64,000 nucleotides of DNA from Escherichia phage vB_EcoM-UFV09: the sequence record MZ291552.2. One strand, written 5' to 3'. The notes under the pieces are model-generated. The model was not told the DNA's origin and made no database searches. It saw only the letters and a program-made list of their open reading frames with translations. Shown in pieces: positions 1-64,000 of the stretch (position 1 is the first letter of the stretch; each line of letters opens with the position of its first letter). A program made the translations under genes and the position numbers.

Positions 1-273
1 AATCCTAAAATTAGACCACCAATGTCTAAAGAACACAGAAATAATATCTCAAACGGGCTTAAAGCAATCGTTCTTGAAGAAACATCCTGCGAATTCTGCG
101 GAATGATAGGCAAGAAATGCGTTATCGCAGCGCATAGAAATTTCTGCAAGAAAAATCCAAATGGACGCAAGAAAACTGAAAAGACTGGTACTTGCGTCCA
201 TTGTGGTAAAGTTACCACTTTCGGAAATTTATCAAGATGGCATAATGATAACTGTAAATATAAACTTAGCTAA
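1..273 (+). CDS. C-terminal fragment of a zinc-finger protein (two CxxC...H...C motifs); possible homing-endonuclease-like DNA-binding domain; reading frame is open to the window edge
   Basis: Frame open from position 1; motifs CEFCG..H..C and CVHCG..H..C; opposite strand to all neighbouring genes. Confidence 0.3.
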   Translation, partial: NPKIRPPMSKEHRNNISNGLKAIVLEETSCEFCGMIGKKCVIAAHRNFCKKNPNGRKKTEKTGTCVHCGKVTTFGNLSRWHNDNCKYKLS

Positions 274-1954
274 TCTTAGCTAAACTAAATCTACCAACTT
301 TTTCCATCTGAATATGCTGACCATATTCTTGTGGGTCATGGTCTTTATGTGAAATTATGAAGAAGTTGGTATCCTTCAAACCATCTAAAATTTTAGCTAC
401 ATTTTTAATACCTTCAGCATCAAATGCACCGTCATACACTTCATCAAGAAATAAACAACTTATTTTAACACCTGAAACTTTTTCAGCAATATCACGCCAA
501 GTAAATAAAAGAGCAATATCAATTCGCGCTTTTTCACCTTGACTGAATGAAGCATAACTAAAATCTTCACGACCACGGGATTTAATTGTCTCATTAAATT
601 CTTCATCTAATGTAAACACATAATCCGCTTCCATTATTTTAAGATAATGGTTAATCTGCTTATTAAATAATGGAATGTACTTTTTAATAATAGCACCTTT
701 AATACCAGAATCTTTGAGCATATCAGTCAAAATTCCTCGGTGGTATTTTTCCATTACTAAATTAGTTTTTGTCTTAACAATTTTATCAAGTTCTTCTTGA
801 AGCAGTGCTATTTCATCAGCATGGTCAATAAACTCAGAAGATGCTTTTTCTATAGCCGCTTTAACCTTTTTAGCTTTATCTACTGCTGCGATCAGAGATT
901 GCTTTTTATTGCGAATATCATTTGCCAACGACTGCTGGGTTTTAATATTATCTCGGTATTCATCAACAAGAACTTTTAAATTATCACGATGTGTTGAAAG
1001 ATGTTCAAACGAATGCGTGCATTCAGAAACTTTATCTTTAATTTTAGAAACAACTTTATCACCGGAACTTAATTGTGACAAACAGGTTGGACATAATCCA
1101 CCTTCGTGATACATATTAATGACTTTATTATACGAGTCAATTTTTGATTTAATTAAAACTGCTTCTTGACCGATTTTATTAAATGCATCAGTCGGGTCTT
1201 CATCTAAAACAATATTAACTAATCTTTCATTAGCTTCTTCTATTTCCGATTTTAGCGTTCTAGCTTCTTTTGCCAAATCATCATACATATTTTGAAGACG
1301 AGTAAGGTTGTCACCCGTTAATTTTTTCTGGCGTTCAACGTTATCATTATATATTTTAATTTGTTGGATAATACTATCTTTTTTAACATCAAGCACTTGG
1401 TTTTGTGAATTTAATTCACGTATTAGTGCTTTATTAAGCTTATCCATTTCAGCTAATGTTCCTACCTCGAGCAGGTCTTCCACAAGCTTTCTTCGCGCAG
1501 GGGTCGACAAACCCATGAAAGGGGTATACCCTGCTGTACCAAGGACAACAATCTGCTTGAAACTGGCATATGACATTCCGATAAGCTGTTCAAATTCTGC
1601 TTGGAAATCTTTACTGCTGGCAGATTCATTAAGACGTGTACCGTTAACGGTGATTTCGAAAACGTTTGGTTTTTGTCCTCTTTTGATATAATACTTTTTC
1701 TCATCATATTCCATCCACAGTTCAACTAAAAGTTCTTTCTTATTTGTGCTGTTTATTAATTGACCTTTCTTTACATCACGAAATGGCTTGCCAAAAAGCC
1801 CAAATGTGATGGCTTCTAACATAGTAGACTTACCACCGCCATTTCGTCCAGTAATAAGAGTTTTTTGAACCTTATCTAATTGAATGTCAATAGGATTTCC
1901 ACCTACTGACATTATATTTTGATACCTAACTCGGTTTAGTTTAAAATTCTTCAC
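266..1954 (-). CDS. 46: Recombination endonuclease subunit gp46 (Rad50/SbcC-like ATPase)
   Basis: 562 aa; Walker A GRNGGGKST; long coiled-coil middle; position upstream of 47 as in T4. Confidence 0.93.
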   Translation of the reverse strand: MKNFKLNRVRYQNIMSVGGNPIDIQLDKVQKTLITGRNGGGKSTMLEAITFGLFGKPFRDVKKGQLINSTNKKELLVELWMEYDEKKYYIKRGQKPNVFEITVNGTRLNESASSKDFQAEFEQLIGMSYASFKQIVVLGTAGYTPFMGLSTPARRKLVEDLLEVGTLAEMDKLNKALIRELNSQNQVLDVKKDSIIQQIKIYNDNVERQKKLTGDNLTRLQNMYDDLAKEARTLKSEIEEANERLVNIVLDEDPTDAFNKIGQEAVLIKSKIDSYNKVINMYHEGGLCPTCLSQLSSGDKVVSKIKDKVSECTHSFEHLSTHRDNLKVLVDEYRDNIKTQQSLANDIRNKKQSLIAAVDKAKKVKAAIEKASSEFIDHADEIALLQEELDKIVKTKTNLVMEKYHRGILTDMLKDSGIKGAIIKKYIPLFNKQINHYLKIMEADYVFTLDEEFNETIKSRGREDFSYASFSQGEKARIDIALLFTWRDIAEKVSGVKISCLFLDEVYDGAFDAEGIKNVAKILDGLKDTNFFIISHKDHDPQEYGQHIQMEKVGRFSLAKIS

Positions 1955-2214
1955 AAAAGATTCCTTTTAATGTATCTTTTAGACCATTCTATCATATCAT
2001 CATAATCTAAAAAGTATTCATCAAATTCAGCCATGCAAACAACACCTTGTGCTGCTTTTGATGTGATATAAATTATTCCAACATATCTAGAATCTTCTTC
2101 GGTATAATCAATATTTGCTATGAATTCATCATTAATGTCAAATGTCGAAAACTTCACAGTATGCATCCTTAATACAAGATACAGCCATATCTTGTAATGA
2201 TTTAGGTGTATCAT
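1951..2214 (-). CDS. Hypothetical small protein (T4 46.1-like position); start uncertain
   Basis: ORF with ATGA-type overlap onto gene 46 start. Confidence 0.45.
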   Translation of the reverse strand: MIHLNHYKIWLYLVLRMHTVKFSTFDINDEFIANIDYTEEDSRYVGIIYITSKAAQGVVCMAEFDEYFLDYDDMIEWSKRYIKRNLL

Positions 2215-2401
2215 TATCTAAAATGTTGAAGTTAAAAGATACAGCCCAATCTGTACAGACCGTAACCTTTTTAATACAATTATCTTCAACCTCTAACGGT
2301 TCAAACCAATATTCAATAATTTCTTTATGCCCAATATCATCTTTTACTTCGCATTCAAAATGCTGACTCATCATAACATTTTTAAATTCATCAAAAGTCA
2401 T
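2138..2401 (-). CDS. Hypothetical small protein (T4 46.2-like position)
   Basis: ORF whose start overlaps gene 47 stop. Confidence 0.45.
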   Translation of the reverse strand: MTFDEFKNVMMSQHFECEVKDDIGHKEIIEYWFEPLEVEDNCIKKVTVCTDWAVSFNFNILDNDTPKSLQDMAVSCIKDAYCEVFDI

Positions 2402-3417
2402 TGTGTTGCCTCTACATATAGCTGGTTTGCATATTGAATAAGTGCTTCACGATCAGAATCAGTGATGTCTGGAATTGCATTAATGTATTCTTCCATCAAC
2501 GTCTGAAGAGATTGAACTTCAACTTCTTCACTGTCATCTGACTCGACAGAGTTATCAATTTTTGACACAACTCGTAATGAATGCACAACTTTTTCTAGTT
2601 CAGATTCGAACTTCGTCAGATTTTTGTCTACTTCAGTTACTATAACACGTACTGATAGATTTGTAAAATCTTTATAGTCAATTTTTCCTTTAAATGGATA
2701 ATGAATTCTACGATGCCAGGTAGTATTGTTTGGAATAAATTCCATTCGTTCTGTTTCTGTATCAAACATCCAGAACCCACGAGGGTCATTCTCGTCACCT
2801 GCAGTTAGTGTCCATGGTGTCCCAATATATCTGACGTTAGCAGCCTCAGAGATAGTATGGAAGTGACCAGACCACACTTCTTTATAAGTCTTAAGGAAAT
2901 CAGGTTCAAGACCATGAGATTTCATTCCTTTATAAAAATAAAATCCGTTCAGTTCCCAGTGACCGACGCAAAAAGAAGCAGATGAAGTTTTGATGTGCTC
3001 AAGAATTTCACCAGTATTTTCTTCACACATCCAAGGAATTAAATCAATTAAACATCCGTCAAAATCTACTGTAGTAGGCTTATCATATACTTTAACATTA
3101 GGATATTTAGCCAAAAGCTCAGTAGAAGCATTTGGATGCATTACATTTTTATAGTGGAGATCGTGATTTCCTACAATAGTATGTAGGGTAATACCAGCAT
3201 CATCAAGCATTTGAACTATTTCACGGGCAAACTCCATAGTTTTATGCGTGATCGCTTTTCGCACATCAAAAATATCACCGTATTGAATCCAAGTAGTAAT
3301 TCCATTTTTCTTAGAATATTCTATCGCTTGCTTAATTCCATCAATTTGAATACCGCGAATCCACTCATCATCGGCTTTAACGCCTAAATGCCAATCACCT
3401 AAATTTAAAATTTTCAT
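2398..3417 (-). CDS. 47: Recombination endonuclease subunit gp47 (Mre11-like phosphoesterase)
   Basis: 339 aa; GDWHLG and GNHD phosphoesterase motifs. Confidence 0.93.
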   Translation of the reverse strand: MKILNLGDWHLGVKADDEWIRGIQIDGIKQAIEYSKKNGITTWIQYGDIFDVRKAITHKTMEFAREIVQMLDDAGITLHTIVGNHDLHYKNVMHPNASTELLAKYPNVKVYDKPTTVDFDGCLIDLIPWMCEENTGEILEHIKTSSASFCVGHWELNGFYFYKGMKSHGLEPDFLKTYKEVWSGHFHTISEAANVRYIGTPWTLTAGDENDPRGFWMFDTETERMEFIPNNTTWHRRIHYPFKGKIDYKDFTNLSVRVIVTEVDKNLTKFESELEKVVHSLRVVSKIDNSVESDDSEEVEVQSLQTLMEEYINAIPDITDSDREALIQYANQLYVEATQ

Positions 3418-3577
3418 ATATCAAGAACCGTCATTGAAATGCAAAATAAAATTATTGAAATAAAACCATCTGGAGTACTAAAGAATCCAACCCAACACGC
3501 TCTAGTGAAAAGATAAAACGCGAGAAAAAGTATCACATATCCAAGAAATATCATTATATCAAACTCCATATAAAGCT

Positions 3578-3595
3578 AAAGGGCCGAAGCCCTTT
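3578..3595 (-). terminator. Stem-loop (GGGCC-GAAG-GCCC type) at the 3' end of a-gt
   Basis: aaagggccgaagcccttt inverted repeat overlapping the a-gt stop codon. Confidence 0.5.
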
Positions 3596-4796
3596 ATTTT
3601 GTAATAATGTCAAACTGCTCTTTAAAGCAGAAGCTTGAATCTTGGTGCTGATACAAAAATTCATAAGCTTTTTCGCGTTCACGGTCATAAAGAGTTCGGT
3701 CAGATGACAGTTCTTTAATACGTTCAAATGTTGATTCCATGTCATTTTCATCAAACCAAATGATACCGCTATCATGCGAGGTCAAAGGAGTATTATCAAC
3801 ACGGAATTTTAAATTTTCGCCTGTAGATTTCCAAAATACCGGAATTGTTCCACATGCACCAAGCTCGAGATGAGTATATTCTAAAGAACGTTGTAGATAT
3901 TTTTTGTCCAACTTACTCAGCTGATAACCAAATCCGGATTTACTCATGCGTTCAAGCATTTCGCTATTTACATAACGGTCAAGAATTTGCGTTGGCAAAT
4001 TAGGAGCAATTTTAATTTGGTCTACTTGATGAAGACGATAATACTCGTATGGAATTCCTTTTTCTTTAATAGGAATGAACGCTGGAGAACGTTCCAGACC
4101 TTCCATAATAGTACTTAGTCCTGCAGGTTTAAGATGTTTTTCATGAAAATCAAACATCTGATAAAAACCTTTCCACGTAGTAGTACGACCAATCCAACGA
4201 TTGATATTCATGTTAATTTCAGAAACATCTTTCCAGTAGGTTGATCGAACCTTTGCAATATCCATCGGAGGCTGAAAGTTATATACTGTCGGTGCTTCTT
4301 CAATATCATCAAACAGAGAAACTGTTTCAGGATACCATTCTTTCATCAGAACTTTATTAAAATCGCCATTATCAGAATGGCTAAAAATAACATCAGCTCG
4401 ACGAACAGTTTCTTCTAATCCCAAATTTCGACGCAAAGAAAGAGAAGAATGGTCATGTTGATAAACTACAACACGAACAGAAGGTTTAATGTTATCAATA
4501 ATTTTTTTATAGTTATTAATAGTGTCTTCTTCAACTGAAGTAGCAGGAACTGAATTGATAATTAGAATATCACAATCATTTACCAGCTTAAGTGTTTTAT
4601 CGTATTCTTTTGCCAATAAAACCGGAATTGAAAATGATTTATAATCATGCGCGCAATTACGAGTAAATGATTTATCTTTAGCATAAACCAAAGTTACTTC
4701 ATGACCATTTTTAATAAACCAATCACGTTGCTCAAGAGAAAATTTAGTTACACCACAACCTTCAAGACCTCGAGCCATAAAAATACATACTTTCAT
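3594..4796 (-). CDS. a-gt: DNA alpha-glucosyltransferase (hydroxymethylcytosine glucosylation)
   Basis: 400 aa; near-identical over its length to T4 AGT as I recall it (MxxCIFMARGLEGCGVTKFSLEQRDWFIKNGHEV...). Confidence 0.93.
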   Translation of the reverse strand: MKVCIFMARGLEGCGVTKFSLEQRDWFIKNGHEVTLVYAKDKSFTRNCAHDYKSFSIPVLLAKEYDKTLKLVNDCDILIINSVPATSVEEDTINNYKKIIDNIKPSVRVVVYQHDHSSLSLRRNLGLEETVRRADVIFSHSDNGDFNKVLMKEWYPETVSLFDDIEEAPTVYNFQPPMDIAKVRSTYWKDVSEINMNINRWIGRTTTWKGFYQMFDFHEKHLKPAGLSTIMEGLERSPAFIPIKEKGIPYEYYRLHQVDQIKIAPNLPTQILDRYVNSEMLERMSKSGFGYQLSKLDKKYLQRSLEYTHLELGACGTIPVFWKSTGENLKFRVDNTPLTSHDSGIIWFDENDMESTFERIKELSSDRTLYDREREKAYEFLYQHQDSSFCFKEQFDIITK

Positions 4797-4846
4797 TTAA
4801 TATCCTCTTTGTTTTGGTTTATTTTACCAAAAATTTATAAAGCAAT

Positions 4847-4864
4847 ATAGGAGCCGAAGCTCCT
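4847..4864 (-). terminator. Stem-loop hairpin upstream of a-gt
   Basis: taggagccgaagctccta inverted repeat with CGAA-type loop. Confidence 0.45.
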
Positions 4865-5036
4865 ATCCGCATAATACACCATACAAAGGCTCATTAGAGC
4901 TTCTAAATTTTATGCGCTTATATGTTATAGTTCCTTCTGCTTTAGCTTTATCATGAGACTCTTTAAAGCGTCTCATCATTTCCTTTTTAGAGGAACGAAT
5001 TTTATAATCTATTTCAGAAGTCTGGGTGTTCATCTT

Positions 5037-5243
5037 TCATAACTGCCACCATTTTTTGACTTGATAAGAATCAACCCACACTTTCATATTAGGGTCTGCT
5101 CTTACAATAGGAGGATTAACTTCTTTAATTGAACTATCATGGTATTCTTTTTCAGAAATTTTCACACAAAGATGACCATTCAAAGATTCAGTAAATCCTG
5201 CATTAATTTTAAGACGCTTGAATTTTACGTGTGTAAGCATCAA
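5037..5243 (-). CDS. Hypothetical protein, 68 aa
   Basis: ORF; overlaps upstream ORF by about 35 nt, start uncertain. Confidence 0.35.
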   Translation of the reverse strand: MMLTHVKFKRLKINAGFTESLNGHLCVKISEKEYHDSSIKEVNPPIVRADPNMKVWVDSYQVKKWWQL

Positions 5244-5526
5244 TCATATCCTCAATCTGCGATCTAGTAGTCTTCCAAAGAATACTAATGAGTTCATCGT
5301 TATATGGCTGTTTTAGAATATCCCGACTTTTCTTGATAGCATATTCGTATTGAGCAAAATTATTATTTTCAGCTGCAATCTGAGCGTGCTTATAAAGACG
5401 ATTCAGTTCGCGTTTGTTTTTAGACAATAACTTATTTGCTTTTCTTTCTGCTTCAAGACGGTTCTTTTCTTCAATAGAAGAAATAAGCTTTTCCACTTCA
5501 TCATTAATTTCGGGTTTATCAGTCAT
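5209..5526 (-). CDS. Hypothetical protein, 105 aa, charged/helical
   Basis: ORF in the compact minus-strand gene array. Confidence 0.5.
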   Translation of the reverse strand: MTDKPEINDEVEKLISSIEEKNRLEAERKANKLLSKNKRELNRLYKHAQIAAENNNFAQYEYAIKKSRDILKQPYNDELISILWKTTRSQIEDMIDAYTRKIQAS

Positions 5527-5527
5527 A

Positions 5528-5746
5528 TTATTTCTCTAATATAAAATAAAAATCATCATCTGTTAAATGATACCGATAGTTTAATTCTACACCATTAGAT
5601 TTAAAAGCGGTATCATACGGATTTTCTGGATCAATATCAATGTCAAGAGCTAAAACTTCCCTGAGATACATTTTAAGTAAATAGGGAATAGCTTCAACTT
5701 CAGGTATTTCTTCCAAGAATCCGGAGAGGTTAATCGTTAGCCTCAT
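5528..5746 (-). CDS. Hypothetical protein, 72 aa
   Basis: ORF whose start overlaps the gp55 stop region. Confidence 0.45.
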
Positions 5747-6287
5747 ATAAAAAATCCAAACTAGGAGAATCGTCTACAACACTTTTCTTTTCAGCCCCCG
5801 GTGTTCTATAGGTTGATTCTTCGTAATGCGTCATTTTATCGTAGATGTCTTGAATAAAAGTTTCATCTACTAACGCAACCATATCGTCGTCACGGCTGTC
5901 ATAGACATTGTGAACGAAGTAACTATATTTCTTTGCAACTTCCTTACGTTCTTTTTTAATACGTTGGACGAATGCATTAAAACAAGCTTGAGTTATATAC
6001 GCATGTGGGTTTTTATATTTCGTTTCATCAAAATTATGAAGCCCCTTAATAGAAGCTTCTATACCATCTGCAATCATTTCTTGTTTCCAAGATTGGGTGT
6101 ATCCTGAAAAGTTGAAACGTTTAGATAAGCCTTCTGCAATAAGCATAATGGCTAATCCGATAGTATCATTCTGACGAACTACTTTATTTGGGTCTTTATT
6201 ATTTGCTAATTCTGTTTTCCAATCAATAATAGCTTGTAAAAGCTCTTTATTGTTTACGTAATTATATTTAGGCTTAGTTTCTGACAT
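5730..6287 (-). CDS. 55: Late-transcription sigma factor gp55
   Basis: [23 protein letters not shown]... matches T4 gp55; start trimmed to the third in-frame ATG (185 aa). Confidence 0.9.
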
Positions 6288-6365
6288 TTTCACCTCTTAG
6301 CTCAATTCATAGATCTATTATATCATAATATTTGAAGATCTATCTTAAAGCATAGAGGATATCAG

Positions 6366-6635
6366 TTATCTAAGTAAACAGTATGCTTGGAACACTTTCT
6401 CCATCATCTTTTTAAATTCATGAATATCTATATAATGACTAGTTAGATCAGCATGATATAAAAAGTCTAAAAACTTTTCATGTGTACTAACATATTCGCT
6501 TTCATTTAATTCAGAAACATGGCTTTCCCAATATCCAACACCAGTCTTATTTGGGAAAAATGAAATTTTCATGTATTGGTCAACATAGAAAATGCCATAA
6601 TTTTCAATAGTAATAGAAATATTAATAAATTTCAT
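6366..6635 (-). CDS. Hypothetical protein, 89 aa
   Basis: ORF; ATGA overlap with upstream ORF. Confidence 0.5.
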   Translation of the reverse strand: MKFINISITIENYGIFYVDQYMKISFFPNKTGVGYWESHVSELNESEYVSTHEKFLDFLYHADLTSHYIDIHEFKKMMEKVFQAYCLLR

Positions 6636-6847
6636 ACATTCATCAACTTAGCCGCTTCAAGAGCTGCATCTAGTGAATCAAATTGGTCAACATATTCAAT
6701 CAATTCGCCGTAATTAGCGTATAACCACCATTGACTGAATTCATATTCAAGGATAAATCCATTTCCCTCAATTTGAGTTAAACCATTGCCGTTTGTATTT
6801 ACTTCATATCCGGCAAGACGCAAATCGTTAATAAGAGCTTCGTTCAT
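6632..6847 (-). CDS. Hypothetical protein, 71 aa, acidic
   Basis: ORF in coupled array. Confidence 0.5.
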   Translation of the reverse strand: MNEALINDLRLAGYEVNTNGNGLTQIEGNGFILEYEFSQWWLYANYGELIEYVDQFDSLDAALEAAKLMNV

Positions 6848-6849
6848 AA

Positions 6850-7176
6850 TTATACCTTAGTAATTTTCAGGTCTGCAAATTTTTTCTTGCGTTGATTTTT
6901 CATGCGACGAATAGTTTTATCGGAAATTTCATGCTTTTGATAAGCTTTAGATTCTACACCGAAAGCTTTAACATCAAATTCTGACAAGATATATTGAACC
7001 AACAATTCGCGGATAGTGTTGCGTCCAATCTTCTGATCATTCTGTTTCATCGTCTGATGAAGCTCTTTTTCCCATTTATCCAAAATTTGAGGAGTTACAA
7101 TATCGCCTTTTTCTAACAAAGAAACTACTTTATCATATGCGTAAGAATTGATGGCGTTTTTAATTTGAATAGTCAT
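6850..7176 (-). CDS. Hypothetical protein, 108 aa, basic C-terminus
   Basis: ORF. Confidence 0.5.
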   Translation of the reverse strand: MTIQIKNAINSYAYDKVVSLLEKGDIVTPQILDKWEKELHQTMKQNDQKIGRNTIRELLVQYILSEFDVKAFGVESKAYQKHEISDKTIRRMKNQRKKKFADLKITKV

Positions 7177-7215
7177 ACATTATCCTCAATTGCATTAAAA
7201 TTTTATTATCCAAAA

Positions 7216-7231
7216 AAGGGCCGAAGCCCTT
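7216..7231 (-). terminator. Stem-loop hairpin (GGGCC-GAAG-GCCC)
   Basis: aagggccgaagccctt inverted repeat in intergenic gap. Confidence 0.5.
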
Positions 7232-7430
7232 AGCTAAACTTTTTGGCACCCTTCCAGCCTTCGTACATCATTGCGGCTGATATTAATATTGCTCCTGAGC
7301 AACTTGAATATTTGTGATTCCAAAACCAGTTTAGAAAAACTTCGTCATCAATACCTTGGGCTATCATATTTTCAAAGAACTGACGACGAGATTCGGCAAT
7401 TCGTTGCGATAATTTAGATTCAGGATTCAT
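7230..7430 (-). CDS. Hypothetical protein, 66 aa
   Basis: ORF. Confidence 0.45.
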   Translation of the reverse strand: MNPESKLSQRIAESRRQFFENMIAQGIDDEVFLNWFWNHKYSSCSGAILISAAMMYEGWKGAKKFS

Positions 7431-7562
7431 TTAAATTTTCCAGTTACCATTTTCATCAATAAATTTAATCCAGTCATTTACTGACCACTTAGTTGTATCA
7501 CCTTTTGGAGTAACATTTAAAGTATATAACCCCTGCTTAAAAAGCATTCGTTTGATATTCAT
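7431..7562 (-). CDS. Hypothetical small protein, about 43 aa; start ambiguous (ORF track gives 7431..7646)
   Basis: Internal ATG at 7562 avoids the long overlap with the upstream gene. Confidence 0.3.
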   Translation of the reverse strand: MNIKRMLFKQGLYTLNVTPKGDTTKWSVNDWIKFIDENGNWKI

Positions 7563-7569
7563 ATTTTCC

Positions 7570-7863
7570 TCAGCTGTAACGATAACACTCGTTTGATTTA
7601 CGTTTAGCAACTCGTTGAGAAGTATTATAATCAAAATCATCGTCAATGTAAACTGATTTTTTCAACTTTCTTACTTCACCACGCAGTTGACGATTTAACT
7701 CATCTTTAACTTCTGAATCAATACCTTTCATTCTACGCCATTTATCTGAGCGAAAAATGTTTTCAACCATATCTTTATGACTTACACCATCAGGAGCTTT
7801 ACGCTTTCCGAAATAGTCATAATCACGTACTTTTAAATCTCTACGACGATACGTTTTACCCAT
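7570..7863 (-). CDS. Hypothetical basic protein, 97 aa (MGKTYRRRDLKVRDYDYFGK...)
   Basis: ATG at 7863 overlaps the stop of the upstream small ORF; ORF-track N-terminus is an extension. Confidence 0.5.
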   Translation of the reverse strand: MGKTYRRRDLKVRDYDYFGKRKAPDGVSHKDMVENIFRSDKWRRMKGIDSEVKDELNRQLRGEVRKLKKSVYIDDDFDYNTSQRVAKRKSNECYRYS

Positions 7864-8032
7864 GGAGTTTAATTTCCTTAGCAACTGAACTAAATACAGC
7901 ACGGTCACAAATCATACGTTTGTTCCATTTAATCACGGTATAATGAACATCTAAATCATCGACTGCTGTGACAATAACGATATGTCCGTTAACACGATAG
8001 TACTGGTCAATTTTAATCTCTTTATCAACCAT
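7856..8032 (-). CDS. Small ORF, 58 aa (MVDKEIKIDQYYRVNGHIVIV...), not in the ORF track
   Basis: Translated by hand; GAGG Shine-Dalgarno upstream; early promoter immediately upstream; stop overlaps next start. Confidence 0.45.
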   Translation of the reverse strand: MVDKEIKIDQYYRVNGHIVIVTAVDDLDVHYTVIKWNKRMICDRAVFSSVAKEIKLHG

Positions 8033-8062
8033 ATCAATTCCTCAAAGGTAATTCATATGTTA

Positions 8063-8092
8063 ATAATACCACGGTTTGAACTTGTTGTAAAC
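8063..8092 (-). promoter_or_regulatory. Early promoter (sigma70-type): GTTTAC -35, 17-bp spacer, TGG-TATTAT extended -10
   Basis: Minus-strand reading gtttacaacaagttcaaaccgtggtattat. Confidence 0.55.
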
Positions 8093-8172
8093 AACTTTGT
8101 GAAAAATATTTTATGGAATGATAAGAAAGGAACGATAGCTTACAATGGTAATATACAGAATGTGAGAAAGAA

Positions 8173-8187
8173 GGGCCCAGAGGGCCC
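8173..8187 (-). terminator. Stem-loop GGGCCC-aga-GGGCCC downstream of the nrdH-like gene
   Basis: Perfect 6-bp inverted repeat immediately after the stop. Confidence 0.5.
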
Positions 8188-8190
8188 GTC

Positions 8191-8514
8191 TTAGTCTTCT
8201 ATGATATCTCTATCATATCCAAGTGAAATGAGAGTTTCTTTGAAGTGTTTAATGTTCTTTTGTCTAGAATCATTAATGAAAATGACAGGATACCGAATAT
8301 TAAGAGATGTGAATCCGGCGCGTTTGGCAAGAGATACAATCAGTGGACGATCATACTCAATCTTACCATTATTAGTAAGAACTTTATAGAAAGTAAAAGG
8401 AGCATTGAGCTCCTTTAGAAGTTTTGTAACTGATTGACATCCAGGACAACGACCTACTTCATCTGGAATTCCATAGACTTCAATCTTATTCTTTAAGTTC
8501 GAGTTTTGTTCCAC
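8191..8514 (-). CDS. nrdH: Glutaredoxin-like protein (NrdH-like, CPGC active site)
   Basis: CxxC motif GRCPGCQS; probable GTG start at 8514 with AAGGA Shine-Dalgarno 9 nt upstream; ORF-track ATG at 8643 is likely an over-extension. Confidence 0.6.
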   Translation of the reverse strand: MEQNSNLKNKIEVYGIPDEVGRCPGCQSVTKLLKELNAPFTFYKVLTNNGKIEYDRPLIVSLAKRAGFTSLNIRYPVIFINDSRQKNIKHFKETLISLGYDRDIIED

Positions 8515-8797
8515 GAGAAATAATTCCTTGGTAAGCCCAATAAGGAGGATTAACAGAATCCTCACCAGAGTTTTCTTCAGGAAAATAAACCTGGATAACG
8601 AAGCCGGATTCATCAAAGGTGAAATAAGTAGTAGGCAGTTCACCTAACAAATCGGCACGAGCATTAATTTCTTCGAGGTCTTGTTCACGTCCAACCCAGA
8701 AGCTTGGGTTCAGACTACATTCATAGAAATAATAGTCATTACCGAACATATCAAAACCATTCCAACTCTCTACTACATACCGCTCAAAACTAATCAT
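8486..8797 (-). CDS. Hypothetical acidic protein, 103 aa
   Basis: ORF. Confidence 0.45.
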   Translation of the reverse strand: MISFERYVVESWNGFDMFGNDYYFYECSLNPSFWVGREQDLEEINARADLLGELPTTYFTFDESGFVIQVYFPEENSGEDSVNPPYWAYQGIISRGTKLELKE

Positions 8798-8799
8798 AA

Positions 8800-9015
8800 T
8801 TAAGCCTTTTTATCAAGAACAGCATTCAGCTTGTTAGTAATTTTATCCAGACGCTCATTGAACTCACTAGAAGATAAGCCCTTTTCTGGAGAAATTAAAC
8901 TAATAACGAAAAATACAACAATAAAAGGAATAAGGAAAATAGCTCCAACTGCCATAAACAGAAAGAATGTTACAGTTGTAAGAAAATCAGCTAAACCTTT
9001 ACGAAATTTATACAT
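8800..9015 (-). CDS. Small membrane protein, 71 aa (one hydrophobic helix)
   Basis: Hydrophobic stretch FFLFMAVGAIFLIPFIVVFFVISLI. Confidence 0.5.
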   Translation of the reverse strand: MYKFRKGLADFLTTVTFFLFMAVGAIFLIPFIVVFFVISLISPEKGLSSSEFNERLDKITNKLNAVLDKKA

Positions 9016-9130
9016 ATTTTACCCTTAATTGATTAACCAAGCATTGATAAACACTAAACTATATTGGGAATAAAATTCTGGACCAAAATGAAAAATCATA
9101 TCATTTATAGTATCCATAATGTAATTCAAT

Positions 9131-9601
9131 TTAATCATGTTTCCACACCCCATCGGTATTTGACCAAAGTCGCTGATTATCTGATCCTCGCCACAGCTTT
9201 TTAGTCGGAAGATTTTTCTCATACTTCCCATCAATAATAACATCAACATATTTAAGCATTTCTAGTTGTTTAATATCTTCAAACTTATATCCTGTCCACA
9301 ACCAAATGCTTTTATTAGGATAAAGATTTTTAATAGTTTGAACCACAGAGTGAATCACGTCTCTGTTATCAGGATAGAGAGGGTCACCTCCAGTTATAGT
9401 TAATCCTTCTATATAATCATTATTCAAACATTCAATTAATTGTTCTAGTGTTTCACCAGTGAATGGAACGCCATTTCTAGCATTCCATGTTGATTTATTA
9501 TAACACCCTTCACATTTATGCAAACAACCTGTAACGAAAAGAACGACCCTGCATCCAGGGCCATTCACAAAATCACAGGGATAAAATCTATCGTAATTCA
9601 T
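9131..9601 (-). CDS. nrdG: Anaerobic ribonucleotide reductase activating protein (radical SAM)
   Basis: 156 aa; CxxxCxxC cluster (GCLHKCEGC); overlaps nrdD stop. Confidence 0.92.
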   Translation of the reverse strand: MNYDRFYPCDFVNGPGCRVVLFVTGCLHKCEGCYNKSTWNARNGVPFTGETLEQLIECLNNDYIEGLTITGGDPLYPDNRDVIHSVVQTIKNLYPNKSIWLWTGYKFEDIKQLEMLKYVDVIIDGKYEKNLPTKKLWRGSDNQRLWSNTDGVWKHD

Positions 9602-11415
9602 TGGTGTTTAACCCTATGCATGATTTCTTTATTTTTGCCGAGATTAAATCCGCGTTCGTTCGGATTTCCCAAATAACCACATGTTCTTCTTATTGTGTTC
9701 ATCTTTTTAGGATCAGTTTCTCCACAAATAGAACAAACAAATCCGTTTTCAGTAGGAGTCATTTCATGGGTACTTCCACATGTAAAACATTTATCTACTG
9801 GCATATTAACACCAAAATAATCTAAATGTTGTGCAGCATAATCCCATACGGCCTCAAGACCCTTTAAGTTATTTTTCATATCAGGAAGTTCAACATAAGA
9901 AATGTGGCCGCCTGTCGCAATGAAATGATATGGTGCTTCGCGAGAAATCTTTTCAAACGGAGTAATATTTTCTTCTACTGAAACATGGAAACTGTTAGTG
10001 TACCAACCTTTATCGGTAACATCCTTTACACTTCCATATTTTTCGGTATCAAGTTTACAGAAGCGATAACAAAGGTTTTCAGCAGGAGTAGAATACAAAC
10101 TAAAAGCAAACCCAGTTCTTTCAGTCCACTGTTTAAGACGAGCATTCATTTTAGTTAAAATTTCCTGTCCAATATCACGACCGACAAGAATATTCAATTC
10201 GTGAATACCAATGTATCCTAGAGACACTGAACTTCTGCCATTTTTAAATAACTCAATTATATCGTCATCAGGTTTAAGACGAACCCCGAATGCACCTTCT
10301 TGATAAAGAATAGGAGCAACAGTCGCTTTAACTCCTTTTAAGGAACTAATTCTACACATCAAAGCTTCAAAACATAAATCCATTCGTTCATTGAATAATT
10401 CAACAAATTTCTGTTCATTGAACTGTGTTCCAATATAAGAATCTAATGCGATACGAGGAAGATTCAGTGTTACAACACCGAGATTATTACGTCCATCAAG
10501 AATTTCATTGCCAGTCGAATCTTTCCATACGCTCAAGAAACTACGACAACCCATTGGAGAAACAGGAATAGATGAGCCGGTGATAGCTTTATTGTTCTTA
10601 GCCGAAATAATATCAGGATACATTCTTTTGCTTGCGCACTCTAGAGCAAGCTGTTTAATATCATAGTTCGGATCGTCTTTATAAAGATTAACACCTTCTT
10701 CAACGAACATAACAAGCTTAGGGAAAATAGGAGTTATCCCATCACGACCAAGACCTTTAATACGATTTTTCAGAATTGCTTTCTGAATCATTCGTTCAGT
10801 CCAGTCAGTTCCTGTACCAAATGTAATTGTTACAAAAGGTGTTTGTCCGTTTGAGCTAAAGAGAGTATTTACTTCATATTCATAAGCTTGGAATGCATCG
10901 TATACATCTTTTTCTGTTTTAGATTGAGCATAATTCAACGCATCAGCGATTTGCCATTTTTCTGCATCCTCAATATGTTTTGCATAGGTGCGTTTAACAT
11001 AAGGAGAAAGTACTTTATCTACATTAGCAAAAGTCGTTCCGCCGTATTGATGGGAAGCAACCTGTGCAGTAATTTGTGCCATAATTGCAGTAGCAACACC
11101 GATTGATTTAGGAGTTTCAATCTGTGCATTACCAAGCTTAAATCCGTTCTCAAGCATTCCTTTTAAATCTACTAAACAACAATTAGTAAATGGAAGAGCA
11201 GGGGAATAATCAATATCGTGGAAATGAATAATTCCGCTTTCATGCGCTTTCATAATAAAAGACGGGACCATATTTTTGGCAATGTGTTTAGACACAATAC
11301 CAGCCATAAGGTCCCGTTGAGTTGGAAAAACACGAGAATCTTTATTAGCATTCTCGTTTAAAAGGTCTTTATTAGTTTTATGAATCAATCCTTCAATTTC
11401 TTTTTCAATTGTCAT
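9598..11415 (-). CDS. nrdD: Anaerobic ribonucleoside-triphosphate reductase (glycyl radical enzyme); uninterrupted, no intron
   Basis: 605 aa; C-terminal glycyl-radical motif RRTCGYLG and Cys cluster CFTCGS...CSICG. Confidence 0.95.
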   Translation of the reverse strand: MTIEKEIEGLIHKTNKDLLNENANKDSRVFPTQRDLMAGIVSKHIAKNMVPSFIMKAHESGIIHFHDIDYSPALPFTNCCLVDLKGMLENGFKLGNAQIETPKSIGVATAIMAQITAQVASHQYGGTTFANVDKVLSPYVKRTYAKHIEDAEKWQIADALNYAQSKTEKDVYDAFQAYEYEVNTLFSSNGQTPFVTITFGTGTDWTERMIQKAILKNRIKGLGRDGITPIFPKLVMFVEEGVNLYKDDPNYDIKQLALECASKRMYPDIISAKNNKAITGSSIPVSPMGCRSFLSVWKDSTGNEILDGRNNLGVVTLNLPRIALDSYIGTQFNEQKFVELFNERMDLCFEALMCRISSLKGVKATVAPILYQEGAFGVRLKPDDDIIELFKNGRSSVSLGYIGIHELNILVGRDIGQEILTKMNARLKQWTERTGFAFSLYSTPAENLCYRFCKLDTEKYGSVKDVTDKGWYTNSFHVSVEENITPFEKISREAPYHFIATGGHISYVELPDMKNNLKGLEAVWDYAAQHLDYFGVNMPVDKCFTCGSTHEMTPTENGFVCSICGETDPKKMNTIRRTCGYLGNPNERGFNLGKNKEIMHRVKHQ

Positions 11416-11885
11416 TTTAAACTCTTTCTAAGCTGCTTCTTAAATGAAGCTATTAATTGTGTTTTAGTGTCAGATTCATTATATTCAAATCCTCTTTGAA
11501 GCATCTCGGCCATCATTTCCTCTTTTCCCAAACGAGAAAATTCCTTTGATTTATCTCCAACAAAGTTAGGGTGAATATTATTTTGGGTGTAATCGGATTT
11601 TAAATAAGTAAGTAAATTTTCTAACCATTCAAGATAATCAACACCTTGTCCCTTTAAGCCAGAACGATTAAATTTATGCTTCATTTGACCTTCTGCGGCA
11701 TTACAGAGATTACAAAGCAATCCACGCACCTTTCCTGCTTTCGGTCCATTTAATTCATGGTCATGGTCGAGGTGATTAGCTTGAACATCAGGATTTAGTT
11801 CTCGTTGGCAAATTAAACATTTACCATTTTGTGCATCATAAAATTTCTGTTTTTCTTCTTTGTATAATTTGCCAGTCAATAACAT
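11412..11885 (-). CDS. 49: Endonuclease VII (Holliday junction resolvase)
   Basis: 157 aa; matches T4 gp49 as recalled; Zn-binding CLICQ...CNLCN. Confidence 0.9.
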   Translation of the reverse strand: MLLTGKLYKEEKQKFYDAQNGKCLICQRELNPDVQANHLDHDHELNGPKAGKVRGLLCNLCNAAEGQMKHKFNRSGLKGQGVDYLEWLENLLTYLKSDYTQNNIHPNFVGDKSKEFSRLGKEEMMAEMLQRGFEYNESDTKTQLIASFKKQLRKSLK

Positions 11886-11890
11886 AATAA

Positions 11891-11915
11891 ACCCTTACCT
11901 TAAATAGATAAGGGT
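11891..11915 (-). promoter_or_regulatory. 5' UTR hairpin of gene 49 that sequesters the ribosome-binding site
   Basis: acccttacc-ttaaataga-taagggt stem-loop immediately upstream of the gene 49 ATG. Confidence 0.5.
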
Positions 11916-12102
11916 ATTTATTATTTTCAAGTATTGTAAAAGGCTCGATGCAATCGCTTATACTGCCGAATCATCTTTTTAGTAGGACGAGAATAAGTTC
12001 CTACACAAGTGGTCATATTAGGGTCGGTAGGACTTCCTTTAATAAAAAGTTTCCAAACCTTACCACCATTTAACTTTTCAGTATAAATCAATTCAGTTTT
12101 CA

Positions 12103-12567
12103 TTAAAACGCTCGGTCAGAAAAAGATTTTTGGGTTTCAAGCCATTCAATATATTCTGCCGCAGCTTGCATCAAATTTCCTTCATAGCCATCGTTATTTT
12201 CTTGTGCAGCTAATTTAGCCAATGCGTATGAAATACGTTCACCTTGAAAATCAGCTTTAGGCTTCTGGACAACTTGATTAGTTCGCTCTACAACTTCTTC
12301 AATTTCGCCATTTTCGACTGATTCAGTATTCCACAAGCACCAATACGTAATTGGCTTATCGTAGATGTTAATAATCTTTCCATCAGAAAGTTCAATTTCA
12401 ATAATTCCAGTGTCAGGCTCTATATCATCTTCACATTCTTTTGCAAGTTCACGAACTTTAAAGACAGTACCTGCACTAAGTTCCGGCCAGTAATTACATA
12501 GCCCTGTATCAGCACGATTAATTCTAAACCACTTATCTACTGTAATCATGTCCCATCTCCATATCAA
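12103..12567 (-). CDS. Hypothetical acidic protein, 154 aa (position of T4 pin protease inhibitor; identity not confirmed)
   Basis: ORF; synteny only. Confidence 0.5.
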   Translation of the reverse strand: MIWRWDMITVDKWFRINRADTGLCNYWPELSAGTVFKVRELAKECEDDIEPDTGIIEIELSDGKIINIYDKPITYWCLWNTESVENGEIEEVVERTNQVVQKPKADFQGERISYALAKLAAQENNDGYEGNLMQAAAEYIEWLETQKSFSDRAF

Positions 12568-12672
12568 TTAAGTCATTTATCGTTGGTTCATTATATACTG
12601 TTTCTTCATCAGTGTAAACCGGTTCTTCCGGCTCTGGCTCTACAGTTTCCCATCTAGCCGCCCACCAAGGTT

Positions 12673-12993
12673 TTATAGCGTAATCCATTCTCGTACTATC
12701 TGAGTTACTACACGTTCACGGGGCTCGACTAGTTCAACAGTCGGAACTGCATAATACCAGTCAGAATGATAGGAACCTGACCGAGATTCATTTACAGCCA
12801 CATGTACATTATGTTTTGGACTAAAGTAAACACACTGACGATATTGGCATTTACCATCTTGCACCCAGTCTTCTATTTCGATAGGTTTAAGATAATCGGA
12901 AAAATCGAAATCATAGTTTTCCGAAAATGCATCATGGTCTTCAATGATTTCGCTCAGAACTGCATCAACATCTAATTTATTTTCAATAGTCAT
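12673..12993 (-). CDS. Hypothetical protein, 106 aa
   Basis: ORF. Confidence 0.5.
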   Translation of the reverse strand: MTIENKLDVDAVLSEIIEDHDAFSENYDFDFSDYLKPIEIEDWVQDGKCQYRQCVYFSPKHNVHVAVNESRSGSYHSDWYYAVPTVELVEPRERVVTQIVREWITL

Positions 12994-13003
12994 TTTTCAC
13001 CAA

Positions 13004-13174
13004 TTAATTTCGCAATTTATTAAGTTCTTCATCATCAATCCAGGATTCTAATCCTGATGGCAGGGCACATTCAATTTCCCAAAGAAGTTCTTCAATTTTC
13101 TGAAGACGATCTAGTTCTTCGGCTGGAATAGTAACCATTGACGGAGCTCGTGATACATTAATATCGTAAATCAT
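13004..13174 (-). CDS. Small ORF, 56 aa (MIYDINVSRAPSMVTIPAEEL...), not in the ORF track
   Basis: ATG directly after the upstream stop (TAA-AT-ATG); fills an otherwise empty gap. Confidence 0.35.
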   Translation of the reverse strand: MIYDINVSRAPSMVTIPAEELDRLQKIEELLWEIECALPSGLESWIDDEELNKLRN

Positions 13175-13176
13175 AT

Positions 13177-13392
13177 TTACCCCAATTTAACCATACAATC
13201 GCCGTATTTCCACTTAGAAATAGACTTTTCACCATTAGAATAATAAACTTCGAGTTTAGCACGATTATTTTTAATTTGAATAACCTTTGCTGTCATCAAA
13301 GTTCCATACCCATAATAAACTGCAACTTCATCACCTACATATACCGCGCTTCCGCGGTAATCATGGATATAATCAGTTCCTTCGAGAATCAT
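13177..13392 (-). CDS. Hypothetical protein, 71 aa
   Basis: ORF; start overlaps nrdC stop. Confidence 0.5.
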   Translation of the reverse strand: MILEGTDYIHDYRGSAVYVGDEVAVYYGYGTLMTAKVIQIKNNRAKLEVYYSNGEKSISKWKYGDCMVKLG

Positions 13393-13652
13393 TTAAAGTA
13401 TTCTCGCAGTTGGTCAAATCCACCAATATGACTTCCATCAGGAGCAAATACCTGAGGCATTGTCAAGCCGATTTGAGTATCACGACTTAGTTTAGTCAGA
13501 AGCTCAGCGATTTTCTCATCATCAAAAACACCTTTTTCCGGCATAATGTTGATAAATTCAAACGGCTGTTTCTTCACGGTCAAAAGACGTTTTGCATTAT
13601 CACAATACACACATTTATGGATGTTGCTATCATAACCATATAATTTAAACAT
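13389..13652 (-). CDS. nrdC: Phage thioredoxin/glutaredoxin
   Basis: 87 aa; active site CVYC; matches T4 NrdC as recalled. Confidence 0.93.
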   Translation of the reverse strand: MFKLYGYDSNIHKCVYCDNAKRLLTVKKQPFEFINIMPEKGVFDDEKIAELLTKLSRDTQIGLTMPQVFAPDGSHIGGFDQLREYFK

Positions 13653-13653
13653 A

Positions 13654-13896
13654 TTATTCCTTAATTCCTAGTACTTGTTTAAAAGTCTCGTCGTAATCAA
13701 GACTTTGGCCCGTTTGTTCTTTATGTTTGTATATAATATCACTTACTTCTGATAGCATATTTTTATATGAACGAGTTAAAGCAGATTTAAGCACGCTGTA
13801 TCTATCAGGAAATTTACCGTGTTCATTATAATAAGCTATTGCTAATTCACGGACTGCCTTTTCAGCAGCCTCCATATATTCTTTACGCTTGGTCAT
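13654..13896 (-). CDS. Hypothetical protein, about 80 aa (nrdC.1 position)
   Basis: Start trimmed to the ATG abutting the upstream stop (TAAA-ATG). Confidence 0.45.
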
Positions 13897-13897
13897 T

Positions 13898-14287
13898 TTA
13901 ATCCAAAATATTATTAGGCATTGGTTGAACACTCACAAGTTCTTTAAAGAACTCAGTAGAGTCAGGCAATTTAACCATTTCCGGAGCATGCTTACTGAAT
14001 TTATGTTTACATTGACGGCATTTATATTCAAGCTCTGGTTTACGCCAGTTAATCAATTGAACTTGTTCAGTACCGCATTCAGGGCAATTAGGAACGTTTT
14101 TAGAAGCTCTTTCACGTCGTTCAACCATAGCCATAATAGCATCCCATGCTGGAGGTTTAAAATCTAAATCGTCGCAGCCGTGAATCTTTCCACGCATTTC
14201 CATATCATCTTCCTCACCAGCCATAATAATTTTAATTAGACTAGAATTACTTGAAGCTGCAATGTCTTCTAATAAACGCTTTTTCAT
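13898..14287 (-). CDS. Hypothetical protein with C4 zinc ribbon, 129 aa
   Basis: CPECG...CRQCK motif. Confidence 0.5.
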
Positions 14288-15210
14288 TTCAATACCTCAA
14301 TAGCATTACGTAAACCATTTGCTTTTGCGTTAAGAGATTTTAACAATTTGGTGTGTTCTGCAATTTGGGCTTCAACTTCAATCAAACGGGCATTGAGATA
14401 TTCGCGTTCTTCTTTCATAGTATCATTCCCATGATTGGGTTTTGGTGCAGATTTAAATTCACTAGGGTCCTTTAACTTAATAACAAATTTAGTTTCAAAC
14501 AGTGAAAGACCATAATTCGTATTATCATCAAAGGATTTAACTACATCCATATTAGATAATAACTCATGCAAATTATAAGACAAAGAACTAATAGTTTCAT
14601 TGTGTTTATTAGCTTCGCGTGGTTTCATATACGGAAGATTTTTATATATCTCATGCGGAGCACAAATGATAATTGACAATTCAAATTGTCCATTCTGGGA
14701 CGATGGAGTGAATTTAGCCGTAACCCAGTCTTTTACATTCACATTAATAGTACGGTTATCACCATGACAAAACAATCTACGAGAATGCTTAAAAAGCATA
14801 TTCACGTTATTATTGAATTCGTGTGAAAATTCACTGGCAAATTTTTCTTTACTATCTTTAGAAAACCATTCTTCTAAATAAGTTCTTTTCACGTCGTTAA
14901 TAATATTAAATGTAACAACATTAGCATTTGATACATTAGTCTCAATGTAGCTTGGATACATAAATTTTTTAACATTATTAACAGCTATCACAGAAGATAG
15001 TAATCGGGAACGTTTGAACCACTCGAGCAAAGAACCAAGAGAATGTGAATACGCGTTTTGCGTATCTTTACAAATATGGTTTTCCCATCCAATATAGTCT
15101 AAAAAATCACGAAGAATATTATTGATTACTGCTCTGTGTCCTATCTGATAATTACGATGTTTAGTAATAAGACTGTCAAAATAATCAATATAATGTTTAC
15201 GAGTTTTCAT
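14284..15210 (-). CDS. Paralog-family protein 1 (308 aa) with C-terminal coiled-coil tail
   Basis: Shares a SRLLS-type motif and heptad-rich C-terminus with the next three ORFs. Confidence 0.55.
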   Translation of the reverse strand: MKTRKHYIDYFDSLITKHRNYQIGHRAVINNILRDFLDYIGWENHICKDTQNAYSHSLGSLLEWFKRSRLLSSVIAVNNVKKFMYPSYIETNVSNANVVTFNIINDVKRTYLEEWFSKDSKEKFASEFSHEFNNNVNMLFKHSRRLFCHGDNRTINVNVKDWVTAKFTPSSQNGQFELSIIICAPHEIYKNLPYMKPREANKHNETISSLSYNLHELLSNMDVVKSFDDNTNYGLSLFETKFVIKLKDPSEFKSAPKPNHGNDTMKEEREYLNARLIEVEAQIAEHTKLLKSLNAKANGLRNAIEVLK

Positions 15211-15264
15211 GTTCTTCTCACTTGGTTAATGATTTATACTCCGAGCCATCCTTGGCTTTAAATT

Positions 15265-16266
15265 TTACTTAATTAACTGTAAAGCTTGTTCAAGACGATC
15301 AAGACGATTAACGGATTCTTCCCAAATCTTTTTAGCCTTCTCATATTCTTTCTGTGCTTTATTAGAAATTTCTAGAGCTCCTTTATAAGCTTTTTCTAAT
15401 GCAATAATTTCTGGACGAATTTCTACCGGTTCAGGCGAATCATCAAGATTATCCATTAGTTCCTCAAGGGTAGTTTCTTCTTTAGGGGTATTCACAATTT
15501 CTTCGCATTTTTGTTGGTAAATTTCTTTATCAGTCGGTGAATACGCACATTTCACTTCACGAAGACTAACTACAATTTTGTATCCTTCCCAACCACACAT
15601 ATTCTTAAAAGGATATGTATGAATATTTTCTACTGTTTCCATACAAAGTAATGCAGTCTCTAACTGACGAGTTATAGTGCTAGCAATTGAGAAAAATTTA
15701 TTAATATTCTTTTGGTTAGCGTTTGGTGTAAAAAATCCATAATTCACAAAAATAGCTACTTTATTTTCGTCAAGCTCATATTCTTTTACGATAATCATAT
15801 CAGAAGCCAAAGGATGAATTTGACGATAATCGCCATAACATAATTTAGAAGCTGATTTTAGAATTTGTCCTTTGAAAAGTCTGAAATTACTAATCCAACG
15901 ACGAGTAAAAATATTCTCAGGGTCTTCTTTATTATTAAGATGATAAGAATTAACATCACCGAACCAATTGTATCCTACTACATTTTTAGTTCGTTTAATT
16001 TCTTTCCCAAATTTACCAAGAATATCTCTGTTAACTAAATATGAAAGAAGACGAGACCCTTTAAAGGTTTCCTTAATATCATCTTTATCTGCACGACTAG
16101 AAATTTTATGAACTTCATGAATAAATTTGCTGGAAGAAACAATGCTTGCATCAGTATTATTGAGCCATTGATTGATAATAGAAATAACACTATTCTGACT
16201 AGACATAGGTTTAACTTTATCATCAATAACGCTATTGAATGATTTGATATATTCGTTGCGAGTCAT
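15265..16266 (-). CDS. Paralog-family protein 2 (about 333 aa) with C-terminal coiled coil
   Basis: Start set at the ATG with GAGGAG Shine-Dalgarno (MTRNEYIKSF...); early promoter just upstream. Confidence 0.55.
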   Translation of the reverse strand: MTRNEYIKSFNSVIDDKVKPMSSQNSVISIINQWLNNTDASIVSSSKFIHEVHKISSRADKDDIKETFKGSRLLSYLVNRDILGKFGKEIKRTKNVVGYNWFGDVNSYHLNNKEDPENIFTRRWISNFRLFKGQILKSASKLCYGDYRQIHPLASDMIIVKEYELDENKVAIFVNYGFFTPNANQKNINKFFSIASTITRQLETALLCMETVENIHTYPFKNMCGWEGYKIVVSLREVKCAYSPTDKEIYQQKCEEIVNTPKEETTLEELMDNLDDSPEPVEIRPEIIALEKAYKGALEISNKAQKEYEKAKKIWEESVNRLDRLEQALQLIK

Positions 16267-16294
16267 ATTAATCTCCTCAGTAGAAAGTAAGAAC

Positions 16295-16324
16295 ATTATA
16301 CCACATCCTTGTGGCGAAGTAAAC
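16295..16324 (-). promoter_or_regulatory. Early promoter: GTTTAC -35, TGG-TATAAT extended -10
   Basis: Minus-strand reading gtttacttcgccacaaggatgtggtataat. Confidence 0.55.
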
Positions 16325-17343
16325 TAGTTTAGTGCATTTAGTGCATTGTTCAATTTAGAACGTTGCTTTGTCAGATTTTGAACCCTTGACTGAGCTTGTT
16401 CTAACACCTTTTCAGCTTCTAGCACTTCATTGGTCGCTTTAATGAGTTCAGCATCTACTGCCTTAAGAGACTTCTCAATCGCGTCAGCGTGCCATTTTTC
16501 TACAGGTTTAAAATTTGAATTTTCAGTAGGAAGAAAATTCACTTTATTAAATTTCCATGCATCTTTATTACCTGAGCTATACATCCAAAATTTAGGATCG
16601 TTTGATGAGCAATTAGATAAATTTAAGTTATCTTGTACTTCCTGCTTTTTCTCTTGCGGGACTTCATCCTTTCTCAAAAAATCGTATTTAAATGAAACGA
16701 TCATATCAAGTTCATACGTTGTTGTATGTTCCCAATTTCGCTCAAAATGAGGTAAAATCTTAGACTGAACAGCGGCAACAACATCCATATACTTAAATGC
16801 TTCTGTCAACTGTGATTTAAGGCATTCACAAATTGAAAGAGAATTTTTTGTATTAGGCTTAAAGCTAATTCGTGCAGTTCTATTATTTTCTTTTAACGGT
16901 CTTACTTCCATCTGAAGAGTATAACCATCAAATTTCAGGTTCTTTAAGTTAATGTCAGAACCTTTTAATCGACTAGCAGTAGACAAAATTTGCTTTAATT
17001 GTTTACGGAATAAAGCAATAAATCTCCATTCAAGACGATAATGATTTGGATTAAAAAATCCTGTTGATAAATCAACCTTACTCTGACCAACGCCTTGAAC
17101 AAATAGAGGATTTTTATAATCAATAGTTTTACAGAAATCGGTGAGCTGCTCACGAGCAGTCATTTGTGTAATATATCCCGCTTTACTAAAATGACGTAAC
17201 CATTCACTGCTATTCATATACTTAAAGTGAATGGAACTATTAACTCTATCAGGGTCTAAATTATTTTGGCACAAAAATGTCATAACATTACGGGTATAGC
17301 TAGCATTACGAACCATATCTTCAATTTGAGAACGAGTTTTCAT
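16324..17343 (-). CDS. Paralog-family protein 3 (339 aa) with C-terminal coiled coil
   Basis: ORF; C-terminal heptad-rich helix. Confidence 0.55.
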   Translation of the reverse strand: MKTRSQIEDMVRNASYTRNVMTFLCQNNLDPDRVNSSIHFKYMNSSEWLRHFSKAGYITQMTAREQLTDFCKTIDYKNPLFVQGVGQSKVDLSTGFFNPNHYRLEWRFIALFRKQLKQILSTASRLKGSDINLKNLKFDGYTLQMEVRPLKENNRTARISFKPNTKNSLSICECLKSQLTEAFKYMDVVAAVQSKILPHFERNWEHTTTYELDMIVSFKYDFLRKDEVPQEKKQEVQDNLNLSNCSSNDPKFWMYSSGNKDAWKFNKVNFLPTENSNFKPVEKWHADAIEKSLKAVDAELIKATNEVLEAEKVLEQAQSRVQNLTKQRSKLNNALNALN

Positions 17344-17351
17344 AGTGTTCC

Positions 17352-18260
17352 TTAAGATTTAAGTAAATCAACAATTTTAATTAATTTTTCACGCTCAGAT
17401 TTAGCTTTACTACTCAATCCAGATAGTCTGAAAATTTCATCGTCATACTGTTGAATAGAAATATTTAGCTCTTCAATTTGCTTATTAAAATAATCAATTT
17501 GCTCAGAATGTTTTTCATTACTGCGAACTGGTATAGGGTTTGTAGGCAATTTAGTTGAACTAGATTCATCCGGGCGATAAATTAAAATACAACTTGAACC
17601 AATTGGACATTTTGCACCAGATGAATATTCTAATGTTCCGGCTTCTTTTAAAACTTCAAAAGCTAAACAGAGATGATGCCCCATATTAACATAATCTGTA
17701 GAGCGAGCTCTGATGTAATAATCATCTCCGCGAATACTAAATTTAAAGCATTTAAGGTCTTCTGTATTATTGGTCTTAAAAATCATTTGTTTATCTAGAC
17801 CTTTAGCTAATCGAGCGCCTAATGCTAATAATCGTCGTTGATTTTCCCACAAATCTGCGATCATTTGGTCAAATGATAATTTCGGCATTAGTCGACCATA
17901 AAGGTCATATCCTTTATTATAATTACGAAGGATTTCACTCGCGTTAATACGAGACAATGCTCCAATTTTATTAAGGGCTTTCATAATGCGATTAGATAAA
18001 CCCATTCCAGACCCGTTTGTTCGCTGCAAATGTTTTTCTAATCCAAATCCAATATCAACTTTAAACTTATCTAAAATTTCTGCATGAACATCTCTGTCAA
18101 TAACATTCAAATCCAAAGTTGGGTTAAATCTATGAAAAAATTTATCTGGCTCTCCACGACGAAGTACAGTCCATTCATTCATTTTTTTATTAACTAAAGA
18201 TTTAATTACTGTATTGACATTATTAATTACTACTGACATATTTTCCTCACTCAATTTCAA
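17352..18260 (-). CDS. Paralog-family protein 4 (302 aa) with C-terminal coiled coil
   Basis: ORF; C-terminal heptad-rich helix. Confidence 0.55.
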   Translation of the reverse strand: MKLSEENMSVVINNVNTVIKSLVNKKMNEWTVLRRGEPDKFFHRFNPTLDLNVIDRDVHAEILDKFKVDIGFGLEKHLQRTNGSGMGLSNRIMKALNKIGALSRINASEILRNYNKGYDLYGRLMPKLSFDQMIADLWENQRRLLALGARLAKGLDKQMIFKTNNTEDLKCFKFSIRGDDYYIRARSTDYVNMGHHLCLAFEVLKEAGTLEYSSGAKCPIGSSCILIYRPDESSSTKLPTNPIPVRSNEKHSEQIDYFNKQIEELNISIQQYDDEIFRLSGLSSKAKSEREKLIKIVDLLKS

Positions 18261-18654
18261 TTTTACTAAATATACAGAATATGATGGAAAAGACTATATA
18301 AGCACCACAAACAGATTGAACTAATACCATTCCAAAGAACCAAACAATATTATCAAACCATGTCTGTTTTACGTCGAAAGGACGTAAACTTACAGTAATA
18401 TTATCACCTTTTTCTATTGAAGAATACATCTCTGGGGAAATATATTCACTAAATCTATAACCGTCTTTGAGTTCATATACAGCAATAAACGATAAACTAG
18501 ACCCCTTTCCTTGTGTTCCTGTAATAGTATTAACTACAGTAACATCATAATCTTTATAATGCATATAATCATTAATTGCGTAATAACCATATGCAACTAC
18601 TACACATAAACAACATATCAATAAATTCAATCTTTTAATTATCAACTGTTTCAT
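18247..18654 (-). CDS. Membrane protein, 135 aa (N- and C-terminal hydrophobic helices)
   Basis: Hydrophobic segments LICCLCVVVAYGYYAI and FFGMVLVQSVCGAYIVFSIIFCIF. Confidence 0.5.
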   Translation of the reverse strand: MKQLIIKRLNLLICCLCVVVAYGYYAINDYMHYKDYDVTVVNTITGTQGKGSSLSFIAVYELKDGYRFSEYISPEMYSSIEKGDNITVSLRPFDVKQTWFDNIVWFFGMVLVQSVCGAYIVFSIIFCIFSKIEIE

Positions 18655-18683
18655 AATAATCTCAATTAAAAGGGCTTAGAACC

Positions 18684-18708
18684 ATTATACCATCCTTGGT
18701 ATAAAGCG
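18684..18708 (-). promoter_or_regulatory. Candidate middle (MotA-box) promoter: GCTTTA box about 12 bp upstream of TATAAT
   Basis: Minus-strand reading cgctttataccaaggatggtataatgg. Confidence 0.3.
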
Positions 18709-18709
18709 G

Positions 18710-19237
18710 TTATGCGAGTACCGTCTTTAACCGTTCTTCAAACTTCCGAAGAGTATTCTGGCGTTCAGCTCTTTGCTTTTTGTAAGTTTCAATACGCTCT
18801 GAAATGAGAGTGTATCGTTCATTTACTGATTCTTTCATAAAATCAGGAATTTCACGAGAAGCTTTAATCTCGTCAAATTTATCAATAACAGCTTGCTCTT
18901 CAGCAATTAAGTTATCATACATCAAAATATCTTTCTTGATGAACTCAATATCTTCTTGAGTTACACGAGATAATTTAAATGCTTTATCCTTTTTGTACTG
19001 TTCGTTAGTATCACGAGACCAGTGTAATGTACGATTTTTATTCGTATTCTTATAAATTTCTACAATACCAATATCATCAATAATAACGATCCAATTCCAA
19101 CGGGATTTGTAAATTTGTCCTCCATCAACTGTGATTTCACCTCCGATTGAGATGTCATTAAAGAACTTGCTTTGTGCTTCTGATTTAAATTTACCATCGT
19201 TGTAATTTACCAAGTTGAAAATATCTTTAGCGTTCAT
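18710..19237 (-). CDS. Hypothetical protein, about 175 aa
   Basis: Start trimmed to MNAKDIF with GGAGG Shine-Dalgarno; the ORF-track N-terminus is read-through of the promoter. Confidence 0.5.
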   Translation of the reverse strand: MNAKDIFNLVNYNDGKFKSEAQSKFFNDISIGGEITVDGGQIYKSRWNWIVIIDDIGIVEIYKNTNKNRTLHWSRDTNEQYKKDKAFKLSRVTQEDIEFIKKDILMYDNLIAEEQAVIDKFDEIKASREIPDFMKESVNERYTLISERIETYKKQRAERQNTLRKFEERLKTVLA

Positions 19238-19265
19238 TTTCTGTTCCTCCGTAGTTGATAGTTGT

Positions 19266-19295
19266 ATAGTACCACAGAGGAACAGTCTTGTAAAC
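19266..19295 (-). promoter_or_regulatory. Early promoter, copy 1 of a near-identical promoter cassette
   Basis: Minus-strand reading gtttaca..17..tggtactatacaactatcaac. Confidence 0.55.
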
Positions 19296-19297
19296 AA

Positions 19298-19612
19298 CTA
19301 AAAGAAACTTCTTTCACAATTTTTTCCACTGAACCACGCGCTCACTGCTTTCTTAGTCTCAGGAGCAGTGTTATCCATAAACCATTCAAAGGCAGCCTTT
19401 TTATGATTCTGGAGGGCTTCTCGGGCTTTAATCTGCTCACGGTCTATTAACACTAACATATGAGCCTTTCTTGTCACCATGGGCTTCTTATGATTTTTTG
19501 AATATTCCCAATCATTTGTCCATCGCATCGTTGTTGCGAATTGAAGTACAGCTTCTTTAATTTTAGTTTCGTAAATTTCACGAGCCTTTGAGTATAACAT
19601 TACTACCTCCAT
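19298..19612 (-). CDS. Hypothetical protein, 104 aa
   Basis: ORF. Confidence 0.5.
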   Translation of the reverse strand: MEVVMLYSKAREIYETKIKEAVLQFATTMRWTNDWEYSKNHKKPMVTRKAHMLVLIDREQIKAREALQNHKKAAFEWFMDNTAPETKKAVSAWFSGKNCERSFF

Positions 19613-19701
19613 TTACCAGTTTAATTCTAGTCATCTTTTTGATGGCAGTCCATATAATCTATTTCTGAACTGCCTTTTTATCTTAGAAGGCCTCTTATGA
19701 A

Positions 19702-20668
19702 TTATTTCAGAAGAGTAACCTCAGCGATTTCTTCCCAACCGTTTTTGTCGGTCATAATAAAGTCAGCAAGATAAAGAGCAGTACGCAGTGAAACATTGCG
19801 TAAACGATTAACATTGACTTTCATCCATGATAATGCTTTATAAGTTTCTTCATCAGAAAGACCGCGCTTTTGCATCATGTCAGTTGAAAGAATAACATCT
19901 TCAACCCTGACCATAATTTCTTCATTAGTGTGAACACCCAAATCCAAATAAACTGAGCGGGACACTAATGCTTGTAAATGTGGAGCAAGTTTAGTACCAC
20001 GGTCTAATTCGCGGTCAATGTCAACGTTTGTGATAAAAACAATCGTTCCTTTAAATTCAAACTCACGCTCAATGCCTTTTTCTTCTAAGTAAGAAGATGC
20101 AGTGCTCCAGCAGACTTTACGGGTCTCTCCAGTGTCCAGAGCAGCTTTCAGAAGATTAAGAATGTCCATATCAGAGAAAACATCCACATCATCAATCAAA
20201 AGGACAGAATTCTCTTCACGATTATTCCAAAGCTGCTCATAAAGACCAATACCAGAGATTTTACCATTAATGCTTTTATATTCAATGTATCCAATATCAT
20301 TTGCTTTATTTAAAGCTTTATCTAAAGAATACGTTTTACCAATACCCGCCGCACCAGAGATAATTAATGAACGAATGTTTCCGTTAATAATACCATTCGT
20401 CATCATTCCCATAACATTAAATCTTTTATTAATGCGGGTTTTCATATCTTCATATGATTCTTTAACTTCTTCAACTTTTACACCATCATATGAAATGTCT
20501 GATTTGTAAACCCAAACACCGCGACGTTTACCGTCAATTTCAACAAAAACTTTACCATCTCCTTGTGCATCTACTGGGGCATTATCAGGGAACCACTCAC
20601 CTAAGAGTTCAAAAGTTCCAGAGATTTCTTTGCCAAAGTAGATACCCTTATTGATAGTTACAGTTTTC
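19702..20668 (-). CDS. AAA-type P-loop ATPase, about 322 aa
   Basis: Walker A GAAGIGKT, Walker B VLLIDDVD; start trimmed to MKTVTINKG (ORF-track N-terminus reads through the promoter). Confidence 0.6.
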
Positions 20669-20704
20669 ATTTTATTCTCCAAATCCGTATCAGTTGATAG
20701 TTGT

Positions 20705-20734
20705 ATAGTACCATAAAGCTTTATGCTTGTAAAC
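20705..20734 (-). promoter_or_regulatory. Early promoter, copy 2 of the near-identical cassette
   Basis: Minus-strand reading gtttacaagcataaagctttatggtactatacaactatcaac. Confidence 0.55.
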
Positions 20735-20764
20735 TGTTTTGTGAAAAAATTTTTGAAATAAAAA

Positions 20765-20782
20765 AGGGAGCCCGAAGGCTCC
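20765..20782 (-). terminator. Stem-loop GGGAGCC-cgaa-GGCTCCC downstream of the nucleotidyltransferase gene
   Basis: Perfect 7-bp inverted repeat. Confidence 0.5.
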
Positions 20783-20785
20783 CTA

Positions 20786-21799
20786 TCATTTATAATAACT
20801 TCGGTGGTTTTCAAGATAGACCTTCTCAAGGAAGTCATCCCAGAAACCCATGTCTACTTTTTGCTGCATACCGTTCTTAGAAGCTTCAGTAGATGCTGCT
20901 TCTACTTGATCGACCACATCTTCCAAAAACTCTTGAACTGTTTTAAATGGATGTTTACCCAACTTCACGTCGAGAATAAATGGAGCGTCTTGAAGTGGAT
21001 AAACTAAGTCACCAGTTTTGTAAATTTCCAATAGTTGAAGTCCACCACGACAGGCATGGCTCAGAGCTTTCCAGTCAATACCTTCATTGGCTTCGGCCTT
21101 ACGAGCACGTTCACCATATTCAGCATCTAATTTGTTCAGTGACTGCTTAAGCTCAATAAGAGAAAGCGTTGTCTGATATTTACGACCCAACACAGTGTAG
21201 AACGTTTGTGGGCCTGTTTTCTCATGATTATGGAACACCCATTCACAGAATTCGTTTTCTGGAAGACGATGCTTAATATCTTCAATTTTAGTGCGACGTT
21301 GTCCTTGTGTTCCATCTTCTCGGTAGACATTCCGTTGATCAGGAATTTGATTAACTACTTTCAACACATCACGTAATGCAGCCAAACGAGAACCCTTGAC
21401 ACCGTATTTAGAAGCTTGCTTGCGAACATATCCTAAATAGGATTTCATGTTAGTCGTATAAAAACGAGAACGATTGTCTTGAATAAACTTCCACACATCA
21501 GGCAAATCAGATTTAACCACTAGTTCAGGTGGAGTGTGAAGCATATCCAATGCTACAGTTTCACCATCTGCTGCTAATTTAAAGAAATACTTAAGACTAT
21601 ACAATTCGTGGTCAATATCATCTTTAGTGTTTTTAGATGATGTGTTGTTAGTGTTTTTACTCATGTGCTCTTTGACATTTCCAATAAGAATATCGCGAGC
21701 AGGAGGAACAAAGATTTCTTTAAAATCTACATCAGATTCTGGAGTAGAAGTTCCATAAAGATGACTACCAAAATAGCTTTTCATTACTGTTTTCATCAT
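20786..21799 (-). CDS. Predicted nucleotidyltransferase (pol-beta-type GS...DxD motif), 337 aa
   Basis: Motif GSHLYGTSTPESDVDF near the N-terminus. Confidence 0.55.
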   Translation of the reverse strand: MMKTVMKSYFGSHLYGTSTPESDVDFKEIFVPPARDILIGNVKEHMSKNTNNTSSKNTKDDIDHELYSLKYFFKLAADGETVALDMLHTPPELVVKSDLPDVWKFIQDNRSRFYTTNMKSYLGYVRKQASKYGVKGSRLAALRDVLKVVNQIPDQRNVYREDGTQGQRRTKIEDIKHRLPENEFCEWVFHNHEKTGPQTFYTVLGRKYQTTLSLIELKQSLNKLDAEYGERARKAEANEGIDWKALSHACRGGLQLLEIYKTGDLVYPLQDAPFILDVKLGKHPFKTVQEFLEDVVDQVEAASTEASKNGMQQKVDMGFWDDFLEKVYLENHRSYYK

Positions 21800-22257
21800 T
21801 CAGCCTTATATTCAATAACAGGACATACTTTAGCTTTACGGGCTTTTAAAAATTCGACGATAATAGATTTCTTGGGTTGAATAGGAGGTAAACCTTTATA
21901 CGCCCTATCAATATTTTCTACATGTAAAGCATAATCCTTTTTCCATTTATAATCTTTATATTTTTCATGCAGTTGTGCAGGAATAACAAATGAACCAATA
22001 ATAAGTAAAACAAGCAAAATGGCAAGTATAAATGCCGATGGAATAAGAGTCCATAAACTACCAAAAATAAGCCATTTCTGTATGATTTCTGCGCAGATAA
22101 TAGTTAGACCTGCGAGTATAGTACATCCGAAAAAAGAAACGAAAAATGTAGGGATAACAATAGACCAAAAGTATGCACACAGTGTCTTAGGTCGTTTCCA
22201 TTCGTCGTTAAACAGTTTGAATAATTTATAGTGCCAAGAGTTTTCATTAATAATCAT
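21796..22257 (-). CDS. Integral membrane protein, 153 aa (multiple hydrophobic helices)
   Basis: Hydrophobic segments; sits where T4 has mobD, but no HNH motif is seen. Confidence 0.5.
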   Translation of the reverse strand: MIINENSWHYKLFKLFNDEWKRPKTLCAYFWSIVIPTFFVSFFGCTILAGLTIICAEIIQKWLIFGSLWTLIPSAFILAILLVLLIIGSFVIPAQLHEKYKDYKWKKDYALHVENIDRAYKGLPPIQPKKSIIVEFLKARKAKVCPVIEYKAE

Positions 22258-22259
22258 AA

Positions 22260-22781
22260 TTATCCTTTCATTGAAGGTGTAACAGTTGTTAAATACTTAA
22301 TCATAGCTTCAGCTTCTGATTTTGATAATGAAATTTCTCCATTGTTTTGACGAATAGAAATAAAATCCGGATGACGGTCACCACCAGCTTTTAAAACACA
22401 CATATAAGTATCAGTTTCATCTTCAATATCTGAAATGATTGAAGCAGTTCCGCATGAATGTGGTTTTTGATAAATCAATACAGCTTTTCTTCCACCATTT
22501 GACTGTTCATAGGCTTTTAATACATCAAACAAATCAGTTCTTTTATCAATAGCTAAAATGTTATTTTCATCTTCAATGTTAAATCCTTCGGATACTTCAT
22601 AAAGTGTTACCCATAAATCACCGATGTCAATAACAGCATTTCCTTTTCCACGACTTTCAAGAATATGACAAATTTTCTTTATTTCGTCATAACTCATTTT
22701 AATAATATCATCTCCTTGAATAAGGAAGATGTCATTTTTAAATTTAACGCGAATTAAACCGCTTTCACTAGAAATAAACAT
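22260..22781 (-). CDS. Hypothetical protein, 173 aa (paralog of the next ORF)
   Basis: Similar C-terminus (EAEAMIKYLTTVTPSM versus DEAIALKTYLDSVIPTM). Confidence 0.5.
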   Translation of the reverse strand: MFISSESGLIRVKFKNDIFLIQGDDIIKMSYDEIKKICHILESRGKGNAVIDIGDLWVTLYEVSEGFNIEDENNILAIDKRTDLFDVLKAYEQSNGGRKAVLIYQKPHSCGTASIISDIEDETDTYMCVLKAGGDRHPDFISIRQNNGEISLSKSEAEAMIKYLTTVTPSMKG

Positions 22782-22787
22782 ATTTCC

Positions 22788-23345
22788 TCACTTTGAAATC
22801 ATAGTTGGAATAACAGAATCAAGATAAGTTTTTAGTGCAATAGCTTCGTCTTTGTTTAATGTAATGATATGTGATCGAAAATCGTCAATTTGACGAATAG
22901 ATACTACATCTCCCTCTTCATAGCATTTTGAAACATTTAAAATAGTTTCATCATTCTGATTACAGGAGTTAGTAATAATAGCATTACATTTTTTAAACCA
23001 TTTTAAATTATGTTTTCTTTTAGTAGAATCATAAAAATATTTAATGTTAGTTATAAAATTATCCCAATTATTAATTGATAAGCACATTGACTCGCTTTTA
23101 ATATTAAATCCTGGGCATGAAGAATAAAAATGAATTTTATGCTCATCATTAATGCTTACAATTTTATCAGTGTAAGCATATTCAATTTGGGTTAAACGAA
23201 CAATTTCACTAGGCGTAAAATATAACATGTCGTCTTCTTGCGTCAAACGATACATGTTATTTACTTTTTCGATCGCTAATTCACCAAAAAGCACACTATC
23301 TTCTAATACTAATCGTTTCATATTGATTCTCTTCGACTCACTCAC
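22788..23345 (-). CDS. Hypothetical protein, 185 aa (paralog of the previous ORF)
   Basis: ORF. Confidence 0.5.
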   Translation of the reverse strand: MSESKRINMKRLVLEDSVLFGELAIEKVNNMYRLTQEDDMLYFTPSEIVRLTQIEYAYTDKIVSINDEHKIHFYSSCPGFNIKSESMCLSINNWDNFITNIKYFYDSTKRKHNLKWFKKCNAIITNSCNQNDETILNVSKCYEEGDVVSIRQIDDFRSHIITLNKDEAIALKTYLDSVIPTMISK

Positions 23346-23480
23346 AATTACATACTCCTCTGAATCATATCAATAATGTTGTTCACCAGATTATAAGTAA
23401 ACATTGGGTAATTATATTGAATCATCACATACACAACAAACAAAACTTTCATTCTCTTCTCCTTGGCAGTTGACAAGATT

Positions 23481-23510
23481 ACTATACCATAACCTTGCCA
23501 ACTTGTAAAC
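23481..23510 (-). promoter_or_regulatory. Early promoter: GTTTAC -35, TGG-TATAGT -10
   Basis: Minus-strand reading gtttacaagttggcaaggttatggtatagt. Confidence 0.5.
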
Positions 23511-23512
23511 CA

Positions 23513-23686
23513 TTAAATGACGTTTTCAATAAAATTCTGAAGCTTTGTGTGAGCATCAACCATGATTTTCATTTCTTCTTTGGCGAAAGCTGTACCTCTT
23601 TCCCGAGAAGAACACTCATAGTCAGAAACTGCATTAGCATATTCTTCAATTAGTTTCATTAAAAACATCTGCTTTTCAGTTTTCAT
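23513..23686 (-). CDS. Small ORF, 57 aa (MKTEKQMFLMKLIEEYANAV...), not in the ORF track
   Basis: GGTGGA Shine-Dalgarno; start overlaps the upstream stop. Confidence 0.4.
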   Translation of the reverse strand: MKTEKQMFLMKLIEEYANAVSDYECSSRERGTAFAKEEMKIMVDAHTKLQNFIENVI

Positions 23687-23870
23687 TATTCCACCTAATC
23701 ATTTCAAGATATTGAACTAACTTAGCTTTAGATTTATCCAAATCCTTTTTAGCTGCTTCTATACCGTCGTATGAATATCCTTCACAATGCTCAACTGCTA
23801 ATTGATATGAATCTATTTCAACATCACGTGCTAATTTAATGATTTTTTCAAACTGTTCGTGTGTCAGCAT
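23676..23870 (-). CDS. Hypothetical protein, 64 aa
   Basis: ORF. Confidence 0.45.
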   Translation of the reverse strand: MLTHEQFEKIIKLARDVEIDSYQLAVEHCEGYSYDGIEAAKKDLDKSKAKLVQYLEMIRWNNEN

Positions 23871-23872
23871 AC

Positions 23873-24076
23873 TTAAACTCTCGTATTGTGATCGATAATT
23901 TCATCAAGAAACATATCTAAAGCTTCCACAGCATTATCAACTTTAGCTTCAAGTTCATCAATACCTTTATTTGCAATGCCTGACGAAAACCAAGCAAAGT
24001 CGCTAAGTTCCTCATCTGCTTTACGAATTAAAGCTACCAATTCCTTAATTTTATCCGCTTGTTCGATACTAATCAT
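23873..24076 (-). CDS. Hypothetical protein, about 67 aa
   Basis: Start set at the TAATG overlap with the upstream stop. Confidence 0.4.
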   Translation of the reverse strand: MISIEQADKIKELVALIRKADEELSDFAWFSSGIANKGIDELEAKVDNAVEALDMFLDEIIDHNTRV

Positions 24077-24261
24077 TATTCCACCACATATGAAAGAGAG
24101 AATATTGCACATGCCATGTGAGTTGCAACTTCATCACACATATTATAACGTTTCTTAAGAAGTTCTACAAGTTTTTCACTAGTAACTTCATCCATGTTGA
24201 CGAAAAAATCACCATTAATGATGACGTAGATATTTCCTTCTTGATTGAGTGCTTCAATTTT
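24076..24261 (-). CDS. Hypothetical protein, about 61 aa ([15 protein letters not shown]...)
   Basis: GAGGAG Shine-Dalgarno; early promoter upstream. Confidence 0.45.
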
Positions 24262-24292
24262 CATGATGTTCTCCTCTTTATCCGATAGTTGT

Positions 24293-24322
24293 ATAGTATA
24301 ACAGCTCAAACGGAAAGTAAAC
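24293..24322 (-). promoter_or_regulatory. Early promoter: GTTTAC -35, TACTAT -10
   Basis: Minus-strand reading gtttactttccgtttgagctgttatactat. Confidence 0.45.
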
Positions 24323-24337
24323 CGGTAAAATGAAAAA

Positions 24338-24355
24338 AGTCTCCCGAAGGAGACT
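24338..24355 (-). terminator. Stem-loop AGTCTCC-cgaa-GGAGACT
   Basis: Perfect 7-bp inverted repeat. Confidence 0.5.
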
Positions 24356-24359
24356 AATG

Positions 24360-24746
24360 TTATTCGAGGGAAAGAAGATACTTACTCTGGTAAAACATCC
24401 CAGTAATATCATCTATCGTGCTTTGGATGGCTGGAGGCATTTCTTTATAAATGCTGTTAGATTGGTCTAGTATGCGATCAATCATTTTAATTGTGTCGGT
24501 AGGAAGTTTACTGGCATCTGGAATTGAAGGCGTGTATTTTCTACCAGAATACCCCAAATATTGCTCACCAAATTTATCAATCAAATCTGGCAACTCGGAA
24601 AAAATAAAATCGTATGCTTTGTGTCTAGCATAACTTTTAGTTTCAAAATGTGCAGAATGAAAATAAGCTTGTGCAGCCATTAATAAACCTAAGTATTCAT
24701 CTGCCTTTGAAGGTTTTCCACTTTGTGAAAAGTCGCTGAATTTCAT
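24360..24746 (-). CDS. Hypothetical protein, 128 aa (position of T4 rI.-1)
   Basis: ORF; synteny. Confidence 0.5.
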
Positions 24747-25036
24747 TCAGTCTCCAATTTAATGTTCATAATTCTAGCGTATGATTGTGCCATCTCCGCG
24801 CCTCGTTCTATACATTCAAAATCAGAAGAGCACGGGTCATTTTTATAGGTCGTTCTCATAAAACTATAGAATTGTTCAGACGATTCTACGCTTTTATTTT
24901 CAAAAAGTGTATAAACGTGCCTAATACCAGATTCCATAAATTTATCAAAATGAGGATCGACATTCGCTTCAATTGATGGAGATAAAACAAATGACAATCC
25001 TAGCATGGCAAAAAGTGCCGTTGCTTTTAAGGCCAT
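24743..25036 (-). CDS. rI: Lysis-inhibition regulator RI (membrane/periplasmic antiholin partner)
   Basis: 97 aa; MALKATALFAMLGLSFVLSPSIEANVDPHF... matches T4 RI as recalled. Confidence 0.85.
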   Translation of the reverse strand: MALKATALFAMLGLSFVLSPSIEANVDPHFDKFMESGIRHVYTLFENKSVESSEQFYSFMRTTYKNDPCSSDFECIERGAEMAQSYARIMNIKLETE

Positions 25037-25048
25037 AAAGGCCTCCTA

Positions 25049-25261
25049 TCATTTTTGTCCTGTATTTACTTTATGCCGATGCACGGCCTTAACTTTATCA
25101 AGGTATTTTTCAAAATTTCGCAATCTAGTATAGTCTGCCGGAGATTGGTTGAGTGATACTTCTCGACGCAAAGCTGAAATGATATTTCCAACTTCCCTAC
25201 GAATTTCATCTAATTGAAGCACAGTAAGATTGCGAAGTTGCTTTTCAGTTAATTGTAGCAT
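25049..25261 (-). CDS. Hypothetical protein, 70 aa
   Basis: ORF. Confidence 0.5.
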
Positions 25262-25303
25262 ATATACCCCTTTAGTTAGATAAACCTATTTATAACTTTT
25301 GCA

Positions 25304-25885
25304 CTAACCGAGCTTTTTAGTTAATTCATTCCAATGTTTTCTACACAAAGAAACATAAATTTCATCACCAATACAGATTTGATTACCTTCTTTAACTGGT
25401 GTTCCATCTTCCATTAATCGAGCTGTCATAATCGCTTTTTTACCGCAATGACAAACTGCCTTTAGTTCAATAAGTTTATCTGCAATCGCTAAAAGTTCTT
25501 TAGAACCTTCAAACAATTTTCCAGCGAAATCAGTCCTTAATCCATAAGCCATAACAGGAACATTATATGTATCAACAATTCGACTTAATTGATGCACCTG
25601 TTCAGTTTTTAAAAACTGAGCTTCATCTACAAATACGCAATGAATATCTTTTTGTGCTTCAGCCCATTTATAGAACTCGAAAATATCCATATCATCTGTA
25701 ATAATATTCGCTTCCTGTTTAATTCCAATGCGAGAAACAACTTCACAGACAGAATCGCGAGTATCAATAGCAGGCTTAAGAACTAATACACTCATTCCAC
25801 GTTCTTTATAATTATGTGCAGCAGTCAAAAGAGAAGCAGATTTTCCAGCATTCATTGCTGCATAAGTAAAAATTAAACTCGCCAT
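25304..25885 (-). CDS. tk: Thymidine kinase
   Basis: 193 aa; P-loop AAMNAGKSASLL; matches T4 Tk as recalled. Confidence 0.93.
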   Translation of the reverse strand: MASLIFTYAAMNAGKSASLLTAAHNYKERGMSVLVLKPAIDTRDSVCEVVSRIGIKQEANIITDDMDIFEFYKWAEAQKDIHCVFVDEAQFLKTEQVHQLSRIVDTYNVPVMAYGLRTDFAGKLFEGSKELLAIADKLIELKAVCHCGKKAIMTARLMEDGTPVKEGNQICIGDEIYVSLCRKHWNELTKKLG

Positions 25886-25894
25886 ATCACCTTC

Positions 25895-26080
25895 TTAAAG
25901 CGTATTCACATAAGCTATTAATTCATTTTCTTTCTTATCAAACCGATCAGCAAATTCTTCCTGCTGCTCGGGAGATAGCGGGCCGTATTCATCATAAAAG
26001 GTGTTTGCTTCTATATGCTCATCTAGAAGTTCATGGATAAGCTCAAACAATTTATCTTTTTGTTCTTTGCTTAGACTCAT
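25895..26080 (-). CDS. Hypothetical acidic protein, 61 aa
   Basis: ORF. Confidence 0.45.
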   Translation of the reverse strand: MSLSKEQKDKLFELIHELLDEHIEANTFYDEYGPLSPEQQEEFADRFDKKENELIAYVNTL

Positions 26081-26250
26081 ATATTAATTTCCAGGAGTTT
26101 TAAAATAATTCGCTTTTGCTTAAATATTTCCATAGTTAAATGACCAGTATCTTTTTGACCGATTCCAATGGCAAAACCTTTATTAACAGCGAGTTCAATT
26201 AAATTATCAAGCTCACGTAACACTTCGTATTGTAACTCAAAACTATTCAT
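26080..26250 (-). CDS. Small ORF, 57 aa (MNSFELQYEVLRELDNLIELA...), not in the ORF track
   Basis: ATGA overlaps on both ends. Confidence 0.4.
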
Positions 26251-26453
26251 TTTGGTTTACCTTCTTTAACGAAATCAGGATAAGGGTAAAATCCTGAATA
26301 AAATCCTTCACCTTTATGATTGATGCATCCTTTATTAGAACAATAGCACCAATAATCGAAATCACAAGCCATTTCATCGTTGCATAAAGCAAAAACAACC
26401 GGCCACTTACACTTTTCACAGTGGGCATTTTTAAGAATACTAGTTTGGCTCAT
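26247..26453 (-). CDS. Cysteine-rich small protein, about 68 aa (probable Zn-binding)
   Basis: Eight Cys residues in CxxC-like spacing; start at the ATGA overlap. Confidence 0.45.
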   Translation of the reverse strand: MSQTSILKNAHCEKCKWPVVFALCNDEMACDFDYWCYCSNKGCINHKGEGFYSGFYPYPDFVKEGKPK

Positions 26454-26662
26454 AACCATGTAACCTTTAAGCAATATTCTTCTACATGTTGTTTACGACC
26501 TTTCTTATCAATAAAGGTATATTCAACGAATGTTCCAATGTAGTCTTTATCTACATCATGTGGACTATTAATTGGACATTTAGTACGGCAAATGCGTTCC
26601 CATTGACGAATAATTTCCACTTTGTTTTTAGGATCAAACGGATGTGGGTAATGTACTTTCAT
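26450..26662 (-). CDS. Hypothetical protein, 70 aa
   Basis: ORF; start uncertain. Confidence 0.4.
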   Translation of the reverse strand: MKVHYPHPFDPKNKVEIIRQWERICRTKCPINSPHDVDKDYIGTFVEYTFIDKKGRKQHVEEYCLKVTWL

Positions 26663-27113
26663 AATCCACCACTATTAAATCAATATCAGGAGTAAACATG
26701 TCGATTAATTTAGAAACCTTATCCCAATCGCCGCCAGCAATACCACAACCTATGCGTGGAATGTAAATTACTGGTTTAAACAAAAGGGTTTCTGCCTGTA
26801 GATTTAATTCTATCATGCAGTTTACTAAAGCACCATAATCAAGATTAGGACCTGGTTCGTATTGCGTATACAAGTTATAACATATGCCAAAACCATTAGG
26901 TTTATGTTTAAAAACAATAGACATATCGCCTAATTTATCACGAGAACCGTACTCGGTAGTGGTTTTATCTATTTCTAAAATTTTGGGATAGGCTCTTGCT
27001 AATTGACCAGCTACACCACTGCCCATTGTATGAAAACAATTGCACCCGTGCGCAATAATATTACCTTCAAGAAAGAGGGCGACAATATCGCCCTTGATAT
27101 ATTTTACAATCAT
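26634..27113 (-). CDS. Macro-domain protein (ADP-ribose binding/processing), 159 aa
   Basis: GDIV...NIIAHGCNC...GSGVAG macro-domain-like motifs. Confidence 0.6.
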   Translation of the reverse strand: MIVKYIKGDIVALFLEGNIIAHGCNCFHTMGSGVAGQLARAYPKILEIDKTTTEYGSRDKLGDMSIVFKHKPNGFGICYNLYTQYEPGPNLDYGALVNCMIELNLQAETLLFKPVIYIPRIGCGIAGGDWDKVSKLIDMFTPDIDLIVVDYESTLPTSV

Positions 27114-27457
27114 CTAGTACTCAATCCTCGATTATAAGAATCTACCAAACGGTCAACCATTGAATGACAAGCGGCTTTATCTTTCTCCTCCGCAACTGAA
27201 CATTCTAAGGTATTCCACTTTTTAGCATATCGTTTTAATAATGTATCGTTTTTGTATCTGCTTGATTTATCTCTTTCTCCGTCTTTATATGCATATATTA
27301 ATTTCTGCGCAAATTCAGCTTGGCATGCTTTATTTTTCCCACAATAATCTGCCGCAGTGCGGTTCACATACTCCCTAATTTCAGTATATGATGTATCTGC
27401 TGACGCATAAGCAGAAAATGAAATTAATCCTATACATAAAACCAAAATTTTAGTCAT
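27110..27457 (-). CDS. Secreted small protein with signal peptide, 115 aa (position and size of T4 vs)
   Basis: N-terminal hydrophobic signal peptide; synteny. Confidence 0.5.
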   Translation of the reverse strand: MTKILVLCIGLISFSAYASADTSYTEIREYVNRTAADYCGKNKACQAEFAQKLIYAYKDGERDKSSRYKNDTLLKRYAKKWNTLECSVAEEKDKAACHSMVDRLVDSYNRGLSTR

Positions 27458-27995
27458 TTACTATTTCCAAAAGTTTATTATTTTTAAGGTAGTTAGCCTT
27501 TTCTAGGACTTCAGAAGCATATTTAGAACCTGCTTTAACATTCCATCCCGAATTATAAGAGGATATTGCTTTTCTTATATCGCCCTTATGTATATTTAAC
27601 CAATAAGAAAGTTCAATGTACGCCCAGGAAGCTGAATTGGATCGTTTATTCAACATTCTTTTTATTTCAGCATCGGTCATATTATAACCAAGTTCCTTAA
27701 CTCTTGCTCGCATAGTAGGCAAATAATTTTGGAACATTCCATAAGCGTGATGCTTTGGTTTAGATTTTAAATTAACTCCGCCAGAGCTTTCTTGCCATAA
27801 AATAGCAGCCATTATATGACCTAATCCGCTCTTGTGGATATTTTTATGTGTTTTATATTTTCCATCCTTAGAAAACTGTTCCCCGAATTGATACGCGTAA
27901 CGCATGTTATCGAGTTGGACATTACTGAAAGTATGCTCGGAGCTATGTGCCATCATTGAAATGGCCAATAGACCAGCGAGTAGTGCTTTTCTCAT
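27450..27995 (-). CDS. Secreted lytic-transglycosylase-like protein (SLT domain), 181 aa
   Basis: Signal peptide; motifs WQESSGG, AYGMFQ, SSYNSG. Confidence 0.6.
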   Translation of the reverse strand: MRKALLAGLLAISMMAHSSEHTFSNVQLDNMRYAYQFGEQFSKDGKYKTHKNIHKSGLGHIMAAILWQESSGGVNLKSKPKHHAYGMFQNYLPTMRARVKELGYNMTDAEIKRMLNKRSNSASWAYIELSYWLNIHKGDIRKAISSYNSGWNVKAGSKYASEVLEKANYLKNNKLLEIVND

Positions 27996-28002
27996 GCTTA
28001 CC

Positions 28003-28464
28003 TCATTGAGTTTTAATTACTGCTTTAGAAGCCTTTCCTGGTAAACGACGACTGTTAATAATTGCCATCCTGCATTGAAGCGACGGGTCTTTGAACTTCG
28101 CATTAGGTTTACAAACTGTAAATCCAAGCCAAAGATTTCCATCTGTGATTTCTAAACGTCCAGGACGATATTCAACCCCATCAATAAAATCCTCGTCAAT
28201 GTCAGGACGCGGAGGCATACTCAGGAATTCATTAACTTCTAAAACATGGTCTTTTATTTTATGGAATAATTCAAAAACGTATGTCTCATCAATCTCCCGT
28301 TGAATTGCGCGATCAAGAAGATGTTGAGAATATTTTAGATGAAACGATGAGACCCCTGCTGCTTTTGATGCCTCACGAATCTCATTGTTAATTTGACGAA
28401 ACTCCGACTCAAAGTGACGACGAAGCTTATTTCGACGGATAAAAACTTCTGTGTTGATAGTCAT
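28003..28464 (-). CDS. regB: RegB sequence-specific endoribonuclease
   Basis: 153 aa; matches T4 RegB as recalled. Confidence 0.88.
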   Translation of the reverse strand: MTINTEVFIRRNKLRRHFESEFRQINNEIREASKAAGVSSFHLKYSQHLLDRAIQREIDETYVFELFHKIKDHVLEVNEFLSMPPRPDIDEDFIDGVEYRPGRLEITDGNLWLGFTVCKPNAKFKDPSLQCRMAIINSRRLPGKASKAVIKTQ

Positions 28465-28491
28465 GTTATTCTCCTCTTAACTGATAGAAAA

Positions 28492-28521
28492 ATTATACCA
28501 CAGTCAAGAGGAAAAGTAAAC
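28492..28521 (-). promoter_or_regulatory. Early promoter upstream of regB: GTTTAC -35, TGG-TATAAT -10
   Basis: Minus-strand reading gtttacttttcctcttgactgtggtataat; -10 sits inside a 10/11-bp inverted repeat. Confidence 0.55.
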
Positions 28522-28523
28522 AG

Positions 28524-28802
28524 TTATTCTTTAAATCTAATCAATTTATTCATAGACTTTGAAACTTCTGTACGAACCTCATGTAGATTTTTGAGTTGTT
28601 CAAGACGCTGCGTATAGTAAGCAATTTCATCTTCTTCGAGACAGTCCTGTGAATCTTCTTTAAGATAGCGTGCATAGTCCTGGAAAGCGTTACGGATTAC
28701 TTCCTGGAAATCATCAAGACTTTGAATTTTCTTAGGAGCAGCAGATACACGACGAGGGGCAGTATAATACTCATAACCAAACCCTGCGCTTAATTGAGCC
28801 AT
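28524..28802 (-). CDS. Hypothetical protein, about 92 aa
   Basis: Start set at the TAATG overlap. Confidence 0.45.
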
Positions 28803-29104
28803 TAGTATTTTTCCTCTGGTTGGAACACAGCACGACAAGCCCACATACTGGCTTCTTTGAGTTTCGTTTTAGCAATAGTTAACTGATCGAGGCTTTCGGC
28901 GTAATTCTTCGCGAGTTCATCATCTTCACAGCTATCAAATGCTTCCCAAAATTCATCGTATAAAGCATCAAAGATAAGTCCTAAACGAACTTCAGCGTCT
29001 TTAATAGCATTTACTTTACCGATTTTTTCGTCGGTATGTGGCTTATAACCTTTAATATCTTCAATCATATTTGACTTCCTCACCAGTACATAAATCGTAT
29101 TCAA
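28802..29104 (-). CDS. Small acidic helical protein, 88-100 aa (position of T4 vs.4, the anti-CBASS nucleotide sponge Acb2; identity by synteny and size only)
   Basis: ORF; alternative start at 29067. Confidence 0.45.
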
Positions 29105-29282
29105 CTAAACGAATAGGTTCATGAATGCCATATCCCTGAACAGAAATTTCTGTCGTAGGATAAATTCCATCAATATCACCCATATTCCAGGCTTCGTTAA
29201 ATTGCTGTTCGCCTGAATTACTAAACCACTCGGCGAAAGCATTTAGCACATCTTTAGAACCTTCAATAATTATCTTTGCCAT
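29061..29282 (-). CDS. Hypothetical acidic protein, 73 aa
   Basis: ORF. Confidence 0.45.
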   Translation of the reverse strand: MAKIIIEGSKDVLNAFAEWFSNSGEQQFNEAWNMGDIDGIYPTTEISVQGYGIHEPIRLVEYDLCTGEEVKYD

Positions 29283-37977: not shown

Positions 37978-38382
37978 TTAACCTTTATCAACAATAGTAT
38001 GTGTATGGGCATTTACGATTTGCCACCAGTCAAAACTATCGCCAAATCGTTTTGATTTATTGTCTTCAATAATTTGGCGTAATTCATCTTCTGTTTCAGC
38101 ATACGCAATCAAATCATCATATCCACCGCAAGGATAGTAATTATCGCCTGCGAACAAAAGAAAATTTACTTTAGATGGGTCTACATAATAATGCTCTTTA
38201 GGATATTTAGTTCCTTTCCAATCAGTTACTTCAACATAACGATAAGAAAATCCATTTTTACTTTCAACCCAACTCCACGCTTCAAAAGGAGTATTAAAAA
38301 CTCTATCAGGTATTAAATTACCTTCAAAATGAGAAGGATTTGCATAATCCCCAGCATAAACATAATATTCGTTAATATTCAT
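37978..38382 (-). CDS. Hypothetical Tyr/Trp-rich acidic protein, 134 aa
   Basis: ORF. Confidence 0.5.
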   Translation of the reverse strand: MNINEYYVYAGDYANPSHFEGNLIPDRVFNTPFEAWSWVESKNGFSYRYVEVTDWKGTKYPKEHYYVDPSKVNFLLFAGDNYYPCGGYDDLIAYAETEDELRQIIEDNKSKRFGDSFDWWQIVNAHTHTIVDKG

Positions 38383-38568
38383 TTATTCACCTTTAGAAAT
38401 TTTATCCATAACAATAGCGATTAAACCAATTAAAAATGCTACTACAAGTGAAAAAACATTTTCTGCTGTAGTCAATAATCCGCATATAAATCCAACAAAC
38501 ATTGAAAAACTAAAAGCGGAAGCAGAAATTGCAATAGCAACATTTCGAATTAATTCACAACGTTTCAT
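38383..38568 (-). CDS. Small two-helix membrane protein, 61 aa
   Basis: Hydrophobic segments; early promoter upstream. Confidence 0.5.
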   Translation of the reverse strand: MKRCELIRNVAIAISASAFSFSMFVGFICGLLTTAENVFSLVVAFLIGLIAIVMDKISKGE

Positions 38569-38596
38569 TTTATTCTCCTCGGTAGTTGATAGGGTA

Positions 38597-38626
38597 ATAG
38601 TATCACAACTAAAACCCTATGTAAAC
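38597..38626 (-). promoter_or_regulatory. Early promoter: GTTTAC -35, TACTAT -10 embedded between 7-bp inverted repeats
   Basis: Minus-strand reading gtttacatagggttttagttgtgatactat. Confidence 0.5.
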
Positions 38627-38644
38627 AACTTTGTGAAATATTTA

Positions 38645-38929
38645 TTACAAAAGATTTTTAGCAATAATTTTAAGCTGAGCTACTGAAATATGCTTGGCTT
38701 TAAACAAAGCAGTTTCTTCAGCAGGGGAGATAACGATTGTAGCACCATCTTTCTTAGCGGACCATCCATCACCCAGGTAAACAGTACCTTTGACTTCTTC
38801 GCCATCAACCAGGCTAATCATCGGTTTACCTTCACGTCCTTTGTTTGCTTTAATAACTTCAGAAGTAAGGGTCGCTTCAGTCAAAGTAGAAGCGTTAGTG
38901 GTTGAAGTGAATTCTTGATAAGTTTTCAT
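38645..38929 (-). CDS. ipI: Internal protein I (injected anti-restriction protein) with a divergent capsid-targeting region
   Basis: 94 aa; residues about 17 to the end near-identical to T4 IPI as recalled (LTEATLTSEVIKANKGREGKPMISLVDGEE...). Confidence 0.85.
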   Translation of the reverse strand: MKTYQEFTSTTNASTLTEATLTSEVIKANKGREGKPMISLVDGEEVKGTVYLGDGWSAKKDGATIVISPAEETALFKAKHISVAQLKIIAKNLL

Positions 38930-38959
38930 TTTATTTTCCTAATTAATTTTGATGAGGTA

Positions 38960-38989
38960 ATAGTATCACTACCTCATCAGCATGTAAAC
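38960..38989 (-). promoter_or_regulatory. Early promoter upstream of ipI: GTTTAC -35, TACTAT -10 inside a perfect 9-bp inverted repeat
   Basis: Minus-strand reading gtttacatgctgatgaggtagtgatactat. Confidence 0.5.
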
Positions 38990-39001
38990 AACTTTGTGAA
39001 A

Positions 39002-39698
<697 letters not shown>

Positions 39699-39699
<1 letters not shown>

Positions 39700-40412
39700 T
39701 ATAGTACCTTTAGTGTATTTTTAATTTTAGAAAAAAGTTCTTCAAGAGAACCATCGTTTGTAATTACTAAATCGCCATCACGAATTGGCAATCCAGCTTC
39801 TGTAATATGTGTATCATTGGATTTTTGACCAGGACGAACTACATGAATTACTGTAGCACCCATCGCCCTAGCCGCATCCATTTCATGATCTTGACGAGTA
39901 TCAGGAACGATATAATAATCATAACCTGAGTTAAATTTATCAAGATAATCTAAAGCAAATAATTTTACCCAATACATGCGGTCGAAGTTATTAACAATCA
40001 AATCCGTACCTAGGGCTTGCATCAGACGACGGACTGACCATTGATCTTCAATATTATTTATAACGTCAGCAATCTTGTTAAATGCTACGAAATTAACTGC
40101 GTCATCAAAAACAAACACACCTTTAATTGGGCTTTTACCATTAAGATAGCAAAATGCTTGTTCCATAATCGTGATTACTTCTAATTTAGTCAGATTTAAA
40201 TTAGTCTCACGATCATAGTCAATTCCTTCAAACTCTTTACGAGTTAAGCAAGGATAGCCAGTGTTTGCTGCAAATACACCCCATGCATAAGCCAATGCAT
40301 CCTTAATAGGACCAGCAAGTTGGTATTTAACTGCAGAATAATTGCTCATGATAAAATCAGCAGTAGTATCTTTTCCACTACGCTTTACACCACTTAAAAA
40401 GATTAGTTTCAT
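39699..40412 (-). CDS. 1: Deoxynucleoside monophosphate kinase
   Basis: P-loop SGVKRSGKDT; start trimmed to MKLIFLSG (about 237 aa). Confidence 0.88.
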
Positions 40413-40461
40413 GTGTTTCTCCTCAAATTTAATTAAGATTATAACACACAAAACTGAAGCA

Positions 40462-40992
40462 TTAAACTTCTGCTATAATTTTTCCATCTTTTTCTACTTG
40501 AAAATAGGTGTAAGGAATCGTTGCAGTACATACTAAAGCCGGGTCTGAATCTTCCGTATAGCTAAATTCTACTTCAGATAGGTCAGAAACCCAAGGCTTA
40601 TAAAAATTTATTGACATCACGATTTCAGTTTTGCTATTATCTAAGATGTAAAGCGTAATGTACTCAGGACCTGTTTTTTGGGCAGTATTTTCACCTGTAA
40701 GATAGTTGCTAGTTCCTAGCATCCATTCATACATTCCTATCCATGACTTAAGTTCTTCATCAACTATAAATCTCACAATGAGTGGATCATACTCAAATGT
40801 AACACCTGGACGTTGTGCTCGGCCCAGTCCAAACGGCCCAGTCACGGTATCAGTAACAGGTATCCTAATTCCCGGAATAGGAACTGACTGAGCATTTAAA
40901 GTAAAAGCAGATGTAGTATTACTATGCGGTATTGATACTACAAAGTTAGTTGTATTTGCTTGGTTAAAAATTTGTTGTAGTGCTTGCGACAT
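40462..40992 (-). CDS. 3: Tail completion / sheath stabilizer protein gp3
   Basis: Start trimmed to MSQALQQIF (176 aa); gene order 1-3-2-4. Confidence 0.85.
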   Translation of the reverse strand: MSQALQQIFNQANTTNFVVSIPHSNTTSAFTLNAQSVPIPGIRIPVTDTVTGPFGLGRAQRPGVTFEYDPLIVRFIVDEELKSWIGMYEWMLGTSNYLTGENTAQKTGPEYITLYILDNSKTEIVMSINFYKPWVSDLSEVEFSYTEDSDPALVCTATIPYTYFQVEKDGKIIAEV

Positions 40993-41098
40993 ATATTCCT
41001 CATAATGCTTCATAAATGTTGGTGGTATAATGGGTCTAAGTCCCTTCCATTCAATTCCAATTAGAACAAACAATAGAAAAGAATGGAAGATAATAGAA

Positions 41099-41923
41099 TT
41101 AAATATTTGACCAGACTTTGTTTGCAGAGAAACGTTTTCCTTTTGAAACGAACTGCTGAAGTGGCATCAACACAACGTTCGCCCAGTCTTTCGGGGCGAT
41201 TTCAACAAGGCTACCCATAATATTACCGGGTATATATGCCTTAATCATTTGGTCTGCACCCCTAAATCCTTTCACTTGACTCCAATCAATTTTTAATTTC
41301 GTTTTATTAGTAATAGTAGGTGTATTTGAGTATTGCTTTAAAAGCTCTTCTAGAAATTGCTGACGAGCTTTAGGTGGAATATAGTGCAAGTTTAATCCGT
41401 ACATTAAATTATGCTTACCTAAACCAAGGTAAATTATCAAAGGAAATTTATCCCAGTAAGGAAGAGTTTCCTTGTGTTTAGCATCATAAGCAAAAGCATA
41501 TATTCGTCCCGGCTGCGGGCGAACAACTTTATGTCCTTTTACTTGCTTAATAGTTTCAGCAAACCATTTTCTGGTTTTATTATTAATTGCTGCGCCTTCA
41601 TTACGAATTTTATCACGCAATGTTTGTCTGAATGAATTTATCATAAGCAGTTGTCTTTCTTGCTTATTGAGCTTATTCATTGGTTTTGATTCAAGCTTTT
41701 GAATCTTTTCAGCTGTTTTAATTCCTGAAGCATATTTTGACATTGCCGAAGTAAACGTAGAGTATTTGATTCCTCTTTCTTCAGCAAATTGTTTTCCTGT
41801 CATTCCTTTTGCTTTGGCCTTTTTATATTCAAGACCTATTTGAATCCATTTCTTTTCGTTTAATGATTGCTTAACCTTTGGAACTTGGGGAGTGCTTTCA
41901 TTAATTATTTGAAAAATAGCCAT
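41099..41923 (-). CDS. 2: DNA end-protector protein gp2
   Basis: 274 aa; basic; position. Confidence 0.85.
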
Positions 41924-42375
41924 TATGCCCCCTTAAAGCCAAGAGCTCGTAATCCATCTTCTGTTAGAATTCTAAATTTTATTCCACGCTTTTCAGCTAA
42001 AGCTTGCGCTGCTTTCCATTTGTCAGTGTTCACAGACCAGGTATAAATTTCATTCATAAATCTTTTCTTCGCTGCGGTTGTTAGATGTGCTGGTTTAACT
42101 GGTGGTTGTGTTTCTTTTTTAGGCTTTATTTCAATAAAAAATTCTTGTCCAGAAGAATCTTTCATCCAAATATCCATGAAGTATCTACGTTTTTTCCCTT
42201 CGGCATTACAAAAATAAGGAATTACTGCTGTTTCACTACCCCATGCAATAATTTCTGGATTTTTATCTAACCATTCAAAAAAGAATTTTTCCCAATTTGA
42301 TCTATACGTAATTTTTTTAGGGTCACCTCTATACTTTGATATATTTTTAGGAACCCATTTTCCAGAATATGCCAT
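41923..42375 (-). CDS. 4: Head completion protein gp4
   Basis: 150 aa; position; late promoter upstream. Confidence 0.85.
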
Positions 42376-42386
42376 TGGATTCTCCT

Positions 42387-42410
42387 TATAAATAGATAAT
42401 ATATTTATAA
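42387..42410. promoter_or_regulatory. Divergent late promoters: TATAAATA on plus strand (42387-42394, gene 53) and on minus strand (42403-42410, genes 4-2-3)
   Basis: Both octamers read directly in the 47-bp gap between gene 4 and gene 53. Confidence 0.6.
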
Positions 42411-42422
42411 ACAGGAGGGCCC

Positions 42423-43013
42423 ATGCTCTTTACATTTTTTGATCCGATTGAATATGCGGCCAAAACGGTGAATAAAAACGCGCCGACTATTCCTATGACA
42501 GATATTTTTAGAAACTATAAAGACTATTTCAAACGTGCTCTTGCGGGATACCGCTTACGTACTTATTATATTAAAGGTTCACCTCGTCCCGAAGAATTAG
42601 CAAATACTATATATGGAAATCCACAGTTGTATTGGGTTTTATTGATGTGTAATGATAATTATGATCCATATTATGGATGGATTACTTCACAAGAAGCTGC
42701 TTATCAAGCATCTATACAAAAATACAAAAACGTAGGTGGAGACCAAATAGTATATCATGTAAATGAGAACGGTGAAAAATTTTATAATTTAGTATCATAC
42801 GATGATAATCCATATGTTTGGTATGACAAAGGTGATAAAGCTAGAAAATATCCTCAATATGAAGGAGCACTTGCTGCTGTTAATACGTATGAAGCTGCTG
42901 TTCTTGAAAATGAAAAACTTCGTCAAATAAAAATAATAGCAAAATCAGACATCAATTCATTTATGAACGACCTTATACGTATAATGGAGAAATCTTATGG
43001 AAATGATAAGTAA
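42423..43013 (+). CDS. 53: Baseplate wedge protein gp53
   Basis: 196 aa; position before gene 5. Confidence 0.85.
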   Translation: MLFTFFDPIEYAAKTVNKNAPTIPMTDIFRNYKDYFKRALAGYRLRTYYIKGSPRPEELANTIYGNPQLYWVLLMCNDNYDPYYGWITSQEAAYQASIQKYKNVGGDQIVYHVNENGEKFYNLVSYDDNPYVWYDKGDKARKYPQYEGALAAVNTYEAAVLENEKLRQIKIIAKSDINSFMNDLIRIMEKSYGNDK

Positions 43014-44724
43014 TAACCTTAATTGGTTTGTTGGTGTTGTTGAAGATAGAATGGACCCATTAAAATTAGGTCGTGTTCGTGTTCGTGTGGTTGGTCTGCA
43101 TCCACCACAAAGAGCACAAGGTGATGTAATGGGTATTCCAACTGAAAAATTGCCATGGATGTCAGTTATTCAGCCTATAACTTCGGCAGCTATGTCTGGA
43201 ATTGGAGGTTCCGTTACTGGACCGGTAGAAGGAACTAGAGTTTATGGTCATTTTTTGGACAAATGGAAAACTAATGGAATTGTTCTTGGCACGTATGGTG
43301 GAATAGTTCGCGAAAAACCGAATAGACTTGAAGGATTTTCTGACCCGACTGGGCAATATCCTAGACGTTTAGGAAATGATACTAACGTACTAAACCAAGG
43401 CGGAGAAGTAGGATATGATTCGTCTTCTAACATTATCCAAGATAGTAACTTAGACACTGCAATAAATCCTGATGATAGACCACTATCAGAGATTCCAACT
43501 GATGATAATCCAAATATGTCAATGGCTGAAATGCTTCGCCGTGATGAAGGATTAAGACTAAAAGTTTATTGGGATACCGAAGGATATCCGACAATTGGTA
43601 TTGGTCATCTTATCATGAAGCAGCCAGTTCGTGATATGGCTCAAATTAATAAAGTTTTATCGAAACAAGTTGGTCGTGAAATTACTGGAAACCCAGGTTC
43701 TATTACAATGGAAGAAGCGGTAACTTTATTTGAACGCGATTTGGCTGATATGCAACGTGACATTAAATCACATTCTAAAGTAGGACCAGTCTGGCAAGCT
43801 GTCAACCGTTCTCGTCAAATGGCATTAGAAAATATGGCATTTCAGATGGGTGTTGGCGGTGTAGCTAAATTTAACACAATGTTAACTGCTATGTTAGCAG
43901 GAGATTGGGAAAAAGCATATAAAGCTGGTCGTGATTCATTGTGGTATCAACAAACAAAAGGCCGTGCATCCCGTGTTACCATGATTATTCTTACGGGGAA
44001 TTTGGAATCATATGGTGTTGAAGTGAAAACTCCAGCTAGGTCTTTGTCGGCAATGGCTGCTACTGTGGCGAAGTCTTCTGATCCAGCTGACCCTCCTATT
44101 CCAAATGACTCAAGAATTTTATTCAAAGAACCAGTTTCTTCATATAAAGGCGAATATCCTTATGTGCATACAATGGAAACTGAAAGTGGACATATTCAGG
44201 AATTTGATGATACCCCTGGGCAAGAACGATATAGATTAGTTCATCCAACTGGAACTTATGAAGAAGTATCACCGTCAGGGAGAAGAACAAGAAAAACTGT
44301 TGATAATTTGTATGATATAACCAACGCTGATGGTAATTTTTTGGTAGCCGGTGATAAAAAGACTAACGTCGGTGGTTCAGAAATTTATTATAACATGGAT
44401 AATCGTCTTCACCAAATAGATGGAAGCAATACAATATTTGTACGTGGCGATGAAACTAAGACGGTTGAAGGTAATGGAACTATCCTAGTTAAAGGTAATG
44501 TTACTATTGTAGTTGAAGGTAATGCTGACATTACAGTTAAAGGAGATGCTACTACGTTAGTTGAAGGTAATCAAACTAATACAGTAAATGGAAATCTTTC
44601 TTGGAAAGTTGCTGGGACAGTTGATTGGGACGTTGGTGGTGATTGGACAGAAAAAATGGCATCTATGAGTTCTATTTCATCTGGTCAATACACAATTGAT
44701 GGATCGAGGATTGACATTGGCTAA
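42997..44724 (+). CDS. 5: Baseplate hub / cell-puncturing device with lysozyme domain gp5
   Basis: 575 aa; internal lysozyme domain (EMLRRDEGLRLKVYWDTEGYPTIGIGHL); C-terminal VxGxxxxx beta-helix repeats. Confidence 0.93.
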   Translation: MEMISNNLNWFVGVVEDRMDPLKLGRVRVRVVGLHPPQRAQGDVMGIPTEKLPWMSVIQPITSAAMSGIGGSVTGPVEGTRVYGHFLDKWKTNGIVLGTYGGIVREKPNRLEGFSDPTGQYPRRLGNDTNVLNQGGEVGYDSSSNIIQDSNLDTAINPDDRPLSEIPTDDNPNMSMAEMLRRDEGLRLKVYWDTEGYPTIGIGHLIMKQPVRDMAQINKVLSKQVGREITGNPGSITMEEAVTLFERDLADMQRDIKSHSKVGPVWQAVNRSRQMALENMAFQMGVGGVAKFNTMLTAMLAGDWEKAYKAGRDSLWYQQTKGRASRVTMIILTGNLESYGVEVKTPARSLSAMAATVAKSSDPADPPIPNDSRILFKEPVSSYKGEYPYVHTMETESGHIQEFDDTPGQERYRLVHPTGTYEEVSPSGRRTRKTVDNLYDITNADGNFLVAGDKKTNVGGSEIYYNMDNRLHQIDGSNTIFVRGDETKTVEGNGTILVKGNVTIVVEGNADITVKGDATTLVEGNQTNTVNGNLSWKVAGTVDWDVGGDWTEKMASMSSISSGQYTIDGSRIDIG

Positions 44725-45253
44725 TATACTTCCAATGAGCGCTGATTTAGGAGAATCCATGGAAGGTTCTTCTATCGACGTCACCTTTACCGCTCAATTA
44801 GAAACAGGTGAAACGTTAGTATCTATAAATATAACTAGTTACGAAGAAACTCCTGGGGTTTTAGTAGAAGAAAGTCGCTTATATGGAACATATGAATCTG
44901 TATTTGGTTTCGGAAATGACGCGTTGAAATATCGTTTAGGTGATGAATTTAAAACTGCTGCTTCATGGGAAGAACTTCCTACTGATTCTGACACCCAGTT
45001 GTATTTGTGGAAAGCTCCTCAAAATCTCCAGAAGACATTCACTTACGAAGTAACATTAATATATGACTACCAAGAACAAAGTGAATCTGGAGGTTCTGGC
45101 AGTAATTCTAGGTCATCTTCTGATACTACTGAACCGACAGATCCTCCTGCTCCGGTAAGAAAAACTCTAGTTAAAAATTATACTAAAACTATAGTTGGAA
45201 ATTGGAGTCGTTGGGCTAATAAATTAAGAAGCTATGTGTATGAGAGGTCATAG
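44696..45253 (+). CDS. 5.1: gp5.1-like protein
   Basis: 185-aa ORF between 5 and 5.4; start uncertain. Confidence 0.6.
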   Translation: MMDRGLTLANILPMSADLGESMEGSSIDVTFTAQLETGETLVSINITSYEETPGVLVEESRLYGTYESVFGFGNDALKYRLGDEFKTAASWEELPTDSDTQLYLWKAPQNLQKTFTYEVTLIYDYQEQSESGGSGSNSRSSSDTTEPTDPPAPVRKTLVKNYTKTIVGNWSRWANKLRSYVYERS

Positions 45254-45547
45254 ATGTCAGGATTAAGTTATGATAAATGTGTTACTGCTGGTCATGAAGC
45301 ATGGCCTCCAACAGTTGTGAATGCTACACAAAGTAAAGTATTCACTGGAGGAATTGCTGTTCTAATAGCAGGCGATCCAATTACAGAACATACAGAAATC
45401 AAAAAGCCATATGAAACACATGGCGGAGTGACACAACCTAGAACTTCTAAGGTATATGTCACAGGAAAGAAAGCTGTTCAAATGGCTGATCCAATATCAT
45501 GCGGTGATACTGTGGCTCAGGCATCATCTAAAGTATTCATTAAATAG
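45254..45547 (+). CDS. 5.4: PAAR-like spike tip protein gp5.4
   Basis: 97 aa; position. Confidence 0.8.
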
Positions 45548-45555
45548 GATTTAAA

Positions 45556-47538
45556 ATGGCAAATACCCCTGTAAATTATCAATTAACAAGAACAGCAAAT
45601 GCTATTCCCGAGATATTCGTCGGGGGTACGTTTGCTGAAATAAAACAAAACCTCATTGAATGGCTTAATGGCCAAAATGAATTTTTGGATTACGATTTTG
45701 AAGGCTCAAGATTAAACGTTCTGTGCGACCTTTTAGCTTATAATACATTGTACATTCAGCAGTTTGGTAATGCTGCTGTGTATGAAAGCTTTATGCGTAC
45801 TGCTAACTTACGAAGTTCAGTTGTTCAGGCTGCACAAGATAATGGATATTTACCTACTTCAAAATCCGCTGCACAGACCGAAATTATGTTAACGTGTACA
45901 GATGCATTGAATAGAAATTACATTACTATTCCTCGCGGTACTCGCTTTTTAGCATATGCAAAGGATACTTCTGTTAATCCATATAACTTCGTTTCTACCG
46001 AAGACGTTATTGCTATTCGTGATAAAAATAACCAATATTTTCCACGATTAAAATTAGCCCAGGGACGTATAGTAAGAACTGAAATCATTTATGATAAATT
46101 AACACCTATTATCATTTATGACAAAAACATAGATAGAAACCAAGTTAAACTATACGTTGATGGAGCAGAATGGATTAACTGGACAAGAAAGTCAATGGTT
46201 CATGCTGGTTCTACATCAACAATTTACTACATGCGTGAAACTATTGATGGAAACACTGAATTCTATTTTGGCGAAGGTGAAATTTCTGTTAATGCGGCAG
46301 AAGGAGCTCTAACTGCTAACTATATTGGAGGTCTTAAACCTACCCAGAACTCTACTATTGTTATTGAGTACATCAGTACTAACGGTGCAGATGCGAATGG
46401 TGCAGTCGGATTTTCATACGCAGATACATTAACAAATATAACTGTCATCAATATTAACGAAAATCCAAATGATGACCCAGATTTTGTTGGGGCAGATGGC
46501 GGTGGCGATCCAGAAGATATTGAGCGTATTCGCGAATTGGGTACTATTAAACGCGAAACCCAGCAACGCTGCGTAACTGCGACCGACTATGATACATTCG
46601 TCTCAGAAAGATTCGGTTCTATTATTCAAGCTGTTCAGACTTTCACTGATTCTACTAAACCTGGTTATGCATTTATTGCTGCTAAACCTAAATCAGGACT
46701 ATATTTAACTACTGTGCAACGTGAAGATATTAAAAATTATCTCAAAGACTATAATTTAGCGCCTATTACACCGTCAATTATTTCTCCTAATTATCTTTTT
46801 ATTAAGACTAATTTAAAAGTCACATATGCTTTAAATAAACTACAAGAATCCGAACAGTGGCTTGAAGGTCAAATAATTGATAAAATTGATCGCTATTATA
46901 CCGAAGATGTAGAAATTTTTAACTCATCTTTTGCCAAGTCTAAGATGTTAACTTACGTAGATGATGCAGATCATTCTATCATTGGTTCATCAGCGACTAT
47001 TCAAATTGTTCGTGAAGTACAAAACTTCTATAAAACGCCTGAAGCAGGTATTAAATACAATAATCAAATAAAAGATCGTTCTATGGAATCTAATACGTTT
47101 TCATTTAATTCTGGACGAAAGGTTGTAAATCCTGATACCGGTTTAGAAGAAGATGTATTATATGACGTTCGTATAGTATCAACAGACCGAGATTCTAAAG
47201 GAATTGGTAAAGTTATTATTGGTCCATTTGCTTCTGGCGATGTTACAGAAAATGAAAACATTCAGCCGTATACAGGCAACGATTTTAACAAATTAGCAAA
47301 TTCTGATGGACGCGACAAATACTATGTTATCGGTGAAATAAATTATCCAGCTGACATGATTTATTGGAATATCGCTAAAATTAATTTAACATCTGAAAAA
47401 TTTGAAGTTCAGACTATTGAATTATATTCTGACCCAACCGATGATGTTATCTTTACTCGCGATGGTTCACTGATTGTATTTGAAAATGACTTACGTCCAC
47501 AATACTTAACTATCGATTTGGAGCCTATATCACAATGA
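45556..47538 (+). CDS. 6: Baseplate wedge protein gp6
   Basis: 660 aa; position. Confidence 0.9.
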   Translation: MANTPVNYQLTRTANAIPEIFVGGTFAEIKQNLIEWLNGQNEFLDYDFEGSRLNVLCDLLAYNTLYIQQFGNAAVYESFMRTANLRSSVVQAAQDNGYLPTSKSAAQTEIMLTCTDALNRNYITIPRGTRFLAYAKDTSVNPYNFVSTEDVIAIRDKNNQYFPRLKLAQGRIVRTEIIYDKLTPIIIYDKNIDRNQVKLYVDGAEWINWTRKSMVHAGSTSTIYYMRETIDGNTEFYFGEGEISVNAAEGALTANYIGGLKPTQNSTIVIEYISTNGADANGAVGFSYADTLTNITVININENPNDDPDFVGADGGGDPEDIERIRELGTIKRETQQRCVTATDYDTFVSERFGSIIQAVQTFTDSTKPGYAFIAAKPKSGLYLTTVQREDIKNYLKDYNLAPITPSIISPNYLFIKTNLKVTYALNKLQESEQWLEGQIIDKIDRYYTEDVEIFNSSFAKSKMLTYVDDADHSIIGSSATIQIVREVQNFYKTPEAGIKYNNQIKDRSMESNTFSFNSGRKVVNPDTGLEEDVLYDVRIVSTDRDSKGIGKVIIGPFASGDVTENENIQPYTGNDFNKLANSDGRDKYYVIGEINYPADMIYWNIAKINLTSEKFEVQTIELYSDPTDDVIFTRDGSLIVFENDLRPQYLTIDLEPISQ

Positions 47539-50500
47539 CAGTAAAAGCACCTTCAGTCACTAGTCTCAGAATTTCCAAGTTATCCGCTAATCAGGTGCAA
47601 GTACGCTGGGATGACGTTGGTGCTAATTTCTACTATTTTGTAGAAATCGCTGAGACAAAATCAAACTCGGGAAAAAATCTCCCGAGTAATCAATATCGTT
47701 GGATTAATTTAGGATATACAGCAAATAATAGTTTCTTTTTTGATGATGCTGATCCATTGACATCATATGTTATTAGAGTAGCTACAGCTGCGCAAGATTT
47801 TGAGCAGTCTGATTGGATTTATACCGAAGAGTTTGAAACTTTTGCTACAAATGCTTATACATTTCAAAACATGATTGAAATGCAATTAGCCAATAAATTC
47901 ATTCAGGAAAAATTTACTCTTAATAATTCTGATTATGTTAATTTCAATAATGACACAATAATGGCTGCGTTGATGAATGAATCATTTCAGTTCAGCCCAT
48001 CGTATGCTGATGTCTCATCAATCAGTAATTTTATTATTGGTGAAAATGAGTATCATGAAATACAAGGTTCTATTCAGCAAGTATGTAAGGATATTAACCG
48101 AGTTTATTTGATGGAATCAGAAGGAATTCTATATCTTTTTGAGCGCTATCAACCTGTAGTTAAAGTATCCAATGATAAAGGACAAACCTGGAAAGCTGTA
48201 AAGCTCTTCAATGACCGTGTAGGATATCCTTTATCTAAGACTGTATATTACCAATCTGCAAACACAACATACGTTCTAGGATATGATAAGATTTTCTATG
48301 GCCGTAAATCGACTGACGTTAGATGGTCAGCAGATGATGTCAGATTCAGTTCGCAGGATATAACATTTGCTAAATTAGGAGACCAACTTCATTTAGGATT
48401 CGATGTTGAAATCTTCGCTACTTATGCGACTTTACCAGCGAATGTATATCGTATAGCTGAAGCCATCACTTGTACGGATGATTATATCTATGTTGTTGCC
48501 AGAGATAAAGTTAGATATATAAAAACGAGTAATGCACCTATAGATTCTGACCCGTTATCACCAACATACTCGGAAAGACTTTTTGAACCTGATACAATGA
48601 CTATAACTGGAAATCCTAAAGCTGTATGCTATAAAATGGATTCTATCGGTGATAAAGTTTTTGCTCTTATTATTGGTGAAGTTGAAACATTAAATGCTAA
48701 TCCTAGAACATCAAAAATAATTGATTCTGCTGATAAAGGAATATATGTTTTAAATCACGACACAAAAACGTGGAAAAGAGTTTTTGGCAACACCGAAGAA
48801 GAAAGAAGACGTATTCAACCTGGATACGCAAACATGTCAACTGATGGTAAATTAGTTTCTCTGTCTTCGAGTAATTTTAAATTTTTAAGTGATAACATTG
48901 TTAATGACCCTGAAACTGCTGTAAAATACCAGTTAATCGATGCTGTTAAATATGAATTTCCTCGCGAATGGTTAGCTGATAAACATTATCATATGATGGC
49001 GTTTATAGCGGATGAAAAATCTGATTGGGAGACTTTTACTCCTCAACCGATGAAATACTACGCAGAACCGTTCTTTAATTGGTCTAAAAAATCTAACACT
49101 CGTTGTTGGATAAACAACTCTGATAAAGCTGTTGTAGTTTATGCAGATTTGAAATACACCAAAGTTATTGAAAATATTCCAGAAACGTCACCAGATAGAT
49201 TAGTACATGAATACTGGGATGATGGCGATTGCACTATAGTAATGCCAAATGTTAAATTCACTGGATTTAAAAAATACGCATCAGGAATGCTTTTTTATAA
49301 ATCTTCTGGTGAAATAATTTCTTATTATGATTTTAACTATCGTGTGAGAGATACAGTAGAAATTATTTGGAAGCCGACTGAAGTATTTTTAAAAGCATTT
49401 TTACAAAACCAAGAGCGTGAAACTCCTTGGTCACCAGAAGAAGAACGTGGATTAGCTGACCCTGATTTAAGACCATTAATTGGCACAATGATGCCTGATT
49501 CTTATTTGTTACAAGATTCTAATTTTGAGGCATTTTGTGAAGCATATATTCAATATCTTTCTGACGGATATGGAACTCAGTATAACAATTTACGAAATTT
49601 AATTCGTAACCAATATCCACGAGAAGAGCATGCGTGGGAATATTTATGGTCAGAAATATATAAAAGAAACATTTATTTAAATGCTGACAAACGCGATGCT
49701 GTTGCAAGATTTTTTGAATCACGTAGCTATGATTTTTATTCTACTAAAGGAATTGAAGCATCATATAAATTTCTTTTTAAAGTTCTTTATAATGAAGAAG
49801 TTGAAATTGAAATTGAATCGGGAGCAGGTACTGAATATGATGTAATCATTCAATCTGATTCTCTTACAGAAGATTTAGTAGGACAAACTATCTATACTGC
49901 AACTGGAAGATGTAATGTTACTTATATAGAAAGAAGTTATTCTAACGGTAAATTGCAATGGACCGTGACTATACATAATCTTTTGGGGCGGTTAATAGCA
50001 GGACAAGAAGTTAAAGCAGAAAGACTTCCGGGCTTTGAAGGCGAAATTATTCGTGGGGTTAAAGGAAAAGATTTGCTTCAAAATAATATAGACTATATTA
50101 ATAGAAGTAGATCATATTATGTAATGAAAATTAAATCCAATTTACCTTCTTCCCGCTGGAAATCTGACGTTATTCGTTTTGTTCACCCAGTAGGATTTGG
50201 ATTTATAGCAATCACGCTTTTAACTATGTTTATTAATGTCGGTTTAACTCTTAAACACACAGAGACAATAATTAATAAATATAAAAACTACAAATGGGAT
50301 TCTGGATTACCTACTGAATACGCAGACCGTGTAGCTAAATTGACTCCTACCGGTGAAATTGAACATGATTCAGTAACGGGTGAAGCAATTTATGAACCTG
50401 GTCCAATGTCCGGTATAGAATATCCTCTTCCTGGCGACTATAATACCGAAAATAATAATTCAGTATTTCAAGGTCAATTGCCGTCTGAACGACGTAAATT

Positions 50501-50633
50501 AATGAGTCCTTTATTTGATGCATCTGGAACAACATTTGCACAATTTAGAGATTTAGTTAATAAACGTCTAAAAGATAATATAGGAAATCCAAGAGACCCT
50601 GAAAATCCAACACAGGTTAAAATAGATGAATGA
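47535..50633 (+). CDS. 7: Baseplate wedge protein gp7
   Basis: 1032 aa; position. Confidence 0.9.
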   Translation: MTVKAPSVTSLRISKLSANQVQVRWDDVGANFYYFVEIAETKSNSGKNLPSNQYRWINLGYTANNSFFFDDADPLTSYVIRVATAAQDFEQSDWIYTEEFETFATNAYTFQNMIEMQLANKFIQEKFTLNNSDYVNFNNDTIMAALMNESFQFSPSYADVSSISNFIIGENEYHEIQGSIQQVCKDINRVYLMESEGILYLFERYQPVVKVSNDKGQTWKAVKLFNDRVGYPLSKTVYYQSANTTYVLGYDKIFYGRKSTDVRWSADDVRFSSQDITFAKLGDQLHLGFDVEIFATYATLPANVYRIAEAITCTDDYIYVVARDKVRYIKTSNAPIDSDPLSPTYSERLFEPDTMTITGNPKAVCYKMDSIGDKVFALIIGEVETLNANPRTSKIIDSADKGIYVLNHDTKTWKRVFGNTEEERRRIQPGYANMSTDGKLVSLSSSNFKFLSDNIVNDPETAVKYQLIDAVKYEFPREWLADKHYHMMAFIADEKSDWETFTPQPMKYYAEPFFNWSKKSNTRCWINNSDKAVVVYADLKYTKVIENIPETSPDRLVHEYWDDGDCTIVMPNVKFTGFKKYASGMLFYKSSGEIISYYDFNYRVRDTVEIIWKPTEVFLKAFLQNQERETPWSPEEERGLADPDLRPLIGTMMPDSYLLQDSNFEAFCEAYIQYLSDGYGTQYNNLRNLIRNQYPREEHAWEYLWSEIYKRNIYLNADKRDAVARFFESRSYDFYSTKGIEASYKFLFKVLYNEEVEIEIESGAGTEYDVIIQSDSLTEDLVGQTIYTATGRCNVTYIERSYSNGKLQWTVTIHNLLGRLIAGQEVKAERLPGFEGEIIRGVKGKDLLQNNIDYINRSRSYYVMKIKSNLPSSRWKSDVIRFVHPVGFGFIAITLLTMFINVGLTLKHTETIINKYKNYKWDSGLPTEYADRVAKLTPTGEIEHDSVTGEAIYEPGPMSGIEYPLPGDYNTENNNSVFQGQLPSERRKLMSPLFDASGTTFAQFRDLVNKRLKDNIGNPRDPENPTQVKIDE

Positions 50634-51630
50634 TTCAAGTGTTATCTATCGTGCGATAGTTACTTCAAAATTTAGAACAGAAAAAATGTTGAATTTTTAT
50701 AATTCAATTGGAAGTGGTCCGGATAAAAACACTATCTTTATCACATTTGGAAGATCAGAACCGTGGTCATCAAATGAAAATGAGGTGGGCTTTGCCCCAC
50801 CTTATCCTACCGATTCTGTATTAGGTGTAACTGACATGTGGACTCATATGATGGGAACAGTAAAAGTTCTTCCATCAATGCTTGATGCTGTTATTCCTCG
50901 CAGAGATTGGGGAGATACTAGATATCCGGATCCATACACATTTAGAATTAATGATATTGTAGTGTGCAACTCAGCTCCTTACAACGCTACTGAATCAGGC
51001 GCAGGCTGGTTAGTATATCGTTGTTTAGATGTTCCTGATACCGGAATGTGTTCAATAGCATCTTTAACTAATAAGGATGAATGTCTTAAATTAGGTGGAA
51101 AATGGACTCCTTCTGCTAGGTCAATGACTCCTCCTGAAGGCCGAGGAGATGCTGAAGGAACAATTGAACCTGGCGATGGATATGTATGGGAATATCTTTT
51201 TGAGATTCCGCCTGATGTATCTATAAATAGATGCACGAATGAGTATATTGTAGTTCCTTGGCCTGAGGAATTAAAAGAAGACCCGACTAGATGGGGGTAT
51301 GAAGATAATCTCACTTGGCAGCAAGATGATTTTGGATTAATTTACCGTGTTAAGGCAAATACTATCCGTTTTAAAGCATATTTAGATTCAGTTTATTTTC
51401 CTGAAGCTGCATTGCCGGGAAATAAAGGATTTAGACAAATATCAATAATTACGAATCCTCTTGAAGCTAAAGCTCATCCAAATGACCCAAATGTTAAAGC
51501 TGAAAAGGATTATTATGATCCGGAAGATTTAATGAGGCATTCGGGCGAAATGATTTATATGGAAAATAGGCCACCTATTATTATGGCAATGGATCAGACA
51601 GAAGAAATCAATATTCTGTTTACATTTTAA
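50626..51630 (+). CDS. 8: Baseplate wedge protein gp8
   Basis: 334 aa; position. Confidence 0.9.
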   Translation: MNDSSVIYRAIVTSKFRTEKMLNFYNSIGSGPDKNTIFITFGRSEPWSSNENEVGFAPPYPTDSVLGVTDMWTHMMGTVKVLPSMLDAVIPRRDWGDTRYPDPYTFRINDIVVCNSAPYNATESGAGWLVYRCLDVPDTGMCSIASLTNKDECLKLGGKWTPSARSMTPPEGRGDAEGTIEPGDGYVWEYLFEIPPDVSINRCTNEYIVVPWPEELKEDPTRWGYEDNLTWQQDDFGLIYRVKANTIRFKAYLDSVYFPEAALPGNKGFRQISIITNPLEAKAHPNDPNVKAEKDYYDPEDLMRHSGEMIYMENRPPIIMAMDQTEEINILFTF

Positions 51631-51635
51631 ATTAA

Positions 51636-51658
51636 GGGAGCCCATGGGCTCCCTTTTT
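51636..51658 (+). terminator. Intrinsic terminator after gene 8
   Basis: GGGAGCC-catg-GGCTCCC followed by TTTTT. Confidence 0.6.
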
Positions 51659-51661
51659 CTT

Positions 51662-51669
51662 TATAAATA
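51662..51669 (+). promoter_or_regulatory. Late promoter (TATAAATA) for gene 9
   Basis: Exact octamer 25 nt upstream of the gene 9 ATG. Confidence 0.6.
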
Positions 51670-51693
51670 CTATAAACTCATAAGGAAACCGCT

Positions 51694-52560
51694 ATGTTCA
51701 TTCAAGAACCAAAGAAATTGATTGATACCGGCGAAATTGGTAACGCTTCTACTGGTGATATCTTATTCGACGGTGGTAATAAAATTAATAGTGATTTTAA
51801 CGCAATTTATAACGCGTTTGGCGATCAACGTAAAATGGCAGTAGCAAATGGCACTGGAGCAGATGGTCAAATTATCCATGCTACTGGATATTATCAAAAA
51901 CACTCTATTGCAGAGTATGCAACTCCAGTAAAAGTTGGCACTAGGCATGATATTGATACCTCTACTGTAGGTGTTAAAGTTATCATTGAAAGAGGCGAAC
52001 TTGGCGACTGCGTTGAATTTATTAACTCAAATGGATCAATATCAGTTACTAATCCTTTAACGATTCAAGCTATTGATTCAATTAAAGGCGTTTCAGGTAA
52101 TTTAGTAGTAACTAGTCCATATAGTAAAGTTACCTTACGTTGTATTTCATCTGATAATTCTACGTCGGTTTGGAATTATTCTATTGAAAGTATGTTTGGT
52201 CAAAAGGAATCACCTGCTGAAGGTACATGGAATATTTCTACATCTGGATCAGTTGACATTCCACTATTTCATCGCACTGAATACAATATGGCTAAATTGC
52301 TAGTTACGTGCCAATCAGTAGATGGAAGAAAAATTAAAACAGCAGAAATAAATATTCTTGTGGATACTGTTAATTCAGAAGTTATTTCTTCTGAGTATGC
52401 TGTCATGCGAGTTGGAAATGAAACAGAAGAAGACGAAATCGCTAATATTGCATTTAGTATTAAAGAAAATTACGTAACGGCGACTATAAGTTCTTCAACT
52501 GTCGGTATGAGAGCAGCAGTTAAAGTTATCGCTACGCAGAAAATCGGGGTGGCTCAATAA
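51694..52560 (+). CDS. 9: Baseplate protein gp9 (long-tail-fiber socket)
   Basis: 288 aa; position. Confidence 0.9.
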   Translation: MFIQEPKKLIDTGEIGNASTGDILFDGGNKINSDFNAIYNAFGDQRKMAVANGTGADGQIIHATGYYQKHSIAEYATPVKVGTRHDIDTSTVGVKVIIERGELGDCVEFINSNGSISVTNPLTIQAIDSIKGVSGNLVVTSPYSKVTLRCISSDNSTSVWNYSIESMFGQKESPAEGTWNISTSGSVDIPLFHRTEYNMAKLLVTCQSVDGRKIKTAEINILVDTVNSEVISSEYAVMRVGNETEEDEIANIAFSIKENYVTATISSSTVGMRAAVKVIATQKIGVAQ

Positions 52561-54365
52561 TGAAACAAAATATTAATATCGGTAATGTTGTAGATGATGG
52601 TACCGGTGACTACCTGCGTAAAGGTGGTATAAAAATAAATGAAAACTTTGATGAGCTTTATTATGAACTCGGTGATGGTAATGTTCCATATTCAGCCGGT
52701 GCCTGGAAAACTTATAATGCTTCATCTGGGCAAACATTAAAAGCTGAATGGGGAAAATCATACGCTATTAATACTTCGTCTGGAAGAGTAACACTGCAAC
52801 TTCCTAAAGGAACTGTTAATGATTATAATAAAGTAATTAGAGCTAGGGATGTATTTGCAACATGGAATGTTAATCCAGTTACTTTAGTAGCCTCTTCTGG
52901 TGATACTATCAAAGGATCATCGTCATCGGTTGAAATTAACGTTCAATTTAGTGATTTAGAGCTAGTTTATTGCGCTCCGGGTCGTTGGGAATATGTCAAA
53001 AATAAACAAATTGACAAAATTATTAGTTCAGACATTAGCAATGTAGCTCGTAAAGAATTTTTAGTCGAAGTTCAAGGACAAACAGACTTTTTAGATATTT
53101 TCCGTGGAACTAGTTATAATGTTAATAACATCAGAGTAAAACACCGCGGTAACGAATTGTATTACGGCGATGTTTTTAGCGAAAACAGTGACTTTGGCTC
53201 TCCAGGGGAAAATGAAGGAGAATTGGTTCCTCTTGATGGATTTAATATTAGATTAAGACAGCCTTGTAATATTGGTGACACTGTTCAAATTGAAACATTT
53301 ATGGATGGTGTATCGCAGTGGAGAAGTTCATACACAAGACGTCAAATAAAAGTATTAGATTCAAAATTAACATCAAAAACTTCTTTGGAAGGAAGTATTT
53401 ACGTTACTGATTTATCGACAATGAAATCAATTCCATTCTCCGCATTTGGATTAATTCCAGGAGAACCTATTAATCCTAATTCTCTTGAAGTTCGTTTTAA
53501 TGGAATTTTACAACAACAAGCTGGAACAGCAGGATATCCTCTGTTTTTATGTGAAGGCGCTAATTCAGATACACAAGAAGGATGTATATCTCTTGGTGGT
53601 GAATGGAAAGAATCAAACACAGATTATTCTATAGAATATGAAGATGGAAAACCGATCAGTCTTTTATTTGATAGAAAATTTGAATCAGGTGATATAATCG
53701 TTATAACATGGTTCAATAATGATTTAGGAACTCTTTTGGAAAAAGATGACATTATTGAATTAACTGATGAACGCTATGTTAGCAAAGGATCATCTACTGA
53801 AGTTACTGGTGATGTAGCCTTAACTGATTTTGATAAAATCGGTTGGCCAAATGTTGAAAAAGTTGATTCTTATACTAGAACATATAATTCAATATCATCT
53901 ATTTTCGATAGCATTTATCCCATTGGTTCAATTTATGAAAATGCTATAAACCCAAATAATCCGGTGACTTATATGGGATTTGGTTCATGGAAATTATTTG
54001 GTAAAGGACAAGTTTTAGTAGGATGGAATGATGATGTTACGGATCCAAACTTTGCATTAAATAACAATGATTTAGATTCTAGCGGAAATCCTTCGCATAC
54101 TGCCGGTGGAACAGTTGGAACAACATCAGTGACACTTGAGAACGCAAATCTTCCTGCGACTAAAACTGATGAAAAAGTTTTAATTGAAGATGAAAACGGA
54201 TCAGTTATTATTGGAGGTTGCCAATATGACCCAGATGAAACTGGTCCTATATATACAAAATATCGTGAAGACTACGCAACAACAAACTCTTCACATACTC
54301 CTCCTGCTAATATTAGTAATATTCAACCGTCTATTACTGTATACCGTTGGATAAGGATTGCATAA
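52560..54365 (+). CDS. 10: Baseplate wedge protein gp10
   Basis: 601 aa; position. Confidence 0.9.
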
Positions 54366-55024
54366 TGAGTTTACTTAATAATAAAGCGGGAGTTATTTCC
54401 CGCTTAGCAGATTTTCTTGGTTTTAGAACTAAGAAAAATGATATTTCGGTTATGAATAATCAGCCGGTAGGTGCTGTAACAATTTCACAAATAGCAAAAG
54501 GTTTTTATGACCCAAATGTAGAATCTGCTATCAATGATGTTAGAAATATGGCAGAGCAACAGGTTGGAGCTGTATTAGTTAATATAAGTGGCGTATCTCC
54601 TACCGGCGTGCAGCAAACAGACTATTGGTCATTTGAAGGAACTGTTACTGATACTTCAGCCAAACCAGGTGACCCAGTTATTGTTAATATGTTTGGCATT
54701 CCTGTTAAAGCTACTAATGGAATGACTTCAATCGAATTTACCAGTGCCGTTAGAACAGCTCTGCAGGAAATGGTTGCAAAATTTATTGCAATTGATTCAT
54801 TTGAAGACCATCCTACCATAGGAAATAAAATACAAGTTAAGTATTTAGATAACCAAGAACATATCTTAGAACAATACTCTGATAAAGGAATTACTTTCAA
54901 ACAGGAAATAATTTCTCCTTCTAAACCTGGGTATGGAACTTGGCAATTATTAGGTGCGCAAACTGTTACGCTAGATAGTCACACCCAACCTACAGTATTT
55001 TATTATTTTGAGAGAATAGCATGA
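54365..55024 (+). CDS. 11: Baseplate wedge protein gp11 (short-tail-fiber attachment)
   Basis: Start at the TAATG overlap with the gene 10 stop (219 aa). Confidence 0.85.
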
Positions 55025-56571
55025 GTAACAATACATATCAGCACGTATCAAATGAATCAAAATACGTTAAATTCGATCCTGCAGGATCGAATTTTCCTGA
55101 CACTGTCACGACAGTGCAGTCAGCATTATCAAAAATAAGTAATATCGGCGTAAATGGTATTCCTGATGCAACTATGGAAGTTAAAGGAATAGCAATGATT
55201 GCATCGGAGCAAGAGGTTTTAGATGGAACTAATAATTCTAAAATCGTTACACCAGCTACATTAGCAACAAGATTATTGTATCCAAATGCTACTGAAACTA
55301 AATATGGATTAACGCGCTATTCAACAAATGAAGAAACTTTAGAAGGCTCAGATAATAATTCATCAATAACGCCGCAAAAACTGAAATACCATACTGACGA
55401 TGTATTCCAAAATAGGTATTCATCTGAATCATCAAATGGAGTTATTAAAATATCATCTACTCCTGCGGCTTTGGCTGGTATAGATGATACTACGGCGATG
55501 ACTCCGTTGAAAACCCAAAAACTCGCAATAAAATTAATTTCGCAAATAGCTCCTTCAGAAGACACAGCATCAGAATCTGTTAGAGGTGTAGTTCAGTTAT
55601 CAACTGTCGCTCAAACTCGTCAAGGAACTCTCCGCGAAGGATATGCAATTTCTCCGTATACCTTTATGAATTCTGTTGCAACACAAGAATATAAGGGTGT
55701 TATACGTTTAGGAACACAATCAGAAATTAACAGTAATTTGGGAGATGTTGCAGTAACAGGTGAAACATTAAATGGTCGAGGAGCTACCGGTTCTATGCGT
55801 GGGGTAGTAAAATTAACGACGCAAGCCGGTATTGCCCCTGAAGGTGATAGCTCTGGAGCATTAGCATGGAACGCAGATGTAATTAATACTCGCGGTGGAC
55901 AAACTATTAATGGTTCTTTAAATTTAGATCATTTAACAGCAAATGGAATTTGGTCGCGCGGCGGAATGTGGAAAAATGGCGATCAACCTGTTGCCACTGA
56001 AAGATATGCGTCCGAAAGGGTTCCAGTTGGAACTATTATGATGTTTGCTGGAGATTCAGCTCCTCCTGGTTGGATTATGTGTCATGGTGGAACCGTGTCA
56101 GGAGATCAATATCCTGATTATAGAAACACAGTTGGAACGAGATTTGGTGGCGATTGGAATAATCCTGGCATTCCTGATATGCGAGGTCTTTTCGTCAGAG
56201 GAGCTGGTACTGGTGGTCATATTTTAAATCAACGAGGGCAAGATGGTTACGGGAAGGATAGACTTGGTGTAGGATGTGACGGAATGCATGTTGGCGGTGT
56301 TCAAGCACAACAGATGTCATACCATAAACATGCTGGTGGTTGGGGAGAATACCAAAGACATGAAGCTCCATTTGGCGCGTCCGTTTATCAAGGATATCTT
56401 GGAACTGGAAAACATGCCGACTGGGATAATGCTTCATACTTCACTAATGATGGATTTGAATTAGGTGGACCGAGAGATGCCCTTGGTACACTTAATCGTG
56501 AAGGATTAATTGGTTATGAAACTAGACCATGGAATATATCATTAAACTATATTATTAAAATTCATTACTAA
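55021..56571 (+). CDS. 12: Short tail fiber protein gp12
   Basis: 516 aa; repetitive beta-rich middle; position. Confidence 0.9.
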
Positions 56572-56580
56572 GGATTACAA

Positions 56581-58038
56581 ATGATTGAATTAAAAGATTT
56601 ACCTTTTGTTGATAGCGTTCCTGACGAAGGTCAGGAGCGTATTTCATGGATTAAAAATGGTGAAGAAATACTAGGAGCTAGTACTAAGTATGGAAACGAT
56701 GGATCAATGAATAGACCAACTGTGTCCGTATTTAAAAATGTTGAGGTTCTTGATGAAAATATAGGAATTCTTAAAACTGCCGTTGAAACATCACAGGAAG
56801 ATATTAAAACAATTCAAGGCATTTTGGATGTATCTGGAGATATCGAAGCACTATCACAGATTAGCGTTAATAAAAATGACATATCAAATTTAAAGACGCT
56901 TACGAATGAACACACTGATATATTAAATGGTACAAATGCCACTGTTGACCGCATTCTTTCTGATATAGGTCCATTTAATGAACACGCAAATTCAGTTTAT
57001 AGAACAGTTCGAAATGATTTGTTATGGATTAAAAGAGAATTAGGGCAATATGCTGGACAAGATATTAATGGTCTTCCTGTTGTAGGAAATAGCAGCACGG
57101 GTATGAAGCACCGTATCATTAATAATACAGATGCTATAACTTCCCAAGGAATACGTCTAAGTGATTTGGAAGAAAAATTTATTGAATCTGATGTAGGTTC
57201 ACTGACAATTGAAGTTGGAAATCTTAGACAAGAACTTGGACAAAGACCATCTTCATTTAGTGAAAGCATATATTCACGTGTGCATAATTTAGATCAATCG
57301 CAGATTAATCTTAGTTCCGAAATTAAATCTATCAAAACTTCTATTGGATATCCAGGAAATACTTCAATAATCACAGATGTCAATGTCAATAGTCAAGAAA
57401 TTTCAGCTTTAAATGATGAACTAAATAAAAGTGGCGGCGTTAAACAGCGATTAACTGTTATTGAAACATCGATTGGTTCAGATGATATTCCTTCTAGTAT
57501 TAAAGGTCAAATTAAAGATAATACAACTTCTATTGAATCTTTAAATGGAATTGTAGGTGAAAACACCTCGTCCGGTTTAAGAGCTAACGTTTCATGGCTA
57601 AATCAGATAGTTGGAACTGATTCTAGCGGAGGTCAACCTTCTCCTCCGGGGTCTCTTTTAAATAGAGTTTCAACAGTTGAAACCTCTGTTAATAGACTTA
57701 ACAATGATGTTCAAAACTTACAGGTTGAAATTGGTAATAACAATTCCGGAATTAAAGGGCAAGTTGTAACACTAAATAAATTAGTAAATGGAACAAATCC
57801 GAATGGTTCAACTGTCGAAGAACGCGGATTGACTAATTCAATAAAAGCTAATGAGACTAACATTTCTTCAATTAATCAAGAGATTCGTAGTATTAAAGGT
57901 AATGTGTCCTCATTACAGAGGGATGTCCAGACTTTACAAGAAGCTGGTTATATTCCTGAAGCTCCAAAAGATGGTCAAGCTTACGTTCGTAAAGACGGCG
58001 AATGGGTATTGCTTTCTACCTTTTTATCACCAGCATAA
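56581..58038 (+). CDS. wac: Fibritin (whisker) with C-terminal foldon
   Basis: 485 aa coiled coil; C-terminal [27 protein letters not shown] foldon. Confidence 0.93.
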
Positions 58039-58042
58039 CATG

Positions 58043-58056
58043 GGGCCGCAAGGCCC
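58043..58056 (+). terminator. Stem-loop GGGCC-gcaa-GGCCC after wac
   Basis: Inverted repeat with GNRA loop; no clear T-tract. Confidence 0.4.
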
Positions 58057-58069
58057 TAAAGGATTTTAA

Positions 58070-59771
<1,702 letters not shown>

Positions 59772-59812
59772 TAAATATTATAAACTAATTAAAGCCCAGA
59801 TTAGGAGAAATC

Positions 59813-62953
<3,141 letters not shown>

Positions 62954-62981
62954 TATTAAAGCATATTAAAGAGGATTAAAA

Positions 62982-64000
62982 ATGACTTTATTATCTCCGG
63001 GCATTGAGCTCAAAGAAACTACGGTTCAAAGCACCGTGGTTAATAACTCTACTGGTACAGCAGCTTTGGCCGGTAAATTCCAGTGGGGTCCTGCTTTTCA
63101 GATTAAACAGGTTACAAATGAAGTAGATTTAGTTAATACTTTTGGTCAACCAACCGCTGAAACTGCTGACTATTTTATGTCTGCGATGAATTTCTTGCAG
63201 TACGGAAATGACTTACGAGTAGTTCGTGCTGTTGATAGAGATACCGCTAAAAACTCATCTCCGATTGCTGGTAATATTGAATACACAATTTCTACCCCAG
63301 GTAGTAACTATGCAGTTGGAGATAAAATCACGGTCAAATATGTTTCAGATGATATTGAAACTGAAGGTAAAATTACTGAAGTAGACGCAGATGGAAAAAT
63401 TAAGAAAATTAATATTCCTACTGCAAAAATTATCGCTAAAGCAAAAGAAGTCGGTGAATATCCAACACTAGGTTCTAACTGGACTGCAGAAATTTCTTCA
63501 TCTTCTTCCGGTTTAGCTGCAGTAATAACTCTTGGAAAAATTATTACTGATTCCGGTATTTTATTAGCTGAAATCGAGAGCGCTGAAACTGCTATGACAG
63601 CAGTTGATTTTCAGGCAAATCTTGAAAAATATGGAATTCCAGGAGTAGTAGCTCTCTATCCAGGCGAATTAGGCGATAAAATTGAAATTGAAATCGTATC
63701 TAAAGCTGACTATGCGAAAGGCGCTTCTGCATTACTCCCAATTTATCCAGGTGGTGGTACTCGTGCATCTACTGCTAAAGCGGTGTTTGGATATGGACCA
63801 CAAACTGATTCACAGTACGCTATTATAGTTCGTCGAAATGATGCTATTGTTCAAAGCGTTGTTCTTTCAACTAAGCGTGGTGAAAAAGATATTTACGATA
63901 GTAACATCTATATCGATGACTTTTTCGCAAAAGGTGGTTCAGAATATATTTTTGCAACTGCACAAAACTGGCCAGAAGGCTTCTCTGGAATTTTAACTCT
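62982..64000 (+). CDS. 18: Tail sheath protein gp18, N-terminal part (runs off the window)
   Basis: MTLLSPGIELKETTVQSTVVNNSTGTAALAGKFQWGPAFQ... matches T4 gp18 N-terminus. Confidence 0.9.
   Translation, partial: MTLLSPGIELKETTVQSTVVNNSTGTAALAGKFQWGPAFQIKQVTNEVDLVNTFGQPTAETADYFMSAMNFLQYGNDLRVVRAVDRDTAKNSSPIAGNIEYTISTPGSNYAVGDKITVKYVSDDIETEGKITEVDADGKIKKINIPTAKIIAKAKEVGEYPTLGSNWTAEISSSSSGLAAVITLGKIITDSGILLAEIESAETAMTAVDFQANLEKYGIPGVVALYPGELGDKIEIEIVSKADYAKGASALLPIYPGGGTRASTAKAVFGYGPQTDSQYAIIVRRNDAIVQSVVLSTKRGEKDIYDSNIYIDDFFAKGGSEYIFATAQNWPEGFSGILT

What the first reader, a model, noticed from the sequence alone, without database searches (positions are those of the whole stretch)
14284..18260. 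Tandem four-member paralog family with C-terminal coiled-coil tails
Four consecutive minus-strand ORFs (308, about 333, 339 and 302 aa) share a domain layout: a divergent globular N-terminal region with a recurring SRLLS-like motif, ending in a 40-60-aa amphipathic heptad-rich helix. Tandem diversified paralogs in a phage accessory region suggest a family under diversifying selection, for example specificity variants of a host-interaction or anti-defence protein, or oligomerising scaffolds.
Basis: seen in the sequence. Interest (0 to 1): 0.45.

Follow-up and report, generated by a model that had tools for sequence, protein, structure and literature searches.

The report
T4 nrdC.3–nrdC.6 anti-defence paralog family
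Four neighbouring, non-essential early genes of a T4-like phage (nrdC.3, nrdC.4, nrdC.5, nrdC.6) are very old, fast-diverging copies of one protein design, a variable globular head on a conserved coiled-coil tail; one of them, nrdC.5, is already known to switch off the bacterial immune protein Dsr1, so the other three are good candidates for undiscovered immune-evasion genes.

Summary
The window is a Tequatrovirus, 100% identical to phage vB_EcoM-UFV05, and the four ORFs are T4 nrdC.3, nrdC.4, nrdC.5 and nrdC.6. Two need corrected starts: nrdC.4 is 333 aa and nrdC.6 is 295 aa.

Evidence for common descent:
- **nrdC.3 and nrdC.4:** clear paralogs (same PHROG and Pfam family; hhalign 98%).
- **nrdC.5:** a distant homologue (hhalign 92-95%, and 88% with tails removed). 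Two independent AlphaFold models have the same order of secondary-structure elements.
- **nrdC.6:** the most remote member. It is linked mainly by fold (Foldseek E 5.5e-5) and by a bridging protein from phage PM2.

All four end in a single 44-58-residue helix with an unbroken heptad register. These are the four best C-terminal heptad scores among the window's 51 ORFs of at least 150 aa.

Published experiments show that T4 nrdC.5 (91.5% identical) overcomes Dsr1. Neighbouring genes counter Septu, OLD and (inferred) Druantia III.

nrdC.3-5 evolve faster than flanking genes, but gene-wide dN/dS stays below 1.

The parts
14284..15210 (-). nrdC.3 orthologue, 308 aa: basic globular head (about residues 1-245), short linker, heptad tail.
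   Evidence: ORF. phrog_1435, E 8.7e-100. Precomputed PF26897 on its homologues. 90.6% identical to T4 nrdC.3. hhalign 98.3% to the nrdC.4 family.
14287..14418 (-). nrdC.3 C-terminal heptad helix (residues 265-308).
   Evidence: Unbroken register, z 4.1, p 0.001 against shuffles. The tail is 86% conserved across orthologues against 63% for the head.
15265..16266 (-). nrdC.4 orthologue, 333 aa from the second ATG: alpha/beta head 1-258, acidic disordered linker 259-284, helix 285-332.
   Evidence: phrog_1435, E 2.6e-167. PF26897. AlphaFold2 mean pLDDT 82.8. Start-site reasoning from the sequence. 89.8% identical to T4 nrdC.4.
15268..15414 (-). nrdC.4 C-terminal heptad helix (residues 285-333).
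   Evidence: DSSP helix 285-332. Heptad z 3.7.
16295..16323 (-). Promoter-like site (TTTACT, 17 nt, TATAAT with an upstream TG) between the nrdC.5 stop and the nrdC.4 start.
   Evidence: 10 of 12 consensus match and sequence read. This is a consensus match only. The number of such sites in the region is no higher than in shuffles.
16324..17343 (-). nrdC.5 orthologue, 339 aa. This is the member with an experimentally shown function in T4 (anti-Dsr1).
   Evidence: Pfam DUF7235 (PF23882), E 9.1e-119, full length. phrog_2351. 91.5% identical to T4 nrdC.5. Function from PMC9391042. AlphaFold2 mean pLDDT 59.3, with core 100-222 at about 65-85, linker 223-279 disordered, helix 281-338.
16327..16503 (-). 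nrdC.5 C-terminal heptad helix (residues 281-339).
   Evidence: DSSP helix 281-338. Heptad z 6.1. The tail alone matches generic coiled-coil repeats in an unrelated 630-aa protein.
17352..18239 (-). nrdC.6 orthologue, 295 aa from the ATG at 18239. This is the most remote member of the family.
   Evidence: phrog_2257, E 1.1e-152, from residue 8 of the 302-aa ORF. PF26899 on homologue P0101. 97.3% identical to T4 nrdC.6. The nrdC.4 model hits JS10 nrdC.6 in Foldseek, E 5.5e-5. Profile links.
17355..17522 (-). nrdC.6 C-terminal heptad helix (residues 240-295).
   Evidence: Heptad z 4.3. The tail is 71% conserved against 49% for the head, with an invariant DDEIFRLSGL stretch.
18710..19237 (-). Context, not a family member: nrdC.8 orthologue, 175 aa, also with a helical heptad-like C-terminus.
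   Evidence: No profile similarity to the family (P >= 0.1). By position and length (528 bp) it is the counterpart of bas37_0203, reported as an inhibitor of Druantia type III.
13654..13896 (-). Context: nrdC.1 orthologue (98.8% identical to T4), reported as a Septu inhibitor.
   Evidence: identity; bioRxiv 10.1101/2025.11.20.689424.

Best explanation
The four genes are ancient, strongly diverged tandem paralogs in the nrdC to nrdC.11 anti-defence island of T-even phages.

Each encodes a modular protein of about 34-40 kDa with three parts:
- a basic alpha/beta globular head, which varies fast;
- a disordered linker;
- a single C-terminal helix of about 45-58 residues with coiled-coil heptads, which is the best-conserved part within each orthologue group.

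Shown:
- Homology of nrdC.3, nrdC.4 and nrdC.5, and a shared fold with nrdC.6.
- The heptad tails.
- Non-essentiality on laboratory E. coli (published).
- Anti-Dsr1 activity of T4 nrdC.5 (published).

Inferred:
- The proteins are made early in infection.
- They self-associate through the tail.
- The head binds and blocks a host immune protein directly.
- For nrdC.5 the target would be Dsr1, a SIR2 NADase whose TPR sensor is reported to be triggered by the major capsid protein. Blocking would work in the manner of DSAD1, which blocks DSR2.
- Each paralog, and each divergent allele, is tuned to a different defence system or defence variant.
For: **Identity of the genes:**

**Homology:**
- nrdC.3 and nrdC.4 share PHROG 1435 and PF26897; hhalign 98.3%.
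- nrdC.3/4 vs nrdC.5: 92-95% over 250 collinear columns; 88%, P 3.1e-6 for heads alone.
- On that alignment the DSSP strings of the two independent AlphaFold models agree at 67% of positions, against 29-58% when shifted.
- Both models hit the same Erwinia phage Cronus and Serratia phage PS2 proteins.
- nrdC.6: Foldseek E 5.5e-5, the PM2 bridge, and P about 7e-5 after adding the bridge.
- Negative controls: P >= 0.1.

**Architecture:**. Tails are more conserved than heads in all four orthologue groups.

**Function:**
- nrdC.5 rescues a T4 deletion mutant on cells carrying dsr1 (PMC9391042).
- The Dsr1 trigger is the major capsid protein (PMC12803255).
- Neighbouring genes nrdC.1, gp49.2 and the nrdC.8 counterpart are anti-defence genes.
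- All four genes are non-essential in T4 transposon mapping.

**Fast evolution:**

**Restricted range:** only 21 representatives among 1.84 billion proteins match nrdC.5 and nrdC.6. Every significant fold match (E <= 0.001) that carries an organism name is to a T4-like phage.
Against: - Only one of the four proteins has a demonstrated anti-defence function.
- The mechanism of nrdC.5 is unknown; no binding data exist in the papers I could read.
- In the three T4 HIDEN-SEQ comparisons I read, insertions in nrdC.3-6 were neutral (adjusted p = 1). Of those three, I could identify only the rIIA/rIIB-dependent one. The preprint's main text names only nrdC.1 from this cluster.
- dN/dS is below 1 gene-wide.
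- The nrdC.6 link rests on one Foldseek hit plus weak profile signals. With tails removed, P is 0.0037 to nrdC.5 and 0.1 to nrdC.3/4.
- The nrdC.5 model is of low confidence (mean pLDDT 59.3).
- Oligomerisation by the tail is inferred from sequence periodicity only. The nrdC.3 and nrdC.6 tails each contain a glycine.
- The heads are basic (pI 8.9-9.5), which would also fit nucleic-acid binding.
Confidence: 0.55

Rival explanations
1. The paralogy is real but function is not shared. Only NrdC.5 is an anti-defence protein. NrdC.3, NrdC.4 and NrdC.6 are early host-takeover or regulatory proteins, for example basic nucleic-acid-binding or host-protein-binding factors, that reuse the same head-and-coiled-coil scaffold.
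For: - The heads are basic, pI 8.9-9.5.
- nrdC.6 is under ordinary purifying selection within Tequatrovirus (dN/dS 0.04-0.17).
- nrdC.4 and nrdC.6 are retained in every T4-like contig examined, as expected for a housekeeping accessory role.
- Insertions in nrdC.3-6 were neutral in the defence screens I read.
Against: - The genes are dispensable on K-12.
- They sit among four genes with proven or reported anti-defence activity.
- nrdC.3, nrdC.4 and nrdC.5 diverge several times faster than flanking genes, and nrdC.3 shows allele replacement. This pattern is typical of arms-race genes.
Confidence: 0.25
2. NrdC.5 defeats Dsr1 indirectly rather than by binding it. It might mask or delay the trigger (the major capsid protein), or it might buffer NAD+ loss. 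In that case the family's common activity would concern a phage or host process, not immune proteins as such.
For: - The Dsr1 sensor is reported to be triggered by the major capsid protein.
- The only experiment is genetic rescue.
Against: - No NAD-metabolism domain was found in Pfam or PHROGs or by fold search.
- The published text calls nrdC.5 an early gene, and an early gene product would precede capsid protein synthesis.
- Known inhibitors of the sister system DSR2 bind the sensor directly (abstracts listed).
Confidence: 0.15
3. The family has three members, not four. NrdC.6 is unrelated and shares only a convergent layout (a globular head plus a coiled-coil tail). nrdC.8 has such a layout without being homologous.
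For: - Direct profile comparisons of nrdC.6 with the others give probabilities of 0.3-6%.
- Heads alone give P 0.0037 to nrdC.5 and 0.1 to nrdC.3/4.
- nrdC.8 shows that heptad tails occur on unrelated neighbours.
- Pfam files the proteins under three separate families.
Against: - Foldseek links the confident nrdC.4 model to JS10 nrdC.6 with probability 1.0, E 5.5e-5.
- PM2_092 matches the nrdC.6 profile (P 4.3e-6, which survives correction for 132 tests). It occupies the nrdC.3/4 slot next to nrdC.2.
- A 309-aa PM2 protein is a top fold match of nrdC.4 (E 7.6e-8).
- The weak profile alignments always fall on the same collinear motif pair.
Confidence: 0.15

Closest known systems
T4 NrdC.5 (Pfam DUF7235, PF23882), the anti-Dsr1 factor of Srikant et al. 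2022 (PMC9391042)
   Same: The window ORF 16324-17343 is its orthologue: 91.5% identity, a full-length DUF7235 match, and the same position between nrdC.6 and nrdC.4.
   Different: Nothing differs for that ORF. The other three ORFs are only remote paralogs (no more than about 20% identity). Their targets, if any, are unknown.
NrdC.3/NrdC.4 family (Pfam PF26897, PHROG 1435) and the NrdC.6 family (PF26899, PHROG 2257), both of unknown function
   Same: The window proteins are full-length members of these families.
   Different: The databases treat these and DUF7235 as three unrelated families. The evidence here joins them into one superfamily with a shared head, linker and coiled-coil tail.
DSAD1 of phage SPbeta, inhibitor of DSR2
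   Same: It is the functional analogy for the proposed mechanism: a phage protein that neutralises a defence-associated sirtuin by occupying its sensor region (abstracts listed).
Tail terminator and tail completion proteins (lambda gpU-like alpha/beta sandwich)
   Same: These are the best, though weak, fold matches of the head: a helix, hairpin, helix, hairpin sandwich with about 90-110 residues aligned.

Membership tests
NrdC.3/NrdC.4 family (PF26897 / PHROG 1435) | A significant full-length match to the family model. | tested here: met
   For nrdC.3 and nrdC.4: phrog_1435 E 8.7e-100 and 2.6e-167, and PF26897 on all close homologues. nrdC.5 and nrdC.6 do not match this model and are related only at profile-profile or fold level.
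NrdC.5 / DUF7235 (PF23882), anti-Dsr1 | A full-length match above the Pfam gathering score, and orthology to T4 nrdC.5. | tested here: met
   396.9 bits against a cut-off of 30, covering residues 1-339. 91.5% identity to T4 at the syntenic position.
NrdC.5 / DUF7235 (PF23882), anti-Dsr1 | Restores phage growth on cells expressing Dsr1. | not testable with these tools
   Shown for the T4 protein only (PMC9391042). The window allele differs at about 8.5% of residues.
Proposed NrdC.3-6 superfamily | Homologous globular head (collinear profile match and shared fold). | tested here: met
   For nrdC.3, nrdC.4 and nrdC.5: (heads alone 88%, P 3.1e-6). Both AlphaFold models share fold-search hits.
Proposed NrdC.3-6 superfamily | The same head in nrdC.6. 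| tested here: inconclusive
   Foldseek E 5.5e-5, probability 1.0. PM2 bridge, P 4.3e-6. P about 7e-5 with the bridge added. However, direct profile probabilities are 0.3-6%, and heads alone give P 0.0037 to 0.1.
Coiled-coil proteins | An uninterrupted heptad repeat with hydrophobic a/d positions over at least 4 heptads in a predicted helix. | tested here: met
   6-8 heptads in one register in each tail, z 3.7-6.1, with power at period 3.5 above that at 3.6. Single long helices in both models.
Coiled-coil proteins | Actual oligomerisation (dimer, trimer or hetero-oligomer). | not testable with these tools
   No multimer prediction or experiment was available.
DSAD1-like DSR inhibitors | Sequence or fold similarity to DSAD1. 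| tested here: not met
Tail terminator / tail completion fold | A strong structural match over the whole domain. | tested here: inconclusive

The most novel reading that the evidence does not exclude
The conserved coiled-coil tails might let the paralogs co-assemble, with each other or on a common partner, into a multi-headed early-infection complex. Each variable head would neutralise a different host immune sensor. The heads resemble virion neck and tail proteins, so they might act as decoys for sensors that recognise conserved phage structural proteins. New specificities would then arise by swapping heads onto a constant tail, as the head-swapped nrdC.5-tail protein on contig L018 hints.
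Probability: 0.1. Interest if true: 0.75.

Novelty: new member of a known kind. Interest (0 to 1): 0.45.

Why it matters
T4 is the best-studied phage, yet most of its early accessory genes have no known function. If NrdC.3, NrdC.4 and NrdC.6 are remote paralogs of the anti-Dsr1 protein NrdC.5, they become three concrete candidates for new immune-evasion genes.

The shared design also gives a direct experimental handle. Head swaps, tail deletions and oligomer tests can address how NrdC.5 works, and so how Dsr1 can be blocked.

The result also merges three database 'unknown function' families into one. It further suggests, from fold matches only, that the design is widespread in T4-like phages of Acinetobacter, Klebsiella, Erwinia, Pectobacterium, Serratia and Yersinia.

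Tried and rejected
- **Pairwise BLASTP of the window proteins.** Only nrdC.3/nrdC.4 was significant, so I moved to profiles.
- **Pfam, PHROGs and PDB sequence search for a functional domain.** Only families of unknown function were found, and there were no PDB hits.
- **Concatenated nrdC.6+nrdC.5 query.** I tried this to save a capped homologue search. It returned one protein and wasted the last search. A two-sequence alignment of the window proteins worked instead.
- **Structure prediction with locus-derived alignments.** nrdC.5 therefore had to be modelled from 4 sequences, giving pLDDT 59. nrdC.6 could not be modelled at all.
- **Iterative hmmsearch over ORFs of 23 fetched loci.** This added only one Klebsiella phage protein and never reached nrdC.5 or nrdC.6. 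hhalign of single candidates was more sensitive.
- **nrdC.8 as a fifth member.** Rejected: P >= 0.1 against all profiles.
- **DNA-mimic idea.** Rejected because the heads are basic.
- **The head of the head-swapped protein P0115.** It has no match in 50,697 phage records, so an assembly chimera cannot be excluded.
- **Gene-wide positive selection.** Not found; dN/dS stays below 0.4.
- **HIDEN-SEQ supplement.** nrdC.3-6 were neutral in the three T4 comparisons I read. The later sheets were not read.

Full report
**What the region is**

The window is a T4-like phage genome. Bases 14000-18700 are 100% identical to Escherichia phage vB_EcoM-UFV05. They are 90-96% identical to about 500 other Tequatrovirus records.

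Annotation of phage KMB42 and of T4 itself places the four minus-strand ORFs as nrdC.3, nrdC.4, nrdC.5 and nrdC.6. They lie between nrdC.2 and nrdC.7 in the block from nrdC to nrdC.11. Identity to the T4 proteins is 90.6%, 89.8%, 91.5% and 97.3%.

Two starts need correcting:
- **nrdC.4:** the first ATG overlaps the -10 element of a promoter-like site (GTTTACT, 17 nt, TGGTATAAT). The second ATG, at 16266, follows a GAGGAG site. The protein is therefore 333 aa.
- **nrdC.6:** it starts at the ATG at 18239, behind a GAGGA site. That is also where orthologues and the PHROG model begin, giving 295 aa.

**Are the four proteins related?**

BLASTP supports only nrdC.3 vs nrdC.4 (25.6% identity over 168 residues, E 1.9e-4). 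All other pairs are non-significant.

*nrdC.3 and nrdC.4.* Family databases agree that they are paralogs. Both match PHROG 1435 full length, and their homologues carry Pfam PF26897. By contrast, nrdC.5 is Pfam DUF7235 / PHROG 2351, and nrdC.6 is PF26899 / PHROG 2257.

I built orthologue alignments from database hits and from 14 viral contigs. Profile-profile comparison of nrdC.4 vs nrdC.3 gives 98.3%, P 1.2e-14.

*nrdC.5.*
- nrdC.4 alone vs nrdC.5 is marginal: 21.7%, P 1e-3, though collinear over 256 columns.
- A merged nrdC.3/4 profile vs nrdC.5 gives 92-95%, P 5.5e-8 to 6.3e-7 over 250 collinear columns.
- With the coiled-coil tails cut off, the heads alone still give 88%, P 3.1e-6.
- The three proteins also share an N-terminal K-T-R-x-x-Y motif (MKTRKHYI, MTRNEYI, MKTRSQI; MNIKTRKEY in other genera).
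- Negative controls built the same way (nrdC.8, nrdC.10, nrdC.11) give P >= 0.1.

*Independent structural check.*
- The AlphaFold2 model of nrdC.4 has mean pLDDT 82.8.
- The model of nrdC.5 has mean pLDDT 59.3, with its core at about 65-85.
- Both have the same order of elements: long helix, beta-hairpin, long helix, beta-hairpin, disordered linker, one long terminal helix.
- On the sequence-derived alignment, their DSSP states agree at 67% of positions, against 29-58% when one is shifted.
- Both models hit the same proteins of Erwinia phage Cronus and Serratia phage PS2 in the viral structure library.

*nrdC.6.* This is the most remote member.
- Direct profile comparisons give probabilities of only 0.3-6%. 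They do, however, always align the same two motifs. 'G-x-LSR' of nrdC.6 aligns with 'GSRLLS' of nrdC.3/4. 'LALGARLAKGxDKQ' aligns with 'ILKSASKLCYGDYR' of nrdC.4 and 'ILSTASRLKGSD' of nrdC.5.
- The confident nrdC.4 model hits 'nrdC.6 [Escherichia phage JS10]' in Foldseek with E 5.5e-5, probability 1.0.
- I fetched the nrdC.11 to nrdC.2 region of five more distant phages and compared 33 candidate ORFs with each profile.
- PM2_092 is a 309-aa protein lying next to nrdC.2, in the slot of nrdC.3/4. It matches the nrdC.6 profile at 87%, P 4.3e-6. That is still significant after correction for 132 tests. It matches nrdC.5 at P 7e-4.
- A 309-aa PM2 protein (A0A0A0PZG4) is also one of the best fold matches of the nrdC.4 model (E 7.6e-8). 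That the two are the same protein is my inference from phage and length.
- Adding PM2_092 to the nrdC.6 profile raises its match to the merged nrdC.3/4/5 profile to 63%, P 6.8e-5. With heads alone it stays weak: P 0.0037 to nrdC.5 and 0.1 to nrdC.3/4.
- I regard nrdC.6 as a probable but not proven member.

**The tails**

Each protein ends in 44-58 residues that fit one uninterrupted heptad register. The a/d positions are mostly L, I, V or A. Scores are z 3.7-6.1 above composition-preserving shuffles (p <= 0.001), and periodicity is stronger at 3.5 than at 3.6 residues.

AlphaFold predicts a single helix there, preceded by a low-confidence linker. The linker is acidic in nrdC.4.

Among the 51 window ORFs of at least 150 aa, the four highest C-terminal heptad scores are exactly these four genes. 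nrdC.8 is fifth. Within each orthologue group the tail is better conserved than the head: 67 vs 53%, 86 vs 63%, 40 vs 33%, and 71 vs 49%. The nrdC.5 tail alone also picks up generic coiled-coil repeats in an unrelated protein. Whether the tails actually oligomerise could not be tested.

**The 'SRLLS' motif**

It is truly shared by nrdC.3 and nrdC.4, with LSR at the aligned place in nrdC.6. The similar-looking 'ASRLKG' of nrdC.5 belongs to a second motif that all four share.

**Function**

The literature is decisive for one member. Srikant et al. (eLife 2022, PMC9391042) found that a T4 deletion mutant could not grow on E. coli ECOR17 because of the defence-associated sirtuin Dsr1. [quoted passage not shown]

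A 2026 preprint reports that the TPR sensor of Dsr1 is triggered by the phage major capsid protein (PMC12803255).

The neighbourhood is an anti-defence island:
- nrdC.1 inhibits Septu (bioRxiv 10.1101/2025.11.20.689424).
- T6 gp49.2 inhibits OLD (PMC13096335).
- bas37_0203 inhibits Druantia III. By its position and its 528-bp length it is the nrdC.8 counterpart. This equivalence is my inference.

T4 transposon mapping classes nrdC.3 to nrdC.8 as non-essential on K-12. In the three T4 comparisons I read, insertions in nrdC.3-6 were neutral. Of those three, I could identify only one, in which rIIA and rIIB are strongly depleted.

**Evolution**

*Against T4.* nrdC.3, nrdC.4 and nrdC.5 are 90-92% identical. 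Most neighbours are 97-100%.

*Between genera.*

| Gene | Identity between genera |
|---|---|
| nrdC.5 | 20-28% |
| nrdC.4 | 40-53% |
| nrdC.6 | 45-51% |
| nrdC, nrdC.1, nrdC.8, nrdC.10, nrdC.11 | 64-85% |

*nrdC.3 distribution.* It is missing from ten non-Tequatrovirus contigs, where a single nrdC.4-like gene abuts nrdC.2. In phage records it occurs as three allele classes: at least 90% identical in 138 records, about 62% in 356 records, and about 56% in 161 records. The last class includes Mosigvirus HX01.

*Pairwise dN/dS (Nei-Gojobori).* It is 0.14-0.37 for nrdC.3-5, 0.04-0.17 for nrdC.6, and 0-0.13 for most neighbours. The exceptions are one nrdC pair at 0.24, one nrdC.8 pair at 0.19, and nrdC.7 at up to 0.49. 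This means faster evolution and allele replacement, but no gene-wide positive selection.

*Range.* The families are narrow. Only 21 representatives among 1.84 billion proteins match an nrdC.5+nrdC.6 profile. The fold is nonetheless seen in proteins of about 280-370 aa from T4-like phages of Acinetobacter, Klebsiella, Erwinia, Pectobacterium, Serratia and Yersinia, with a weak Aeromonas match (E 4.2e-2). Two Acj61 proteins with consecutive accession numbers are among these hits.

**Interpretation**

The best-supported reading is a modular anti-defence family. A fast-evolving head binds a host immune component. A flexible linker follows. A conserved coiled-coil tail gives oligomerisation or docking.

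What is shown: the architecture, the homology (firm for three members, probable for the fourth), dispensability, and the anti-Dsr1 role of nrdC.5. What is inferred: direct binding, tail oligomerisation, and anti-defence roles for nrdC.3, nrdC.4 and nrdC.6.

Rivals:
- Only nrdC.5 is an anti-defence protein.
- nrdC.5 acts indirectly, on the capsid trigger or on NAD+.
- nrdC.6 is convergent rather than homologous.

**Novelty**

The genes are long-known T4 ORFs, and the nrdC.5 function is published. I did not find the following points in the papers or family databases available here:
- the link that joins three database families into one superfamily;
- the shared head-linker-tail design;
- the nomination of three paralogs as anti-defence candidates.

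This is a useful, moderately interesting result rather than a new kind of system.

Noticed in passing
window 18710-19237 (-): nrdC.8 also ends in a heptad-like helical tail (z about 3-4) but shows no homology to the four-gene family. By position and length it matches bas37_0203, reported as an inhibitor of Druantia type III. The equivalence is inferred from gene order and the 528-bp length, not from a sequence comparison with Bas37.
   Followed up: partly
L018:120-641 (ENA contig k141_89665, 803 bp): A 173-aa protein (P0115) carries an unrelated N-terminal half fused to a near-identical nrdC.5 coiled-coil tail. It lies directly upstream of an nrdC.4 start, in the nrdC.5 slot. This could be a head replacement on a constant tail. 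However, the head has no match in 50,697 phage records, so an assembly chimera is not excluded.
   Followed up: partly
window 14284-15210 (-): nrdC.3 exists as sharply distinct allele classes in otherwise near-identical Tequatroviruses. The window and T4 carry the minority class (at least 90% identical, 138 records). 356 records carry an allele only about 62% identical, and 161 records (including Mosigvirus) carry one about 56% identical.
   Followed up: partly
window 13898-14287 (-): nrdC.2 is a zinc-ribbon protein (CxxC...CxxC). It is only 78% identical to T4 nrdC.2 while its neighbours are 98-100%. The longest ORF in this window encodes 129 aa against 104 in T4, so the N-terminal region may be extended. 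Its stop overlaps the start of nothing, but its start overlaps the nrdC.3 stop (ATGA-type coupling at 14284-14287).
   Followed up: no
window 13004-13392 (-): T4 gene 49.3 has no counterpart in the window (no tblastn hit). Two small ORFs of 56 and 71 aa occupy its place between the 49.2-like gene and nrdC, as in phage FelixPlatter (bas40_0193/0194). This looks like another cassette swap in the island.
   Followed up: no
window 20765-20784 (both strands): A strong G+C-rich hairpin (8 bp, 6 G-C pairs, followed by a T run on the minus strand) begins immediately after the nrdC.11 stop codon, upstream of the annotated nrdC.10 start. It is a likely terminator or RNA-processing site that separates nrdC.11 from the downstream genes.
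   Followed up: no
window 9134-9601 (-): The nrdG orthologue is only 80% identical to T4 NrdG, while the adjacent nrdD part is 99% identical. This suggests a recombination boundary or a different allele. T4's homing endonuclease genes in this area were not looked for in the window.
   Followed up: no
L019-L023 (PM2, Ac42, RB43, 44RR2.8t, Roth68): The block between nrdC.11 and nrdC.2 is highly plastic across T4-like genera. RB43 and 44RR2.8t carry NAD-salvage-type genes there or nearby (NMN adenylyltransferase/Nudix, and NAPRTase in 44RR2.8t only) instead of recognisable nrdC.3-6 homologues. This may be a different answer to NAD-depleting defences such as Dsr1.
   Followed up: no
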